A stretch of 64,000 nt of DNA from Nitrosopumilaceae archaeon (GCA_965209085.1 OZ242376.1:1568001-1632000); one strand, 5' to 3'; positions 1-64,000 are shown, counted from the stretch's first letter. Notes: generated from the letters alone by a model not told the origin. Made by a program: numbers and translations.

Positions 1-2
1 AA

Positions 3-923
3 AGTATTGATGATTTTGAAAAATGGAAAAACCTTGCAATTTCAAAATATTCGCCAAGCTTTGTCGACCGGGCTAATTATGATGACATAGTTCCAGAATT
101 GATTTTAACTAAAGACAAAGATGGGTACACTATAGAAAAATATTCAATTCCTTCTTCTGGAGAAAATGATGGTTTATTTTACAAGCTTGTACCTGATGTA
201 AAATCTGACAAAGCACTACTTGTTCTCTCAGGAACTGGCGATCAAGGATTTAATGACGTAATAGGAGAGCCATCTAAATGGAGTTGGCATTACTATCAAA
301 GTGAGATTGGGAAAAAACTCGTTCTAGAAGGATATACAATCTATGCCCCTGAATGGTATGGTGCAGGAGAGCGTGGAGTCAAATTCAAATATTGTACATA
401 CATAAAACCTCTTGACTGCAATAACCACTTGTTCGTCAAAATGTTAAATCATTATAACATAAGCGTGATTAATATTAGAATAGACGATCTCTACAGAATA
501 ACATCGATCATTAATTCCGAATTTGATCGAGTTGGCGCTGTTGGCCTATCTCTTGGAGGAACAACTGCAATTCAAACCAGCATTCTCAATCCTGACGTAT
601 ATGATGTCGTAGCAAGCGCAAGTGGCGAGCTCAATATACATGATCATTACGCTTATCTCCAATATGAAAATGCTCACAGTTTGGTATATTCTGATTTTGG
701 AGATGACGCGATATTAATTGCGCCTAGGCCATTTTATTTATCATTTGGTATACTTCAACCCTCTATAGGGGCATATGACACAGAAATAAATTCGATTTTT
801 AATTACATCCGAGAAGCCTATAAACTGCATGGATACGAAGAGAACTTTGTCTCCATAATACATAAAGGTGGACATGAGTATGACGTAAAATCCCTTGTTA
901 AATTCCTAAATGATTATCTCTAG
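3..923 (+). CDS. alpha/beta hydrolase (dienelactone hydrolase/Abhydrolase-like), 5' partial
   Basis: The frame is open from the window edge. It has a nucleophile elbow GLSLGG and a C-terminal HKGGH catalytic His. The sequence is visibly AT-rich. Confidence 0.75.
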   Translation, partial: SIDDFEKWKNLAISKYSPSFVDRANYDDIVPELILTKDKDGYTIEKYSIPSSGENDGLFYKLVPDVKSDKALLVLSGTGDQGFNDVIGEPSKWSWHYYQSEIGKKLVLEGYTIYAPEWYGAGERGVKFKYCTYIKPLDCNNHLFVKMLNHYNISVINIRIDDLYRITSIINSEFDRVGAVGLSLGGTTAIQTSILNPDVYDVVASASGELNIHDHYAYLQYENAHSLVYSDFGDDAILIAPRPFYLSFGILQPSIGAYDTEINSIFNYIREAYKLHGYEENFVSIIHKGGHEYDVKSLVKFLNDYL

Positions 924-1055
924 AAAAATTTTTGAATTTACACATATGCCGATAACTTTACAGGTGTAATGAACGAAAAATGCAAACAGGCCACGAAAGA
1001 TACAATGTATGCAACAATATCCATGTGCCTCTTTTTTAAGTATTCCTTGTATTTT

Positions 1056-2376
1056 TACGCAGTTGCATAACTTTTGATCGGACATCTTAGAATACGTGTT
1101 TTATACATGCAAAATGTAGCATAAACACACGTAAAAGTTCGTGAGATGAAAACCACCTCCATACAATAATATGGTAATGATAAAACACGCACGAATTTTT
1201 GATCGTCGCCATATTTGATAGAATTTCCCCATCGGATTCAATCAAAGCTTGTGCAGACGCTAAGCGATATTGCAGAATGTGTTGTATGCTGACACTTTTA
1301 TTCGAATCTCTTGGACAATATTGTCCCATTTCTTAGAGTATACAGAATTGCCAAAGATTTTCTTAAACGCTGAAAAGACTACCTCCGATATCCATCTCTG
1401 TCCATAATGCACACGTTTTTTCCGCTCGGTCCTGTTGTGTATCATCTTGTCTTTGCATATGTGCATTATACGTTGGCGATCTTTTCTCCCACCAAGCTTA
1501 TCCCGTACTGTTGAATTGCGTGCAAATCCTCCAGCCTTTAACCCAGAGTTTATGCAAACTTTGATTCTTGCATCAACTCCCAGCCTGTGACAATAATTAA
1601 AATTCCCCTTTGAATCATAACCTCCATCTCCATACAGCACAGATCGTTTCCCAAGAACATCTTTTACATCCTCTAGCAGACAGGATAGCTGTTGTCCATC
1701 ACCTTTTCTATCGGTTGTAACTCTAAAGGCGAGTATTTTTCTAGTTTTGATTTCTACAAGAAAGTGTATCTTGATAAATCCGCGCCGCACGTTCCATTTT
1801 TCACGTATCCATTCGCCACGATCGTTTAGCTGCAGGCCGCTACTGTCAACTGTCAGCATGGTGCAATCGTTGTCGGTTCTGTACGCATGCTCATCATAAT
1901 TCAACGTTACATCAAGTGCATTTATCCTCATGCATATGGTGGTGTGATCTGGTGCATCATCTAGAATACCGCGTGCTATTCCCTCGCATACCCTGTAAGA
2001 GATGCCTGTACATGATTTGATTAATGCGAGCGTTTCAAACATACTGTCTGCATACTTGAAACGTCTGCCGTTTTTGTTCTTGTTTTTTGCCATGATTTGG
2101 ATCCTCCAGACTCGGGATTTTTTAAAATTCAAAAATTTACCGCGTGCGATGTATCTGTAATCACTCATGCAGACAACATCTCACGGTAATGCCACCTGTC
2201 TGTATATGGTGCGGTGAAGACATACGACAGAAATATTAACTGACATGATGTACTCAATACGGATCATCTCTGGTGGGTTTTGTTTTCATCGATAATCCCT
2301 ATATCTAGGGGTGATCTATTTGTTTAGATGAGATTATTGTCATATGTGCAGTTTAGGCAGGTTATGCAACTGCGTA
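1056..2376 (-). mobile_element. IS5-family insertion sequence
   Basis: Perfect 16-bp inverted repeats TACGCAGTTGCATAAC (1056-1071) and GTTATGCAACTGCGTA (2361-2376) bracket a DDE transposase. The outer TA may be the target duplication. Confidence 0.85.
1260..2168 (-). CDS. IS5-family DDE transposase (IS903/ISH1-like)
   Basis: Motifs APDHTT, VDSSG, KIH, YGDGGYDS and YGQRWISEVVFSAFKK. Confidence 0.9.
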   Translation of the reverse strand: MSDYRYIARGKFLNFKKSRVWRIQIMAKNKNKNGRRFKYADSMFETLALIKSCTGISYRVCEGIARGILDDAPDHTTICMRINALDVTLNYDEHAYRTDNDCTMLTVDSSGLQLNDRGEWIREKWNVRRGFIKIHFLVEIKTRKILAFRVTTDRKGDGQQLSCLLEDVKDVLGKRSVLYGDGGYDSKGNFNYCHRLGVDARIKVCINSGLKAGGFARNSTVRDKLGGRKDRQRIMHICKDKMIHNRTERKKRVHYGQRWISEVVFSAFKKIFGNSVYSKKWDNIVQEIRIKVSAYNTFCNIA

Positions 2377-2648
2377 CATCCTATACGAAAGCAAGTAAAC
2401 CAGCTATGTTTGACAGTTTAAAGCTCGTGTTCTGTACAAAACACAAATCCAATGCAGATCAGAACAATGCTAAAAACACTTGAAAAACTCAGGCCGGTAA
2501 AATACTTCCAACCAATGCATGTCCGATTCAGAACGTGAAGAACTGATGGTTACTACAGGTTGAAAGTTTGCAGGTATGCTACCAAACGGCAAAGTCATGT
2601 TTGGGAAAACATAATGCAAATATGCGGCAACCTGAACCTTAGAGAGAG

Positions 2649-2722
2649 CGGGTCTAGAGGGATTCGAACCCTCGACAGCCGGATTAAGAGTCCGGTGCTC
2701 TACCTGGCTGAGCCATAGACCC
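2649..2722 (-). tRNA. tRNA-Lys(CTT)
   Basis: The reverse complement folds as a cloverleaf: acceptor GGGTCTA...TAGACCC-G, anticodon arm CCGGA-CTCTTAA-TCCGG, T-loop TTCGAAT. Confidence 0.95.
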
Positions 2723-2756
2723 GTGAAAATAAATATTGGTTTATAGAGTATAAGTT

Positions 2757-3353
2757 TTAAGTTGTGGTTGGAATCTGCTCGTATTTTTCCAAAATTGCCG
2801 TTAGAACCGTTGATACTGGAACATCGTTCATTTTTTTCTTTTCTGCAAGCAGTTTTTGGTACGCGTCTAGTGTAATGTATACTGGAACAGAGCCGTTTCC
2901 TTCCAAAAGACCGCGCACTTTGAAGAGTGCCGTCTCCATGCCGCGTTCTGCGGATTTTGCAAATTTTGCCTTACCCAAAATTGAACCTAACGGACCAAAT
3001 GGCATTACATAATCTACACTCATGGTCACGCGGGTTAATCGCTCGCCAAGAGGCTCAAACGTGTTTACAATTTCCCATTTTTTAAATGGACCATCAGTCT
3101 GGACTGCAGAGATCTTTTTTTCACGGACAAACTCGGTGGTTTCACAGTCCCATTCAAGTCTCTTTCCTCCAAAATCACCTATAATTCTAAAAGTAGTTCC
3201 AACACCCATGCCTTCCTTTATGTCCATTGGGATTACCGTCATTCCAATCCCCTTGTCGCTCATTTGATCTGAGACATGCTCGGGGCGGGCAAAATATGTA
3301 AAGACTGTATCTACTGGAGCCTTGATCTCTATGGATCTAGAAACTTTACTCAT
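2757..3353 (-). CDS. SRPBCC/polyketide cyclase-like (START) protein
   Basis: VSRSIEIKAPVDTVF N-terminus typical of SRPBCC. Start moved to ATG 3353, about 28 nt from a TTTAAA box. Confidence 0.8.
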   Translation of the reverse strand: MSKVSRSIEIKAPVDTVFTYFARPEHVSDQMSDKGIGMTVIPMDIKEGMGVGTTFRIIGDFGGKRLEWDCETTEFVREKKISAVQTDGPFKKWEIVNTFEPLGERLTRVTMSVDYVMPFGPLGSILGKAKFAKSAERGMETALFKVRGLLEGNGSVPVYITLDAYQKLLAEKKKMNDVPVSTVLTAILEKYEQIPTTT

Positions 3354-3499
3354 GTATTCATGCGTCATCTTGTATGATGATTTAAAGGTTTTGAGAAATA
3401 TTACAAAATATTTTGGCGTGTGACAATTATAATGAAAAATCATTCGGCTTTATAAAAAATCTCAAAACTGTTAATAGTGAAGTTTGAAGGTAATTGATC

Positions 3500-3574
3500 G
3501 GGCCCATAGCTCAGCATGGATAGAGTGTTGGACTTCTAATCCAATGGTCAAGGGATCGAAGCCCTTTGGGCCCG
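3500..3574 (+). tRNA. tRNA-Arg(TCT)
   Basis: Acceptor stem GGGCCCA...TGGGCCC-G, anticodon arm TTGGA-CTTCTAA-TCCAA, T arm AAGGG-ATCGAAG-CCCTT. Confidence 0.93.
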
Positions 3575-3583
3575 CTCTAAAAT

Positions 3584-4396
3584 CTAATAGCCGCGCTTAC
3601 GCAACCAAGTTGTAACAATCTCTGTTGCAAGCTCTGCCGGTTCCATGTCTTTGTGTTCGGCCTGTATTTTTAATCCCTTTGCGCGTCTTTTTGTCAGCTC
3701 GAATCTGATTTTTTTCTGCAATGTCAGTTCCTTTGCGCGTTTGAGTGCTTTATTATGCGACATTCTTTTTGTTGTTCCAAGAATCTTTATGTACCGTTTG
3801 CGTAAGGAAGCTCCTTCTATCTTTGAAACTCTCTCTGCAATTTGAATGGATTTTTTAAGATTTGGTGCATATTGATATATTTTTGTGGCCTCATCTCGGG
3901 TTATAATTTTTGGAACCATACTTTTGAGCACTTCTGGAACGCCGGCAAATCCATGATATTTTTTGAACATTATTTTTGATATTCCAAGCGACTGGGCAGC
4001 CTTTGATTTGCCTTTTTTATCGGCAAGGAATTCACATGCCAAGGCCATTTCACGCGTCTCCATATCTTTACGGTGCAAGTTTTCAACCACAGATGCAGCT
4101 TTGGCATCATCTAGTTCATATTTTGTATTTGTGCTAAGAACCAGTGCTGGTATTTTTTTGGCTTTTAGTCTCTTTAAAGCTGCAAACCTGCGCTGACCGG
4201 ACATTAACAGGTATTCTTTTCCTTCTTTTTGCACCATTGGAGGATTTTGCAAACCTTCAGTCTTTATGGAACGGGCAAGTTCAGTAATGCCTTTACGGTC
4301 AAGCTTTCTTGCCTGAGCATCTTTCCATACTTTGACCGACTTTAGTGGAATTTCACGAAGTCTGTATGATATTGCTGGCCTATACCGCTTTGCCAT
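3584..4396 (-). CDS. ParB/Spo0J-like protein (ParBc domain plus HTH)
   Basis: Motifs ELARSIKTEGLQNPPMV, SGQRR (GxRR) and VENLHR. Confidence 0.85.
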   Translation of the reverse strand: MAKRYRPAISYRLREIPLKSVKVWKDAQARKLDRKGITELARSIKTEGLQNPPMVQKEGKEYLLMSGQRRFAALKRLKAKKIPALVLSTNTKYELDDAKAASVVENLHRKDMETREMALACEFLADKKGKSKAAQSLGISKIMFKKYHGFAGVPEVLKSMVPKIITRDEATKIYQYAPNLKKSIQIAERVSKIEGASLRKRYIKILGTTKRMSHNKALKRAKELTLQKKIRFELTKRRAKGLKIQAEHKDMEPAELATEIVTTWLRKRGY

Positions 4397-4569
4397 CGTA
4401 TATGCGCATTAATTCTACGTAATAAGGGTTTTTTACATTTTTTGGTACAAATTTAGTCAAACTTTGTGAATTATAATGGCGGATTTATGATCAAATTTGA
4501 AGTGTATGCCGTACGGGATTAATCCATACGGGATATTTTAGATACAATAAAACATAATTACCAAGATAT

Positions 4570-5082
4570 GTGATCTCATATATGCAAAAAGAAGCTAAAA
4601 TGTTGCTCCTGACCGGCAGTCTGGTCGCCGTAGGTCTTGTTATTTCATTTCTAGGCAACGTGTTTGCAGTGGAAGGTTTGGTACAATTTGAGAGAGAGTT
4701 GAATGCAGAAGAATACACGGTTAAAACAGATCTTTACACGCAAAACGGAAGTATTGGAATTTTTGCCATTATAGCGCGCGATGGATCAGATGAGAACAAT
4801 GTTTCCGTGAACATATACGATCCGTCAGGAGAAGAAATTGCCGCAATGAGCGTAACTGAGAACAGTGGGCAGATTACGTTTGATGTGAAAAAAGATGGAA
4901 GATATGAGGCAGTAATTCAAAATAATCAGGATACGATGATTCCAATAACCATCGCGATGGGCAGTAATTCTGGCTCGATTGCACAGGCGGTGGTCACCAC
5001 AGGTGTTGCAGTGTTGTTAATGGGACTGTTTGGGATGGCGGCGACTGCGTTGTACATTTTTAAATTAAAAAGAAATACCTAG
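4570..5082 (+). CDS. membrane-anchored hypothetical protein with beta-sandwich (GOLD-like) extracellular domain
   Basis: N- and C-terminal hydrophobic helices flanking VNIYDPSGEE...FDVKKDGRYEAVIQN. Confidence 0.6.
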   Translation: MISYMQKEAKMLLLTGSLVAVGLVISFLGNVFAVEGLVQFERELNAEEYTVKTDLYTQNGSIGIFAIIARDGSDENNVSVNIYDPSGEEIAAMSVTENSGQITFDVKKDGRYEAVIQNNQDTMIPITIAMGSNSGSIAQAVVTTGVAVLLMGLFGMAATALYIFKLKRNT

Positions 5083-5375
5083 TTTAGATAACTGTCCATC
5101 TCTGTAACTTTGTCCATTACACCGCCATATTGTACGCTAGATTCCACCGCATTTGCAAGTTTTTCAGAGTCTACAGAATACTGTGTTCCGGATTTTATTA
5201 CAAATCCGTTTTTAACAAGTGGTTCAAGCCTCTCTGCTATATCTTTGGGCGTGATTGAGAGATGTTCACATATTTTTGATTCATCTTTTGGACCGTTTTC
5301 CAGTAATTCAAGAATTTCGGAGATTTTTGGATCAAAGAGAATTTCTGAGATATTCATCTCGTTTGAATCAGACAT
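5079..5375 (-). CDS. small winged-helix protein
   Basis: LFDPKISEILELLENGP...RLEPLVKNGFV resembles ArsR-type wHTH. Start taken at ATG 5375. Confidence 0.6.
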   Translation of the reverse strand: MSDSNEMNISEILFDPKISEILELLENGPKDESKICEHLSITPKDIAERLEPLVKNGFVIKSGTQYSVDSEKLANAVESSVQYGGVMDKVTEMDSYLN

Positions 5376-5645
5376 ACATGAATGCAGATATGTTTGTTTA
5401 AAAATTATACGGTGCAGATAATGATGGGATTTCATACAGCCCATGAACAGATCCCATCAGATCGTATGCGTTATGAAATCCCAAATGGAAATTGCGATCT
5501 CATCTGAGCAGATTGAACAGATATTGGCACATTGTTCATTATACGAAGAAATATCCCCGTATTGGCAAATTTGTGCCTGATTGTGTAGATTTCAAGTTTG
5601 AAAACAAGGTTGGTTTTTATCCTAGCTTTAGGACACAAATTACGC

Positions 5646-6242
5646 TTGAGCGCTCAAGAATACAGGCATATTGTACGAATTGTCGGAAATGACATACCCG
5701 GTGAACGAAAGGTTCTGCCAGGTCTGACCCACATTCGGGGTATTGGGTACAATTTTGCCTCAGCTATCCTTACAAAATTACAGATAAATCCAGATTCCAA
5801 TATCGGATATCTGACGGATGCAAATGTTACCGCCATTGAAGGGGTTCTAAATGATCTACCAGCAGCGGGATTTCCCACATGGTTTTTTAACAGAAGAAAA
5901 GATCCAGAATCAGGCATGGATAAGCATTTGTTTACTTCGGATATAGAATTTACCGTAAGAAATGACATTGAACGAGAACGCATATCCGGAAGCTGGCGCG
6001 GATATAGACACATGTTTGGATTAAAAGTTCGCGGACAAAGAACTAGAACGACCGGCAGAAAGGGCGGAGCAGTCGGAGTCGCCAAAGGCGGTAAAATAAT
6101 GCCTACAAAGGGCGGAGCTGGAGCACCACCGGCAGAAGGTACAGTTGATGCTACAAAAGATGCAGCAGCAACAGATGCTAAACCTGCAGCAGGTGATAAA
6201 CCTGCAGCAGATGCCAAACCGGCAAAGGGGAAGAAAGAGTAG
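5646..6242 (+). CDS. rps13: 30S ribosomal protein S13 (uS13)
   Basis: Motifs [16 protein letters not shown] and [25 protein letters not shown] start at 5646. Low-complexity AKPAA tail. Confidence 0.97.
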
Positions 6243-6248
6243 ATCATC

Positions 6249-6899
6249 ATGGGAGATCCAAAACTGCCAAGAAGAGTATGGAAAAAACCAAAACGTCCGT
6301 TCAATTATGATTTAAAGATGAGTGAGCTAAAAACTTTGGGTGAGTTTGGGCTAAAAACAAAAAGAGAGCTTTGGAAAGCGCATACGGAGCTTTCACGGTT
6401 GAGAAATCAGGCTCGTTCCATACTTGCACTAGGGCAGGACGTACGTCAGAACAAAGAACCAATTCTGATACGCTCACTTGTAAAGGTCGGACTCGTTCCG
6501 GAAAATTCCACGCTTGATGATGTTTTAAACCTCCAGGTGGTAGACATGCTGTCTAGAAGACTGCAGACGATTGTAATGAAAAATTTAGGATTCAAAACTC
6601 CGTATCAGGCAAGACAGGCAGTAACCCACGGTCACATTATGATTGACGAACGCATAGTTGACATACCATCATACGTGGTAAGAGTTAACGAGGAAAAATC
6701 CATCAAACTTGTTCCAAATTCACCCATGAAAGAGGTGCTTGAAAAGATCAAAAAAGAGGCAAAAGAAAAGCCACCTGAAACTGCTGAAGAATCTGAATCA
6801 TCAGAGCAGTCAGGCTCTATTCCTACAGAATCCAAACCAACGGATGCGGCAAAACCAGATGCGGAGGCTGCAAATGCGGCACCAAAATCCACCCAATAG
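6249..6899 (+). CDS. rps4: 30S ribosomal protein S4 (uS4)
   Basis: Motifs MGDPK, FGLKTKRELW, RRLQT and QARQAVTHGHI. Confidence 0.97.
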   Translation: MGDPKLPRRVWKKPKRPFNYDLKMSELKTLGEFGLKTKRELWKAHTELSRLRNQARSILALGQDVRQNKEPILIRSLVKVGLVPENSTLDDVLNLQVVDMLSRRLQTIVMKNLGFKTPYQARQAVTHGHIMIDERIVDIPSYVVRVNEEKSIKLVPNSPMKEVLEKIKKEAKEKPPETAEESESSEQSGSIPTESKPTDAAKPDAEAANAAPKSTQ

Positions 6900-6935
6900 T
6901 ACCGAATCCGCAGGTGCAGATCGAGGCGAGATATT

Positions 6936-8681
6936 TTGTGTTCTATAATAGGATATTACGGCAGCAAAAAGGCCGCACCGATAATGGTCTCAGGTTTGAG
7001 GCGTATGGAATACAGGGGATATGACAGCGTCGGCGTTGCCACCAAAGTTGAGAATGCATTACAGATTCGCAAAGGTGTTGGACGCGTAGATGAGGTAAAC
7101 AAGGCTGAAAATCTTGACGGGTTGGACGGAACTATTGGAATTGGACACACACGGTGGGCAACTCACGGCAAGGTGACCCGGGCCAACGCACACCCCCACG
7201 CAAGTAACACCTCTACTGTTGCAATAGTTCACAACGGAATAATTGAAAATTTTGAAGAATTAAAATCAAAGATGCAATCAGAGGGATTTACATTTGAGAG
7301 TGACACAGATACGGAAGTCATTGTAAATCTGCTACAGAAAAATTATGATTCATCCCCCGAAGATGCCATGATACGGACGATTGGCATGCTCAAAGGTCAC
7401 TATAGTTTTGTCGCCATGTTTGCAGACGGTACATTAGCTGCTGCAAGATATCACGAACCATTGATTGTCGGGATTGGTGCGGATTCATACCACATTGCAA
7501 GCGACGTGTTGGGATTTGTAGAGAAAACAGACGAGGCAGTATACGTGGAGAACGGACACTTTCTCACAATTGACTGCAAGGGTATGCACATGTACGATTT
7601 TACAGGAAAATCCGCACAAGTTGAAATAACAAAAATATCAAAAGAAATAGCTGATGTGACAAAGGGTGAATTTACCCATTATACGCTAAAAGAGATAACA
7701 GAACAGCCAGAAACTGTGCTAAAAGCTGCCTGCAAAGATGTGGATGTTATAGCAAAAACCATAACCGAGGCAGATTCTGTATACATAACCGGAAGCGGAA
7801 CAAGCTATAACGCATCACTTGTGGCCCAGTATATGATGTCAAGATACGCCAGAGTTAATGCCATTCCCGTAGTATCCAGCGAATTCCTCCATTCTCCTGT
7901 AAACATCGGATCTGATTCTGTTTTGATTGCAATATCACAAAGCGGTGAGAGTGCCGATGTCATAGCTGCAGCATCGGATGCAAAAAAACGGGGAGCGCGT
8001 ATCATAGCAATTCTCAACGCTCCAGAATCCACGCTTGCAAGAGAATCGGACATGGTAATAGACATCAAATGTGGTAGAGAAATTGGCGTGGCTGCCACCA
8101 AGAGTTTTACCTCGCAGCTTGTGGTAATTTACTCCATAGTGGACAGCATGTGCGGTGGAAAGCTTGGATTTGACGTAAATGGCGTATCTGCTGCAATATC
8201 AGAAATTCTAAAAGATGGCAATGCAATGTCAAAGCTTGCAGCCAAATTCAAAAATGTGGCAGATATTTACATACTAGGACGCGGCATACACTATCCGCTG
8301 GCCATGGAGGCGGCGTTAAAACTAAAGGAACTTGCATACATACATGCAGAAGGCATAGCAGGAGGGGAATTAAAGCACGGTCCGCTTGCATTAATTGACA
8401 GCAGTGTTTACGCCATTGTGATAAATCCATCAGACCCTACATATGATGATACACTCACCAGTGCGCGGGAAATCAAGGCTCGGGGAGCCCACATAATAGG
8501 AGTCTCAGATATTCAAAGCGATGTGTATGATTCATGGGTTAGGATACCAAAATCGCCAGACCATGCATATCCGATAACTGAGATAATCCCAATACAGCTG
8601 CTGTCATACTATTCGGCATTAAGCAGGGGTACTGATCCGGATTATCCGCGCAATTTGGCAAAGTCAGTTACTGTCAGATAA
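6936..8681 (+). CDS. glmS: glutamine--fructose-6-phosphate transaminase (isomerising)
   Basis: N-terminal MCSIIG (Cys nucleophile), EYRGYDS, GHTRWATHG and C-terminal PRNLAKSVTV. Confidence 0.97.
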   Translation: MCSIIGYYGSKKAAPIMVSGLRRMEYRGYDSVGVATKVENALQIRKGVGRVDEVNKAENLDGLDGTIGIGHTRWATHGKVTRANAHPHASNTSTVAIVHNGIIENFEELKSKMQSEGFTFESDTDTEVIVNLLQKNYDSSPEDAMIRTIGMLKGHYSFVAMFADGTLAAARYHEPLIVGIGADSYHIASDVLGFVEKTDEAVYVENGHFLTIDCKGMHMYDFTGKSAQVEITKISKEIADVTKGEFTHYTLKEITEQPETVLKAACKDVDVIAKTITEADSVYITGSGTSYNASLVAQYMMSRYARVNAIPVVSSEFLHSPVNIGSDSVLIAISQSGESADVIAAASDAKKRGARIIAILNAPESTLARESDMVIDIKCGREIGVAATKSFTSQLVVIYSIVDSMCGGKLGFDVNGVSAAISEILKDGNAMSKLAAKFKNVADIYILGRGIHYPLAMEAALKLKELAYIHAEGIAGGELKHGPLALIDSSVYAIVINPSDPTYDDTLTSAREIKARGAHIIGVSDIQSDVYDSWVRIPKSPDHAYPITEIIPIQLLSYYSALSRGTDPDYPRNLAKSVTVR

Positions 8682-9734
8682 TATAGTACGGTTGTATTCA
8701 TTCTCCACTGCTAGCCGTACATTCTCAGAGGTGGCTCCAATCTTTAACATGCATGCTGCAACAGCTCCCCCAGCTCCGGCTCCCTCCTTTGCAAATCCCT
8801 GTGAATACGCGCGCAATCCGTCAATCTTTGAGGCTCCAAGACCCGGATCCGTTACTAGAATTGCAACATTACCTGCCTGCTGCACGGCAAAAACAAAATC
8901 AGCGGATTTATCATTATATACGTAGGAGGTTGTGGCAACTGCGACTTTTTCTTTATCATAACCAAGAGAATTGGCCAATGCAAGAACTGCGGCCATTTGG
9001 GTTCCGCCGGCAAGTATAACATGAGTCTTTTGGGTGGCAGCTGATAAAGCGCCTGCAAGAAACGGAAGCATCGGGTCGGCAAGCTCAGATGATATTGAAA
9101 CAGGATCGCGTAAAGTAACCCTGTTTTGTGCCGCAATAACCACGCTCTCTTTTAATTTTCCAGGATTTTCCGGCATGCTAGAGCTGGTGCGAGCTTTAAT
9201 TCCAAACGCCCGCAATACGGCAAGTGCCGTGGTGGTTCCGCCCGGAACGCTCTCTCCCAAAACAAGACAGTCTGTGAGTGCGCCAAGTGATTCGCCGATT
9301 TGCCTGCCATACTCTATGGCTTTTTTTGCCTCATCAATTCCCATGCCCGGTCCGTCCCGGATGTTTTTTCCCGGAAGCAAACCCGTATGCATGTACGGCA
9401 TTTTTGGACTGTGTGCACTTCCTGCATCGATGATTATGTGCGGTATGTTTGCCATTTGCAGTGCGGCTCTAGTAATCAGGGCAGGAGTTGGTTTGCCGTC
9501 AGGAGTTGCAGGAATTTCATCTATGGATTTACATTTGCCGTACCGGAGAAATTCAGCATCTGCTGCAGGAGTGTATTTTGCCAGATCCGGTGTGGCGCCT
9601 GCCACGGTTATTCCAGGTATGGTGCACGTTTCCGTATGCGATATGGTTAATGCAAAAAGAAATTTTTTACCCCGTACTGATTCTATGAATAATTTACATG
9701 CGTTATCATTCCCGCATATTTGCAGTCCGTCCAT
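8664..9734 (-). CDS. cobT: archaeal nicotinate-nucleotide:dimethylbenzimidazole phosphoribosyltransferase (TIGR00303-like)
   Basis: Motifs IPGITVAG, TPAADAE, GESVPGGTTTA, AGGTQM and KEGAGAGG. Confidence 0.85.
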   Translation of the reverse strand: MDGLQICGNDNACKLFIESVRGKKFLFALTISHTETCTIPGITVAGATPDLAKYTPAADAEFLRYGKCKSIDEIPATPDGKPTPALITRAALQMANIPHIIIDAGSAHSPKMPYMHTGLLPGKNIRDGPGMGIDEAKKAIEYGRQIGESLGALTDCLVLGESVPGGTTTALAVLRAFGIKARTSSSMPENPGKLKESVVIAAQNRVTLRDPVSISSELADPMLPFLAGALSAATQKTHVILAGGTQMAAVLALANSLGYDKEKVAVATTSYVYNDKSADFVFAVQQAGNVAILVTDPGLGASKIDGLRAYSQGFAKEGAGAGGAVAACMLKIGATSENVRLAVENEYNRTILSDSN

Positions 9735-9738
9735 ACGC

Positions 9739-10350
9739 TTACTGTCCCATCAGGGTTATAAAATCCGCCTTTGGAATTTTACGCATTACAGGGTTTGTTC
9801 TCTTTTGATCGCCTATTGTAGAGATTTTCTCAGAGCCATAATCGTGCCCAGGATACATGATCAGTTGCTCATCTAGCCCGTATAGAACCTCAAATATGCT
9901 ATCGTATATCTCCGAGGCGCTGCCCCCCTCCAAATCAATTCTCCCACAGCTGCCTACAAAGAGCGTATCACCTGAGAATATCTTGCCATCTCCAACAAGG
10001 CATATGCTGTCTTTTGAATGCCCCGGCGTGTGTAAAACTTGCAAACTGCTGTTGCCAAATTTTATCTCCTCACCATCGGATACGGATATTTCATGTGACA
10101 TCTGTGATGCCTCATGCTGGACTATTTGCGCTCCTGTATCTTTTGAGAGCTGCTCATTACCGGTCGTATGATCAAAGTGATGGTGCGTATTTACTATGTA
10201 GATGGGTTTGAGGGATTTACTATTTATTACATCCATTATCTTATCCAAATCCCAGGACGGGTCTATGATTATGCATTTGAGCGTTTCCTCATCGTATACG
10301 ACATATGTAAAATTCTGCATCTGTCCCACCGGTATCTGATGTATGATCAT
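9739..10350 (-). CDS. metallo-beta-lactamase fold hydrolase (glyoxalase II-like)
   Basis: Motifs THHHFDH, HTPGHS, SGDTLF and PGHDY. Confidence 0.9.
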   Translation of the reverse strand: MIIHQIPVGQMQNFTYVVYDEETLKCIIIDPSWDLDKIMDVINSKSLKPIYIVNTHHHFDHTTGNEQLSKDTGAQIVQHEASQMSHEISVSDGEEIKFGNSSLQVLHTPGHSKDSICLVGDGKIFSGDTLFVGSCGRIDLEGGSASEIYDSIFEVLYGLDEQLIMYPGHDYGSEKISTIGDQKRTNPVMRKIPKADFITLMGQ

Positions 10351-10994
10351 GATAAGATTCCTTTTTCCGCTTCCGGAGGTATGCCGATTTTTTCAACATG
10401 TATTATTCCGCATAAATCTTTGCGTTCGGCCATGCCAATTTTTAATTTATGAAACGTAACTGTCATGTCAGCCTTTACTACCGCATCGGATTCTTTTCCA
10501 GTATCAGGATCAAGTCCGGAAGGCACATCGATTGCAAGTTTTAGTGCATTGGATGCATTTACCGCAGATATTGCAGAATGATAAGGCTCACGTATTTTAC
10601 CTGATATTCCCGTTCCAAGTATGCCATCTATAACAATATTCTCTCCGGAATTTTTTATCTCACCGTTAGGTAACAGCTGCACTGATGGCATCTTTGTAAG
10701 CAGATTCCAATTCCATCTGCTCTCATCGGTTTTTATTTTTCCAGGATCACCGAGCAGGATAATACGGGGTTTTGCACCGTATCCGGCAAGATGTCGTGCT
10801 GCCACCATGGCATCTCCGCCATTGTTTCCAAGTCCAGCATACACTAGAACTTGGCTAGATGAGACATCCCCAAATTTCTCAACAAGTCTTTTCACTGCAG
10901 CAGCTCCGGCATTCTCCATCATGAATTTTTTTAAAAAACCCATATCATGACCCTTGTTCTCTATGGCCATCATCTGTTTTACGCTGATCCTCAT
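10347..10994 (-). CDS. nnrE: NAD(P)H-hydrate epimerase (YjeF N-terminal domain)
   Basis: Motifs MMENAG, GNNGGD, DGILGTG and DVPSG. Confidence 0.92.
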   Translation of the reverse strand: MRISVKQMMAIENKGHDMGFLKKFMMENAGAAAVKRLVEKFGDVSSSQVLVYAGLGNNGGDAMVAARHLAGYGAKPRIILLGDPGKIKTDESRWNWNLLTKMPSVQLLPNGEIKNSGENIVIDGILGTGISGKIREPYHSAISAVNASNALKLAIDVPSGLDPDTGKESDAVVKADMTVTFHKLKIGMAERKDLCGIIHVEKIGIPPEAEKGILS

Positions 10995-11087
10995 ACCTAG
11001 GAGTGATTTTATACATAAAATAAGTGGTTTGAAGAGTACCTATCAAAAATCCATTAGACTATATAGACAAATTTTTGTCTATATATT

Positions 11088-12122
11088 ATGGAAGAGCAGG
11101 AAGAGGCGCGAAAGATCCAATTTACCGGCAATTCATCATACATTGTATCCCTGCCAAAAAGCTGGGTAACCGAGATGGGTCTAAAGCGAGGCGATCAGGT
11201 TAGAATGTACCGTCAGGGAACAAACGAGATTCTTGTATCACCACAAAAGCTTCGCATGCACAAAATGACAAATGACGAAGCGGTTATAGAAATTGGCGCA
11301 AATGAAAATGTTGATGCAGTAACGCGTAAAATAATCTCACTGTATTTTATGGGATTTAACACCATTGCGATAAAACCAAAGGAGGGCAGACTGGCAAGCT
11401 CACAAAGAGCGGCCGTAAAAGACGTTACAAAGAGGCTTTTAATGGGTGTGGAGATAATATCGGATTCAAGCTCTGGCATTACACTGCAGGTTCTTGTAAG
11501 TCTAGTAGAGCTTAGTGTGGACGGGGCGTTTAAAAGAATGATACATTTGGCAAAGACGATGCTCTCTGATGCAATAATTGCGGCAAGCGAGGGAAATATT
11601 GATCTTGCAAAAGAAGTGATACAGGCAGACGATGAAGTTGACAGATTTGGGTTTTACATTATACGGCAGATAGAGATTGCCGTACGCAACAAACACATGT
11701 TAAAGGAAATAGGTTTTTCAAATCTGCGCAGCTGTCTTGGATACAGAATCGTGGTGAAAAATATTGAAAGAACCGGAGATCAGGCAGCAATCATTGCAAA
11801 GGATGTTATTGAAATGAAAAAAAGTTTGAAAAAATCCCTGCACAAGGACATCAATAAAATGAGCGATTTTGCCGCAGAATTAATAGATGATGCGTGCCTT
11901 GCCATGTTCAAAGACGACTATGTTCAGGCAGAAAAAATTGTAACAAAATCTTCAAGTATTTCAACATATGAGGATGTGCTCCCAAAGACGCTTGATTCAG
12001 CGGACAAGGACGCATATCAGGCAAGACGTATTGCAGGCAATTTACGCCGTATAGCAGAATATGCAAGCGATATAGCTGAAATTGTGCTAAATATGACAGT
12101 TGAGAAGACGCTGAAAAACTAG
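11088..12122 (+). CDS. AbrB-PhoU phosphate uptake regulator
   Basis: RKIQFTGNSSYIVSLPKSW AbrB domain followed by PhoU repeats (DDEVDRF, ERTGDQA). Confidence 0.9.
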   Translation: MEEQEEARKIQFTGNSSYIVSLPKSWVTEMGLKRGDQVRMYRQGTNEILVSPQKLRMHKMTNDEAVIEIGANENVDAVTRKIISLYFMGFNTIAIKPKEGRLASSQRAAVKDVTKRLLMGVEIISDSSSGITLQVLVSLVELSVDGAFKRMIHLAKTMLSDAIIAASEGNIDLAKEVIQADDEVDRFGFYIIRQIEIAVRNKHMLKEIGFSNLRSCLGYRIVVKNIERTGDQAAIIAKDVIEMKKSLKKSLHKDINKMSDFAAELIDDACLAMFKDDYVQAEKIVTKSSSISTYEDVLPKTLDSADKDAYQARRIAGNLRRIAEYASDIAEIVLNMTVEKTLKN

Positions 12123-12155
12123 TCAATTTTTAACCCACCGTATGATACAGCCTGC

Positions 12156-13247
12156 ATGGATAAAGCCATACTAGTAGCGCACATGTTGGATGATTCAGTG
12201 AATGAGGCGTTAGAGCTGTGCAGATCAGCAGAATACAAAGTGGTACACGTTATGCGGCAAAAATACATGGACAGGCCCAAATTCGGCATAGGCACAGGGG
12301 CACTGGAGAAACTTGAAGAGATGGCCAAAAAGGTGAATCCGGACGTTATCATATATGATGAGAACTTGAGACCAAGTCAAAATTACAACCTTGCATCACA
12401 CCTGCACCGCAACATACTCGACAGAGAAGCGCTCATACTGGAAATATTTGAGTCTAGAGCATCAAGTGCTGAATCAAAGTTGCAGGTAAAACTTGCCCAG
12501 ATGCGGTACGAGATGTCTCGTGCAAGAGAAAAAGTAAAACTTGCAAGAATGGGCGAGCAGCCAGGATTTATGGGAATAGGCAAGTTTGAAGTTGACACGT
12601 ATTACAATGACATACGCCACAGAATGAACGCTGTGAAATTAAAACTTGAAAAATCCCACCGGCAGCGCGAGCTTCACAGAAGTAGCAGACAGCGGTTGGG
12701 ATGGAAGATTGTATCGCTGGCAGGATACACGTCGGCAGGTAAAACCACTCTCTTTAATGTACTAACAGGGGAGCATAAAGAACAAGATTCCAAACTATTC
12801 ACCACTCTAACCACAACCACCCGCAAAGCTAAACTTGGAGGCGAAATGGTTCTTGTTTCAGATACGGTAGGTTTTATCAGCAGACTTCCCGCGTATATGA
12901 TCAAGGCGTTTCATTCTACTTTGGAAGAGATGGTATACGCTGATGTCATATTGCTTGTGGTGGATTTTAGCGAAGAACTTGATGTAATGCTTAGAAAATT
13001 CAAAAGCTGTCAGATGGCACTTGATGAGATTGGTGTGAAAAAGGAAAAAATCATTACCGTTTTTAACAAAAATGACCTTTCACAGGTCCCGATAAATTAT
13101 ACGCTAAAGGCATTTGGCATGGACGAGGAGAACAAATGGGTTAAAATTTCTGCAAAGACTGGAAATAATTGCAAGCGTCTTGAGAACATGATTGCAAAAA
13201 TTATGCGTGATTCAAAAAAACCCTCGGAGTCTAAAAGTTGGCAATAG
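12156..13247 (+). CDS. hflX: GTPase HflX
   Basis: Motifs ILEIF, KLQVKLAQ, GYTSAGKTT, DTVGFI and NKND. Confidence 0.95.
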   Translation: MDKAILVAHMLDDSVNEALELCRSAEYKVVHVMRQKYMDRPKFGIGTGALEKLEEMAKKVNPDVIIYDENLRPSQNYNLASHLHRNILDREALILEIFESRASSAESKLQVKLAQMRYEMSRAREKVKLARMGEQPGFMGIGKFEVDTYYNDIRHRMNAVKLKLEKSHRQRELHRSSRQRLGWKIVSLAGYTSAGKTTLFNVLTGEHKEQDSKLFTTLTTTTRKAKLGGEMVLVSDTVGFISRLPAYMIKAFHSTLEEMVYADVILLVVDFSEELDVMLRKFKSCQMALDEIGVKKEKIITVFNKNDLSQVPINYTLKAFGMDEENKWVKISAKTGNNCKRLENMIAKIMRDSKKPSESKSWQ

Positions 13248-13777
13248 AGGTTTTACGCATAGGCGAGAGGGTGGTACGCGATGACAGGGCCACTACGCAT
13301 GCAGCATTGGTGGCACGCGCTTTTGGAGCCTCGTGCATATACATGAGCGGCATAGGATCCGGCATCGAGGAGAGCATACGAAAAGTCAACGAGAGATGGG
13401 GAAGCGGTTTTACAGTAGAGGTTACGGAAAGCTGGAAAAAAACCGCAAATGCAAAGAAAAAAGCCGGATTCAAGATCGTACATTTGACAATGTACGGTGA
13501 AAGCGTGGATGAGGTTGCGCTAGAAATTAAAAAACATGCAGACATGTTGGTGGTAATTGGCGCTGAAAAGGTACCAAGGGACGTATATGATATTGCAGAT
13601 TACAACGTGGCAGTGGGCAACCAACCGCATTCGGAGATTAGCGCCCTTGCCATACTGCTTGACAGACTGGGAAGTGGATTTTCAGGCAAACTGCCCGGAG
13701 CCCAAATGAGAATTGTGCCGCAAAAAAGGGGCAAATTGGTGGTAAAAGGCGATGCTGAAAAATCGGCAAACTGTTAA
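13238..13777 (+). CDS. trm56: tRNA (cytidine56-2'-O)-methyltransferase aTrm56
   Basis: Motifs RDDRATTH, VHLTMYG, GAEKVP and NQPHSE. Confidence 0.93.
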   Translation: MAIEVLRIGERVVRDDRATTHAALVARAFGASCIYMSGIGSGIEESIRKVNERWGSGFTVEVTESWKKTANAKKKAGFKIVHLTMYGESVDEVALEIKKHADMLVVIGAEKVPRDVYDIADYNVAVGNQPHSEISALAILLDRLGSGFSGKLPGAQMRIVPQKRGKLVVKGDAEKSANC

Positions 13778-13801
13778 TAATAATCCCATTAAAGCGCATA
13801 C

Positions 13802-14317
13802 ATGGTAGAAAAATACGAGGATCCGTTTGTAAGGATAGCCTCGATGATCGGCGGCGACGAATATCTAAAGATAGCCCGCTCTTTGCTAAAAGTAGAAGAT
13901 GCAACAGATGAAGAGATCGCCAGCTCTACTGGACTGCGAATAAATTTGGTGCGAAAAATTCTCTACGATCTGTTCGGCAAGTCACTCATTACCGGAATAC
14001 GTGTAAAGGATGAACGTAAAGGCTGGTTTGTATACAGATGGCGTTCAAGACGAGACGAGGTGGAAAATTATATTGAGAATCAAAAGAAAAAGATTACCAT
14101 GCGTTTGCAGCAGAGACTAGATTATGAAAATTCCTCTGAATTTTACCACTGCGGAAATAATGACTGTGATAGGGTCACATTTGAAAACGCCCTTGATGGC
14201 ATGTTCAAATGTCCTTCATGCGGCATGGTTCTTAATCTAAAAAAGAATGAAAGATCAAAGAGTGCGTTTGCCAGAAAAATTGACTTTATACGAGAAGATA
14301 TGCAACAAAAAATCTGA
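13802..14317 (+). CDS. tfe: transcription factor E (TFE alpha)
   Basis: TDEEIA wHTH, GWFVYRW and zinc ribbon FKCPSCG. Confidence 0.93.
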   Translation: MVEKYEDPFVRIASMIGGDEYLKIARSLLKVEDATDEEIASSTGLRINLVRKILYDLFGKSLITGIRVKDERKGWFVYRWRSRRDEVENYIENQKKKITMRLQQRLDYENSSEFYHCGNNDCDRVTFENALDGMFKCPSCGMVLNLKKNERSKSAFARKIDFIREDMQQKI

Positions 14318-14429
14318 ATGTATACGGCCGTTCATTTTCCATGTCAGCATTATTTTGTTTTAGAAAACCTGTACAGCGGATTGAATTTAACCTAGACGTT
14401 TAAATATAGTTTTGAAATCGATTTAATAG

Positions 14430-14633
14430 TTGAATATGAATAAAGTATCAAGAATTATTTTAGTATTACCAGTGTTGTTTTTTTCAGGTCTGTTTGTTTC
14501 TGATGCGCATGCATACATTGATCCTGGTGCCGGCAGCGCTGCAATACAAATTTTGATTGGCGCTCTGGCCGGACTTGCAATAACTTTAAAGCTGTACTGG
14601 TACAAAATAAGAGAAAAACTCAGAAAGAAGTAA
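14430..14633 (+). CDS. small membrane protein with AxA-YIDPGAGS motif
   Basis: Signal-like N-terminus ending AHA, then YIDPGAGS, a transmembrane helix and a basic tail. It ends 1 nt before the next gene. Confidence 0.7.
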   Translation: MNMNKVSRIILVLPVLFFSGLFVSDAHAYIDPGAGSAAIQILIGALAGLAITLKLYWYKIREKLRKK

Positions 14634-14634
14634 A

Positions 14635-16014
14635 TTGACAACTTATAATAAAGAATCTAGTTCGTTTCGGGATCCTAGTGGGTTTATTTTTTACGATTCA
14701 GACGTATTATACCGGCAGATCAACAAATCATACAAAGATGATTATGATCATTTGATGAATTCAGGATTGTATGAAAAGCTGACAGAACTGAATCATCTTT
14801 TGCCTCACGAAGAGACGGATAAAACACCGTATGATGATAATGCATACAAGATAATAAAACCAGAAAAAATACCATTCATTTCATATCCATACGAATGGTC
14901 ATTTACGCAATTAAAACAGGCTGCACTTGTCACTTTGGAAATTCAAAAAATTGCCATGTCGCATGATATGGTATTAAAAGACTGCAGCGCATACAATATA
15001 CAATTCAAAGGATGCAAGCCGTGCTTGATTGATACACTATCTTTTGAAAGATACAAGGAGGGGCAAATATGGCAAGCATACAGACAATTTTGTCAGCATT
15101 TTATGGCACCATTGGCACTGATGTCTCATAAAGATGTGAGATTAAACCAGTTATTGAGGACATACATTGACGGCATTCCACTTGATTTGGCAAGTACTTT
15201 GCTGCCAGGTAAGACACGCGCCATGTTTTCAATTCTCACACATATTCACGCACATGCAAAAAGTCAAAAAAAATACGAAACAAAACAGGAAAATTTCAAG
15301 GAGAGAAAGATGGGCAAGAGATCGTTGGAGGGAATTGTTGAAAGCCTTCGTTCAGGAGTATCCAAGATGAAATGGAAGCTAGCAGATACTGAATGGGGGA
15401 ATTATTATTCGGACACCAACTATACAGAAGAATCTTTTACACATAAAAAACAGATAATTGAAAAACGTATTTTGGAGATCAAGCCCCACATAGTATGGGA
15501 TTTGGGTGCAAATACCGGCGTGTTTAGCCGTCTTGCTAGTGGGCAGGGATTTTCAACTATATCCTTTGATATTGATCCGGTGGCGGTGGAAAAAAACTAT
15601 CTAGACTGCATGAAAAATGATGAAAAAAATCTTTTACCGCTAGTAATGGATCTGACCAATCCAAGTCCGTATTTGGGGTGGGAAAATGATGAACGGGTGT
15701 CATTCATGAAAAGAAGTCCGGCGGATTTGGCAATGGCTCTAGCCCTCATACATCATCTTGCCATTTCAAATAATCTTCCATTTGATAAAATTGCACGATT
15801 TTTTCAAAAAATTTGCAAATCATTAATCATAGAATTTGTTCCAAAAGAAGATTCACAGGTACAGAGACTTTTATCAACCAGAGAGGACATATTTGACAAT
15901 TATAACAAGAGTAGTTTCGAGTCCACATTCAAAGAATATTTTGAAATTGTCGAATCAGTAGCAGTAAAGAATTCAGAAAGATACATGTATTATATGACAA
16001 ACAGACTCAAATGA
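14635..16014 (+). CDS. NoeA-like protein: N-terminal kinase-like domain plus C-terminal class I SAM methyltransferase
   Basis: SFRDPSG, ISYPYEWSF, LKDCSAYN and IDTLSF in the N-terminal half. WDLGANTG SAM motif and LALIHH in the C-terminal half. Confidence 0.8.
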   Translation: MTTYNKESSSFRDPSGFIFYDSDVLYRQINKSYKDDYDHLMNSGLYEKLTELNHLLPHEETDKTPYDDNAYKIIKPEKIPFISYPYEWSFTQLKQAALVTLEIQKIAMSHDMVLKDCSAYNIQFKGCKPCLIDTLSFERYKEGQIWQAYRQFCQHFMAPLALMSHKDVRLNQLLRTYIDGIPLDLASTLLPGKTRAMFSILTHIHAHAKSQKKYETKQENFKERKMGKRSLEGIVESLRSGVSKMKWKLADTEWGNYYSDTNYTEESFTHKKQIIEKRILEIKPHIVWDLGANTGVFSRLASGQGFSTISFDIDPVAVEKNYLDCMKNDEKNLLPLVMDLTNPSPYLGWENDERVSFMKRSPADLAMALALIHHLAISNNLPFDKIARFFQKICKSLIIEFVPKEDSQVQRLLSTREDIFDNYNKSSFESTFKEYFEIVESVAVKNSERYMYYMTNRLK

Positions 16015-16044
16015 TGTATGCTGTTAGTGCAAGATCATTATAGA

Positions 16045-17562
16045 TCAATTACTTGAATTAATCAGAGAATTTGTTACATCCACATAGTCAGTTTCTGCAT
16101 CATTTAAAACATAAAATTTATTTTCTAATATATCGTAATTATCATCAAAATACGTATTAAATAATACGCGAAAAGTGTTTACGGGGCTGTTATTTTCTAG
16201 TTCGAGATTTCTGTCTCCGTTGGGAATATAGTATGCTCTAAAATTATTAAGTTTTATTATATTACGATCGGTAGGATCGTCAATGGTGTGCACATCCCTT
16301 TTCCCGTGATCTGACTGGATTATAATAATAGGAGGATCATCTGTATCAACAAGTCCACGTATGATGTCTTTTAATTTATAATTTACAAACTGTATCTGAT
16401 CGATATAGAGACTGTCTCGATGTCCGGATATATCATCTATATTTGAAAGAAGTGAATCAGGATTTCCACCGGTTGGATTGAATACGAATGGGGAATGGGG
16501 AGACATTATGTGGGTTAATACAAATTTTGGTGTTTTATCATTTTCTGACATTTTATCCAACTCGTCAAATGAACAGATGACTTTATTTTGCAAATCTTCA
16601 CGTAGTATAAATTCAGTTCCGGGTACTAGTATCATTGAATGTTGGAGTATATTTCGCATAAAGAATGAGTCGAATAGATCCGATGGTGAACACAATTTAT
16701 GATCAATGTTGTTTGTTGGAAAATCCAAATAAAAGCTGGATTCAATAAAATATGTGGTATAGCCTTTTGATCGAAAATTATCAAAAACCGACCAATTTTC
16801 AGTATTTGGTGTATTTACATCGTATAAATCATCATCGTGTACATATTTCATATTCATGGTAGATGATACAGAATCACTAGTATAATCGTAATTGCTATAG
16901 CTATCCTGCGCTACATAAAAACCATTTTCAGTTAAAAAATTCTTAAAATCGCTATTATCAAAATTCCAATGCATCTCCGTTGACTTGGAACCGGCATATG
17001 CGTCAGGCAATATGTAGTAAACATCTGGACCATTATACGGTATAGAAGAGACATTCATGTTTGTCTGACGAGTTTCTGCAACATAATCATTATTGTATGC
17101 GAGTGATTCTCCAATGTCAATAACTGGCATTATCATTGTAATTATGGCAGAAACCATAATTATTTTTACAACATTATTCAACATATGCTTTGTTTTTATG
17201 ATGAATATGGGAGATATAATAAATAAAATTATGTAAATGGCAAATGTAATAAAAAGAAATCCTGTGGAGCTAATATTAAAAAAACCGTCAAGAGATAATC
17301 GCGCATGCCCATAAGAGAAAAATAGTGCCGCCCAAAATGATATAATTAAACTAGATTTAATCCGATTTTTTAATGCATAACCTAATAACAACCACAGTAA
17401 AAATGCCACAATTATGAAAACGAATAATAACTGTAGTATGTAAATTGGTTGTTCATTTACGTTTTTTGAAAACAAAAAAATTATTGGAAATGCAAAAAAT
17501 ATCAAAGGAAGAATAAACGTAAATTTGGAATTTTTATTTACCAGTTGTTTTGCAGTGGACAC
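16045..17562 (-). CDS. polytopic membrane protein with sulfatase/alkaline-phosphatase-fold domain (LtaS/NoeB-like)
   Basis: About five N-terminal TM helices, then PDVYYILPDAY, HIMSPHSPF, IIIIQSDHG and SPVNTFR. Confidence 0.8.
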   Translation of the reverse strand: MSTAKQLVNKNSKFTFILPLIFFAFPIIFLFSKNVNEQPIYILQLLFVFIIVAFLLWLLLGYALKNRIKSSLIISFWAALFFSYGHARLSLDGFFNISSTGFLFITFAIYIILFIISPIFIIKTKHMLNNVVKIIMVSAIITMIMPVIDIGESLAYNNDYVAETRQTNMNVSSIPYNGPDVYYILPDAYAGSKSTEMHWNFDNSDFKNFLTENGFYVAQDSYSNYDYTSDSVSSTMNMKYVHDDDLYDVNTPNTENWSVFDNFRSKGYTTYFIESSFYLDFPTNNIDHKLCSPSDLFDSFFMRNILQHSMILVPGTEFILREDLQNKVICSFDELDKMSENDKTPKFVLTHIMSPHSPFVFNPTGGNPDSLLSNIDDISGHRDSLYIDQIQFVNYKLKDIIRGLVDTDDPPIIIIQSDHGKRDVHTIDDPTDRNIIKLNNFRAYYIPNGDRNLELENNSPVNTFRVLFNTYFDDNYDILENKFYVLNDAETDYVDVTNSLINSSN

Positions 17563-17681
17563 ACGGTTTGCAGTATTTATGTTGTTTATGTATCTAACTT
17601 TTGAATTAATTACTTGAAAAATACGTTTGTCCCATACCCAGATTTGTATTAGCTTATAACCAACTCTTGTAAAGCATATTC

Positions 17682-17996
17682 ATGGAAGATGGAGAAAAAA
17701 AGATACGCCAGGAAGACTGTAATGAGGACAATCTAGGACAGGGCATTTTGACACTTACAAACAGGCGCGTGGCATTTGATAAAACAAGGGGAAGAATAAT
17801 GGATTTTGCAAAAAAATTCGGTGATACCGTAATTGACGTGCAATTGGATAAAATAACAAAGGTCTGGAAAGAAGGGCTGCTTATCAAAAAGATATGCATT
17901 ACTGCGGATATAGCAGATGAGGAAAAGACATTCAAATTTGGCGTGCTTGGAACAGGCTCTTGGGTCAAATCAATACAAAAAGCAAAAGATAGTTAA
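17682..17996 (+). CDS. hypothetical protein, PH/GRAM-like fold
   Basis: GILTLTNRRVAF motif typical of PH-like archaeal proteins. Confidence 0.55.
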   Translation: MEDGEKKIRQEDCNEDNLGQGILTLTNRRVAFDKTRGRIMDFAKKFGDTVIDVQLDKITKVWKEGLLIKKICITADIADEEKTFKFGVLGTGSWVKSIQKAKDS

Positions 17997-18976
17997 TAGT
18001 CCACATCCACGCCATCAAGTCTCCACGATTGGCGCACAAATGCATTTTTGATTTTTACGCCGCCGTACGTGGCATGCTCTAGCATTCCAACGCACGCAAT
18101 TTGTGATCCACAGTCGCCGGAAAATTTTGGAGATACTGCGTATAATTTTGATTTGTGTCGTGTACATGCTCCCTTTAACATTGAAGAGAGGCGTGAATTT
18201 GCAGCAACTCCTCCTACAATCAGCAGTTCTTTTTTTCCGGTAAACGCAAGAGCTCTCTCGGAGGCTTCTGCAATCATGGCAAATGCAGTTTCCTGTAACG
18301 AATAACATGCGGCATTTTTTCCATCCAGTGCTGCTTTTTTTGCAGCAGATAAAAGTCCGGAAAATGATACGTCGTTTCCTCGCACAGAATATGGCAGCTG
18401 TACATATTTGGAAGATTTTGATGCGAGTTTTTCCACGCGTTTGCCGCACGGAGAGGCAAATCCCAAAGATCTGCCAAACTGATCCAAAAGCTGGCCAAGA
18501 GTTATGTCCAATGTCTCGCCAAAAACGCGCCATCTTGGATGTGCAAATGCAAGCAACATTGTGTGTCCTCCTGAAACGAGTAAAACTAACGGATCAGTAG
18601 CTCCTGTAAGCATGCGGCCAAGTTCGATGTGACCGATTGCATGATTTATCGGATAGAGCGGTTTTTTGTAGTATGATGCAAGCGAGCGGGCCACCACCGC
18701 TCCCACCCTAAGACATGGTCCAAGTCCGGGTCCGGCAGCATACGAGACTGCATCAATATCCTTTATGCTTATTTTAGCCTCTTTGAGGCATTTTGAGAGT
18801 ACGTCAGGACCGCATGCCACATGGTGCCTTGATGCCTCACGGGGATGTATTCCGCTGCCTTTGGGAGGTTTGTACATGTCCCGCACGTCTGCTAGAACCG
18901 TCCGTTTGGAGCGTTTTTTCTCCAATACGGCGCACGAGAACGTATGCGCTGTACTCTCTATTCCAAGGCAGAGTAT
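17993..18976 (-). CDS. kae1: tRNA N6-threonylcarbamoyladenosine transferase Kae1 (KEOPS)
   Basis: Motifs GIHPREA, GPGLGPCL, HAIGHIE, VSGGHT and GETLD. The conserved LGIESTAHT lies upstream of the ORF-track start, so the gene is extended to ATA 18976. Confidence 0.92.
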   Translation of the reverse strand: MLCLGIESTAHTFSCAVLEKKRSKRTVLADVRDMYKPPKGSGIHPREASRHHVACGPDVLSKCLKEAKISIKDIDAVSYAAGPGLGPCLRVGAVVARSLASYYKKPLYPINHAIGHIELGRMLTGATDPLVLLVSGGHTMLLAFAHPRWRVFGETLDITLGQLLDQFGRSLGFASPCGKRVEKLASKSSKYVQLPYSVRGNDVSFSGLLSAAKKAALDGKNAACYSLQETAFAMIAEASERALAFTGKKELLIVGGVAANSRLSSMLKGACTRHKSKLYAVSPKFSGDCGSQIACVGMLEHATYGGVKIKNAFVRQSWRLDGVDVDY

Positions 18977-18978
18977 TC

Positions 18979-20157
18979 CTATCCCCTGCCTTTGGTTGAG
19001 ACTATCTTTATGACGTCCCCGTCCTTTATTTTGTGATCCGCGCCGATGCGCTGTTTATTTTTACAGTCAATGGCGTGCAAAAATCCATCGGCCAAATCCG
19101 CGTGTACCATTCGCGCCAAATCTTTTGCAGTTGATCCTGGTTGTAGCAGTTTTACGTCAGGCAATATGGAGCCGTCTTTGTTTTGCAGTTTTGTCTCATC
19201 TTCTACAGGATACGCCGTCAGCATGTGCAGTTTTTCAAATACTACAGTTTCCAGGACTTTTTGAATTCCCGTACCATTTATTTTTTCAATTACAGCTTTT
19301 GCCTTTGAGAGTGCTTTCTTTTGAGCCTCGTTTGCACCTTTGGTTTCTACAAAGCTCTCAGAACCTGGAACGTATTCTGCAAGTCCGACAGCATTTGCTT
19401 TGCGTAGCAAAAGCTCAACCTCGGCGCTGCATGGTATGGCACCTGTTTCTATATTTTCAAGAATATCCAAATTTGGACATGAATCAGCCTTGTTTGCTGC
19501 AATAATTATGGGTTTTGAGATCTTTCGCAGTGCGGATGCAAATGAGGCAATATCTTTTTTCTGCCACTTTGATGGTTTTACATCCATGCGGTTTTCAGAA
19601 AGTAATACTGCCCGCACGTCGGGTTCTTTTATTCCAAGGCCGCTCAGTCTGCGTGATATTCCATCAAGCAGCGTGGTTTTTTTCTGTTCGGCCTCTTTTA
19701 CAAGCTTTGGCCATTCACGTTCCAAGAGCTGTGCAAACCAGGCGTCAAACTCATAGTGTACAAATTCAATATCTTTTAGAGGATCGTGAGAACCGGGAGT
19801 CACAGGCTGTCCCTCAATGTCTGTGCCTCCGGATATGTCCACAACATGCACCAATGCGTCTGCCTGACGCGCATCATCAAGAAACTTGTTGCCCAATCCC
19901 TTGCCTTCATGTGCTCCTGGAACAAGTCCTGCCACGTCTATGAGACTTATGGGTATGAAACGTGTTCCCTCTTTGCAGTTACCGCACAGTCCTAATTCAA
20001 AATGCGTGCACGCACACGGTTTTCGAACGTGTGCCACCCCCACGTTTGGATCAATAGTGGTAAAAGGGAAATTTCCAGTCGCCACTTCAGTCTGCGTAGC
20101 TGCTGAAAAAAATGTGGATTTTCCAACGTTTGCCTTGCCCAACAATCCGATCTGCAT
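18979..20157 (-). CDS. ychF: YchF/Obg-family P-loop NTPase with TGS domain
   Basis: Motifs GKANVGKST, FPFTTIDPN, DVAGLVPGAHEGKGLGNKFL and NKAD. Confidence 0.93.
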   Translation of the reverse strand: MQIGLLGKANVGKSTFFSAATQTEVATGNFPFTTIDPNVGVAHVRKPCACTHFELGLCGNCKEGTRFIPISLIDVAGLVPGAHEGKGLGNKFLDDARQADALVHVVDISGGTDIEGQPVTPGSHDPLKDIEFVHYEFDAWFAQLLEREWPKLVKEAEQKKTTLLDGISRRLSGLGIKEPDVRAVLLSENRMDVKPSKWQKKDIASFASALRKISKPIIIAANKADSCPNLDILENIETGAIPCSAEVELLLRKANAVGLAEYVPGSESFVETKGANEAQKKALSKAKAVIEKINGTGIQKVLETVVFEKLHMLTAYPVEDETKLQNKDGSILPDVKLLQPGSTAKDLARMVHADLADGFLHAIDCKNKQRIGADHKIKDGDVIKIVSTKGRG

Positions 20158-20307
20158 TGCATTCGAGTTTGTATACTAGGTCTTGTTAAGTTATCGCCGA
20201 ATGTAAAGTTGTAATTCTATTCAATCTATTGGATTATTCATACTATATTCCAATAATGAAACAAATCGGATATCAAATGCACATATATATATATAAAAAA
20301 TTTAATA

Positions 20308-21063
20308 TTGGATATGGACGATTTATTGAAAAAAGTTCAAACACATTGGGATAATAACGTATGTGATTACAACCGTGGAGCTAATTTTGATGAAATTGAT
20401 AAATGGCGACTTTTTACATATCCATATATTCTCAAAGCGGTAGATTATGAAAATGATAAAAATAAATCTGTTTTAGATGTTGGTGTCGGGTCAGGTGGTG
20501 ATGCATGCTTTAGTTTTACGTATGGGCATCCAAAAAAATATACTCTTTTTGATATTTCAGCAGAATCACTCAATGTTTCTAAAAAACATCTTGAAGAACA
20601 TCATCCAGGAAAAAATTATGAAATTGTGAATGGAAATGCAGCTGATATGTCATGTTTCAAAGATGCTGAATTTGACAGAATAAGGGCAGTGGGAACAATT
20701 CACCATATGCCAGAATACCCAAAAGTTGTGAAAGAAATTGGACGTGTTTTAAAACCCAATGGTACATTTGTATTCATGTTTTATAACAAAAATGGTCTTC
20801 GTCCAAAATGTATTTATCCAATATATGCAAAACTAAGAAAAACCACCGTAAAACAATTAATTTTAGAATTTGACGGTGCTACAAACCCTGTGACAGAATT
20901 ATTATCTAAAAAAGATATTATTTCATTATGTTCTGATGCAAATTTAAAATGTGATAAATTTAAAAAATATGAACGCTATATTGGACGTTTAAGATGGATA
21001 CCAAACTTTGTTGGACGATTTTTAGGATTTTCACAATTTGTTTACGGACACAAACCAGCATAA
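20308..21063 (+). CDS. class I SAM-dependent methyltransferase
   Basis: Motifs VLDVGVGSG and RVLKPNG. The sequence is very AT-rich. Confidence 0.85.
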   Translation: MDMDDLLKKVQTHWDNNVCDYNRGANFDEIDKWRLFTYPYILKAVDYENDKNKSVLDVGVGSGGDACFSFTYGHPKKYTLFDISAESLNVSKKHLEEHHPGKNYEIVNGNAADMSCFKDAEFDRIRAVGTIHHMPEYPKVVKEIGRVLKPNGTFVFMFYNKNGLRPKCIYPIYAKLRKTTVKQLILEFDGATNPVTELLSKKDIISLCSDANLKCDKFKKYERYIGRLRWIPNFVGRFLGFSQFVYGHKPA

Positions 21064-21147
21064 ACTGTTGTGAAATAAAAAATGGTAATTATAAACCAGA
21101 TTCCCCCAATGTAAATTAAATCAGCATATGAGGTTTGAATCGTTGGA

Positions 21148-21384
21148 TCAATTACGCCATGTTCGATACCGCCGGTCACGAACGTTGCGTGCTTTGATAA
21201 TAACAGGATACAAAATGCACAAACCTCCCACAGTCATAAGCGATAGCTGAATCAGCAGATTTTCATAATTTGGAATTTGATCGGTCATTGCAGTAAAATA
21301 TCCCATAATCATGGATGCGGAAAAAAGTACAATTCCTGCAAAAACAATTACAATCATGCAAGTATTCTGTGTTATGTTTATCAA
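21148..21384 (-). CDS. small two-TM hypothetical membrane protein
   Basis: Two hydrophobic segments and a basic tail. No recognised family. Confidence 0.45.
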   Translation of the reverse strand: MINITQNTCMIVIVFAGIVLFSASMIMGYFTAMTDQIPNYENLLIQLSLMTVGGLCILYPVIIKARNVRDRRYRTWRN

Positions 21385-21415
21385 TTTTTACACGTGCGTC
21401 CAATCACGTACCGCA

Positions 21416-22390
21416 TTAGTGCAGTTTATCTCCGCTTAGAACATTTGGCAGTAACAGTACAGAATCCACGGCCATCGGCGCCCCCATCCGATCAAAAAGT
21501 TCAAGTTTTTCCATCGGATCAAGACTTGTCCCAATTATTCCACAAAACGTAACTGTTCTGCCGAATTTGGATGCCCCCTGTGCTAGTAAAAGATCCTCAG
21601 AAGAATCACCCACGAATATTGCCCTCTCTATTCCCATGCCGGACATGCATCGCACCAGCGATTCGGGGTTTGGTTTTGCCATTTTACGCAGCTCATCCTC
21701 CAAGAATACGGAATTTTTCAAATCAAAACTTTCAAGCATATCTTTAAGCGTGTGCCGTATAGAGTACATTCCTCTTCCGGTAACTATGCCGGGTTTTCTG
21801 CCAAACATGGTTGTAAGGTTTGATATAATATTGTCATTTATTATTATTTTATCATGTTCGATCAGACCTGATTTTTGCAAAACGCCGACATCTTTTCTGT
21901 TCAATGATGCGTACAATTCTGCGCCATAAAATACTGAATCAAATATGTCGTATACTATGCCCTTGCCGTCTCCCGGATATGCAAGCTTTTCACGCAGCAT
22001 GGCAGCTTTGGGTGAATCGGCAAGATATTTTTCCACAGATTCAAGTCCTGTGGAATCTGCCGCATGCGCTGCACTCATTACATATTCTTCATTCATGCCA
22101 TGTGCTATGCACAGCGATGCAGCATATGCTAAATCTATCTCATTGTTAAATCCTCCCAAAGCTTTGAACGCATCTATGATTTGAACCGTTACCGGTACGG
22201 GGTTTTTTTCCAATCCTGCAAATCTCTCCAATAAAATATCCACCGTTCTCCGTATGGTCTCATCATATGAGGAGCTGACATCCACTAGTACTCCGTCGCA
22301 GTCAAAGAATATGCACTGAGCCTTGCTGACTGCGGCTGCTGCATTCTTTTCCATGTATGCGCCATTGCCGGCCGGCAGCAGTTTTTTCAT
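21416..22390 (-). CDS. HAD-superfamily hydrolase (candidate histidinol-phosphate phosphatase)
   Basis: Motifs FDCDGVL, VTGR, KPNP and VGDSSED. The ATG overlaps the hisC stop. Confidence 0.85.
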   Translation of the reverse strand: MKKLLPAGNGAYMEKNAAAAVSKAQCIFFDCDGVLVDVSSSYDETIRRTVDILLERFAGLEKNPVPVTVQIIDAFKALGGFNNEIDLAYAASLCIAHGMNEEYVMSAAHAADSTGLESVEKYLADSPKAAMLREKLAYPGDGKGIVYDIFDSVFYGAELYASLNRKDVGVLQKSGLIEHDKIIINDNIISNLTTMFGRKPGIVTGRGMYSIRHTLKDMLESFDLKNSVFLEDELRKMAKPNPESLVRCMSGMGIERAIFVGDSSEDLLLAQGASKFGRTVTFCGIIGTSLDPMEKLELFDRMGAPMAVDSVLLLPNVLSGDKLH

Positions 22391-23454
22391 TGAAGCAGAT
22401 CCCGTATGGCAAGTAGAAATTTGGAATTCATCTCGTGTGTTCCAACAGTAACCCGCAGGCATCCGGCATGATTGCCAATTTTTCCAAGGTTGCGCACCGC
22501 TATGCCCTGCTCTTCAAGAGCCGTATGGACCCGTTTTGATGCCCCATGCGCGTCAAATAGGACAAAATTTGCATCCGAATCAAATACGTCAAAGGCATCG
22601 TATTGGCGCAGTGATTTAGTTATTCTCTCCCGCTCGGATTTTACCAGCACTATTGCATCCTGTGCGCGTTTTAGCGCATCATCATTTGAGAGCAGTGTCA
22701 TGGCAGATGATATTGATGCTGTACTGACAGGATACGGATACTGTATAATGCGGTTAAAGACTCCGGCAATGTCAGTATTTGCCACAAAGTATCCTAGACG
22801 CATGCCGGCCATTCCGTATGCTTTTGAAAATGTGCGGGTCACCACAAGGTTGTCAAGTTTTGGAGCAAGCGCTGAGAGAGTATATTTTCCAAATTCCGCA
22901 TACGCCTCATCTATTATCACCAGACCCTCAAATTTCCGCACCAAATCTTCAAGATCTTTTTTTGCAAATGCAAAGCCGGTTGGATTGTTTGGTACGTCAA
23001 GATATAAAATATCGGCTTTTTTTGACGAAAATGAATCCTTTGAGAGGGTCATCTCGTTGTTAAATGGAACTTTTATGGTCTTTATTCCATACAAGCTGCA
23101 GCGCTGCTCAAAGAATGTAAACGTGGGATCACATAAAAGTACGCGCGTCTTTGCTGTGGCAAAATTTGAGATCAGCAGATCCAGTATTTGATCAGAGCCG
23201 GAACCCACCCCTACAGTTCCCTCTGGCACGCCAAGATGCACCTCTATGGCAGCGATGAGATCTTCGGTCATGTCAAGAGGATATCTGCGCATGTCCGCAT
23301 CTGAGCCGCTTTGGAGCAGATCCCAGACGTCTTTTTTTGATATTACCAAATTTTCATTTGAATCAAGTCTGAGCAGATCGCCTGATTTTGGCTTTACGTA
23401 TCCGTCAAGGGATGCATGATTGGCAATTTTTTTCTCCAGCCAGTCAGGTCTCAT
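22387..23454 (-). CDS. hisC: histidinol-phosphate aminotransferase
   Basis: Motifs LDSNEN, PNNPTG, DEAYAEF and RTFSKAYGMAGMRLG. Confidence 0.95.
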   Translation of the reverse strand: MRPDWLEKKIANHASLDGYVKPKSGDLLRLDSNENLVISKKDVWDLLQSGSDADMRRYPLDMTEDLIAAIEVHLGVPEGTVGVGSGSDQILDLLISNFATAKTRVLLCDPTFTFFEQRCSLYGIKTIKVPFNNEMTLSKDSFSSKKADILYLDVPNNPTGFAFAKKDLEDLVRKFEGLVIIDEAYAEFGKYTLSALAPKLDNLVVTRTFSKAYGMAGMRLGYFVANTDIAGVFNRIIQYPYPVSTASISSAMTLLSNDDALKRAQDAIVLVKSERERITKSLRQYDAFDVFDSDANFVLFDAHGASKRVHTALEEQGIAVRNLGKIGNHAGCLRVTVGTHEMNSKFLLAIRDLLQ

Positions 23455-24707
23455 TTGAATCGAGCCTCTGCTGCATCATAGTGGGCGTTTAGACCCTCAG
23501 CTTTTGTGAGCGCCTTTATCGGTTTGAGCATTTCGTATAGCGCCTTTTTTGAGCTTTTTGCGCGCGTTTGCAGTTTTAGAAAATCCAGTACGGAAAGCGA
23601 TCCTCGCGCCCTGCCTGCTTCATTTGTAGGCAGTATGTGGTTTGTACCAAACAAATAATCGCTTGCAGCAGACGGTGAATTTTCCCCGATTAATACAAGT
23701 CCGGCTGTTGTAATTTTTTTTGCAATATTTTCCGGATTTGCCATCATTATCTGCAAATGTTCAGCAGCTGCTGCGTTTGCCGCTTTGATCAGATCGCCTC
23801 GGGTTTTACACAGGTATATCCGGGGATGCGAAGATAGTTTACGAGTGCGAAGAGTTTGGAATTTTTTTTGCACGTTTGCTGCCAAATTTTCAGAATCTGT
23901 AATCAGTGCGCACCATGAATGCAGTCCGTGCTCTGCCTGAGAATAAAGATCGGCGCAGATTAGTGCAGGATTTGCGCGCGAATCCGCAATTATAACAAGC
24001 TCTGTGGGACCGGCCATCATGTCTATGTTTGTGTGCAAAGTTACAAGCTGTTTTGCTGCTGTAACGTATTTGCCACCGGGTCCTACTATTTTGTCCACCG
24101 GCGCTATGGATTTTGTACCATACGCCATTGCAGATATTGCGTGCGGGCCTCCAACAGTGTAAATTTCCGTGGCGCCGCAAATGTCCGCAGCACTCAAAGT
24201 AAGCGGATCAATCATGCCTGTCTCATCCGGCGGCGAGCATACGATAATTCTCTCCACTCCGGCAATTTTTGCCGGAACCACCGACATTACAGCCGAGCTT
24301 GGATATCTTGCACCGCCTCCGGGTACATAACATCCGACGCTACCTAGAGGTTCAAGGGAACGCTGTATCATCACGCCTCCGTTTTCAATCCGTACTGTTT
24401 TTTGTACTGAGAATAAAGTCTTCTTTTCTGTGTTTTCCAGGCGTTTTTTTGCAAGTCTGATTGCGCGCATCTCATCTTTTGTAACCTGCGTGCGGGCTTT
24501 GGCAATCGTCTGTTTTGAGACGCGCAGTGTTTTTGGCAACAATTTTGGGTTTTTTGAGAATTTTTTCTCATATTTTCCCAATGCTGCATCGCCATTTTTG
24601 AACACGTCCAACGCTATGGCAGAAACGCTCCGCAGATCTGCAATATTTTGGCGTATTTTTTTTGTTCTAATCTTTTCAGGATTGCGGATTCGGATTATTT
24701 TTATCAA
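23451..24707 (-). CDS. hisD: histidinol dehydrogenase
   Basis: Motifs YVPGG, KIVGPG, DMMAGPTE, SQAEH and GTNHILPT. Confidence 0.96.
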   Translation of the reverse strand: MIKIIRIRNPEKIRTKKIRQNIADLRSVSAIALDVFKNGDAALGKYEKKFSKNPKLLPKTLRVSKQTIAKARTQVTKDEMRAIRLAKKRLENTEKKTLFSVQKTVRIENGGVMIQRSLEPLGSVGCYVPGGGARYPSSAVMSVVPAKIAGVERIIVCSPPDETGMIDPLTLSAADICGATEIYTVGGPHAISAMAYGTKSIAPVDKIVGPGGKYVTAAKQLVTLHTNIDMMAGPTELVIIADSRANPALICADLYSQAEHGLHSWCALITDSENLAANVQKKFQTLRTRKLSSHPRIYLCKTRGDLIKAANAAAAEHLQIMMANPENIAKKITTAGLVLIGENSPSAASDYLFGTNHILPTNEAGRARGSLSVLDFLKLQTRAKSSKKALYEMLKPIKALTKAEGLNAHYDAAEARFK

Positions 24708-24709
24708 AT

Positions 24710-25669
24710 TTAATCATCCGGTTCTATTTCCAATATCTGGAGGGGTTCGTGCACTACAAGGCCCTGGGCGAGTTTGCGGATTTTTGGTATTAGTTTGTGG
24801 TATTCAGATTTTGGTATCACGGTGTTTATTCCATACCAGCCTTTTTCACTAAGCGGGCTTAGTGTGGGTTTTTTCAATGAGGGAATCTGTGCCATCAGTT
24901 TGGCCAGATTCTTCTCGCTTACATTGGCGAATATGTGCAGATATTTTCTGCCGTATACTGCGCCGCGCATCAGCGTCAGTATGTCGTATATTTTTTCACG
25001 TTTTGCTGCGTTTTTCATCGAGGTTTTGTTTGCTATAAGCTGGGCAGAGGATTCAAGTATGGTATCCGCTATACGGAGTTTGTTTTGCCGCAATGTGGTT
25101 CCAGTTTCAGTAACGTCTATTATCGCATCAACATCTTCGGGCGGTTTTGCCTCTGTGGCTCCAAACGAGAGATGTATCTGTACGGAATTGTTTGTTCCCC
25201 GTCTCACCCACGGAGTAATCAAAAGCGGATCCTTTGATCCGTATTTTTTTTTGTATGATTTTAGGGATTTTATATAAGATGACGCGGTGGTAAGATATTC
25301 AGATGATATTCTCAGTATGCGTTTCTTTTTTGCATAATCGGCAATCATCGCATCAAGATTGGCATACCGGTATGATTCCGGATACGCAGCTACAAGTTTT
25401 ATTTTTCCATATTCTAAATCAAGAAGCGTATCCACTGTTACTTTTGCCTCCCCCACCCAGTCGTTTCCGGTAATTCCTATATCGTACAAACCTTCGGCCA
25501 CCATTGTTGGTATCTCCTGCGGGCGCAGCATTTTTACAATTATTTCTGAATCATCAAGAAACACCCTGTACGTGCGGTTTTTGCGTGAAACATGCGTCCA
25601 CGCCCTGCCCAAAAGGTCAAACGTGGCCTCCTCAAGACTTCCCTTTGGTATGGCCATTCTAACTTTCAT
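24710..25669 (-). CDS. hisG: ATP phosphoribosyltransferase (long form)
   Basis: Motifs AIPKGSL, RPQEIP, GATE and DVTETGTTL. Confidence 0.96.
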   Translation of the reverse strand: MKVRMAIPKGSLEEATFDLLGRAWTHVSRKNRTYRVFLDDSEIIVKMLRPQEIPTMVAEGLYDIGITGNDWVGEAKVTVDTLLDLEYGKIKLVAAYPESYRYANLDAMIADYAKKKRILRISSEYLTTASSYIKSLKSYKKKYGSKDPLLITPWVRRGTNNSVQIHLSFGATEAKPPEDVDAIIDVTETGTTLRQNKLRIADTILESSAQLIANKTSMKNAAKREKIYDILTLMRGAVYGRKYLHIFANVSEKNLAKLMAQIPSLKKPTLSPLSEKGWYGINTVIPKSEYHKLIPKIRKLAQGLVVHEPLQILEIEPDD

Positions 25670-25713
25670 TTACACGCATATTATTTTTCACGCCCGTTAT
25701 ATAGGATTCTTGG

Positions 25714-26040
25714 TTAGGCAGGTTTTAGCACGGTAGAGACGACGTATTCCACAGCGTTTGCAGATTCGGATTTTATGCGGGCGCGTATCCCCTCTAGTTT
25801 TATCTGACCCTCTTTGGATATAGAGTCTGATTCCTGCTGGGCCTTGTTTTTGGCATCGGTCACTATCTGCTCTGCCTTTGCAGAAGCACTCTGACGCACT
25901 TTGTTTGCTACAGATTCAATCTCAGAGTTGGTCTTTGAAGTTATTGATTTTTTCATGTCAGATACTGATAATTCAAGCAAGTCCAGATTTTCCTCTAATT
26001 TTGAGAGGGCTCCTAGTATTCCGGCAACCTTTGTCTCCAT
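25714..26040 (-). CDS. coiled-coil protein, A/V-type ATPase subunit H/G-like
   Basis: Helical heptad pattern (AEQIVTDAKNKAQQES). Confidence 0.55.
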   Translation of the reverse strand: METKVAGILGALSKLEENLDLLELSVSDMKKSITSKTNSEIESVANKVRQSASAKAEQIVTDAKNKAQQESDSISKEGQIKLEGIRARIKSESANAVEYVVSTVLKPA

Positions 26041-26131
26041 GTGCGGAGGTTTTTTGCAGCATTAATTAAATCATTCATACGTATTGCCATCATGCGTACG
26101 GGTTTAAATTATACGCACACGCACTCTGCAT

Positions 26132-26974
26132 ATGCGCATAGGTTGCCATGTTTCCATATCAGGCGGCATACACTGCGCCGTGGACAATGCCTCCAAACTT
26201 GACTGTACGGCATTTCAGATATTTACCCGAAATCCCAGAGGATGGGGCGCAAAAGAGATTCAAGATGGGGATGCTGATATTTTCAAATCAAAAATTGCCA
26301 AAAGCGAAATAGATCCCTCTGCCACGTGCGCCCATATGCCATACCTGCCAAACCTCTCCTCGCCAAAAAAAGACGTTCATGAAAAATCAGTTGGCACTCT
26401 TGTAGGTGAGGTAAAAAGATGCGGCATGCTTGGAATACCCTACATTGTTACACATCTTGGAAGCCATCTTGGAACCGGCGATGAGGCGGGGATAAAACAG
26501 CTTATCGCAGCATACACCAAAGCTGCAACGGTAAAAAACGACGTGACCATACTGCTGGAGAATACGGCAGGGCAGAAAAATTCCGTGGGTTCTGAATTTG
26601 GACAGCTAGGAGACATTTTGAAAAAATTAAAACCCTCCAAGAGATTTGGCGTCTGCATTGATACGTGCCATGCATTTGCCTACGGGTATGATCTCATGAC
26701 TGCTGCAAAGTTTCGAAAATGTTTTGAGGAATTTGATGAGAAAGTTGGAGCTGAGAATCTAAAGATACTCCATCTCAATGATGCCAAAGCTCCGTGCGGA
26801 TCAAAACTTGACAGACACGAGCACGTAGGATTGGGGCAGATAGGCACAGAAGGTATGAGGGCGGCGGTAAACTATGCTGCAAAGCGCGACATTCCGACAA
26901 TTTTAGAGACGCCCATTGATTCGATACGCGACGGCAGAGGAGATCTTGACGAGGCAAGGATGATGATAAAATGA
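26132..26974 (+). CDS. nfo: endonuclease IV
   Basis: Motifs GCHVSISGG, HMPYLPNL, LENTAG, DTCHAF, HLND and DRHE. Confidence 0.95.
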   Translation: MRIGCHVSISGGIHCAVDNASKLDCTAFQIFTRNPRGWGAKEIQDGDADIFKSKIAKSEIDPSATCAHMPYLPNLSSPKKDVHEKSVGTLVGEVKRCGMLGIPYIVTHLGSHLGTGDEAGIKQLIAAYTKAATVKNDVTILLENTAGQKNSVGSEFGQLGDILKKLKPSKRFGVCIDTCHAFAYGYDLMTAAKFRKCFEEFDEKVGAENLKILHLNDAKAPCGSKLDRHEHVGLGQIGTEGMRAAVNYAAKRDIPTILETPIDSIRDGRGDLDEARMMIK

Positions 26975-28449
26975 GCTACGATGATGTTTTAAAACTTGCA
27001 CTTGAGCGCGGGTTTTATTTTCCAAGCTGCGAACCGTACGGAGATTCACATGCGGGTTTTTGGGAGTATGGACCAAGCGGTGTTTCATTGAAAAATAAAT
27101 TTTTACAGTTGTGGAGACGCCAGATGGTGCGCCGCGGCGACATGATGGAGATAGACGGCTCACAAATAATGTCAAAATCCGTCTTTGAGGCTTCAGGTCA
27201 TCTAGCAGGCTTTGCTGATCCGATAACACAGTGCTCCAAATGCAACGCCACGTTTCCTGCCGACAAAATGATCTTTGATCAGTGCGGGGCTCAAATCCCA
27301 GAGGCTGCCGAATGTACCGAGTTTGATGAGGCAATTGTAAAAAACAAGATTGCATGTCCAAAATGCAAAGGAGATCTTGGTACAGTGCGCAAATTTAACA
27401 TGATGTTCCAGGTGGGCATAGGTCCGGACGGCGAGGCAGCATATCTGCGTCCTGAAACGTGCCAGTCCATATTTGTAGACTTTCCACGCCTGTTCAAAAC
27501 GATGCGTGGCAAGCTTCCAATGGGAATTGCACAGGTGGGCAAAAGCTTTCGCAACGAGATATCCCCAAGGCAGGGACTCTTGAGACTACGCGAATTTTAC
27601 CAGGCAGAGATAGAGGTGTTTTGCAATCCATCAAGGCTTGATTCGGTTCCAGGATGGGAAGATGTTAAAGGTACAAAAATAATTCTAGAAATCGACGGCA
27701 ACAAAACTGCAACCACGTGTGCTGCCGCAGTGGAATCAGGTCTGCTGCCAAACAAACTTGTGGCACATTATCTTGGAATGCTTGCGGATTTTTACGAAAA
27801 AACCGGCATTGATATGGAAAAAACAAGATTTCGCAGGTTGGGTGAAAAGGAAAAGGCGTTTTATGCAGAATCCGCATTTGATTTTGAAGTGAAAACGGAC
27901 ATTGGCTGGCTAGAGCTTGTGGCATGCAACTATAGATCGGCGCACGATTTGCAGGCGCATGCCTCAAAGAGCGGGGAAAAATTCGAGGTGATGGATGGCG
28001 AGGAAAAAGTGCTTCCGCACGTATTTGAGATATCGATGGGCATTGACAGAAGCCTGTATACAATACTAGAATCCGGACTTCATATTGAATCAGTTAAAGA
28101 CAGCAAGGGTAAAGAGAGTGAGCGCACGCTGCTTTCCATAAAACCATACCTTGCACCATTTCATGTTGCAGTACTATCCCTGGTAAAAAAAGACGGACTG
28201 CGCGAAAAGACAGACCAAATACACTGCCGGTTGCGCCGCAGCTTTGATGCGTTTGCAGACCACTCTGGAGCCATAGGAAGGCGCTACCGCAGACAGGATG
28301 AGATTGGAACCCCGTATGCGGTTACAGTCGATCATCAGAGCATGAAGGATGATACGGTTACTTTGCGCGAGCGCGATTCCATGAAACAAAAGAGGGTAAA
28401 TATTGACGAGCTAGAATCCATCCTCTCTGATTCTGTCTCGTTTCCCTAG
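26971..28449 (+). CDS. glyS: glycine--tRNA ligase (alpha2 type)
   Basis: Motifs YLRPETCQ, FRNEISPRQGLLRLREF and IGRRYRRQDEIGTP. Confidence 0.96.
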   Translation: MSYDDVLKLALERGFYFPSCEPYGDSHAGFWEYGPSGVSLKNKFLQLWRRQMVRRGDMMEIDGSQIMSKSVFEASGHLAGFADPITQCSKCNATFPADKMIFDQCGAQIPEAAECTEFDEAIVKNKIACPKCKGDLGTVRKFNMMFQVGIGPDGEAAYLRPETCQSIFVDFPRLFKTMRGKLPMGIAQVGKSFRNEISPRQGLLRLREFYQAEIEVFCNPSRLDSVPGWEDVKGTKIILEIDGNKTATTCAAAVESGLLPNKLVAHYLGMLADFYEKTGIDMEKTRFRRLGEKEKAFYAESAFDFEVKTDIGWLELVACNYRSAHDLQAHASKSGEKFEVMDGEEKVLPHVFEISMGIDRSLYTILESGLHIESVKDSKGKESERTLLSIKPYLAPFHVAVLSLVKKDGLREKTDQIHCRLRRSFDAFADHSGAIGRRYRRQDEIGTPYAVTVDHQSMKDDTVTLRERDSMKQKRVNIDELESILSDSVSFP

Positions 28450-29300
28450 GATTGTAAAACTTTTTTTGCGTGTTTATAGTGCACCTCGTCTATCATTTTA
28501 CCCTCAACTGTTACAGCACCGCGTCCTGATTCGCGTATAGATTGTTCATACGCTTTGCAGACTTTGTTTGCCCATTCAAGTTCGGCCTTTGTTGGTGCAA
28601 ATATTTTATGTATTGCTGATATTTGGTCAGGATGTATGACGCACTTGCCTGCATATCCAAGGGATCGCGCCGTTTGCGAATCTTTTTCAAGACCGGCATC
28701 ATCTTTGGTATCCTGCCATATGGCATCAATTGCCGGCACGCCAGCTGCGCGCGCATCCAGAGGTATTTTTGCCCGAGCATATGCTGCAGCCGGCGATCCG
28801 GGTTCGTAATCCGTGTAAAGATCGGCCAGTAAATCAAATACTCCAAAGACCACAGCCTCTACGCGCTCAGAGCATGATGCAATGCTGTAACAGTTTACAG
28901 TCCCAAGTGCTGACTCTATTGAGGGTATCAACGGAATCTTTGGCAGATGCAGCCGTGATTCGTGCTCTTTTAGTATTGTGATTACATCGTTTAGATGCTG
29001 TGCAGAGTCAACTTTTGGCACCACTATTCCTTCCAGTCCTGCACGCACGATATTTTTCAGATCTTGGGGTATTGCGCCCGACTGTGGTGAATTTGTGCGT
29101 ACAAATTTGCGTCCCACATGTGACTCTCCAAGCGATTCAGCAGCCATGCGTCTTGCCTCGGGTTTTTGATCCTCAGGTACGGAATCTTCTAAATCAAGGC
29201 ATACAATGTCCGTGGGCAATGTACGGGCTTTGGTTAAAAATCGTCTGTTATTTGATGGAACAAAGGTTAGAGTGCGTATTAGTCCGGTAATATCAGACAC
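28446..29300 (-). CDS. CitE/HpcH-family CoA-ester lyase
   Basis: Motifs LDLEDSV, VPKV, IES, IHPDQI and GKMID. Confidence 0.9.
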   Translation of the reverse strand: MSDITGLIRTLTFVPSNNRRFLTKARTLPTDIVCLDLEDSVPEDQKPEARRMAAESLGESHVGRKFVRTNSPQSGAIPQDLKNIVRAGLEGIVVPKVDSAQHLNDVITILKEHESRLHLPKIPLIPSIESALGTVNCYSIASCSERVEAVVFGVFDLLADLYTDYEPGSPAAAYARAKIPLDARAAGVPAIDAIWQDTKDDAGLEKDSQTARSLGYAGKCVIHPDQISAIHKIFAPTKAELEWANKVCKAYEQSIRESGRGAVTVEGKMIDEVHYKHAKKVLQS

Positions 29301-30372
29301 CCTCTGGCTTTAAAATGATCTTGCCAAAGAGTCCTTTGCCGGACAGCATTTTTGTGTGCGCATCTGCTGCTTGCTCGAAAGTATATTCAGAGTCTATAAT
29401 TGATTTTATCTTTTTTTGTCCAATCCAGTACAGGCTTTGTTCAAGTTCCGCCTTTGTACCCTGGGTGGAGCCGAGTATGTTTGTACCCTTGAAGAATATG
29501 TGCCGAAGATCCGTTTTTGCATCATAGCCGGTTGTTGCCCCGCATGAAACAAGTGTTGCACCGTATTTTAAAAGCGTGAGCTGTTTGTTCCAGTGCGTTT
29601 CTCCAATGTGGTCAAATGAAACATCAATTCCAGGAGCCTCGCCTTTTCTCTTTGCAATTTCTTTTGTAATTGCACGCACTTCCTTATGCCAGTCGTCTTT
29701 TCTGTGATCTACTGCATAGTCTGCTCCAAGCTCTTTGCATTTGTCCAGTTTGTCCGGACTTGCTGTTGCGATAACATCACAGTTGTAGAGTTTTGCAATT
29801 TGTATGGCAAAGCTGCCCACACCGGATCCTCCTCCCATAATCAAAACCGTCTGACCTGGTCTGATCTTTGCACGGCCTACAAGCATGTGCCATGAAGTCA
29901 TGATTGTCATGGATGCAGCTGCTGCATCTTGATAGCTTACACCTTCGGGTATTTTTGCCACGTTTACCTCTGGCAGATGTGTCATCTCTGAGAATGCTCC
30001 CCAGTTTGGTCCGGTCTGGAATCCCCAAATGGTGCGTTTTATACAGTCAAATTCTCGGCCAGCTGTGCATGCAGAACAGGATCTGCACGACATGTTTGCG
30101 TGCGAGACCACGCGGTCTCCGGGTTTAAAGTTTACAACATCTTCGCCTACTGCCACCACATCGCCGGCAGCATCCGAGCCGGATACGTGCGGAAGCGGTA
30201 CGGGAACAGGATTGCCCCTCATGCCCCAGATATCATTATAGTTTAACGAAGCAGCTTTAACGTTAAAGACTACCTCGTTTGGCTTTGGCTTTGGATCATC
30301 AATATCCTTTATTTTTAGGATTTTTGCAAAATTATCATCTGGTGCGTATTCATCATATGTTATCGCTTTCAC
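29293..30372 (-). CDS. zinc-binding MDR dehydrogenase/reductase
   Basis: Motifs GSDAAG, CRSCSAC...C structural Zn site, GGGSGVG and CGATTG. GTG start at 30372. Confidence 0.9.
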   Translation of the reverse strand: MKAITYDEYAPDDNFAKILKIKDIDDPKPKPNEVVFNVKAASLNYNDIWGMRGNPVPVPLPHVSGSDAAGDVVAVGEDVVNFKPGDRVVSHANMSCRSCSACTAGREFDCIKRTIWGFQTGPNWGAFSEMTHLPEVNVAKIPEGVSYQDAAAASMTIMTSWHMLVGRAKIRPGQTVLIMGGGSGVGSFAIQIAKLYNCDVIATASPDKLDKCKELGADYAVDHRKDDWHKEVRAITKEIAKRKGEAPGIDVSFDHIGETHWNKQLTLLKYGATLVSCGATTGYDAKTDLRHIFFKGTNILGSTQGTKAELEQSLYWIGQKKIKSIIDSEYTFEQAADAHTKMLSGKGLFGKIILKPEGV

Positions 30373-30426
30373 AAATAACACCTACAACTAGCCCTAATTA
30401 TATTTATCAGATTTTGACCATTTTTA

Positions 30427-30854
30427 TTCAAAATTGTAAGATTATAAAAGTAGATTTCCCCGGATTTATACCATATTCTCCCTGTTTGTATACATTCTTG
30501 TTCCAATTATCTAAATAAAAATTGATAAAAAACGGTTTTTCATTCTTGCATTCATATACTATGCACCAATTATCATTAAATTTTACTTTCCTCATATTGT
30601 GATCTGGGCAAGTAACACTGCCAGTTAATGTACAAGAATCATCTTTTTTAGATATCCAGTTAATATAATATTCTAGTCCCTGTATTCATCAGATTTTAAT
30701 ATTCTAAATTTAAATGATATTGATGTACAATCTTCAAATGCTGTCATTTTTAATCTCGCCTTTCTATACCTAATTTTTTGTCCAATTCATATCGTACGAC
30801 AATATCTGCATCTTTATCAGTCCATTCAGTATTTACAATTTTCGGAGTATCCAT
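30427..30854 (-). pseudogene. frameshifted AT-rich hypothetical gene
   Basis: Three protein-like segments in different frames (MDTPKIVNTEW..., RKARLKMTAFEDC..., GLEYYINW...IILQF*) joined by two apparent frameshifts. Confidence 0.4.
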
Positions 30855-30888
30855 ATGTTATAAAATAACATATTTGTTAATATATGTT

Positions 30889-31243
30889 TATGATGGTGGT
30901 ACGTCGGATTTTCTAGTTGAGGATGCTCCATTGTGTCCCATCCGGCTTCCACCTTTGTTTGTGTCCGGATTGCGCGATTCTTGCTGCGTTTTTCTGTCTT
31001 GGTTTTTTTCTGATTTTATTTTTTCCCATATTGCCTTGTTTGATGACGGTAATGCACCAGGGCTTTCATACCGTTGGAGCCTAAGATTCCATGGTCTTTT
31101 TGTATAGCAAACTCTGCAATCTATAATTCTAGAGAATAGTTTTTGGTAAATTGTTTTTGAATCAGTTCATCTTTTTTACGATCCTGTTCTATCAATCGGG
31201 CCACTTTTACTCTTAGCAGGGAAGTCTCGGTTTTGTTAGGCAT
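30889..31243 (-). pseudogene. IS66-family transposase N-terminal remnant
   Basis: A coiled-coil start, then RYESPGALPSS...KGGSRMGHNGASS, matching the YENxxTPPS...PGxxxGHxG pattern also seen at 57.5-57.7 kb. It contains a stop and a frameshift. Confidence 0.5.
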
Positions 31244-31373
31244 ATGATCCATTACGTTCCGTTATGGTAAATTTAGATCAGTATGATCAAATTGATTTGA
31301 GTGTGCGTGGGGGCTAGCCACATACCTGTACTAGAGCCGTTTGGCATATATGCCAAGGTGCATGTATCCGCGT

Positions 31374-31892
31374 ATGAACTCGTGGATATTTTTTGCAGCA
31401 GCGGCATTATTTTTTATGCTCTCTCCAGTACAGGCGGATGCGCATTCTCTTTTCAATTCCGCCGAGGAGTTTATCGGCGGATATCGGGTACAGATAGCCA
31501 CGTTGCCTGAATTTCCCCAGATAAGTGAAAAATCCCAGATATTGCTGCGCATTACTGATACGGATTTTAACGAGGTTGAAGGATTCACCATAGGTTTGCG
31601 CGTCTTTCATGCCGGAGAGCAGATAAACGCGTGGATTCCTACATTTTACGATGGAAGTCACTGGGAAGGAAATTATGTCTTTGAGACTACCGGCAACCAC
31701 ATAGTTTACGTGGATTTGTACGATATGAGGGACGATGGTAAAACACTGACGTATACGTTTAACATCAGCACGCAAAGTCCGTTTGGCTACATCTTTATCA
31801 TTAGCATAACCATAGGTACAGTCATGCTTGCAATAGTTATTGGCATAGTTTATCTGCCAAAACGTATTCCAAAATTTATGCGCCGGACTTAG
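31374..31892 (+). CDS. secreted/membrane-anchored hypothetical protein next to the cox operon
   Basis: Signal peptide ending ADA-HS, an Ig-like beta region and a C-terminal TM helix. Confidence 0.7.
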   Translation: MNSWIFFAAAALFFMLSPVQADAHSLFNSAEEFIGGYRVQIATLPEFPQISEKSQILLRITDTDFNEVEGFTIGLRVFHAGEQINAWIPTFYDGSHWEGNYVFETTGNHIVYVDLYDMRDDGKTLTYTFNISTQSPFGYIFIISITIGTVMLAIVIGIVYLPKRIPKFMRRT

Positions 31893-32319
31893 GCGCACGC
31901 ACATCTATGCGAAATGCAAACAATACGGTAAGCAGAACCATTGCAAACAGCAGTATTCCTATGCCAAGATGAATTGACACTAAAACCGCATGCAGTAATG
32001 TATCAATTACCAACGCTCCAAGGGTTATCTGTGTTATTACAAGCCCGCATGCAAATGCGCTGGTAAAACGTATTCTGGTGTGAGTGTATGCTGATTTCCA
32101 GCTAAATACTGCAGTAGCTATAATCAGTGCGGAGGTTGTCACGGCGATAAACCTGTGTATCCATTCTACAAGAAACTCGTCATTGGGCAGCAATCCGCTG
32201 GGACATAAAGGCCATTCAGGACATGTCAGACCAAGACCCGCTGCTGAAATGTATCCGCCTATGAACATTAACGAATAAAGAACAATCAACGTTGCAAGTG
32301 CCAGATATTTAAAAGCCAA
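31876..32319 (-). CDS. ctaA: haem A synthase (short CtaA/COX15)
   Basis: Motifs GLTCPEWPLC, EWIHR and SIHLG. Confidence 0.88.
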   Translation of the reverse strand: MAFKYLALATLIVLYSLMFIGGYISAAGLGLTCPEWPLCPSGLLPNDEFLVEWIHRFIAVTTSALIIATAVFSWKSAYTHTRIRFTSAFACGLVITQITLGALVIDTLLHAVLVSIHLGIGILLFAMVLLTVLFAFRIDVRAPKSGA

Positions 32320-32321
32320 AT

Positions 32322-33263
32322 CTATTCAACTATAAACGAGCCCGTCATTCCCTGGGCTGCGTGTCCAGGTACTGTGCAAATATAGTAATATTCTCCTGGC
32401 GCTCCTGCCGTAAACGATACTGTTCCAGATTCTCCGGATTTTAGAGGATTTGTAACAGCTGCAATGGCAGAATCCCAAAGAACGTTGTTAAAATCTGACG
32501 GATCTGAGACTATGCCAAATGCGTGAAACGATACTCCCGTATTTGTTGCAGTAAAGGTCACATTATCACCAGAGTTTACCGTAAAGTCCGGATTGTTGCC
32601 GTCTTCGCCTGGCAGTGCGTTAAATGCCAGTGATCTAAAGTCATCAGATTCTACAAAGTTCACTTCAAAGTCGTGTGAAACGCCTGTCGGAGCAGAAGCC
32701 ATTGCCGGCTCTTCTGCTGCCGTGACCGTAATGGTTCCTTGCATTCCCTGTGCTCTATGACCTGGAACCGTACAAATGTAATAATAGGTGCCCTCTTTGG
32801 CGGCAATAAATTCAGATTGGCCTCTTTCTCCTCCCTTTAACGGGTTTGCCGCTGCGGCAATATCCGTGCCGGCAATTATGCTGGTAAAACCTTCCTCGTC
32901 GGCAGTTACACCAAATGCATGAAATGAGACGCCATCATTTACAACATCAAATTCTATCTTGTCACCTACTGCAACCGTAATGGACGGATTATTCTCCGGC
33001 TCTCCGGGCAGCGCGTTAAAAGCTAACGTCCTAAAGTCTGAAGATTCTATGAACGAGAGGGATATTGGCACTGTTTTGCCCGTTGCGACAGCGTTTTCTG
33101 TTACTTGATATGTCATATTTGCAGCTTCGGGCGGTATGGATATCCAATAGTCCCACATTCCAAAAAAGATGGCTCCGCCAGCTATGCAAATTCCAAGCAT
33201 TATGGCCATCATGCGGATCGTTCTGTCCGGAGATGTCCTGTAAATTTGATCTTGTCCGCTCAT
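32322..33263 (-). CDS. membrane-anchored blue (type 1) copper protein with two cupredoxin domains
   Basis: Duplicated HAFG...YYYICTVPGHxAQGM motifs. Confidence 0.9.
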   Translation of the reverse strand: MSGQDQIYRTSPDRTIRMMAIMLGICIAGGAIFFGMWDYWISIPPEAANMTYQVTENAVATGKTVPISLSFIESSDFRTLAFNALPGEPENNPSITVAVGDKIEFDVVNDGVSFHAFGVTADEEGFTSIIAGTDIAAAANPLKGGERGQSEFIAAKEGTYYYICTVPGHRAQGMQGTITVTAAEEPAMASAPTGVSHDFEVNFVESDDFRSLAFNALPGEDGNNPDFTVNSGDNVTFTATNTGVSFHAFGIVSDPSDFNNVLWDSAIAAVTNPLKSGESGTVSFTAGAPGEYYYICTVPGHAAQGMTGSFIVE

Positions 33264-33273
33264 GCCATTTCAC

Positions 33274-34800
33274 CTAATGATGCGGGTTTTTACTTTGGAA
33301 CGGATAATAGTATTTTCCGCCCAAGCCCCAGGGATCGTCTACGTTTGCCGGCTTGCCTTTGGCCGTGGAGTATATCATGTTGGCGAGGAATATTACCATG
33401 CTGATTCCTATTAGCATTGCACCCATGGTAATTACCTGGTTCATCACTATCCATTCGGGAATTGGCGGATAGTCATATACGCGCCGCGGCATTCCAAAGA
33501 GACCTAGCACGTGCTGTGTAAAGAATACCAAAATCGTTCCCACAAACGCAAGTATGAAATGAATTTTGCCCAGCCTTTCATGGTACATACGGCCTGTAAC
33601 ATAGGGGAACATGTAGTAGAGGTATCCTATTGAACCGAATGCTATCGTGCCCATTACAAACAGGTGAAAGTGTCCCACAACCCAGTACGAGTCGTGTGTT
33701 ACAAAGTCCAAAGGCATTGCACTGTTTACCACTCCACCGGCTCCTGCTGAGAAAAATAGTGCAATTCCGCCTATTGCCCACATCATGGGTGTTGCAAACT
33801 TTATGCGGCCATTCCACATTGTTGCCAAAAAGTTAAAGACGTGCATGGCAGAGGCTGGAACCGCCGCAAGCGTTCCCACCATGAAGACTGTTTTTTCCGT
33901 AAATGACATGCCGGTTGCATACATGTGGTGTGCCCAGGATGAAAATGCCACAATTGAGAGCAGTACAAATGCAAAGATTCCAGAGCTCTTGCTGTATATG
34001 GGTTTGCGTGAAAATCTTGGAATTATCTCGTACATCATTCCGATGGCAGGTATTACTAGCACATACACTTCAGGATGGAATGTAAACCAAAACAAGTGTG
34101 CATATGCTATAGGATCGCCGCCAAGTGCAGGATTGAAAAATCCGCTAGCTCCAAGTCTGTCAGTTAAGAGCATCAGCAATGCGGCTGCAAACGTAGGAAT
34201 TGCCACCAAAACTATCAGTGAAGAGGAAAGAAATGACCATGCAAGTAGCGGAACCTGCCCTATAGACATGTCCGGGTGTTTGCACTTTAGAATTGTAACG
34301 ATAAAGTTTATCGCGCCCAAAATGGAGGATATGCCCAGTATTTTTAATCCAAATATCCACATATCTGCTGCAGGACCTGGTGCGCTGATTATCGAATAGG
34401 GGGGGGTTGCATACCATGTAAAGTCCGCAAATCCAAGCCAAATGAGCGCGCCTGCAGGAGGTATCATCCAAAACGCAATTGCATTTAGCTTTGGATACGC
34501 CATGTCTTTGTATCTGACCATGATTGGAACGAAATAGTTTCCCACTGCGGAGGCAAACGGGAGTATAAACAGGAATATCAACGTGGTTCCATGAACTGTG
34601 AATATTCTGTTATAAGTCATCGAGTCTGCAATAAACTGCGATCCTGGAAGGAACAGTTCCAAGCGGATTATTAGAGCCAGTGATCCTCCCATGAACAAAA
34701 ATGCCAAAGATGTAATCAGATACAACAGGCCTATATCGGTATGATGCGTTGAAAACATGATCTGCCATATGGGTCTAGGTTTTGCAAGTTCCAGTGTCAT
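33274..34800 (-). CDS. coxA: haem-copper oxidase subunit I
   Basis: Motifs TVHGT, FWFTFHPEVYV, WAHHM, VVGHFH and GMPRR. Start at ATG 34800. Confidence 0.96.
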   Translation of the reverse strand: MTLELAKPRPIWQIMFSTHHTDIGLLYLITSLAFLFMGGSLALIIRLELFLPGSQFIADSMTYNRIFTVHGTTLIFLFILPFASAVGNYFVPIMVRYKDMAYPKLNAIAFWMIPPAGALIWLGFADFTWYATPPYSIISAPGPAADMWIFGLKILGISSILGAINFIVTILKCKHPDMSIGQVPLLAWSFLSSSLIVLVAIPTFAAALLMLLTDRLGASGFFNPALGGDPIAYAHLFWFTFHPEVYVLVIPAIGMMYEIIPRFSRKPIYSKSSGIFAFVLLSIVAFSSWAHHMYATGMSFTEKTVFMVGTLAAVPASAMHVFNFLATMWNGRIKFATPMMWAIGGIALFFSAGAGGVVNSAMPLDFVTHDSYWVVGHFHLFVMGTIAFGSIGYLYYMFPYVTGRMYHERLGKIHFILAFVGTILVFFTQHVLGLFGMPRRVYDYPPIPEWIVMNQVITMGAMLIGISMVIFLANMIYSTAKGKPANVDDPWGLGGKYYYPFQSKNPHH

Positions 34801-34845
34801 ATTAGTAACTGCCTCCGTGTGTAGATACAGCAATTAAAAGCGTTA

Positions 34846-35274
34846 TCATGTAGCAGGCTCCACGTACAGTTTGCCTCTCATGTTATAGTGTATCAGACCG
34901 CAGTATTCCCTGCATTGTATGTCATGCTCGCCCGGTTCGTTTGGTGCAAACCATACAGTATTGACGCGTCCTGGAACTGCATCCAAAAGCACCACGTAAT
35001 CGTGTATGTTGAAAGAATGTATGACATCAGTTGAAGTTATTTCAAATTTGTATGCCTCTCCAACTTTGACATGCAGCTCGCCAATCTCCTTTGTTCCATC
35101 CTCGTGCTCAAATGTCCAATACCACTGCTGACCGATTACTTTGATTACTTTGGCATCTTCTGGTATGTGCTCTACAAGTCTCTCAATGTTCCAAGCCTCA
35201 GCTCCCACCCAGACCAGCAATGCAACGACCACGGCGATGTATACCCATTCGGGCCAGTTTGAATGCCCGCCCAT
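34846..35274 (-). CDS. coxB: haem-copper oxidase subunit II (CuA domain, one TM helix)
   Basis: Motifs QQWYW, DVIHSF and CREYCGLIHYNM. Confidence 0.93.
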   Translation of the reverse strand: MGGHSNWPEWVYIAVVVALLVWVGAEAWNIERLVEHIPEDAKVIKVIGQQWYWTFEHEDGTKEIGELHVKVGEAYKFEITSTDVIHSFNIHDYVVLLDAVPGRVNTVWFAPNEPGEHDIQCREYCGLIHYNMRGKLYVEPAT

Positions 35275-35276
35275 TA

Positions 35277-35564
35277 TTACCAGTTTCCCTTTCCTTCGTA
35301 TTCTGTAGGTTTTGCATGCGGATTAGATTCCCTAAATCTCCAGCAAAGCCACACAATGGTTCCAGATACGATAGCACCGATGGTAAATGCAACCACCATC
35401 ATTCTAAAAAATAGATTCCATATCTCAGCCTTGCGGTCAAGATATTCTCCTGGCTCATCTCCAGCACCAAATACGTCCGAAGGGGTAGTTATTATGATTA
35501 AAGATGCCAGCGTTGCATACAGGATTGATACGGTTTTAAGCAATTTCTCAAATTGAGTCATCAA
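35277..35564 (-). CDS. small membrane protein, probable N-terminal part of a split oxidase subunit II
   Basis: A signal-like region, then EIWNLF-TM-WRFRE, resembling COX2 helix I. It ends 2 nt before coxB. Confidence 0.65.
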   Translation of the reverse strand: MMTQFEKLLKTVSILYATLASLIIITTPSDVFGAGDEPGEYLDRKAEIWNLFFRMMVVAFTIGAIVSGTIVWLCWRFRESNPHAKPTEYEGKGNW

Positions 35565-35975
35565 ATATTTCTATTTAAGGGTTTTGAGATACAGGCGTAA
35601 TAAAATGTCAAATTGAAAATGAAGCCGCATGCGATCCAAGTTACCGTTGTTTTTGATAAATGTGTTTTTGTAATTTGTATATGATTCAGTACTGAGAATT
35701 CAATTGCATATCTGCAAGTATGCAGCTTTGACGGATCGTGGCAGTATCTGATCTGTTGCGATATGAACAGGATTTTTTCATGATCTATAGCAAGAGTACG
35801 GTCTGCCATGCGTGGTTGCATCTACAATGTTCATGCCGTATAATCTGCCTATGAAATGTAATTTTTTGCCATGATGATATGGGTATGGTCAGGCGTGTCT
35901 GCAATATCTTATCTTGTATGAAATTTCAAACGAGTTAGGTTTAATTAATAAAAAAAACGGCGTACATGATGTAAG

Positions 35976-36887
35976 ATGATTACAATAATAGGAGCAGGAA
36001 AAGTGGGCGGAGATGCGGCAATGTTCTGCGCGCTACGGAATTTAGGGGATATTTTGCTGCTAGACATTGTGGACGGTCTGCCACGTGGCGAGGCCATGGA
36101 CATAAACCAAATGCTCTCAGAGCGCGGCATCGATTCAGAGGTGCAAGGTTCGACGGATTATTCAGAGATGAAAAATTCAGACATAGTGGTGGTTGTAGCC
36201 GGATCTCCAAGAAAACCCGGCATGACTAGAATGGATCTTTTAAAGATAAACTCGTCCATCGTAAGCAATGTTGCCGGTAAGATAAAACAATACGCTCCGG
36301 ATTCAGCCATAATACCCGTTACAAACCCGCTTGATCCAATGGTATACGCCACATACAAGGCATCAGGCTTTGAGAGGAAAAAAATAATAGGCATGGGAGG
36401 GATGCTAGATTTGTCACGCTTTAGACAGTACATACACAAAGCTACTGGAAAATCAAGGGATTCGATACGTGCAATGGTAATAAGCGAGCACGGTGAACAA
36501 ATGTTGCCGCTTACAAGATACGCGTCAATCTCAGGTATTCCGCTTCGATCCTTTTTGTCCGACGAAAAGCTTTCCCAGATAGTTGATGAGACAAAAAAAT
36601 CTGCCGCAAAGATTATAGAATTAAAAGGTGCAACCGTGCACGCCCCAGGAAACGCCATATCGGCAATTGCCGATTCCATATTAAACGACAAAAGACAGCT
36701 TGTTCCAGTTTCAGCCTGTCTTGATGGCCAGTACGGACACTCGGACGTGGCAATAGGCGTTCCGGCAGTGATCGGCAGTGAGGGCATACATGAAATTGTA
36801 GAGTTGGATCTTGATGATGCTGAAAAAACAGTTTTTGATGCCGGCGTTGCCAACGTAAAAAACGCCATAAAATCAATGGAGATTTAG
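35976..36887 (+). CDS. mdh: malate dehydrogenase (LDH-like)
   Basis: Motifs [31 protein letters not shown] and EHGE. Confidence 0.93.
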
Positions 36888-37868
36888 TTAGTCCGAATAC
36901 ACGGGTTTTATCAGGTCGGCAATATCATTCCACGTCTTTTCTATGCGTTCAAAAAGATACAGCAGATCAAGATAATCCACAGAAACTTTTTTTTCCGATC
37001 CCAGTGAAGTGTGAAGGTGTTGCATTCTTTTCTCAAACTGTTTGTGCTGTGCTATTGCCACAATGGCAGCCTTGCGGTCGCTTCCAACAAAGGCGTCAAT
37101 AACGCTTTTCCCCATGTCTGAAAATTCCTCTGCAACTCCGTGTATTTTTTTAAGATATGCAGACGGTGTTGAGGTTCCATGCAGTTGAGATGCAAGCTGT
37201 ACTACCGTATCGCCGGCATCCTCCAAAAGATGTGCAGCTATTCTATAATCCAGTATGTCAATATTTTCCAGATTAAACGCGCTGTGGAGTCTTGTATCCA
37301 CCATGGTGCTTCTAACCAGTCTGACCAACAGGAAATACTGCCGGTTTACTTCATTGTCCCTGTTCTCCATTTTAAGCAGGTTTGAACGGTTTTTCTTCAA
37401 CAGGCAGACTGTTACATCATCAAACATTCCAAGTACAATGTTGCTCATACGTTTGAGTATTTTTTGGGGATTCAAAGTTGTAGCATCCATGAGAAACTGC
37501 ATGTCCACAGTTGCAGCATCCTCTTCCACAATCTCCATGCCCACCAGCCGCCTCATGGAGCTGCGAATTTTTTCGCGTTCATCAGCTGGTATGGCTAATT
37601 TTGATCGTATCTTTATCATATCATAACCTAAAAGATATGCCCCGGTAATCGAAGCTGCTATATTTTCATCCTTTACCGGCGGATACTGGATTTCAATTTC
37701 ACTCAAAGGTCCGGTTCTAGTCCCTACCGTAATTGATACTGAATTTATTCCAGTCTCCACGTCAACTTCGGAATTTTTTTCAAGACCAAGTTTATCCACC
37801 CAAGCTTTAGGCAGTGAAACCATCGTAGTGCTCCCTATTCGTTGCAGGCGTCTGACATATTTAGTCAA
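36888..37868 (-). CDS. second AbrB-PhoU regulator
   Basis: Motifs RRLQRIGSTTMVSLPKAW, DNEVNRQYF and LEDAGD. Confidence 0.88.
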   Translation of the reverse strand: MTKYVRRLQRIGSTTMVSLPKAWVDKLGLEKNSEVDVETGINSVSITVGTRTGPLSEIEIQYPPVKDENIAASITGAYLLGYDMIKIRSKLAIPADEREKIRSSMRRLVGMEIVEEDAATVDMQFLMDATTLNPQKILKRMSNIVLGMFDDVTVCLLKKNRSNLLKMENRDNEVNRQYFLLVRLVRSTMVDTRLHSAFNLENIDILDYRIAAHLLEDAGDTVVQLASQLHGTSTPSAYLKKIHGVAEEFSDMGKSVIDAFVGSDRKAAIVAIAQHKQFEKRMQHLHTSLGSEKKVSVDYLDLLYLFERIEKTWNDIADLIKPVYSD

Positions 37869-37932
37869 TTTATACCAATTTATATTATTTAATACATATT
37901 CTTATATTTTTCTAAAAATTTAAACCCAAATC

Positions 37933-38844
37933 ATGATGGCAGAGGCATTTTGTCCAGCACACCTGACTGGATTCTTTACGGTCAGGAAAAATGACAATAT
38001 TCAAAAGACCGGTTCCATGGGTGCCGGGTTTTCCATACGGCTGGGCGTTAACACCAGTGTCAAAATTGGGTCTGGCGCAAGCTCGAATACAGAAATTATG
38101 GTTTTTGGATACTCGTCTCCAAATACGCACGTATCTGAGAATATAGTAAGAGCATACCGCGAAAAATTCAAGATTGGTCCTCTCCGAATACTCCACGAGA
38201 TAAAAGTGCCCGTCGGATACGGTTTTGGATGCAGTGCGGCAGTGGCACTCTCATTATCCATGGCACTCAATGCAGCCCTTGGATCGCCGTTGACAAAAGA
38301 AGAGGAGGCAGGTATCGCACACAAAGCTGAGATAGAATGCAAGACAGGATTAGGCGATGTTTTAGCAGCATATCATGGAGGATTTGAAATGAGATACCGT
38401 GCCGGAGCTCCTGGAATCGGCATGGTTGAAAAGATCAAAGATAATCCAAGCATAGTGATTGCATGCTTTGCTCCAATATCCACTGAGAAATTTATTTCTG
38501 AAAAAATGGACAGTATAAACGGTCTTGGCGGAAAAATGCTTGAAAAGCTTGCAGGATCCAAAGACCGCGTTGCAGATTTTCAAGACATGTCACTGGAATT
38601 TGCCGAACACATCGGCTTGATGACTCCAAATATTAAAAAAACATCGGATGCATTGCGCAAAGCCGGCATAAAATGCGGGGTTGCGTTGTTTGGGGAAACC
38701 GTTTTTGCAATGGTTGATTCAGACACTGAAAAATCCGCAATCAACATTTTAGAAAATTTCAAAGGATGTCAGATAATAAAATCCCGCATAGACATGAACG
38801 GGGCAAGACTACAGACGGTTGCGCCGGTGATCACTGGTGGTTAA
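37933..38844 (+). CDS. pok: pantoate kinase (GHMP)
   Basis: Motifs PAHLTGFF, GSMGAG, PVGYGFGCSAA and TGLGDV. Lies in a CoA operon. Confidence 0.9.
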   Translation: MMAEAFCPAHLTGFFTVRKNDNIQKTGSMGAGFSIRLGVNTSVKIGSGASSNTEIMVFGYSSPNTHVSENIVRAYREKFKIGPLRILHEIKVPVGYGFGCSAAVALSLSMALNAALGSPLTKEEEAGIAHKAEIECKTGLGDVLAAYHGGFEMRYRAGAPGIGMVEKIKDNPSIVIACFAPISTEKFISEKMDSINGLGGKMLEKLAGSKDRVADFQDMSLEFAEHIGLMTPNIKKTSDALRKAGIKCGVALFGETVFAMVDSDTEKSAINILENFKGCQIIKSRIDMNGARLQTVAPVITGG

Positions 38845-39604
38845 AATTCCAAAAACGCATCCGCGTGCAGCATCACTTTTAATCCGTCAAAAGCTTCTCA
38901 AAGGTTTTGATGCAGGGCTTGTCGCAAAAGAAGGACTTTTTGCGCACGGAAGGGGCGAGGCATTTGACTATATGTTTGGGGAGAAAAGCAGCGTTGAATC
39001 AAAAAAAGCCTGCCGTGCAGCAGCTGCCTCACTGCTTTATGCCTCAAATCCGGTCATATCCGTGAATGGTAATGTCGCAGCCCTGTGTGGAAAAGAGGTG
39101 GTTGCCCTCTCAAAGGTTTCGGGGGCAAAATTAGAGGTAAACATCTTTTATTCAGGCATGGATAGGAGAGAGAAAATAGCAAAAACACTGATGCATCATG
39201 GGGCAAAAAATGTCCTAGGTGCAGATATGGTTAATTCTGCCCGGTTGCGCAAAATAGGTTCAGCCCGTTCGATGGTGGATAAGCGCGGAATCGCAGCATC
39301 GGATTTGGTGCTTGTTGCACTAGAAGACGGAGATAGAACATCAGCTCTCAAAGCTGCAGGCAAAACCGTCATTGCCGTGGATTTGAATCCACTCTCAAGA
39401 ACGGCGCAGGATGCGGACATTACAATAGTGGACAATCTCACGCGAAGTACAATATTGCTTGCCGCACAGTGCAAATTATTATCCGGCCGCAGCAAACCTG
39501 CCTTGAAAAAAATTATAGACGAATTTGACAACAATGCGTGCCTTGCATCCGGCATAACAAGGGCAATGTCAGGATTAAAAAAGAGGGCGAAGAGTTTTGC
39601 ATAA
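38837..39604 (+). CDS. pps: 4-phosphopantoate--beta-alanine ligase
   Basis: Motifs HPRAASL, AHGRGEAFDY, SVNGN, LEDGDR and DLNPLSRT. Confidence 0.93.
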   Translation: MVKIPKTHPRAASLLIRQKLLKGFDAGLVAKEGLFAHGRGEAFDYMFGEKSSVESKKACRAAAASLLYASNPVISVNGNVAALCGKEVVALSKVSGAKLEVNIFYSGMDRREKIAKTLMHHGAKNVLGADMVNSARLRKIGSARSMVDKRGIAASDLVLVALEDGDRTSALKAAGKTVIAVDLNPLSRTAQDADITIVDNLTRSTILLAAQCKLLSGRSKPALKKIIDEFDNNACLASGITRAMSGLKKRAKSFA

Positions 39605-40433
39605 ATCCGTCAGGGACATTATAACTGTAAAAAATTCTGGAAAAAAATTAACCGCACTGACAAGTTTTGACTATACGCTTGCACGTATGTGCGATGCGGC
39701 AGGCACTGACATTCTGCTTGTAGGGGACAGCGCAGGTATGGTGGCTTTGGGATATGATGATACAACACGCGTTACGATGGATCAAATGTGTCTTTTTACA
39801 AATGCGGTAAGCCGTGCAAGGGAAAATGCGCTACTAGTTGCAGACATGCCTTTCATGTCATACCAGCCAGGATTGCAGGTTGCGCTGCAAAATGCCGGGA
39901 TGTTAGTAGCTGCCGGTGCTGATGCTGTAAAGTTAGAGGGGGGAGCGCACGTGGTGCCAATAGTGAAAGGATTAGTGGAGGCGGGAATACCCGTCATGGG
40001 TCATATTGGCGTGCAGCCTCAGACGGCTACGATGGATGGCGGGTATGCTGCGCGCGGCATGACAAAAGAGTCCGCACTTGGTTTGATTGGAGATGCAGAC
40101 ATGCTTGCACGGGCCGGAATATTTGCACTGACTTTGGAGATGGTCGCATCGCAGACGGCTGCCATCATAACTAGAAGAATTCCAGTTCCCACCATAGGCA
40201 TAGGATCAGGACCAGAATGTGACGGGCAGATCCTAGTCACGCACGATATGCTAGGCATGTATGAAAAGATCTCTCCCAGATTTGTCAAAAAATATCTTGG
40301 TAATCAAATAACAGATGCGCTACTCAAATACGGCGAGGAAGTACGTGGAGGTAAATTTCCCAGCGATGAGAATTCATACCAGATGGATGCATCAGAATTA
40401 AAAGAGCTGAACGAGGAGCTTGGCAAAAAATAA
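39597..40433 (+). CDS. panB: 3-methyl-2-oxobutanoate hydroxymethyltransferase
   Basis: Motifs LLVGDS, DMPF, VKLEGG, GHIG and IGIGSG. Confidence 0.96.
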   Translation: MHKSVRDIITVKNSGKKLTALTSFDYTLARMCDAAGTDILLVGDSAGMVALGYDDTTRVTMDQMCLFTNAVSRARENALLVADMPFMSYQPGLQVALQNAGMLVAAGADAVKLEGGAHVVPIVKGLVEAGIPVMGHIGVQPQTATMDGGYAARGMTKESALGLIGDADMLARAGIFALTLEMVASQTAAIITRRIPVPTIGIGSGPECDGQILVTHDMLGMYEKISPRFVKKYLGNQITDALLKYGEEVRGGKFPSDENSYQMDASELKELNEELGKK

Positions 40434-41676
40434 AACGCTAGGGCAGATGCACCCTTCGCTTGACATAGTGGAAACTCACAGCTCCAAGCTTGCCGGGAAA
40501 AAAATTGTTTTGTGCGTATCGGGGAGCGTTGCAGCATACAAGGCAATAGAGCTTGCAAGGATGATGATGCGGCACGGGGCCAAAGTTACATGTGTTGCAA
40601 GCGAGGCATCCATGAAGCTTTTGCGTCCTGATTATCTAAAATGGGCCACAGGTAACAAGGTCATAACAAAGTTAACCGGTTCTCTAGAGCACATACGCAT
40701 AGCTGAGAAAAAAACTTCCGATATTATAGTTGTCTATCCGTGCACGGCAAACACGCTGGGCAAGCTTGCAAACGGCATAGACGATGATCCCATACCCACG
40801 GTTCTTACTGTTGCGTTTGGTGCAAACATACCCATACTCATATGCCCGGCCATGCACGCATCCATGTACGAGAATGTCGCTGTAAAAAGAAACATTGAAT
40901 TTTTAAAATCAAAACGCGTAAAATTTTCCCAGCCGCACATGAGAGAAGGCAAAGCAAAGATATCCGAACCGCCGGAGATACTCTTGCAGATAATGAGAAT
41001 GCTTGGCGCATCAAACGGTCCGCTAGAAGGCAAACGTGTGCTAGTTACGGTAGGCGGCACTTCAGAACGCATAGATGCTGTGCGCAGTATAACAAACCAA
41101 AGCTCGGGCAGGATGGGAACGGCAATTGTATCGGAATTTTTACGGGCAGGCTCAAAGGTAACTGCCGTATACGGCCATTCCACGTATGAGCCGCCTGATG
41201 GCGCAGCTGTAACAAGGGTAGAGAGCGCAGCTCAGATGGCAAAGGCTGTAAATGCGCATTTAAAGGCAAAAAAATACGACATTCTCGTAATGGCAGCTGC
41301 TGTATCCGACTATGCCCCGGTAAGATCAAATGGTGGGAAAATTTCCAGCAGAAAAAAATCCATTGTATTAAAACTTTGGAAAACTCCAAAGATTATAGAT
41401 GGAATAAAAAAGATTCAAAGTGATATTTTTTTGGTCGGATTCAAGGCTGAATCGCGTGTTTCTGCAACTGTATTGGAAAAGAGCGCTAGGGCAAAAATGA
41501 AGGCATCAATGGCTGAGATGATCGTTGCAAATGATGTGGGTTTGGCGCGCCATCTAAAAAATCCCGGCTCCAACGAGGTTCTCGTTATAGATGAGAACCG
41601 TTCGGTAAAATCAGGATACAAAACAAAGGAAAAGCTTGCATTATTTATCGTGAAAGAAATTTCAAAGAGAATCTAA
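40420..41676 (+). CDS. coaBC: phosphopantothenoylcysteine decarboxylase/ligase
   Basis: Motifs GSVAAYK, PAMH, NQSSGRMG, AAAVSDY and GFKAE. Confidence 0.95.
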   Translation: MAKNKTLGQMHPSLDIVETHSSKLAGKKIVLCVSGSVAAYKAIELARMMMRHGAKVTCVASEASMKLLRPDYLKWATGNKVITKLTGSLEHIRIAEKKTSDIIVVYPCTANTLGKLANGIDDDPIPTVLTVAFGANIPILICPAMHASMYENVAVKRNIEFLKSKRVKFSQPHMREGKAKISEPPEILLQIMRMLGASNGPLEGKRVLVTVGGTSERIDAVRSITNQSSGRMGTAIVSEFLRAGSKVTAVYGHSTYEPPDGAAVTRVESAAQMAKAVNAHLKAKKYDILVMAAAVSDYAPVRSNGGKISSRKKSIVLKLWKTPKIIDGIKKIQSDIFLVGFKAESRVSATVLEKSARAKMKASMAEMIVANDVGLARHLKNPGSNEVLVIDENRSVKSGYKTKEKLALFIVKEISKRI

Positions 41677-43220
41677 TATATGGTGCGTTTTTTGACAAGC
41701 GATACGGCAAATACTAGAAGAGATACTATCATTCCGGCAGCTCCAAGCGTCTGATCCGCACCGTACAGTATTGCAGAACCGACAAAACCGGCTCCTGACA
41801 TTACCGATATGGGCATGGTTGTTGTACGTTTTTTCATGTATTTCATCTTGCGGTTCTCATCGAGGAATTTTTTCATCTCTGGTGCGAGGGATACTGCATC
41901 ACGTGCGGATTTTATAAAATCATTTACGGATGTTTTTATCTCATTTGCATACGCCCCGTACATGAGATTTTCTTCTGTTAGTATCTGCCTCATCATATTG
42001 ACAAACTGGAACTGTATCTTATGCGTCTTGTATATGCCCTCTATGATGGAGGTCATCCGCAGATACAGTGCAAGATTCTTTGGCAGCAAAAACGGAAAAT
42101 TGCTCATGGTTCTGTTTGCAATCTCCATGAGGCTCTCAACTTCCATCTGATCCGGCTTTTTGCCGTGCAATGCCTGCACGCTCAGCTCGATTGCCCTCTC
42201 GATTAGTTCCATGTTTGCATCAGGTGCAAGCATTCCAAGCGAGTTCATCACGCGCACCGTACGCGGAGGGTCCTGTTCTATCAGTGCAAGATACAGCCGT
42301 ACAAGTTTCATGCGCGTCTGCTCATCGATGCGGCCAACCATGCCAAAATCATACAGTATGAGACGTCCTTCTTTTGTGACTGAGATATTTCCCGGATGCG
42401 GATCGGCGTGAAATATTGCGTTTGATAAGAGCATCCTGAAAAACACTTTATGCACGTCAAGGACAAGTTTCTGGCGGTCAATTCCCATGCGTTCAAGGGA
42501 TTCAATATCGGTCACCTTTGTTCCTGCAAGATATTCCATTGTAAGCACGTTTTTTGTGGACATTTCATCATATACTTGCGGTATTATCACATCATCGCGG
42601 TCTGCAATGTTGTTTTTAATTTCTTTTAGATTTTTGGACTCTATCGTATAGTCCAATTCCTCCCGTATGCTCTCCTCAAACTGTTCAAGCATCCCTTTTG
42701 CCGAAAATCCCAGGTTTGGATCCACAAATTTAAGCGCTATTGGAAATATCCTCTTTAATACAGCAATATCCACTTTGATTATTTTTTCTATTCCGGGCCG
42801 CTTTACCTTTACTGCTATTTGTTTTCCGTCCATTTCTGCAAGGTAAACCTGTCCAAGAGAAGCTCCAGAGACTGCGTTTGAATCAATGTTTTTTAATTTG
42901 TGAAACGATTCTCCCAAATCGTGCCGCATTATCTGCTCTACCTGCTCGTACGGGGCAGGAGGCACCTCATCCTGTAATTTTCCAAGCTCTGCCATGTACG
43001 GCTGCGGAAGTATGTCAGCCCGTGCAGAAAGCCACTGACCGAGTTTTATGTATGCCGGACCCAGTGATACAAGCGTGGTCATAAGTTTGCGGGCATTTTT
43101 TTGTGCCTTGCGCGTATATTCGGGTCCGTACTCTTTTTTGATCCATTTTTTTCTATCCTTACGCAGTGCAAACGACACCGGAAGCAAGAGTACAAACACT
43201 TTGATCATTCGAAAAATCAT
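41673..43220 (-). CDS. ABC1/UbiB (AarF) atypical kinase
   Basis: Motifs LGPAYIKLGQ, ASLGQV, VKVKRPG, HADPHPGN and DFGM. Confidence 0.93.
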   Translation of the reverse strand: MIFRMIKVFVLLLPVSFALRKDRKKWIKKEYGPEYTRKAQKNARKLMTTLVSLGPAYIKLGQWLSARADILPQPYMAELGKLQDEVPPAPYEQVEQIMRHDLGESFHKLKNIDSNAVSGASLGQVYLAEMDGKQIAVKVKRPGIEKIIKVDIAVLKRIFPIALKFVDPNLGFSAKGMLEQFEESIREELDYTIESKNLKEIKNNIADRDDVIIPQVYDEMSTKNVLTMEYLAGTKVTDIESLERMGIDRQKLVLDVHKVFFRMLLSNAIFHADPHPGNISVTKEGRLILYDFGMVGRIDEQTRMKLVRLYLALIEQDPPRTVRVMNSLGMLAPDANMELIERAIELSVQALHGKKPDQMEVESLMEIANRTMSNFPFLLPKNLALYLRMTSIIEGIYKTHKIQFQFVNMMRQILTEENLMYGAYANEIKTSVNDFIKSARDAVSLAPEMKKFLDENRKMKYMKKRTTTMPISVMSGAGFVGSAILYGADQTLGAAGMIVSLLVFAVSLVKKRTIY

Positions 43221-43227
43221 TACATGT

Positions 43228-43608
43228 TCACTCTTTTTTTAGCCACTCGCATCCTTTTTTTGCAGCATACGCTGCGATCAGTCCGGCAGATATTGCAGCA
43301 GCGGCAGCTACAAATTTTGATCCTGTTTTTTTGTACGTAGCAATTCCACTTGCAGCAGCTGCTACAGCTCCGGCACCTGCAGCCGCTAGTACTTCGGGCG
43401 CGTCCCAGACAATATGTCCCAACGGATCCGTTTCCGGATTTATCCTGTCAACATGCGCCTCAAATCTATCCTCGTATTCGCGCACGTGCAGCCGGCCGTA
43501 CCGATATTGTCTGATTGATTTTTTTGGCCATCCAAGTTTTGTCACCTTGAATTTTGAGGGCAACGAATCCATCTGCTTTTTTGGTATGACAGTATGCTTT
43601 TCGCTCAT
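43228..43608 (-). CDS. conserved archaeal hypothetical protein
   Basis: RQYR...LHVREY...HVDRINP...PLGH pattern and a hydrophobic Ala-rich tail. Confidence 0.65.
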   Translation of the reverse strand: MSEKHTVIPKKQMDSLPSKFKVTKLGWPKKSIRQYRYGRLHVREYEDRFEAHVDRINPETDPLGHIVWDAPEVLAAAGAGAVAAAASGIATYKKTGSKFVAAAAAISAGLIAAYAAKKGCEWLKKE

Positions 43609-43648
43609 GTCAAAGTATGAGCCTCGGATCGTTATAATTCTACATGCA

Positions 43649-44815
43649 TTATCCTACAATCAGACCGGTCAGATACATTACAAGCATGCCTGTTGCAATA
43701 CCGGCAGGCATTGCAAAGCCTTTTGGCCACTGGTTTGAATTCTGATCCCGCAGCATCTTTAGAACAAGCAGTATTACCTGAAATACCGCCCCTCCTGCTA
43801 GGGATAAAAAAACTACTGCTGCAAGCGGCGAGTATTCAAGTCCGCCTAACAAAGTTCCAATTACTGCCGGCACTCCCGCTATTGCGCCAAGTATGCCAAG
43901 TCTGAATACTGAGGTACGTGCCCTAGCCTGCGAAGATGCGATTGCCACGCCTTCTGTTGTATTGTGTAGGGCAAATCCGACTATGAGAAACGCGCCAAGC
44001 GCTGCCTGGCCCAATCCTATGGCAGCTCCTATTGCAAGACCCTCGCCCAAATTATGCAATCCGATTCCAGTTGAGATTGCAATTCCGGCTGCAAGAGGTC
44101 CGGATATTCCTGCCATTCCCGAAAGCCTGCGTTCGGTATAATATAAGGCTAGAAATGAGATTACCGATACGGTTGCCACAAGCATCACTCCATCAAAGCT
44201 CTCCGAGAGGTTTTCTGCTGCAACCGCGGATGCTGCAAACAGTGAATCAATTCCAATAAAGAACAGCATTCCCACCGTAAGGGATAGAAAAAATGCATAA
44301 CTGCCGGAACCGGCCCGGCGTATAAACGGGAACCACAAAAGTCCCACCATTACCGGAATAATTCCCACGTATACGCCTATTATTGCAAGCGCTCCGACAA
44401 GTCCGATTCCACGCTCTAGAACCGGGACGGCTGATTCAATGTTGCGTGCAAACCGAGTTCCATCATTTATGGTAACCCCCACCGAATACGGTTCTGCTTC
44501 ATTCCATTCAAATGGAATCCGTACAATTGCACTCTCAAATCTTCCTAGTTTTCCGTCCGGTTCTATTGCGGCCGGCTGTATCCTGTCGTTTACGTCCGCC
44601 ATGACAATCTCCACTTCGAGAAGACCGGTATTTCGTATATTTAGCAAAATCATGGAATCCTCAAAGGAGACCTGCTCTATGGTCACTTCAGGCAGTCTTT
44701 GTGGCAGTATTTCATCAATGGCCTGCGAGCCGTATCCGAGAAGCCAAAATGCCATTATGGCTATTGCTACGACCGGAACTGTGGCCGCGATTATCCCTTG
44801 CCGATTAACCCTCAT
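43649..44815 (-). CDS. ZIP-family divalent metal transporter with N-terminal extracellular domain
   Basis: ZIP motifs GLHNLGEG and ALHNTTEG. The start overlaps the end of the MCO gene. Confidence 0.88.
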   Translation of the reverse strand: MRVNRQGIIAATVPVVAIAIMAFWLLGYGSQAIDEILPQRLPEVTIEQVSFEDSMILLNIRNTGLLEVEIVMADVNDRIQPAAIEPDGKLGRFESAIVRIPFEWNEAEPYSVGVTINDGTRFARNIESAVPVLERGIGLVGALAIIGVYVGIIPVMVGLLWFPFIRRAGSGSYAFFLSLTVGMLFFIGIDSLFAASAVAAENLSESFDGVMLVATVSVISFLALYYTERRLSGMAGISGPLAAGIAISTGIGLHNLGEGLAIGAAIGLGQAALGAFLIVGFALHNTTEGVAIASSQARARTSVFRLGILGAIAGVPAVIGTLLGGLEYSPLAAVVFLSLAGGAVFQVILLVLKMLRDQNSNQWPKGFAMPAGIATGMLVMYLTGLIVG

Positions 44816-45845
44816 ACGGTCCGGATCCTCTATCTGATACTGCAAACATACCGACCCAGCCTTTTTCGGAAAACTCTGTTTTATGCGCGTGGAATACATA
44901 ATTGCCCGGATAGTTGTAGACAAATTCCATTATTCCCCGTTCAGTCTGCGAGAGGGTTATCATGTCGGTGTAAAATGACGGAACCGTGTCCGTGCCGGTG
45001 GGATAGTAATGATAAAGATTGCCGTGCAGATGAAAATTGTTTATCGCGTCAAACTCGACCATGTTTACAACGTATATGCGGACAAGCTCTTCAGTGTCTA
45101 TCTGTATTGGATGGTGCAGATAGTAAAATGGCACAGTATTTGCAGCATACAGATTGTTTTCTGTATCAAAGTCAGTGTCAAATCCGTTAAGAACCATCAC
45201 CATCTCGTCTGCAGGAGCTCTTTGTTCTTTTGGATCCACAATGTATACGCCGTACAAGCCGTGTGCAATATGCTCCTCCAATGGCATTACATGACAGTGG
45301 TACGGATGCACGCCAACCGGATCTGCTATCCATTCATAGACAAATTGGCCGCCAGGACCCACCGTTTCAAAAACACCGTCAAACTCTGCAGCATGTATTC
45401 CATGAAAATGCATCGTATGAGATTTTGAGCCGTTGTTTATGAAATGAATTCTCACCAAATCCCCCTCAGTTGCCCGTATTGTAGGGCCTGGCACCGTTCC
45501 ATTAAACGTCCAGACATTGTAAAAGATACCTGGTGATATTTCCATTATCTGCGAATCATCTGCCACAATGGTGAATTCCCTCAGCACCGTGCCATCCTTC
45601 AGAGTGGTAACTGTGCCATATTCAAAATTGCGCAAAAATTCCATCGGATCAAACTCTAATGTTGATTCAGTGTATAGCGGATCAAGTATTTGGCCTGTGG
45701 TTTTGATTATGGCACCTGAATGTGTCATGAACGTCTGCGTGTTTTTTTGGCCCGTAATTGACATGGGGGCAAACGCAAGAGCGGCAATTATTGCACCAAT
45801 AACCACAATAGAGAGAATCATCTTGCTTGATCGCGAATAAGGCAT
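44805..45845 (-). CDS. two-domain multicopper oxidase (NirK-like fold)
   Basis: Motifs HTMHFHG, YHCHVMPLEEHIAHG, NNFHLHG and FHAH. Confidence 0.9.
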   Translation of the reverse strand: MPYSRSSKMILSIVVIGAIIAALAFAPMSITGQKNTQTFMTHSGAIIKTTGQILDPLYTESTLEFDPMEFLRNFEYGTVTTLKDGTVLREFTIVADDSQIMEISPGIFYNVWTFNGTVPGPTIRATEGDLVRIHFINNGSKSHTMHFHGIHAAEFDGVFETVGPGGQFVYEWIADPVGVHPYHCHVMPLEEHIAHGLYGVYIVDPKEQRAPADEMVMVLNGFDTDFDTENNLYAANTVPFYYLHHPIQIDTEELVRIYVVNMVEFDAINNFHLHGNLYHYYPTGTDTVPSFYTDMITLSQTERGIMEFVYNYPGNYVFHAHKTEFSEKGWVGMFAVSDRGSGPYEG

Positions 45846-45871
45846 GATGATTGGTTGAGAGGTCATTATTT

Positions 45872-45895
45872 AAAAGTTAGCCTAGGCTAACTTTT
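45872..45895. promoter_or_regulatory. perfect 24-bp palindrome, probable DtxR/MntR-family operator of the MCO-ZIP operon
   Basis: AAAAGTTAGCCTAGGCTAACTTTT is self-complementary and overlaps a minus-strand TTTAAATA TATA box about 22-29 nt upstream of the MCO ATG. Confidence 0.75.
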
Positions 45896-45955
45896 TTACC
45901 CTTGTCTAAACCTGCCATATCGTACGCAAAAAAGGAGCTTTTGTAAAAATCCCGC

Positions 45956-46579
45956 CTAGAACTGATCATCAAAACGCGAGATTGGCATCAGATTAATGGC
46001 CCTAATCCAGACCGTTTTGCCGTCCATGCCTAGAACCGTCAACGAGGCGTTTGCTATGATAAAATCGTGTATGGACTCTGCGTCAAGATTCATTGCGTAT
46101 GAAACGGCAGCTTTGATAGGATCCATATGCGTTACCAAAACAACGGATTCTCCCGGATGCTTATTTCTGACAAATTCAACCATGTCTAAAACGCGTTCTC
46201 TTAGATGATCAAAAGTCTCCACGCCATAATTTGGGATTTCCGGGTCGTTTTTATAGAATTTCAAAAATACGTTGCCGTGTTTTTCCATAATATCATCGTA
46301 TTTTGATCCTGTAAACGAGCCCATGTCCAGCTCTGTAAGTCTCTCATCTATGGTAAGCGGAATCCCGTTATATTCGGCAGTTATGCGTGCCGTTTCATGC
46401 GCTCGTTCTATAGGACTAGAGTAAATGTGCGCGATTTTATGCCCTTTTAAAAATCTGGCAGTATCCTGTGCCTGCTGTATGCCTTTTTCCGTAAGTGCAA
46501 CTCCTGCGGAACGTCCGGTGAGCATGCGTTTTGTATTGTTTTCTGCCTGACCGTGCCTTAGAAAAATGATCGAATCCAT
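45956..46579 (-). CDS. histidine phosphatase (phosphoglycerate mutase family)
   Basis: Motifs RHGQ, SSPIERA and VTH. Confidence 0.9.
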   Translation of the reverse strand: MDSIIFLRHGQAENNTKRMLTGRSAGVALTEKGIQQAQDTARFLKGHKIAHIYSSPIERAHETARITAEYNGIPLTIDERLTELDMGSFTGSKYDDIMEKHGNVFLKFYKNDPEIPNYGVETFDHLRERVLDMVEFVRNKHPGESVVLVTHMDPIKAAVSYAMNLDAESIHDFIIANASLTVLGMDGKTVWIRAINLMPISRFDDQF

Positions 46580-46632
46580 CTAATATTGCCGCTGTATATA
46601 CGAATAATAATAACATTAGGCGCACGGATGTC

Positions 46633-47304
46633 ATGAAAGTTGGTATTATTGGCGGAACCGGAGGAATGGGAAAAGGTTTTGCCACAAGATGGTGTAAAGA
46701 GAACGATATTTTGATAGGATCCAGGGATGCGGCAAGGGCAGTTGAATCTGCTGTAAAATACGAACATGATGCAAAAGAAGCGTATGGGGAGATAAACGGG
46801 AGCATATCTGGATACTCCAACGCAGATGTGGCCGTGCAAAGCGACGTGCTTGTTTTGTCCATACCGTATGAAAATATCGATGCAGTGTGTCCAGATCTTT
46901 TCTCAAAAACAAAAAAAGAATGCGTTATAATCAGCCCCATAGTACCAATGACAAAAACCGACAAAGGTTTTGAATTCATACCTATAAAGGAGAACAAAAA
47001 ATCAGCCCACCAAATGGTTGCAGCCCATATGAAAAATCCCGAATTACTGATCTCAGCATTTCACGTAATATCGGAAAAGAAACTTGCAGATCCCAAAAAA
47101 GATCTAGACTATGACATATTCGTATGTGGGGATGATTCTGGAGCGGTTGAAACGGTAAACGCTTTGATATCCCAGATAGGAGGACTGCGCGCCCTGTATC
47201 TTGGTTCCGGCGAGTTGGCATACATGGCCGAAATGGCCACACCCCTTTTACTAAACGTCATGATAAAAAACAAGCTGAAAAATCCGGGAATAAAAATAGC
47301 CTAA
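46633..47304 (+). CDS. npdG: F420H2:NADP+ oxidoreductase
   Basis: Motifs IIGGTGGMGKG, IGSR, SAFH and VCGDD. Confidence 0.85.
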   Translation: MKVGIIGGTGGMGKGFATRWCKENDILIGSRDAARAVESAVKYEHDAKEAYGEINGSISGYSNADVAVQSDVLVLSIPYENIDAVCPDLFSKTKKECVIISPIVPMTKTDKGFEFIPIKENKKSAHQMVAAHMKNPELLISAFHVISEKKLADPKKDLDYDIFVCGDDSGAVETVNALISQIGGLRALYLGSGELAYMAEMATPLLLNVMIKNKLKNPGIKIA

Positions 47305-47313
47305 GTGTTTCAC

Positions 47314-47547
47314 ATGAGCTATGAATACAAGCGTCGTGGAAAAAACTGGCAGACTGCAATGGGTGTGCTCTTTATAGTATCTGGTACAATAGTACTGGTA
47401 CGTCAGATACTGATATGGACTCCGGATTTTGTCTTTGATTTTCTTGTAAATTCTGAATTTACAAATGAAAAAGTTTCCGTTGCAATGCTGTGTTTTGGCG
47501 GAATTTTGATTGCATTTGGAATGCGTGGTGTAAGTGAACAGCGATAA
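47314..47547 (+). CDS. small two-TM membrane protein
   Basis: Two hydrophobic helices. Operonic between the F420 genes. Confidence 0.6.
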   Translation: MSYEYKRRGKNWQTAMGVLFIVSGTIVLVRQILIWTPDFVFDFLVNSEFTNEKVSVAMLCFGGILIAFGMRGVSEQR

Positions 47548-47929
47548 ATTTTTGCGTAAACAAAAGATAATGAGACTTGGTACAGTCGATGGAGACGGGA
47601 TACCGCATGTGGTTCCTGTCTGGTATTTGTACGATGGTGAAAAATTTTGGATTGGAACCAATACGAGAACTGTCAAGATACGCAACATACGCGCCAATAA
47701 ACGGGTTGCATATTGTATAGATAAGGGAGTGCGCGCTCCTGAAATCAGGGCGTGTGCCGGGCGAGGAACCGCCAAGATCATGACAGGCTCAAAAGTGGCT
47801 GAAATTGCCAAATCCATACTGCTGCGCTATTTTGAGAGTATGGAATCAAAGGGGGCGCAAGAGTTGCTAGATGATACGGACTGTATAATAGAGATCACGC
47901 CCAATGATTCCTTTGAATGGAGTTATTGA
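47534..47929 (+). CDS. pyridoxamine 5'-phosphate oxidase-like (PPOX, probably F420-binding) protein
   Basis: Motifs LGTVDGDGIPHVVPVWY and KIRNIRANKRV. Confidence 0.88.
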   Translation: MNSDKFLRKQKIMRLGTVDGDGIPHVVPVWYLYDGEKFWIGTNTRTVKIRNIRANKRVAYCIDKGVRAPEIRACAGRGTAKIMTGSKVAEIAKSILLRYFESMESKGAQELLDDTDCIIEITPNDSFEWSY

Positions 47930-49107
47930 CGGCCGGCACAAAACGATTCTATCTTATCCATGGCAGATTCAAGTCTAGTAATCTGAGGCAGATATACTAG
48001 CCGAAAGTGTCCCGTGCCGTATTTTGATCCAAATCCGGAACCGTGTACGGTCAGCACTCCATACTGCTCCAAGAGTTCTTGGACAAATTCCACATCTGTA
48101 CCAAAACGAGGATTTTCTATTTTTGGAAATGCGTAAAATGCGCCGCCTGGAACAGGACATGAGAGACCGTCAATAGAATTTAGACGTTTTATCACATAAT
48201 CACGCCTCACTCTGAGATCGTTTACAAACTCGTCGATATACCCCTGCGGGCCGCGCAGTGATTCAATTGCAGCGTACTGTACTGGCATGTTTGTTGATAT
48301 GCGTACGCGGGCAAGTTTTGGGAGATTCTCGCGCAGATTTTCTAATGCGGCACATCCACGGTTTAAGCAAATGTATCCTATTCTCCAACCTGACATCAGA
48401 TGGACTTTGGAGAATCCGTTTAGAATTATCACAGGCGCGTCTTTGGCGATGGTGCCTATGCTTTTAAAATTTCCCTCAAAGAATATGCGATCGTATATCT
48501 CATCGCATATTAAATACAAATTACGTTCAGAGGAGATATCCACAATTTCTTGAATCGATCCAATATCAAATACGGCTCCGGTCGGATTGTTTGGGTTTAT
48601 TATGCAAATTGCCACGGTTTTATCGGTGATCTTTGATTTTAAATCATCCATGTCAGGTTTTGCATTTTTCAAATCAACTGCAAATTCCACCGGAATTCCA
48701 CCGTGTAGCCGGACATACGAGGCATATGGCGGATAATACGGACCTGGAAGCAAAACTTCGTCCCCGTCTTCCACAATTGACGAGATTAACATGTCCAATC
48801 CTTCAGAGACGCCGTTTGTCACAATAACGTTATCTGCGTCAACATCAAATCCTTTTGATGATTCTTTTTTTGCAATCTCCTGACAGAGTTCCGGCAAACC
48901 TTCGGATTGCGAATAATAATTTTTATCCTCATTTACCGCCCTAATCAGTGCGTCTTTGACATTCTGGGGAGGGGTAAAACCAAACTGGAGCGGGTCGCCT
49001 ATGTTGAGGTATTCCACTTTTTTTCCGGTACGCTCCACGCGTTTTGCGGCAGTTACAATGTCGCGTATGGCATATTCTACATTTAGTACTTTTTTTGATA
49101 CTTTCAA
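47923..49107 (-). CDS. class I/II aminotransferase (alanine aminotransferase-like)
   Basis: Motifs VEYAIRD, LNIGDP, NPNNPTG, DEIY and SKVHLMSGWRIG. Confidence 0.92.
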   Translation of the reverse strand: MKVSKKVLNVEYAIRDIVTAAKRVERTGKKVEYLNIGDPLQFGFTPPQNVKDALIRAVNEDKNYYSQSEGLPELCQEIAKKESSKGFDVDADNVIVTNGVSEGLDMLISSIVEDGDEVLLPGPYYPPYASYVRLHGGIPVEFAVDLKNAKPDMDDLKSKITDKTVAICIINPNNPTGAVFDIGSIQEIVDISSERNLYLICDEIYDRIFFEGNFKSIGTIAKDAPVIILNGFSKVHLMSGWRIGYICLNRGCAALENLRENLPKLARVRISTNMPVQYAAIESLRGPQGYIDEFVNDLRVRRDYVIKRLNSIDGLSCPVPGGAFYAFPKIENPRFGTDVEFVQELLEQYGVLTVHGSGFGSKYGTGHFRLVYLPQITRLESAMDKIESFCAGRQ

Positions 49108-49149
49108 GAATATACAAGGTATTTAGCCCCGATAAAATCTAATTGTTTT

Positions 49150-49224
49150 GGACTCGTTGCATAGTCTGGACAGTGCAGGCGGCTTCGGACCGCCAGGTCG
49201 AGGGATCGAAGCCCTCCGAGCCCT
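49150..49224 (+). tRNA. tRNA-Arg(TCG)
   Basis: Anticodon arm GGCGG-CTTCGGA-CCGCC and T arm GAGGG-ATCGAAG-CCCTC. The acceptor stem GGACTCG/CGAGCCC has one A-C mismatch. Confidence 0.88.
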
Positions 49225-49270
49225 TGGATTTAATCAGCATGTGTATATACAAGCACGCCAAATTTTCACC

Positions 49271-49510
49271 ATGTCTCCTGGAATAGGTCTGATGAAACGC
49301 AGAATAGAGGATGAAAAAAGTGCGGTTTCTCTTGCCATATCGCACGTTTCAAAAAAATACGAGATTGAGCCAAAAGATACCAAAGTGCTGGAGACAAAAT
49401 ATCACAAAGATGCAGGGGACTGGTACGTGGCCCTTGGTTGGCAGAAAAAACGGGCCATAGTACAGATGGATTCAATTCTTGGAAACGTGATTGGAATTAA
49501 AGAAATTTAA
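49271..49510 (+). CDS. small conserved hypothetical protein
   Basis: MSPGIGLMKRR... from ATG 49271. The longer ORF-track version overlaps the tRNA. Confidence 0.65.
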   Translation: MSPGIGLMKRRIEDEKSAVSLAISHVSKKYEIEPKDTKVLETKYHKDAGDWYVALGWQKKRAIVQMDSILGNVIGIKEI

Positions 49511-49534
49511 TGTCAAAGGTATTGCAGTATTGTA

Positions 49535-50179
49535 ATGCACGCGATTGTTCTTGGAGGATCCAGAGGGATAGGACACGCCATAGCAAAATCACTTTGCAAA
49601 GCCGGATGCGACGTGTATGCTGCATCAAAAAAAGATATCGACACATCCGATCTGGATAGTGTGAAAAAATTTGCAGCATTACATCCCAAAACCGACGTAT
49701 TGGTGCTAAACACCGGAGGGCCGCCACCTGCCGAATTTGATGAAATTACAGAAGATGACTGGCAAAAATATCACAATCAGCTTTTTTTGGGATTTTGCAT
49801 TCTAGTGCGCCAAATTAACATTACAAACGGAGGTTATCTATTCCTGATAAGCTCATCCGTTGTCAAAGAGCCGTCCGCTAGACTTGCAGTTTCAGGCGCA
49901 TACCGCTCCGCTTTTGCCAGCATATTTAGGCTGTTGTCTGCAAAATTGGCCAAAAGAGACATCACCTGCGTTACAATAATGCCCGGTCCCATCAACACTG
50001 ATCGTACAAGGGAGTTGGTGGATGATGTGGATAAATTTGCATCCAATCTTCCAATGGGCAGACTTGGAGAGCCAGGAGAAATTGGAGATTTGGTTGAATC
50101 CATAGTCAAGAATAAAATAAAATACATATCCGGTGCCACGATAGGCTTTGATGGCGGAGCATCAAAATACATCCACTAG
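49535..50179 (+). CDS. short-chain dehydrogenase/reductase
   Basis: Motifs GGSRGIG, NTGGP, PGPINTDR and DGG. Confidence 0.9.
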   Translation: MHAIVLGGSRGIGHAIAKSLCKAGCDVYAASKKDIDTSDLDSVKKFAALHPKTDVLVLNTGGPPPAEFDEITEDDWQKYHNQLFLGFCILVRQINITNGGYLFLISSSVVKEPSARLAVSGAYRSAFASIFRLLSAKLAKRDITCVTIMPGPINTDRTRELVDDVDKFASNLPMGRLGEPGEIGDLVESIVKNKIKYISGATIGFDGGASKYIH

Positions 50180-50820
50180 CTGCGGTTGAATTCCACGTTT
50201 GGTGCTTCCGGCGATGTGGGTATTATGACAAGTCCGCCTTCCCGGAGCTGCTGTATTAGCTGCATGACTTCTTTTTCCACCTGGCCTCGCTGCATACCGG
50301 TATGTTTTGCAAACAGATCAACTAGTTCGGTAACCTTTCTTTTACCGTTGCACATTTTCCAAAATTCAATTATTGCATCATTTACCATAAAGCCCTGATC
50401 GTGCTCGTTTGTCAAAACCATGGAACCGTCTTCCTGTTTTACCAACTTTCCCACTCCCTGTGGATGGGCAATCTCATAGTTTATCGGAGCAGGTGTAGAT
50501 ATTCCCGCACCGGCACCCATTTTTTTAAGAGTCTCTCTTGCATCATCGGAGAGCTTTTCCATTGTCCAGGGGGGATCCCATACAACCTCAACGTTTACGT
50601 TTGCAACGCCCGGAACTTTTTTTGCATAACGTTTTACATCCTGTACCATTGTTTCGTGAAGCGGGCATCCCTGCGTGGTCATTGTCATACGGACGTTTAC
50701 ATCAGAGCCGGAAACGTCAATTCCGTATATTAGTCCCATATCCACTATGTTTATCGGAACTTCCGGATCCATGCACTGTTTTAGTGATTGTCTGACCGCA
50801 TCAGAGGTAACGTCTGCCAT
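50176..50820 (-). CDS. DUF59/SufT (MIP18) Fe-S maturation domain fused to a PqqD-like domain
   Basis: DPEVPINIVDMGLIY, TTQGCP and WDPPW, then VNDAIIEFWKMCNGKRKVTELV...LREGGLV. Confidence 0.85.
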   Translation of the reverse strand: MADVTSDAVRQSLKQCMDPEVPINIVDMGLIYGIDVSGSDVNVRMTMTTQGCPLHETMVQDVKRYAKKVPGVANVNVEVVWDPPWTMEKLSDDARETLKKMGAGAGISTPAPINYEIAHPQGVGKLVKQEDGSMVLTNEHDQGFMVNDAIIEFWKMCNGKRKVTELVDLFAKHTGMQRGQVEKEVMQLIQQLREGGLVIIPTSPEAPNVEFNRS

Positions 50821-50859
50821 GTTATACCACGGGGATAAAAAGAATAAAAATGTGATGCA

Positions 50860-52782
50860 TTACTGATAATACTCCTTGTTTTTGCCCGAATCCACCATAT
50901 GACACATGCTAGGAGGCAGAACGCGTACATACTCATCCACCCCTATTGGTTTTGCGACTGAATCGTCAAGTTTGAGGAATTCTGATCGGATTTTTTTTGC
51001 AGCATCCGTGGATTTTGATCCCAGCGGTTCTATTACCGCATATAGGATACATTTTTTCTTTATTGGTTCCACGGGGCCGCATATTAGCACGTATGCATCG
51101 TTGTCTTTTGTTATGCCAAGTGCTAGTCTCAGCGTCGGAACATGAAGTACATTTCTAGTGCCGCGTATTAAAAATGATCCCTTTGGAAGGTACTGGCCGC
51201 TTGGGGCGCTTTTTTCTACCTGTTCAGGTTTTACCCAATATGCGCTCAAACCAAACATTGTTTCCCGCCATGCTCTGCTAAAACATACTGTAGCACTGGC
51301 CACTTCGGTAATGCTTGCACCCGTGGCATTTTGTGCATTTTTCAATATAAAAAACGGCGAACCGTGTATGTCAGCATGAAACACCAAATCGTCTTTTTCC
51401 ACGTGTTTACGAATCATGGCCATGTTTGAAGATGAGTCCCTCCCGCCTATGGCAAGAAGTCCATCCACAGTATAAAACCATCTGTATCTTTCATACCAGC
51501 TCTTTTTTCTTATATGCGAATATGAGATTGATTCTTTTTGCAATGTTGATGTGCCTTTGAGCAGATCAATTTTTTTCTGTGCGTAAATTGTAGCTGACTC
51601 TATGATAGGGATGGCTCCAATTTGTTTTTTTGATTCATTATATAGACATGATGCTATTGCGTGAAGAGATGTTTGCGGATCTATTGTAATTTTTTCCTCG
51701 CAGATTTGAATCAAATGTACTCCTTTTTCATTGATTCTGCACGCATTTGCGCTCAAAAGTACCGACTGTACCTCATCATCATCAAGTGAATTTATCCCGC
51801 GTACGATCAGAGTCTGCAGTGATGATGCCAAATCAGATATTGCATGTGATTTGTTTTTGACAGTTTCCACCGCTTTTTTCTGTTTTTCAATGGTATTTTC
51901 CAGATCGATGATCCGTTTGTCCATTTCTTCTGATATGGATTCTTTTCCATACTCTAGAATGCGCAGAGTAAAAATCTCGTCCAATCCTGTCTCAAAACTT
52001 GCAACCGGTACAGTATCCTCGTCTGTATGCATTCGGATTGGATGCACATATCTGTCGGATCCTTTGCCCACGATGACTGCATCATGCTTTCCCCCTATGA
52101 CCGATTTGATAATTTTTTGAACAGAATCCGCTATTGATACAAGATCATCTTTTGAGAGATCCGAGCATGAAGCCTTTTTGCTAACGGATGAATTTTTAAA
52201 AATCTCTTCCACGTATCTGGTAGGAAGACCCAGTGTTCTACCCAGCCATTTTCCCGCAGGCAAATCCGGCTGCATGGAGGATTCAAGACTGTCCGCTGAA
52301 ACTTTGAACACGTCTATGCCGTGACTTGGCGGAGGAACATAAGTTGCTCCAACTCTTAGTTTTCTGTGTCGTACGTCAAGCGAATGCAATAATGCCTGTA
52401 TTTTCATCTCTTCGTTGCATAGTATTATGTTTCCTTCGTTGAAAAATTCCCCCACAAGTACAAATTTCTTATCCTTTCCTTCAAACGTAAGATATGCTAT
52501 ACGTTCTGCTCCAAGTTGTTTTACATTTTCCAGTTTGGTTCTTAACAGATCCATTCTGAATCTGCGCTGCAGTTTGTTTTCTTCTATGGGGTTTATTTTA
52601 GAGGAGCTAAGCCACAGTCCAAATGTAGAGAACATGAGTGAGAGTTCATCTTTTTCCGGATGACGGAGTTTAAAGAGCAGGCAGTTCCGTGTTATCCCAT
52701 ATATGTTGGAGAGGTAATATCCGGAATTTTTGGATGCAAGATCGCGTAAAAGGTAGCTTATTTCTATTCCAGCAAGATTCAT
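50860..52782 (-). CDS. rqcH: NFACT-family ribosome quality control protein (Rqc2/RqcH)
   Basis: Motifs EGNIILC, WYERYRWF, GGRDSSSN, HADIHGSP and SGQYLPKGSF. Confidence 0.92.
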   Translation of the reverse strand: MNLAGIEISYLLRDLASKNSGYYLSNIYGITRNCLLFKLRHPEKDELSLMFSTFGLWLSSSKINPIEENKLQRRFRMDLLRTKLENVKQLGAERIAYLTFEGKDKKFVLVGEFFNEGNIILCNEEMKIQALLHSLDVRHRKLRVGATYVPPPSHGIDVFKVSADSLESSMQPDLPAGKWLGRTLGLPTRYVEEIFKNSSVSKKASCSDLSKDDLVSIADSVQKIIKSVIGGKHDAVIVGKGSDRYVHPIRMHTDEDTVPVASFETGLDEIFTLRILEYGKESISEEMDKRIIDLENTIEKQKKAVETVKNKSHAISDLASSLQTLIVRGINSLDDDEVQSVLLSANACRINEKGVHLIQICEEKITIDPQTSLHAIASCLYNESKKQIGAIPIIESATIYAQKKIDLLKGTSTLQKESISYSHIRKKSWYERYRWFYTVDGLLAIGGRDSSSNMAMIRKHVEKDDLVFHADIHGSPFFILKNAQNATGASITEVASATVCFSRAWRETMFGLSAYWVKPEQVEKSAPSGQYLPKGSFLIRGTRNVLHVPTLRLALGITKDNDAYVLICGPVEPIKKKCILYAVIEPLGSKSTDAAKKIRSEFLKLDDSVAKPIGVDEYVRVLPPSMCHMVDSGKNKEYYQ

Positions 52783-52962
52783 GTTTCAAATATAAAGTAA
52801 AATATCCCTCCTTTATCTTTTACAGCAAAAAACAACAGATCATGTGCGTTCATTGCGGCATATTTGATTCAGGTATAAGAATAATTTGCAAGAGGCGTCT
52901 TTGAGGGTTATTTTAGATACATGGGTGTCATTGGAAATTTTACATTAGATCGTGTGCATAAT

Positions 52963-53007
52963 AGACTTCATGCATAATGGGCCAAATTTACAATTTTTAT
53001 GAATAAA
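52963..53007 (+). repeat. truncated copy of the 78-bp MITE (left half)
   Basis: AGACTTCATGCATAATGGGCCAAATTTACAATTTTTATGAATAAA nearly matches 54040-54084 and is preceded by AAT. Confidence 0.8.
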
Positions 53008-53033
53008 GCAAGTGTATGAAGAATATTAAAAAA

Positions 53034-53222
53034 TCATTGTGCAAATCGCTGTTTTCTTTTATCACTATATTTCTTTTTTAGTTGATGTAGCGAAGTCACA
53101 TTTTCTCTTTTCAAGATAGTGTTCAGAGGTGAATCAGATCTGTATTTTTCTTTTACATCCTTAGGGATTTTTGATATATTTTCCATTTTAGTATCGCTAC
53201 GTTTTCTTCGGAAATTCATCAT
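53034..53222 (-). CDS. small basic protein with duplicated RSD motif
   Basis: RKRSDTKMENI and KYRSDSPLNTI followed by SLHQL. A TATA-like ATAAATATAA lies upstream. Confidence 0.55.
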   Translation of the reverse strand: MMNFRRKRSDTKMENISKIPKDVKEKYRSDSPLNTILKRENVTSLHQLKKKYSDKRKQRFAQ

Positions 53223-53290
53223 GTATTATTGTTTGTAATATTATATTTATGCCTTTATGTTAGTATGTATTTATCATAGTGTACAACAGT

Positions 53291-53338
53291 TTATGCACAA
53301 TTAACCAAAAAAGCAATTTTGGTAAATCAAAAGATCTA
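53291..53338 (+). repeat. left-end fragment of the ISL2-like element
   Basis: Near-identical to 59152-59199 and cut off by the IS66 TIR at 53339. Confidence 0.75.
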
Positions 53339-54921
53339 GTAACTGTCTAGAGTTTTGAAGCGATTTGATCATATGATCGAGTATTTTCTATCGTGATCTT
53401 TATGGATCAAGCACAAACATGACGAATTGTTGTCAGAACGTGACCAAAATAACCTCAATCCTGGATTACTCCACAAGGTATTGCAGGAAAATGCACGGTT
53501 ACGACGTATCGACAAACAACAGAAAAAAGAGAACACACATGAAAATCAAATATTCCACACTTGAAGTAAAGTATTCCATACTTGAAAAAAAAATCTGCAG
53601 TTCAACAAAAAGAAATAGATGATCTAAAATTCGCTATAAAGGAACTTGTCGCAAAGAATATCCGTGCAAAACCCAACATTTCCAAAACTCTTACAGAAAG
53701 AAAATACTCTGATCATACAAGAACCAGCAGAAAAAAACCCGTCAGAATCGACAATAAAACAAATGTGGATCAAAAGATGTGCAGCGGATGTGGAAACGAG
53801 CTCTCAAAAATCATCGACAAATACACCCGTACGGTGGAGGATATTATTCCAGCAAAGACATACAATACAGAATATACGATATACAGAAGATATTGCAAAC
53901 ACTGTAAAAAGACAATCACACCAAAAATACACACCGCACTTCCAAACAGCAGGTTTGGGATCAGATTGGGAGTGTTTATCGTCTCACTCAAATTATTGGG
54001 AATTTCATATGTAAAAATATCACGACTGGTAAATACAATAGACTTCATGCATAATAGGCCAAATTCACAATTTTTACGAATAAAAATGACTGATTTTAAT
54101 GATTATGCATGAGGTCTAATGTATTCGATACACGTGACACCTTCCACCATAAACCACGTGATAACAAAAATGGCGACAGCGTTTGGTTCGCTGTACGAGC
54201 AGATGATAAAGGAATTAAACCAAGAATTAAACATACACGGAGATGAGACCAGCTGGCGGATTGATGGCATCAACCACTGGTTGTGGGTGTTTGTTGGAAA
54301 ATGGACCATCATATATGAAATTGACAAATCACGTGGCCGCGAGGTACCAAAAAAAATATTAAAAGAATACAAGGGAAACGTTACAAGCGATTCATGGCCA
54401 GCATGGAATTATGCTGGTAAAACACATCAGCGTTGCCATGTTCACTATAAAAGAGAGATCCTGGGTACAATAGATCATAAAAACCCCGGCAAAGAGTTTG
54501 AACCATTTGCAAAACGTCTGCAAAAAATACTCTACGACTCACAGAATGCTGCAAAGATACAAAGCAAGATCAAGAGGCTTAAAATCAAGAAAAATCTAGA
54601 GGTAAGAATTGACAGACTGATCTCAAAGCCGTACAAGGAGAAAAACTGTATCAGATTTGTAAAAAGAATCAGGCGAGAAAAAGATATGCTCTTTACGTTT
54701 CTAAAAACGGGTACTGACTGACACAACAATACCGCCGAGAGGGGGATTCGACCAAATGTCGTAATACGCAAAATTACAAATGGTCACCGCTCAGAGGATG
54801 GTGCCAAAGCTCACAGGATATTGATGAGCATAAAGGAGACATGCAGGTTGAGGAATCTGAACTTTCATGATTATTTGGAAGAATATCTATCCAATTTAAC
54901 TTCAAAACTCTAGACAGTTAC
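53339..54921 (+). mobile_element. IS66-family element (copy 1), inactivated
   Basis: Perfect 22-bp TIRs GTAACTGTCTAGAGTTTTGAAG (53339-53360) and its reverse complement (54900-54921). TnpC motifs CSGCG...CKHC, HGDETSW, HQRCHVH and NNTAER. It carries a 5' frameshift, a MITE insertion and an in-frame TGA at 54719. Confidence 0.92.
54040..54117. mobile_element. 78-bp MITE inserted in the IS66 transposase
   Basis: TIRs AGACTTCATGCATAAT and ATTATGCATGAGGTCT, flanked by an AAT direct repeat (54037-39, 54118-20). Removing it restores the frame (VNT-M-YSIHV). Confidence 0.9.
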
Positions 54922-55082
54922 AAAATTTCTTGTGAACGTCCATTCCAACAAACATATCCTTCCCAGAATATCGGGTAATCTGTTTGTTTACATTTGGATC
55001 TTTTTTAGATGATTTACGTCTCGGCAATACGGATCGTTTGACATTCTTACAACCATCTGTGGTCTTAGAAGCTCTCTTCACA
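54922..55082 (-). pseudogene. IS110-family transposase 5' remnant
   Basis: The minus strand reads ...KDMFVGMDVHKKF, the first DEDD motif of IS110, and is truncated exactly at the IS66 right TIR. Confidence 0.65.
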
Positions 55083-55160
55083 TATGGTTATGCATAATGG
55101 GTCAAATTCACAATTTTTACGAATAAAAATGACCGATTTGAACGATTATGCATACGGTCT
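55083..55160. mobile_element. third MITE copy (outer left TIR degenerate)
   Basis: ATGCATAATGGGTCAAATTCACAATTTTTACGAATAAAAATGACCGATTTGAACGATTATGCATACGGTCT aligns with 54047-54117. Confidence 0.85.
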
Positions 55161-55161
55161 A

Positions 55162-56436
55162 TTATATCCGATATGAAGACGTATGTCCATAGTCATTAAA
55201 TTTTTTGAAATCATCTTCACCTAACATTCCATTTTGATCAAATATGGATGACTCTTCGTCATACTTGTAAGCGCCCAATATTTTACTTGTAAAATATTTG
55301 ACAATTTTCATGATCTCTACATTTGTTAATTCCAATACGTTGCAGATTTGCTCACTGTAAACATCATTATAATCACATTTGTTAGAATCCTCTCTCATCC
55401 ATGATCGTTTTGAAGCGCGCAAAATTTTTCCATTACTCTTCAAATCACTTAAAGTCATATCTATAGATCTTTTGATCGCGATCCCGAAAGTAATGCTGTC
55501 TTCATATTTGATATATTTGTAATAATCTCTACAAATTATGACGAATGATAATAACGACATAGTCGTACTCTGCAAACTAAGATACAATTTATTATTTTCA
55601 ATGTTTAAGAGAGGATTTGTAACTGCTTGAATTACGGATCCGTTATCATAATGTTGGAGATAATCTGATTGTTTCGCATATTTGGAATAATATCTTATAA
55701 AATCTATATTTGATTCTTGTTCTCTTTTATATAATATTATTAAATTATTTTGAATTTTTATTTCTTTACCATCAGCTAAACTTTTAAAAAATTTTTTACT
55801 ATCATCCGAAAATAACTTCAAATTTTGCTGTGGCTGCACTATGAAATATGTGCATGGATATAGTATAGTATGCAATGCACGAGATGCCACATCTTGTATG
55901 ATGTTATCATTACTGTGTAACATGACATCAAGTTTTTTCAAATCTTGATGATTTCCAAACATACTTGAATCCGTACCATTAAATCCATATTTTTTTTGTA
56001 ATTGATCTTCTAATTTTATATCGTTCATTTTACCCGATAAATTAAATGACATACATTTATTCTTGATTCTTTCAACTAGATCTTTAACGTCTTTTGATGA
56101 ATTTATATCAAATTTATTCGCCTGAATCTTACTCAAAAGCCCTTTTGGGGTTGAATTATCTAATCTAATCGGAAGTATTGGCATTTTGTTTCGATCTGCC
56201 ATCCCTGCCTCTTGATTAGCATATGGAGAATTATTATAATTCTCTGTAATCAGAGCTAAAAACAATTTTGACGTTATTAAATTATTCTTTATTATGTCTG
56301 ACCAATTTTCACCACTTTGGATGTTCCGTTGTGCCACGAATGTATTTATGCCATATTTATTAAGCGCGGTGGCTATTTTTGTTACAATGGCATAATCGGC
56401 ACTTGCATAACTTATGAAAATTTTTATATCATTCAA
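55162..56436 (-). CDS. TIR-domain protein with uncharacterised C-terminal domain
   Basis: N-terminal IFISYASAD, I-x-SGENW and SPYANQE (catalytic Glu position), then PILPIRL. Intact 424 aa, very AT-rich. Confidence 0.85.
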   Translation of the reverse strand: MNDIKIFISYASADYAIVTKIATALNKYGINTFVAQRNIQSGENWSDIIKNNLITSKLFLALITENYNNSPYANQEAGMADRNKMPILPIRLDNSTPKGLLSKIQANKFDINSSKDVKDLVERIKNKCMSFNLSGKMNDIKLEDQLQKKYGFNGTDSSMFGNHQDLKKLDVMLHSNDNIIQDVASRALHTILYPCTYFIVQPQQNLKLFSDDSKKFFKSLADGKEIKIQNNLIILYKREQESNIDFIRYYSKYAKQSDYLQHYDNGSVIQAVTNPLLNIENNKLYLSLQSTTMSLLSFVIICRDYYKYIKYEDSITFGIAIKRSIDMTLSDLKSNGKILRASKRSWMREDSNKCDYNDVYSEQICNVLELTNVEIMKIVKYFTSKILGAYKYDEESSIFDQNGMLGEDDFKKFNDYGHTSSYRI

Positions 56437-56461
56437 TAGTCTGTGTGTATGAGGTCAGCTA

Positions 56462-57809
56462 TTAAACGATACTGAACACATCTTCAAAGACGATTTTATC
56501 ATGTGATCTCCATGTCAAAACGCACGTTAGAAAGTTTGACATTCTTCTCATGGATTCAGATCCTCTGATCAGTCCGCTTATCTTACGCCAAACCATGACA
56601 TCCCGTAATGCACGCTCGGCTACATTGTTTGTAGGTGTGATGTTTTCATGCTCTATAAAGGCAAGCAGATTCATCGTCGCATTCTCCAACCGTTTGATCA
56701 AACTTTGCATTTTGGACATTTCTGTACTGCGGTATTTATCTAACATGACATCAAGTGTGTATTCAAACGCATGTCGTACACTTGCACCACCGTGGATATT
56801 ATTTTTAGCGTCGTTGAACAGTATGCATAGATTCTCGTAGAGTCTCGGATGTGTACCGCCATGTTTTACCGCCATGTGTTTAACAATCCACAGCTCGTGT
56901 ACCCAGCACCGTTGATACATTCCTCCAGGATCAAATCTCTTGTATGCAAGATATCCGTCAGTTACTGCAAAACCATCAAATTTGTCCATATATGCGTCCA
57001 TAACATGCGCACCACATCTCTTCATGATTATCGTAATATTTTTCTCGTATGCGATTGTCCACGCCCAAACCATCAATCCATTCAGTATGTACGAGATCTC
57101 ATCAATATTGACAAACTGTGATTGCATAACCGTGTTTGTTATTGTTTTTGCCTCCGTTTCCATTAGATCCGAGACATTTGAGATCATGTTGATTATAGTG
57201 GATTTGACAATGACTAGACCGCATGTTGCTTTGAGCAGTTCTTGTATCGCATCATGCGTGATTTTCACTGCTCTGTATTGGAGAACTAGGCAATCCCATT
57301 TTTAACATACGAGTCAGATTTTGACAGATCGTTTTCTGCCTTGTGGACATGTTTACAGTTTGAGCATACGTGTGCGTCGATCATATGTTTGATCTCTGTT
57401 GCAACTGCTGGTATGTAATCAATAATGTCACGCGTTTTTGTATACGAGTATTCCATGGTACTGTCACAGCTGCATTTGGTATTTTTCATGATGTGCTTTA
57501 CAGTATTGGTTAGATTGTATTTACGTGATACTCCCTTGTGACCTAGACTGCCATCTGGTTTTTTGTGGCGGTAATTCGCCATTTTCTCTTGCCTTACGTA
57601 TTTTGCGTTTTTCTTGCATGTATTCAAGTGAACGTAAAGAGGTTGGTGTGTTTGAATTTTCATAATATACGAGTCAAGTTTTGAGGGTTTTAATTTCCCC
57701 CATCCTTTGTGTCCAATCTATGCGTAAATTCTGTCATTTGTTTATTCGTCTTTTCGACAAAAACTCTCAGTCTTCCAATTTGCGATATGTTGGACATCAT
57801 TGCTCATGA
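56462..57809 (-). pseudogene. second, divergent IS66-family transposase, multiply frameshifted
   Basis: YYENSNTPTS, GHKGVSR, CSC...CSNC, VNIDE, VTDGY, QRCWVH and PTNNVAERALR spread over several frames. Confidence 0.85.
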
Positions 57810-57867
57810 GATGGATTATTTATTGATGATATTTGGATCTAAATGATCGTATGTTATTGACTAATTT

Positions 57868-57939
57868 GTTAGGCATGAGATGACTACAATTTCCCACATA
57901 AATACTCAATTCAGAGAAGATCCGTATTTCATGCCTAAC
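57868..57939. repeat. 72-bp element with 13/14-bp terminal inverted repeats (MITE-like)
   Basis: GTTAGGCATGAGAT ... ATTTCATGCCTAAC. Confidence 0.5.
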
Positions 57940-58009
57940 GCCTATGAACCGATAACTTTACAGAACCCATTGGCGGATGATTTATTAATATAGAGTTTAA
58001 ACATAATAT

Positions 58010-58696
58010 ATGAATGATGATGAATTTAAGGATCTATGCAATAAACAGGGATGGGATTCAGATCTTGCACAAGAATATTATAACATAATATCGAAAATAT
58101 TTGATGATGCATTACAAAAAGATACTGAATTTAACGAAAAACTTGTAAATAGACAAAACGAATTTCATCGCACAGCATTACAAAATTATAAAAATTGGAT
58201 GGAGTTATATGAAAAAATACGAAAAACCGTTGATTTTAAAAATGGTGATGAAGTAGACTTGATGTTTCTTACACGTTATTTGATGACAGTTGAGAGTTTG
58301 GCTTCCCATTATGTAACTATATTATATTATGCATGTCGTAAAGCATACGATGATGTTGATGATAAAGAACATAAGTCGTTTAATACCGTACATAATTACA
58401 TATCACTTGGAAACAAATTAGAATTTATTAAAAAACACGGTTTAAAAAAGTATGCAAATCATGTAGATCATAAAACTCGTAATTCTATAGGACATATGAC
58501 TTTTAAAATAAATAATGGTAAAATCAAAATCCCTGAAAATAAAACTGAAATACATGGTTATGATGAAATAAATATAGAACAAATGGGCGAAAATTTAGAC
58601 ACTCATACTATTGCCATATTTGCTGCCATATGGCGCTATTATGGTCAGTATTCCAATGTCTCATCTGATATTTCTGATTGGATAACTCATCTATAA
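58010..58696 (+). CDS. helical protein with HEPN-type RxxxxH motif (candidate RNase toxin)
   Basis: SLGNKLEFI...KTRNSIGH. Intact and AT-rich, with a TATA-like TTTATTAATA upstream. Confidence 0.6.
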   Translation: MNDDEFKDLCNKQGWDSDLAQEYYNIISKIFDDALQKDTEFNEKLVNRQNEFHRTALQNYKNWMELYEKIRKTVDFKNGDEVDLMFLTRYLMTVESLASHYVTILYYACRKAYDDVDDKEHKSFNTVHNYISLGNKLEFIKKHGLKKYANHVDHKTRNSIGHMTFKINNGKIKIPENKTEIHGYDEINIEQMGENLDTHTIAIFAAIWRYYGQYSNVSSDISDWITHL

Positions 58697-58727
58697 TACA
58701 ATATTTTAATTTAAAACAAACCAAATC

Positions 58728-59146
58728 GTAACTGTCTAGAGTTTTGAAGCGATTTGATCATATGATCGAGTATTTTCCATCATGATCTTTATGGATCGGG
58801 TACAAACATAACGAATTGTTGCCAGAACGTGACCAAAATGACCATAACCAAAGGCCACACTGCATTGCAAGAAATTGCGCAGTTACAACGTATCAATAAA
58901 CGACAGAAAAGCGAGATTACAGATCTGAAAAACAAATATTCTGCATCTGAGGAAAAATATTCCATACTTGAAAAAAATCTGCAGATCAACAAAAAGAAAT
59001 AGATGATCTAAAATTCGCTATAAAGGAACTTGCCGCAAAGAACATCCGCACAAAACCAAACATTTCCAAAACTCTTACAGAAAGAAAATGCTCCGATCAT
59101 GCAAGAGTCAGCAGAAAAACCCGTCAGAATCGACAATAAAACAAAT
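58728..59146 (+). mobile_element. IS66 copy 2, left-end fragment
   Basis: Same 22-bp TIR and high similarity to 53339-53764. It is truncated at AAT where the ISL2-like element begins. Confidence 0.88.
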
Positions 59147-60536
59147 AGACCTTATACATAATTAACCAAAAAATCAATTTTGGCAAATCGAAAGATCTAT
59201 GATCTAGTATCACGTGCGCATAGCATATGCCAATCAGATAAACGCATGATCTCTAAACTGAAAAAGACGATCTTAAAGATGGGAAAGAAGAGTTCCGTGC
59301 AGGAAAAAAGAATTTCCAAACAGGAATCAGAAATTCAACACTACAAAAAGATGGCACAGAGTAGCAATGATGACAAAAGACAGCATGTCGACAAATATTT
59401 GAACAAGGGAATTGGAAATGATGTTCATCTATATGAAATGACAGGAATGGACCGTGAAGAATTTGAATGGATTCTATAACGGTTCAAAAAAACCGTAAAA
59501 AATTCATCAGGGACTCCCCGTTTTTCAGAATATGTGGACGATCCTGGAAACACCTGTATCCTTACCGTAAAGCAAGTTTTGTTTATCAGTGCCGCAAACG
59601 CAATAATCTCAAACAGGGAGCACTTGCGTTCATTGCAGACGTTGATCAGAGCACCATCAGCAGATATCTGACCTTTTCTGATGAGCAGTTGATGGATATT
59701 CTTCCAACGGCTAAGAATATTGGTGCTGCAATACGGACTACGTACAAGCGAGTTGTTTAAGAAATTCGTACCTGGCAGGGGCGGCGGCGAGCTGTATCTT
59801 GATGCCACGTTTGTACAGGTTCAAAGGCCGCAGGAGAATCCAGAGGCAGTATACTCTGGAAAACGCAAGAGGCACGTCTACAGCGTACCGATAGCCTCCA
59901 ACAAAGATGGAGTGGTAAATGACATTGGCGGTCCAGAAGAGGGCTCCGCACACGACATGGAGGTACTGCGGCGTAATCTGCCAAATTTTGGCAAATGGAC
60001 CGATGGTATGAAAAATCCGGACACGAAAAAAGAGCGCCAAATTATGCTATATACTGACAAGGGATATCTGTCCGTGGAAAAAGACTATCCTGGAATTATC
60101 TCAAAGCAGCCGTACAAAAACCAAAGGGCAGGAGATTGACAGAGGCAGAACGCGAATACAGCAAGAGGATCAGTCGTAAGCGCATAAAAATAGAGCATAC
60201 AATAAACTGACTCAAATGGTTCCGTAGAATGAGTGCCGTATATGATGATACAATGGATGCGTTTTATACAGAAATCCAAGTGGTTACAGGACTGACCAAT
60301 CTGCACATCATGTTAAAGGATCGCAAGTATATCGAACCGTTGGAAAAGGTCTGCCCTCAAATCAAGTAGCACATCTTTGTGCATACAGTCACGCATAATA
60401 TTCTACTTTTTGTCATACATATGATATTTTGATTTATTTTGTTGTCTGCTTGAAGGTTTTAGGTCATGTGTACTTTGATCATGACAGTGTCATAGTCGGA
60501 ACCGTATGTTTCAGTGATTGATTATGCATGAGGTCT
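59147..60536 (+). mobile_element. IS5-family (ISL2-like, DDE_Tnp_4) element with frameshifted transposase
   Basis: TIRs AGACCTTATACATAAT and ATTATGCATGAGGTCT. Motifs VDQSTISRY, LDATFVQVQRP, YSGKRKRH, HDM, TDKGY and RIKIEH occur in several frames. Confidence 0.88.
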
Positions 60537-60563
60537 TATGCATAAACTCTTGCAAAAATTGCA

Positions 60564-60983
60564 TCATCCGCTCTTGGATAATTCAATCAGCGCGGACCAT
60601 ATATGTGCGGGAACCGGCACCACCGAGAGCCGTGATATCCGCAACAGATCCCATCCTGCAAATTGCGAATTAGATTTTATCTCCGAAAGCCCTACTGGTC
60701 GCGCAAGCGGTTTTACGTATTTTACGTCCACTACAATAAACCTCTCCTCATCCTCTTCGGGGTTTGGATACGGCTCGGATACGATTTTCATAATTCCAAC
60801 CGCGCGCCTCTCCGTACCAGTGTGATAGTACAGTACAAGATCGCCTTTTTTCATGGAGCGCATGTGCTTTAATGCAAGGTTGTTGTGTACGCCGTCCCAA
60901 ACGGTTTTACCGTCTTTTTTAAACTGCTCAAAGCTATATCCGCGCGGACCGGAAGGTTCCTGTTTTGCAAGCCAATATTTCAC
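60564..60983 (-). CDS. EVE domain protein
   Basis: KYWLAKQEP, WDGVHN, GDLVLYYHTG and RLSVVPV. GTG start at 60983. The upstream part of the ORF-track ORF overlaps a structured RNA. Confidence 0.9.
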   Translation of the reverse strand: MKYWLAKQEPSGPRGYSFEQFKKDGKTVWDGVHNNLALKHMRSMKKGDLVLYYHTGTERRAVGIMKIVSEPYPNPEEDEERFIVVDVKYVKPLARPVGLSEIKSNSQFAGWDLLRISRLSVVPVPAHIWSALIELSKSG

Positions 60984-61031
60984 AATACGGCAAGACCGCA
61001 TGTACATTTTACCCTTGCTTGCATATTTCAA

Positions 61032-61198
61032 AAATGTTCCCCGGTTCTGACTCGCACCAGGGTCATCGGCAATAGCCACAACCTCCCTGAGTTCTTTGGC
61101 CGGGGGAATGCCCTGTAGCGTGCCTGGGTGAACCGCCTGCTCATCTAAATCACAACGATACGAATCACGCGGTCCGTCTGCACGCCTGCTCTTGGGGC
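61032..61198 (-). ncRNA. two-hairpin H/ACA-like box guide RNA (candidate)
   Basis: A GC-rich intergenic stretch forming two stem-pocket-stem hairpins. Each has a GA/GA k-turn-like apex and is followed by ACA (61116-61114 and 61037-61035). The second ACA is followed by TTTTT. Confidence 0.7.
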
Positions 61199-61213
61199 AA
61201 TTCGCACTCAAAC

Positions 61214-62809
61214 CTAGTCAAATATTAATCCAGAGACGTCAATTTCAAATGCGGACACAGACTGGCGTATTTTTCTGTCGGATCGAACTGTACCTGCGAT
61301 TGTACCAACCGATCCAATCTTCTTTCCTCCCACTTCCACGGACGCGCTCTGACCTGCATCAAGCAACGGATGCTTTGATGCTGCAGTTTTTGCCTTTAAG
61401 CCAAGCCCGGATAAAACAGCCTGTAAAAGTGATTTTGCCTCCGTATAGTTTGCCCCGCCATGCGCCAAAACCGCGCACAGATGCGTCTCTTCGTGAACCG
61501 GAGATTTTACATCAAAAACGGTTCCAATCTCAAAGAGTCTCTGCGGATATTCTTCGTGTACGTTGTGCGAGAGGGAATCAAGCAGTCCGTCAAGCAAAGA
61601 GCTGCGCAATACAGTATTTGCTGCAACTTTGAGATTTTTTTTGCCATCCCCCTCTACGAGTGCGGAATTTTTCGCCTCTGTACATCCAAGTCCCACCATG
61701 GCATATCCTAGCGCGCCGGTCATATCGGATGCGGCACTAAGAGAACCGATGAATGGGTGCGGCGAGAGCTTTGGAGTTATGTTTTGCACCCCATACCCCA
61801 GTATTGCCTCCTCTACAAGATCCATCGGACCGAATATGTCAAAACGGTGCCGCAGTATGTGGCACACCAGGTTTGCACCAGAAACTGTAGAGTAAATTCC
61901 GCTCTTGGCCAGCGAAGAACGGACTTGTTTTGCACCCATGTCCAATCCCAATGTATCAGATACCAGTTTGATGGGCAGTTTTTGCACTACAGGCAAAAGC
62001 TTTGCAGTAGAATTTCCCGCACCAGATACTCCAACCTCGTATATGGTAAATCCCATCTCCGATAAAGTGGCAGATACTATGGAGAGCGCATCTTCGGCAT
62101 TGCGCCTCTCTGTTCCGGTAACTTCGACAAATATGCCATCCACTCCGGCAGTTAACGCCGTAGAGGCGGCGTTTATTATCGGAGGTAAGGATATGACAGA
62201 ATCTGTCGAATCCTTCAAAAGAGGCACTCTTGCAAAACCTTGTAGCAGATTCCCGTATAATGCGCCAATTGGGGTTTTTTTCAAAATATCGGCAACGGAC
62301 ATTTCATGAACAGAGCCCAAGGGTACAAACTTTTCGGATAATTCAGCCGTACCGTAGGAGAGCGGAAAGGATACTGCCCCAAGATTGTGCACTCCGATGG
62401 AGGATTTTTTCCTGTTTCGGCACAGTCCCATATGCAGATCCTCCTGCATTGCCATGAGCATTTTTATCTCAGAATTGCCCAGTTTTTTACCGCGTGCTAT
62501 AATTCCTACAATGTACGGGCGCACTTTGCTAACGGCTGAATCAACCCTGATGCGGTTTAATTTAGTGCCTGATTTTAGCGGGAATTTTGGAGCAGGTTTT
62601 GATTTACCCCCCATGTAGCGCAGTCCTGCGGCAATTCCGTATACTGTGGAATAGTCTGGCCTGTTTGGACTGTATTCTACCCGCACCGTGTGCGCATCCT
62701 CGCCCTCTATGTCAAGTCCAAGATACGGCAGCATTTGTAGCAGTTTTTTTGTATTTTTTATTCCCACAAGTTTGGACAGCTGTGCAAATTCCAGCTCGAC
62801 TACCGGCAT
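61214..62809 (-). CDS. pheT: phenylalanine--tRNA ligase beta subunit
   Basis: Motifs MPVV, PNRPDY, QEDLH, SLPPIIN, DLVEE and YPQRLFEIG. Confidence 0.95.
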   Translation of the reverse strand: MPVVELEFAQLSKLVGIKNTKKLLQMLPYLGLDIEGEDAHTVRVEYSPNRPDYSTVYGIAAGLRYMGGKSKPAPKFPLKSGTKLNRIRVDSAVSKVRPYIVGIIARGKKLGNSEIKMLMAMQEDLHMGLCRNRKKSSIGVHNLGAVSFPLSYGTAELSEKFVPLGSVHEMSVADILKKTPIGALYGNLLQGFARVPLLKDSTDSVISLPPIINAASTALTAGVDGIFVEVTGTERRNAEDALSIVSATLSEMGFTIYEVGVSGAGNSTAKLLPVVQKLPIKLVSDTLGLDMGAKQVRSSLAKSGIYSTVSGANLVCHILRHRFDIFGPMDLVEEAILGYGVQNITPKLSPHPFIGSLSAASDMTGALGYAMVGLGCTEAKNSALVEGDGKKNLKVAANTVLRSSLLDGLLDSLSHNVHEEYPQRLFEIGTVFDVKSPVHEETHLCAVLAHGGANYTEAKSLLQAVLSGLGLKAKTAASKHPLLDAGQSASVEVGGKKIGSVGTIAGTVRSDRKIRQSVSAFEIDVSGLIFD

Positions 62810-63999
62810 TTTGAAACCTCTCTGAGCCATTTTATGTCATTATTGTAAAATTCCCGCACGTCAGATACGCCATACTTTAGCATTGCAATGCGTTCAATTC
62901 CGCCGCCCCATGCAAGCACGGGACCTGGAATTGCAAGCGGTCGTATAACTTCGGGCCGGAATATTCCCATTCCAAACATTTCCACCCATTTTCCAAGATT
63001 TTCATTATACACCATTGTCTGTAAAGACGGCTCAGTGTATGGAAAGAATGTGGGCCAAAACCGAACTTTACCCAATCCTATGCGCCGGTAAAATTCCCCC
63101 TGTATTCCCATAAGATCCCGCAGCGTGGCATCCGGGCCTGAGAGCACGCCCTCTACCTGGTGGAATTCTGCTAGGTGCTTGTAGCTCTGTTTTTCGTTGC
63201 GAAAAACACTCCCTAATGAAAAGATGCGCGCTTTTTTTGGACGCGTTTTTGCAAGATGGTTTACCGTAACGCACGTAGTATGCGTACGCAGCACCATACG
63301 GGAAGATTCTGTCCTGTTCCATGTATATTTCCAGTTTTTTTCATGAGCTGCTGCCACCTTTGAGAATTGATCCTTTGATGCAAATCTGGAGGATTTTGCC
63401 CCCTCGATGTAAAACGTATCCTGCATTTCCCGCGCCGGATGATCCTGCGGCGTAAAGAGTGCATCAAAATTCCAAAATCCAGGCTGTGCCAAATTTCCGT
63501 CAATCTCCTCAAAGCCAAGAGCCACAAACGCCTCCCTTACCTCGCGTATTGTTTCAGTTAGTGGATGGCGCCGTGAAGCGTACATCACCGGAACGTCTGC
63601 ATCAACATCGATGGCTCCCGCATGTATGTTTTTTGAAAAATCAAGTGCTAGACCTTCATCGGTAAGTGATATTTGCTGTCTGTTGGTTTTTTTGATTTTA
63701 AAAAAATCCGGACGCTCCATCAAATGTATGCATCCTGGATCTGTCTTTGCTTGACTTTCGGCAATTTCCCTTCCAGGGTCGGCCATCCCCGCGCTCTTGA
63801 ACATTTCCAAAACTTTTTCTCCAGGCAAAAGTTTTGGCGCAGATTTTTCCAAACGTAAAATTCCGTCCCTGACGGATACAAATTTGCCATCCCGGGCCTC
63901 TTTTATTGCAGAACCAAACGCTCCGCCAAGCATGCCGGATGCTTCTGCCATACTCATCTCTTTTGATTTTAAAAGTTTCAGCAGCCTTCTCTCCGGAAG
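62800..63999 (-). CDS. pheS: phenylalanine--tRNA ligase alpha subunit, 5' partial
   Basis: Motifs FWNFDALFTPQDHPAREMQDTF, LRTHTT, FPYTEPS and GIFRPE. The frame is open to the window edge. Confidence 0.96.
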   Translation of the reverse strand, partial: LPERRLLKLLKSKEMSMAEASGMLGGAFGSAIKEARDGKFVSVRDGILRLEKSAPKLLPGEKVLEMFKSAGMADPGREIAESQAKTDPGCIHLMERPDFFKIKKTNRQQISLTDEGLALDFSKNIHAGAIDVDADVPVMYASRRHPLTETIREVREAFVALGFEEIDGNLAQPGFWNFDALFTPQDHPAREMQDTFYIEGAKSSRFASKDQFSKVAAAHEKNWKYTWNRTESSRMVLRTHTTCVTVNHLAKTRPKKARIFSLGSVFRNEKQSYKHLAEFHQVEGVLSGPDATLRDLMGIQGEFYRRIGLGKVRFWPTFFPYTEPSLQTMVYNENLGKWVEMFGMGIFRPEVIRPLAIPGPVLAWGGGIERIAMLKYGVSDVREFYNNDIKWLREVSKCR

Positions 64000-64000
64000 C

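Follow-up and report, generated by a model that had tools for sequence, protein, structure and literature searches.

What is encoded between pheT and the EVE-domain gene of a Nitrosopumilaceae archaeon (GCA_965209085.1) is the question raised by this locus, where an open reading frame runs through the whole intervening region. The analysed DNA is a stretch of 64,000 nucleotides (OZ242376.1:1568001-1632000), referred to below as the window, and an earlier note made from its sequence had read part of the minus strand as an unannotated two-hairpin H/ACA-like guide RNA, probably directed to the peptidyl-transferase centre (PTC) of 23S rRNA. An ammonia-oxidising host had been assumed at that stage; archaeal AmoA is encoded in the genome (394.7 bits in a profile search), and the host is therefore an ammonia oxidiser.

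When the minus strand was read 5' to 3' from 61260 to 61000, the end of pheT (stop codon TAG, 61216-61214) was followed by a 14-nt spacer, the motif UGCCC, a 9-nt A-rich linker, hairpin A with U-ACA, the motif GGGCA, three nucleotides, hairpin B with A-ACA, and TTTTT. The ATG of the EVE-domain gene is found about 22 nt past this T-run. The predicted sRNA (about 170 nt, 61030-61199) consists, in order, of an outer helix (P0), hairpin A, an ACA box, hairpin B, a second ACA box and the T-run; all features described here are on the minus strand. The conserved upstream neighbour is pheT (phenylalanyl-tRNA synthetase beta chain, 61214-62830), which carries the Pfam B5 and tRNA_synthFbeta domains. 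In a search with Rfam 15, two tRNAs were the only matches in the window at gathering score, and no family was matched at E up to 10 within 60900-61300.

The fold of the single sequence yields both hairpins, with a z-score of -1.64 and 12 of 200 shuffles folding as well, which is non-significant alone (the opposite strand gives z = -1.72). It was the comparison with relatives, and not this fold, from which we concluded that the two-hairpin element is far beyond chance. When a 196-nt stretch was used in a DNA search, alignable matches were obtained in the own genome and in 29 genomes of the same family, covering many genera (E-values from 9e-99 to 0.002). In the resulting alignment of 30 sequences variation is found in the stems, but not in the pocket strands, the two ACA boxes or the four GA dinucleotides. 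For the structure tested, which was written down from the sequences, 94.8% of the cells pair, compared with at most 52% when the partners were slid. Fourteen of the 27 pairs change on both sides, and the covariation score was reached by none of 500 shuffles. Such two-sided changes within the family were seen in 5 of 6 pairs of hairpin A P1, 5 of 8 of its P2 and 4 of 5 of hairpin B P2. G:U pairs are frequent (22 of 30 sequences at one pair) and would be A-C on the opposite strand, which identifies the minus strand as the RNA strand.

A covariance model (R1) was then used for the order to which the family belongs. Matches were found in 102 of 121 genomes sampled, counting one match per genome; the tally includes the unpublished genome G135, on which nothing rests and without which it is 101 of 120. 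Among genomes of good quality 63 of 76 matched, and at least one match was present in 19 of the 20 families of the order, the exception being a family with a single genome (0/1). The own locus (G000:C1:1629030-1629201) scored 148.5 bits. In the sample of the phylum all 19 family members matched, and six genomes from other orders matched mainly over hairpin A. An order-wide alignment of 31 matches gave 90.4% paired cells against at most 48% with slid partners and compensatory changes in 21 of 27 pairs (hairpin A P1 5/6 and P2 7/8; hairpin B P2 5/5), although this alignment was fitted to the covariance model and leans towards the structure. The conservation of the stems and ACA boxes, on which the earlier note had made its proposal depend, is present in the 30-sequence alignment, and model R1 matches in these 102 genomes.

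Hairpin A (61118-61185) reads GCGTGC-AGACG-GACCGC...GCGGTT-CACCCAG-GCACGC-T-ACA over window positions 61185-61114, with 14 nt from the top of the pocket to ACA, and both the sequence and this distance could be read back from the minus strand as given before. Its lower stem P1 has 6 bp (61185-61180/61123-61118) and its upper stem P2 6-8 bp (61174-61169/61136-61131). The 5' strand of the pocket, AGACGG (61174-61179), is invariant in 30 of 30 family sequences, and its ACGG is kept in the order-wide homologues inspected. In the 3' strand, CACCCAG (61124-61130), the bases of ACCCA at n+9 to n+13 from ACA are each conserved in 52-53 of 53 sequences, and G at n+8 in 48 of 53. The region above P2 (61141-61166) has the order GA, apical part, NNU-GA; the two GA dinucleotides (61166-61165 and 61142-61141), invariant in 30/30, flank the apical part, and the distal (3') GA is 10-11 nt from the P2 base. 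In eight family members an apical loop takes the place of the apical helix, and the region reads as a K-loop. ACA box 1 (61114-61116) is invariant in 30/30 family sequences and is ACA or AUA order-wide.

The description of the RNA as two hairpins was correct as far as it went; it overlooked a covarying outer helix, P0, in which UGCCC (61195-61199) pairs with GGGCA (61113-61109) directly after ACA box 1. P0 covaries across the homologues and encloses hairpin A together with ACA box 1, placing this box and the 5' linker in an internal loop between P0 and P1 of hairpin A. In other families P0 is longer and of very different sequence (12, 11, 10 and 9 bp in L102, L106, L092 and L098, respectively), and P0 is therefore selected for. 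We know of no H/ACA RNA with an outer helix enclosing an ACA box. The start of P0 right after ACA box 1 may be incompatible with Cbf5 binding and is a point against the guide reading. No meaningful complement of the conserved 5' linker AAGAGCA or of the apical insert GAUCGU was found near the targets in 16S and 23S rRNA.

For hairpin B (61039-61105) the sequence CCCCGG-CCAAAGA...GAGTCAGAA-CCGGGG-A-ACA-TTTTT (61105-61030) is as previously given. Its upper stem is not: the ACTC/GAGT stem proposed before occurs only in the own genome and a congener, whereas the relatives have a conserved upper stem of CAAG/CTTG plus one C:G pair. Accordingly pocket B is larger, with CCAAAGAA (61092-61099) as its 5' strand and CGAGUCAGAA (61045-61054) as its 3' strand. 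P1 (61105-61100/61044-61039) is an invariant CCCCGG/CCGGGG and is uninformative on covariation. P2 (61091-61085/61062-61055) is built from a single C:G pair, then a mismatch or bulge, then 4-5 bp, and an apical GG:CC is formed by 61083-61082/61069-61068. The 5' strand of the pocket is weakly conserved: its AGA core is kept and the position adjoining P2 varies. In the 3' strand UCAGA is found at n+9 to n+13 in 55 of 55 homologues, followed by G at n+14 (49/55), a purine at n+15 (49/55), G at n+16 (41/55) and a pyrimidine at n+17 (52).

In both hairpins a GA is followed by a short G:C helix on one strand, and on the other strand this helix is followed by three bases and a GA, as would be expected of a K-turn whose pocket-side stem is the non-canonical one. 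In hairpin B this region (61063-61085) has GA at 61085-61084, then GG, and on the other side CC-GAU-GA ending at 61064-61063. Alignment positions G120, C133, C134, T137, G138 and A139 are invariant, GA is present at n+26/n+25 in 42 of 55 sequences, and the distal GA is 9 nt from the P2 base. ACA box 2 (61035-61037) is invariant in 30/30 family sequences.

Both hairpins therefore have the layout of an H/ACA pocket (lower stem, large internal loop, upper stem), each with a single-stranded ACA 3' of the lower stem and with guide cores at fixed spacing. The archaeal H/ACA families of Rfam have the general hairpin-pocket-K-turn-ACA design, and the element shares this design although no Rfam 15 model matches the locus at E up to 10. 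A strict ruler from the ACA trinucleotide is the signature of Cbf5-dependent guides. The rules given in the available part of PMC7075261 place the ACA/ANA box about 15 +/- 1 nt from the target position and the K-turn 9-10 nt from the pocket; at the sequence level the GA...GA elements here are invariant, and the distances from distal GA to P2 base are those given above for hairpins A and B. The genome encodes Cbf5 (361.7 bits), Nop10 (77 bits) and L7Ae (92.6 bits), all above the cut-offs of the profile search, and a Gar1-like open reading frame scored 25.2 bits, below its cut-off of 29.3 bits. The defining features of an H/ACA guide examined in the sequence, namely two stem-pocket-stem hairpins with covariation, tandem GA motifs and ACA boxes with constant spacing, are present and conserved, which agrees with the first reading of the locus. 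Judged by these features, the element is an uncatalogued RNA of a conventional kind, and it very probably belongs to the archaeal box H/ACA guide class. In the open-access papers and bioRxiv preprints searched, we found no paper on the H/ACA RNAs, the rRNA pseudouridines or a modification map of this lineage; one review mentions the phylum in a figure legend only.

A descriptor-based scan of the genome for additional H/ACA hairpins was non-specific, with 118 sites in 600 kb of real sequence compared with 96 in shuffled sequence, and it recovered hairpin A and missed hairpin B. From the candidates top-ranked by rRNA complementarity, the two most H/ACA-like intergenic ones were checked for conservation. 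The one, a sequence repeated in this genome, was matched in none of 36 relatives, and the other was matched in 2 of 36, in contrast to the present element.

The arms of pocket A had been described as complementary to CUGGGU and CCGUC, and the two motifs were located in the organism's own 23S rRNA (G000:C1:443479-446471; the 16S rRNA lies at 441853-443323), where ACCCAG can pair with CUGGGU at LSU 2674-2679 and GACGG with CCGUC at LSU 2685-2689. This pairing of 6 + 5 bp leaves five target bases, UUAGA, unpaired instead of two. Counted from ACA box 1, U2680, which we take to be the equivalent of E. coli U2585, is at n+14, and U2681, the third U of a UUU preceding A, is at n+15. Opposite U2680 the 53 sequences have C (37), U (13) or A (3), a mixture that does not discriminate between the U's that hairpin A could hit; outside the order, the matches within the phylum read AACCCA. 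In an unpaired run of U's the most 5' one is converted, according to the abstract of PMC7075261, and by this rule U2680 is also a candidate.

The PTC pairing would also require the two lowermost G's of the upper stem to give up their pyrimidine partners, which counts against it. The GG of GACGG is also able to pair with two pyrimidines at the P2 base; GG is invariant and its partners are U or C (one family has the register shifted by one), which fits retention for the target and not for the stem. The pattern CUGGGU-N(2-7)-CCGUC, chosen after the match had been seen, occurs once in 16S plus 23S rRNA and was found in 12 of 2000 shuffles. UGGGU has four occurrences in the two rRNAs, and CCGU follows within ten bases downstream at the PTC site only. 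The PTC stretch is identical in all relatives where it was found, across families (27 loci). Hairpin A would clamp the PTC strand between helices 90 and 93 with its arms on the two stretches named above, and we find it rather likely that this strand is its target region.

A canonical rRNA target of pocket A (a target U and one unpaired base) was also sought, and the best sites in 16S and 23S rRNA paired at 9 of 12 and 10 of 14 positions. Genome-wide, no site paired at 12/12, and the best, at 11/12, leaned on G:U pairs; a canonical target of pocket A was therefore rejected.

For pocket B a pairing with the helix 69 region had been suggested tentatively, and the complementarity was found in the own 23S rRNA at LSU 2014-2025. 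GUCAGA is complementary to UCUGAC of helix 69 (2014-2019), GAGUCAGA to 2014-2021, and AAGA (61096-61093) to UCUU (2022-2025). Two registers can be drawn. Register 1 is canonical, with 2014-2019 and 2022-2025 paired (6 + 4 bp), U2020-C2021 unpaired and U2020 at n+15. In register 2, GAGUCAGA lies on 2014-2021, U2022 adjoins the P2 base at n+17, and there are two A:U pairs beyond. Given the conservation at n+14 to n+17, most lineages could use register 2; a few families are restricted to register 1, as the register 2 positions do not pair there. In other families the 5' strand has AGAG adjoining P2, which would pair with C2021-U2024 and overlap the reach of the 3' strand, so that the two strands of pocket B compete for the same target bases. 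The two overlapping registers are inseparable by sequence. Human guides with dual capacity are described in the available part of PMC8763049.

Within the family, the bases of the pocket B 3' strand that vary in the paired stretch do so only at A/G positions facing U. UCUGAC-UN-UCUU occurs once in 16S plus 23S rRNA and in 1 of 2000 shuffles, this pattern also having been chosen after the match was seen, and the helix 69 stretch is identical in every relative where it was found, across families (28 loci). We lean, with moderate confidence, to 23S helix 69 as the target region of hairpin B, which would clamp the part from the loop to the 3' strand and lead to U2020 in register 1 or U2022 in register 2.

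The experimentally characterised sR-h45 of Haloferax volcanii also directs its 5' hairpin to the PTC and its 3' hairpin to helix 69 (PMC7075261; this and the following statements on sR-h45 refer to the available part of that source). Like sR-h45, the new sRNA has two hairpins, each with a K-turn and an ACA/ANA box. By complementarity and spacing, the 5' hairpin in both addresses the GGGUUUAG strand between helices 90 and 93 with the third U at n+15, and in both the 3' hairpin addresses helix 69 with an atypical or multi-register pocket. Stem-loop 1 of sR-h45 converts U2605, the third U of a UUU before A, 15 nt from the box (psi2605). It is typical, with UA alone unpaired and two A's pairing with the first two U's, whereas the new sRNA leaves five target bases unpaired and mostly has C opposite the second U. 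Stem-loop 2 of sR-h45 has an atypical pocket with two alternate U's at n+17 and n+19; its products are psi1940 and psi1942 of the helix 69 loop, which are equivalent to E. coli 1915 and 1917 and lie in an unpaired UNUN. In the new sRNA, however, the equivalents of E. coli 1915 and 1917 (LSU U2014 and U2016) would be inside the helix with the 3' pocket strand, and the first unpaired U's, LSU 2020 or 2022, belong to the stem, 3' of these two by six and eight bases. The helix 69 loop is UAUG in H. volcanii and UCUG here. The linker of sR-h45 is 56 nt, whereas the hairpins of the new sRNA are 12 nt apart with an outer helix around hairpin A. The comparison supports the analogy that the new sRNA works like sR-h45 and differs in the helix 69 position, the PTC pocket and the outer helix, the likeness being one of layout and targets.

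The helix 69 positions also have a counterpart in yeast, where psi2264 and psi2266 in the helix 69 stem are guided by snR3 and snR84 and are conserved in humans (PMC2794176, available part). By offset (psi2258 = E. coli 1915 = own U2014), and provided that helix 69 contains no indel, yeast 2264 and 2266 are the counterparts of own U2020 and U2022. Yeast has a separate snoRNA for each, of the eukaryotic H-box/ACA architecture and without K-turn, whereas one archaeal pocket could serve one or both of these sites.

Two sequence features suggest that the sRNA of about 170 nt is an independent transcription unit. A TATA-box-like TTAATATTT (61220-61228), which overlaps the last pheT codons, is centred about 25 nt upstream of P0 and may be its promoter. 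In most of eight loci inspected, the own included, such an A/T element (AAnTTTAATAg type) is found 22-33 nt upstream of P0; in one of the eight it is nearer -35. The T-run TTTTT (61030-61034) directly after ACA box 2 is likely an archaeal terminator, and the relatives inspected likewise have T-rich tracts after ACA box 2. None of the sequencing runs recorded as RNA contains the stretch. In three runs the kind of which was guessed (X1-X3), contigs from a relative 92-96% identical to the stretch were found. A single 159-nt contig of X1 spans 61040-61198, nearly the predicted RNA, and most contigs there are of about that length, and in X2 and X3 short contigs bridge the element and the pheT end. 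Run X4 contains near-identical DNA over the whole stretch and may be the run from which the window derives. The contigs of X1-X4 reveal neither RNA ends nor expression, and we drew no inference from them. Compared with the window, the relative of X1-X3 has five differences in the element, all in loops or variable positions, and ten in the 37 nt upstream of it.

Three other explanations of the locus were considered. The region would be a coding N-terminal extension of the EVE-domain protein if the 215-aa open reading frame from TTG 61211 to 60564, which is open throughout and covers the whole sRNA, were translated from its beginning. The Pfam EVE profile (positions 1-144 of 145), however, aligns only to residues 78-210 of this frame, so the EVE-domain gene (60564-61007) most likely starts at ATG 61007-61005 or 61001-60999. 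Moreover, indels among the homologues are not multiples of three, substitutions in the stems are compensatory, and the element also persists at loci without a downstream EVE gene. We give this explanation almost no weight, and the extension can be called spurious, as it was before. A cis-acting mRNA element, belonging either to pheST (as a 3'-UTR or terminator) or to the EVE gene (as a 5' leader), is very unlikely. In its favour, pheT precedes the element in the same orientation in 42 of 45 loci, and contigs of the two runs of uncertain kind bridge the two. An EVE gene is downstream in only 19 of the 45 loci, all within the same family, and the sRNA is kept in the 26 others, so it is not an EVE leader. 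The gap between pheT and the element varies from about 15 to about 700 nt while the TATA-like box stays at a near-fixed upstream distance, and a terminator is not characterised by invariant pocket strands, GA motifs or regularly spaced ACA boxes.

The more serious rival accepts a genuine H/ACA-type RNP RNA and gives it other substrates, or a role as an rRNA-folding chaperone without modification. It draws on the atypical pairing of pocket A, for which a canonical site is absent, and on shuffle tests whose patterns followed the matches. The pocket A 3' strand also complements the T-stem plus U54 (UGGGU), with U55 adjoining, in 10 of 42 tRNA predictions. The T-arm was nevertheless rejected as a pocket A substrate, as the 5' strand stays unpaired and the match is limited to a minority of tRNAs. 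Against this rival, both pockets match the two 23S regions of sR-h45 in the same hairpin order (PMC7075261, available part), invariance of the guide cores goes with invariance of the targets, and register 1 of pocket B is fully canonical. We regard it as unlikely, though less so than a cis-acting element. The likely reading is an independently transcribed two-hairpin H/ACA guide sRNA of about 170 nt with targets in the PTC and in helix 69.

For such a guide, each hairpin would assemble with L7Ae on the K-turn, Cbf5 on the ACA box and lower stem, Nop10 and Gar1. Each pocket would hold its 23S stretch, and Cbf5 would convert one uridine to pseudouridine. The transcription of the RNA, its assembly into an RNP, the choice of the modified U and the use of both registers are predictions from these features. 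A more far-reaching version, which we put forward tentatively and consider doubtful, is an ancient archaeal PTC and helix 69 guide. Its pocket B would act as a two-register switch for both pseudouridines of the helix 69 stem, its PTC pocket with a five-base loop might serve the equivalent of E. coli U2585 in place of, or in addition to, that of U2586, and ACA box 1 within the loop closed by P0 would imply a mode of Cbf5 docking or regulated assembly undescribed for H/ACA RNPs. If this were true, a single pocket would, by switching registers, do for both helix 69 pseudouridines what takes two separate snoRNAs in eukaryotes.

Ammonia-oxidising archaea are among the most abundant microbes, and covariance model R1 finds this sRNA across a whole order. 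The sRNA corrects an over-long call of the EVE open reading frame, and the guide is probably directed to two functional centres in the large rRNA, for which the locus gives exact, testable positions at the PTC and at helix 69, the intersubunit bridge helix. It would link a haloarchaeal guide, a thaumarchaeal guide and the eukaryotic helix 69 snoRNAs, and it bears on the age of RNA-guided modification there.

The 5' end of the predicted two-hairpin box H/ACA sRNA (window 61030-61199, minus strand) pairs with the bases immediately 3' of the first ACA box (61114-61116), forming an outer helix in which UGCCC (61199-61195) is matched with GGGCA (61113-61109). This helix, which was not among the features in the earlier note, covaries among the homologous loci L078-L112 and ranges from 4 to 12 bp in the window and these homologues. 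Because it joins the sRNA 5' end to the bases directly 3' of the box, the first ACA box lies in an internal loop.

On the promoter side, pheT ends at 61214-61230 with the final codons GGATTAATATTTGAC-TAG (read as GLIFD-stop), whose nucleotide sequence is conserved in most members of the family. The sRNA's TATA-like box lies within these codons, and therefore the pheT coding sequence and the putative sRNA promoter seem to overlap. Downstream of the EVE-domain gene on the other side of the sRNA, the ORF list contains short overlapping ORFs (59467-60139), and the 139-aa ORF at 59720-60139 (plus strand) resembles, by eye, a transposase fragment.

When the tRNA predictions of the organism's own genome were inspected, 10 of 42 had the T-arm sequence UGGGU-U, the same word as in the peptidyl-transferase centre target proposed for pocket A (the guide pocket of the 5' hairpin), with U55 at the place where a guided U would be. 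The second strand of pocket A showed no pairing with those T-arms. T-arms are known to resemble guide-target complexes, and the UGGGU-U likeness is probably just this resemblance. ARAGORN also reported a 98-nt tRNA at c[387433,387530], probably one that contains an intron, for which the four-base anticodon call (Gly, cccc) is ambiguous.

A crude scan of the same genome scored a G+C-rich hairpin with a terminal AUA as H/ACA-like (contig positions 165890-166015 and 805154-805473). The genome holds two partial copies of it at other sites, and none of 36 relatives gave a match; it was therefore rejected as a conserved sRNA and is a genome-specific repeat.

Around helix 69, the predicted target of the 3' hairpin (hairpin B), the match to 23S rRNA is broken into two pieces about 0.7 kb apart in two relatives (G041:C5:164734-165635 and G009:C13:11509-12351), suggesting that the rRNA gene carries an insertion or intron near that target.

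As for the two hairpins themselves, hairpin B alone was recognisable at the locus in L094-L097, which belong to two other families of the order, and about 40 nt lie between the 5' hairpin and hairpin B in L111 and L112. The two predicted guides are therefore not always fused.
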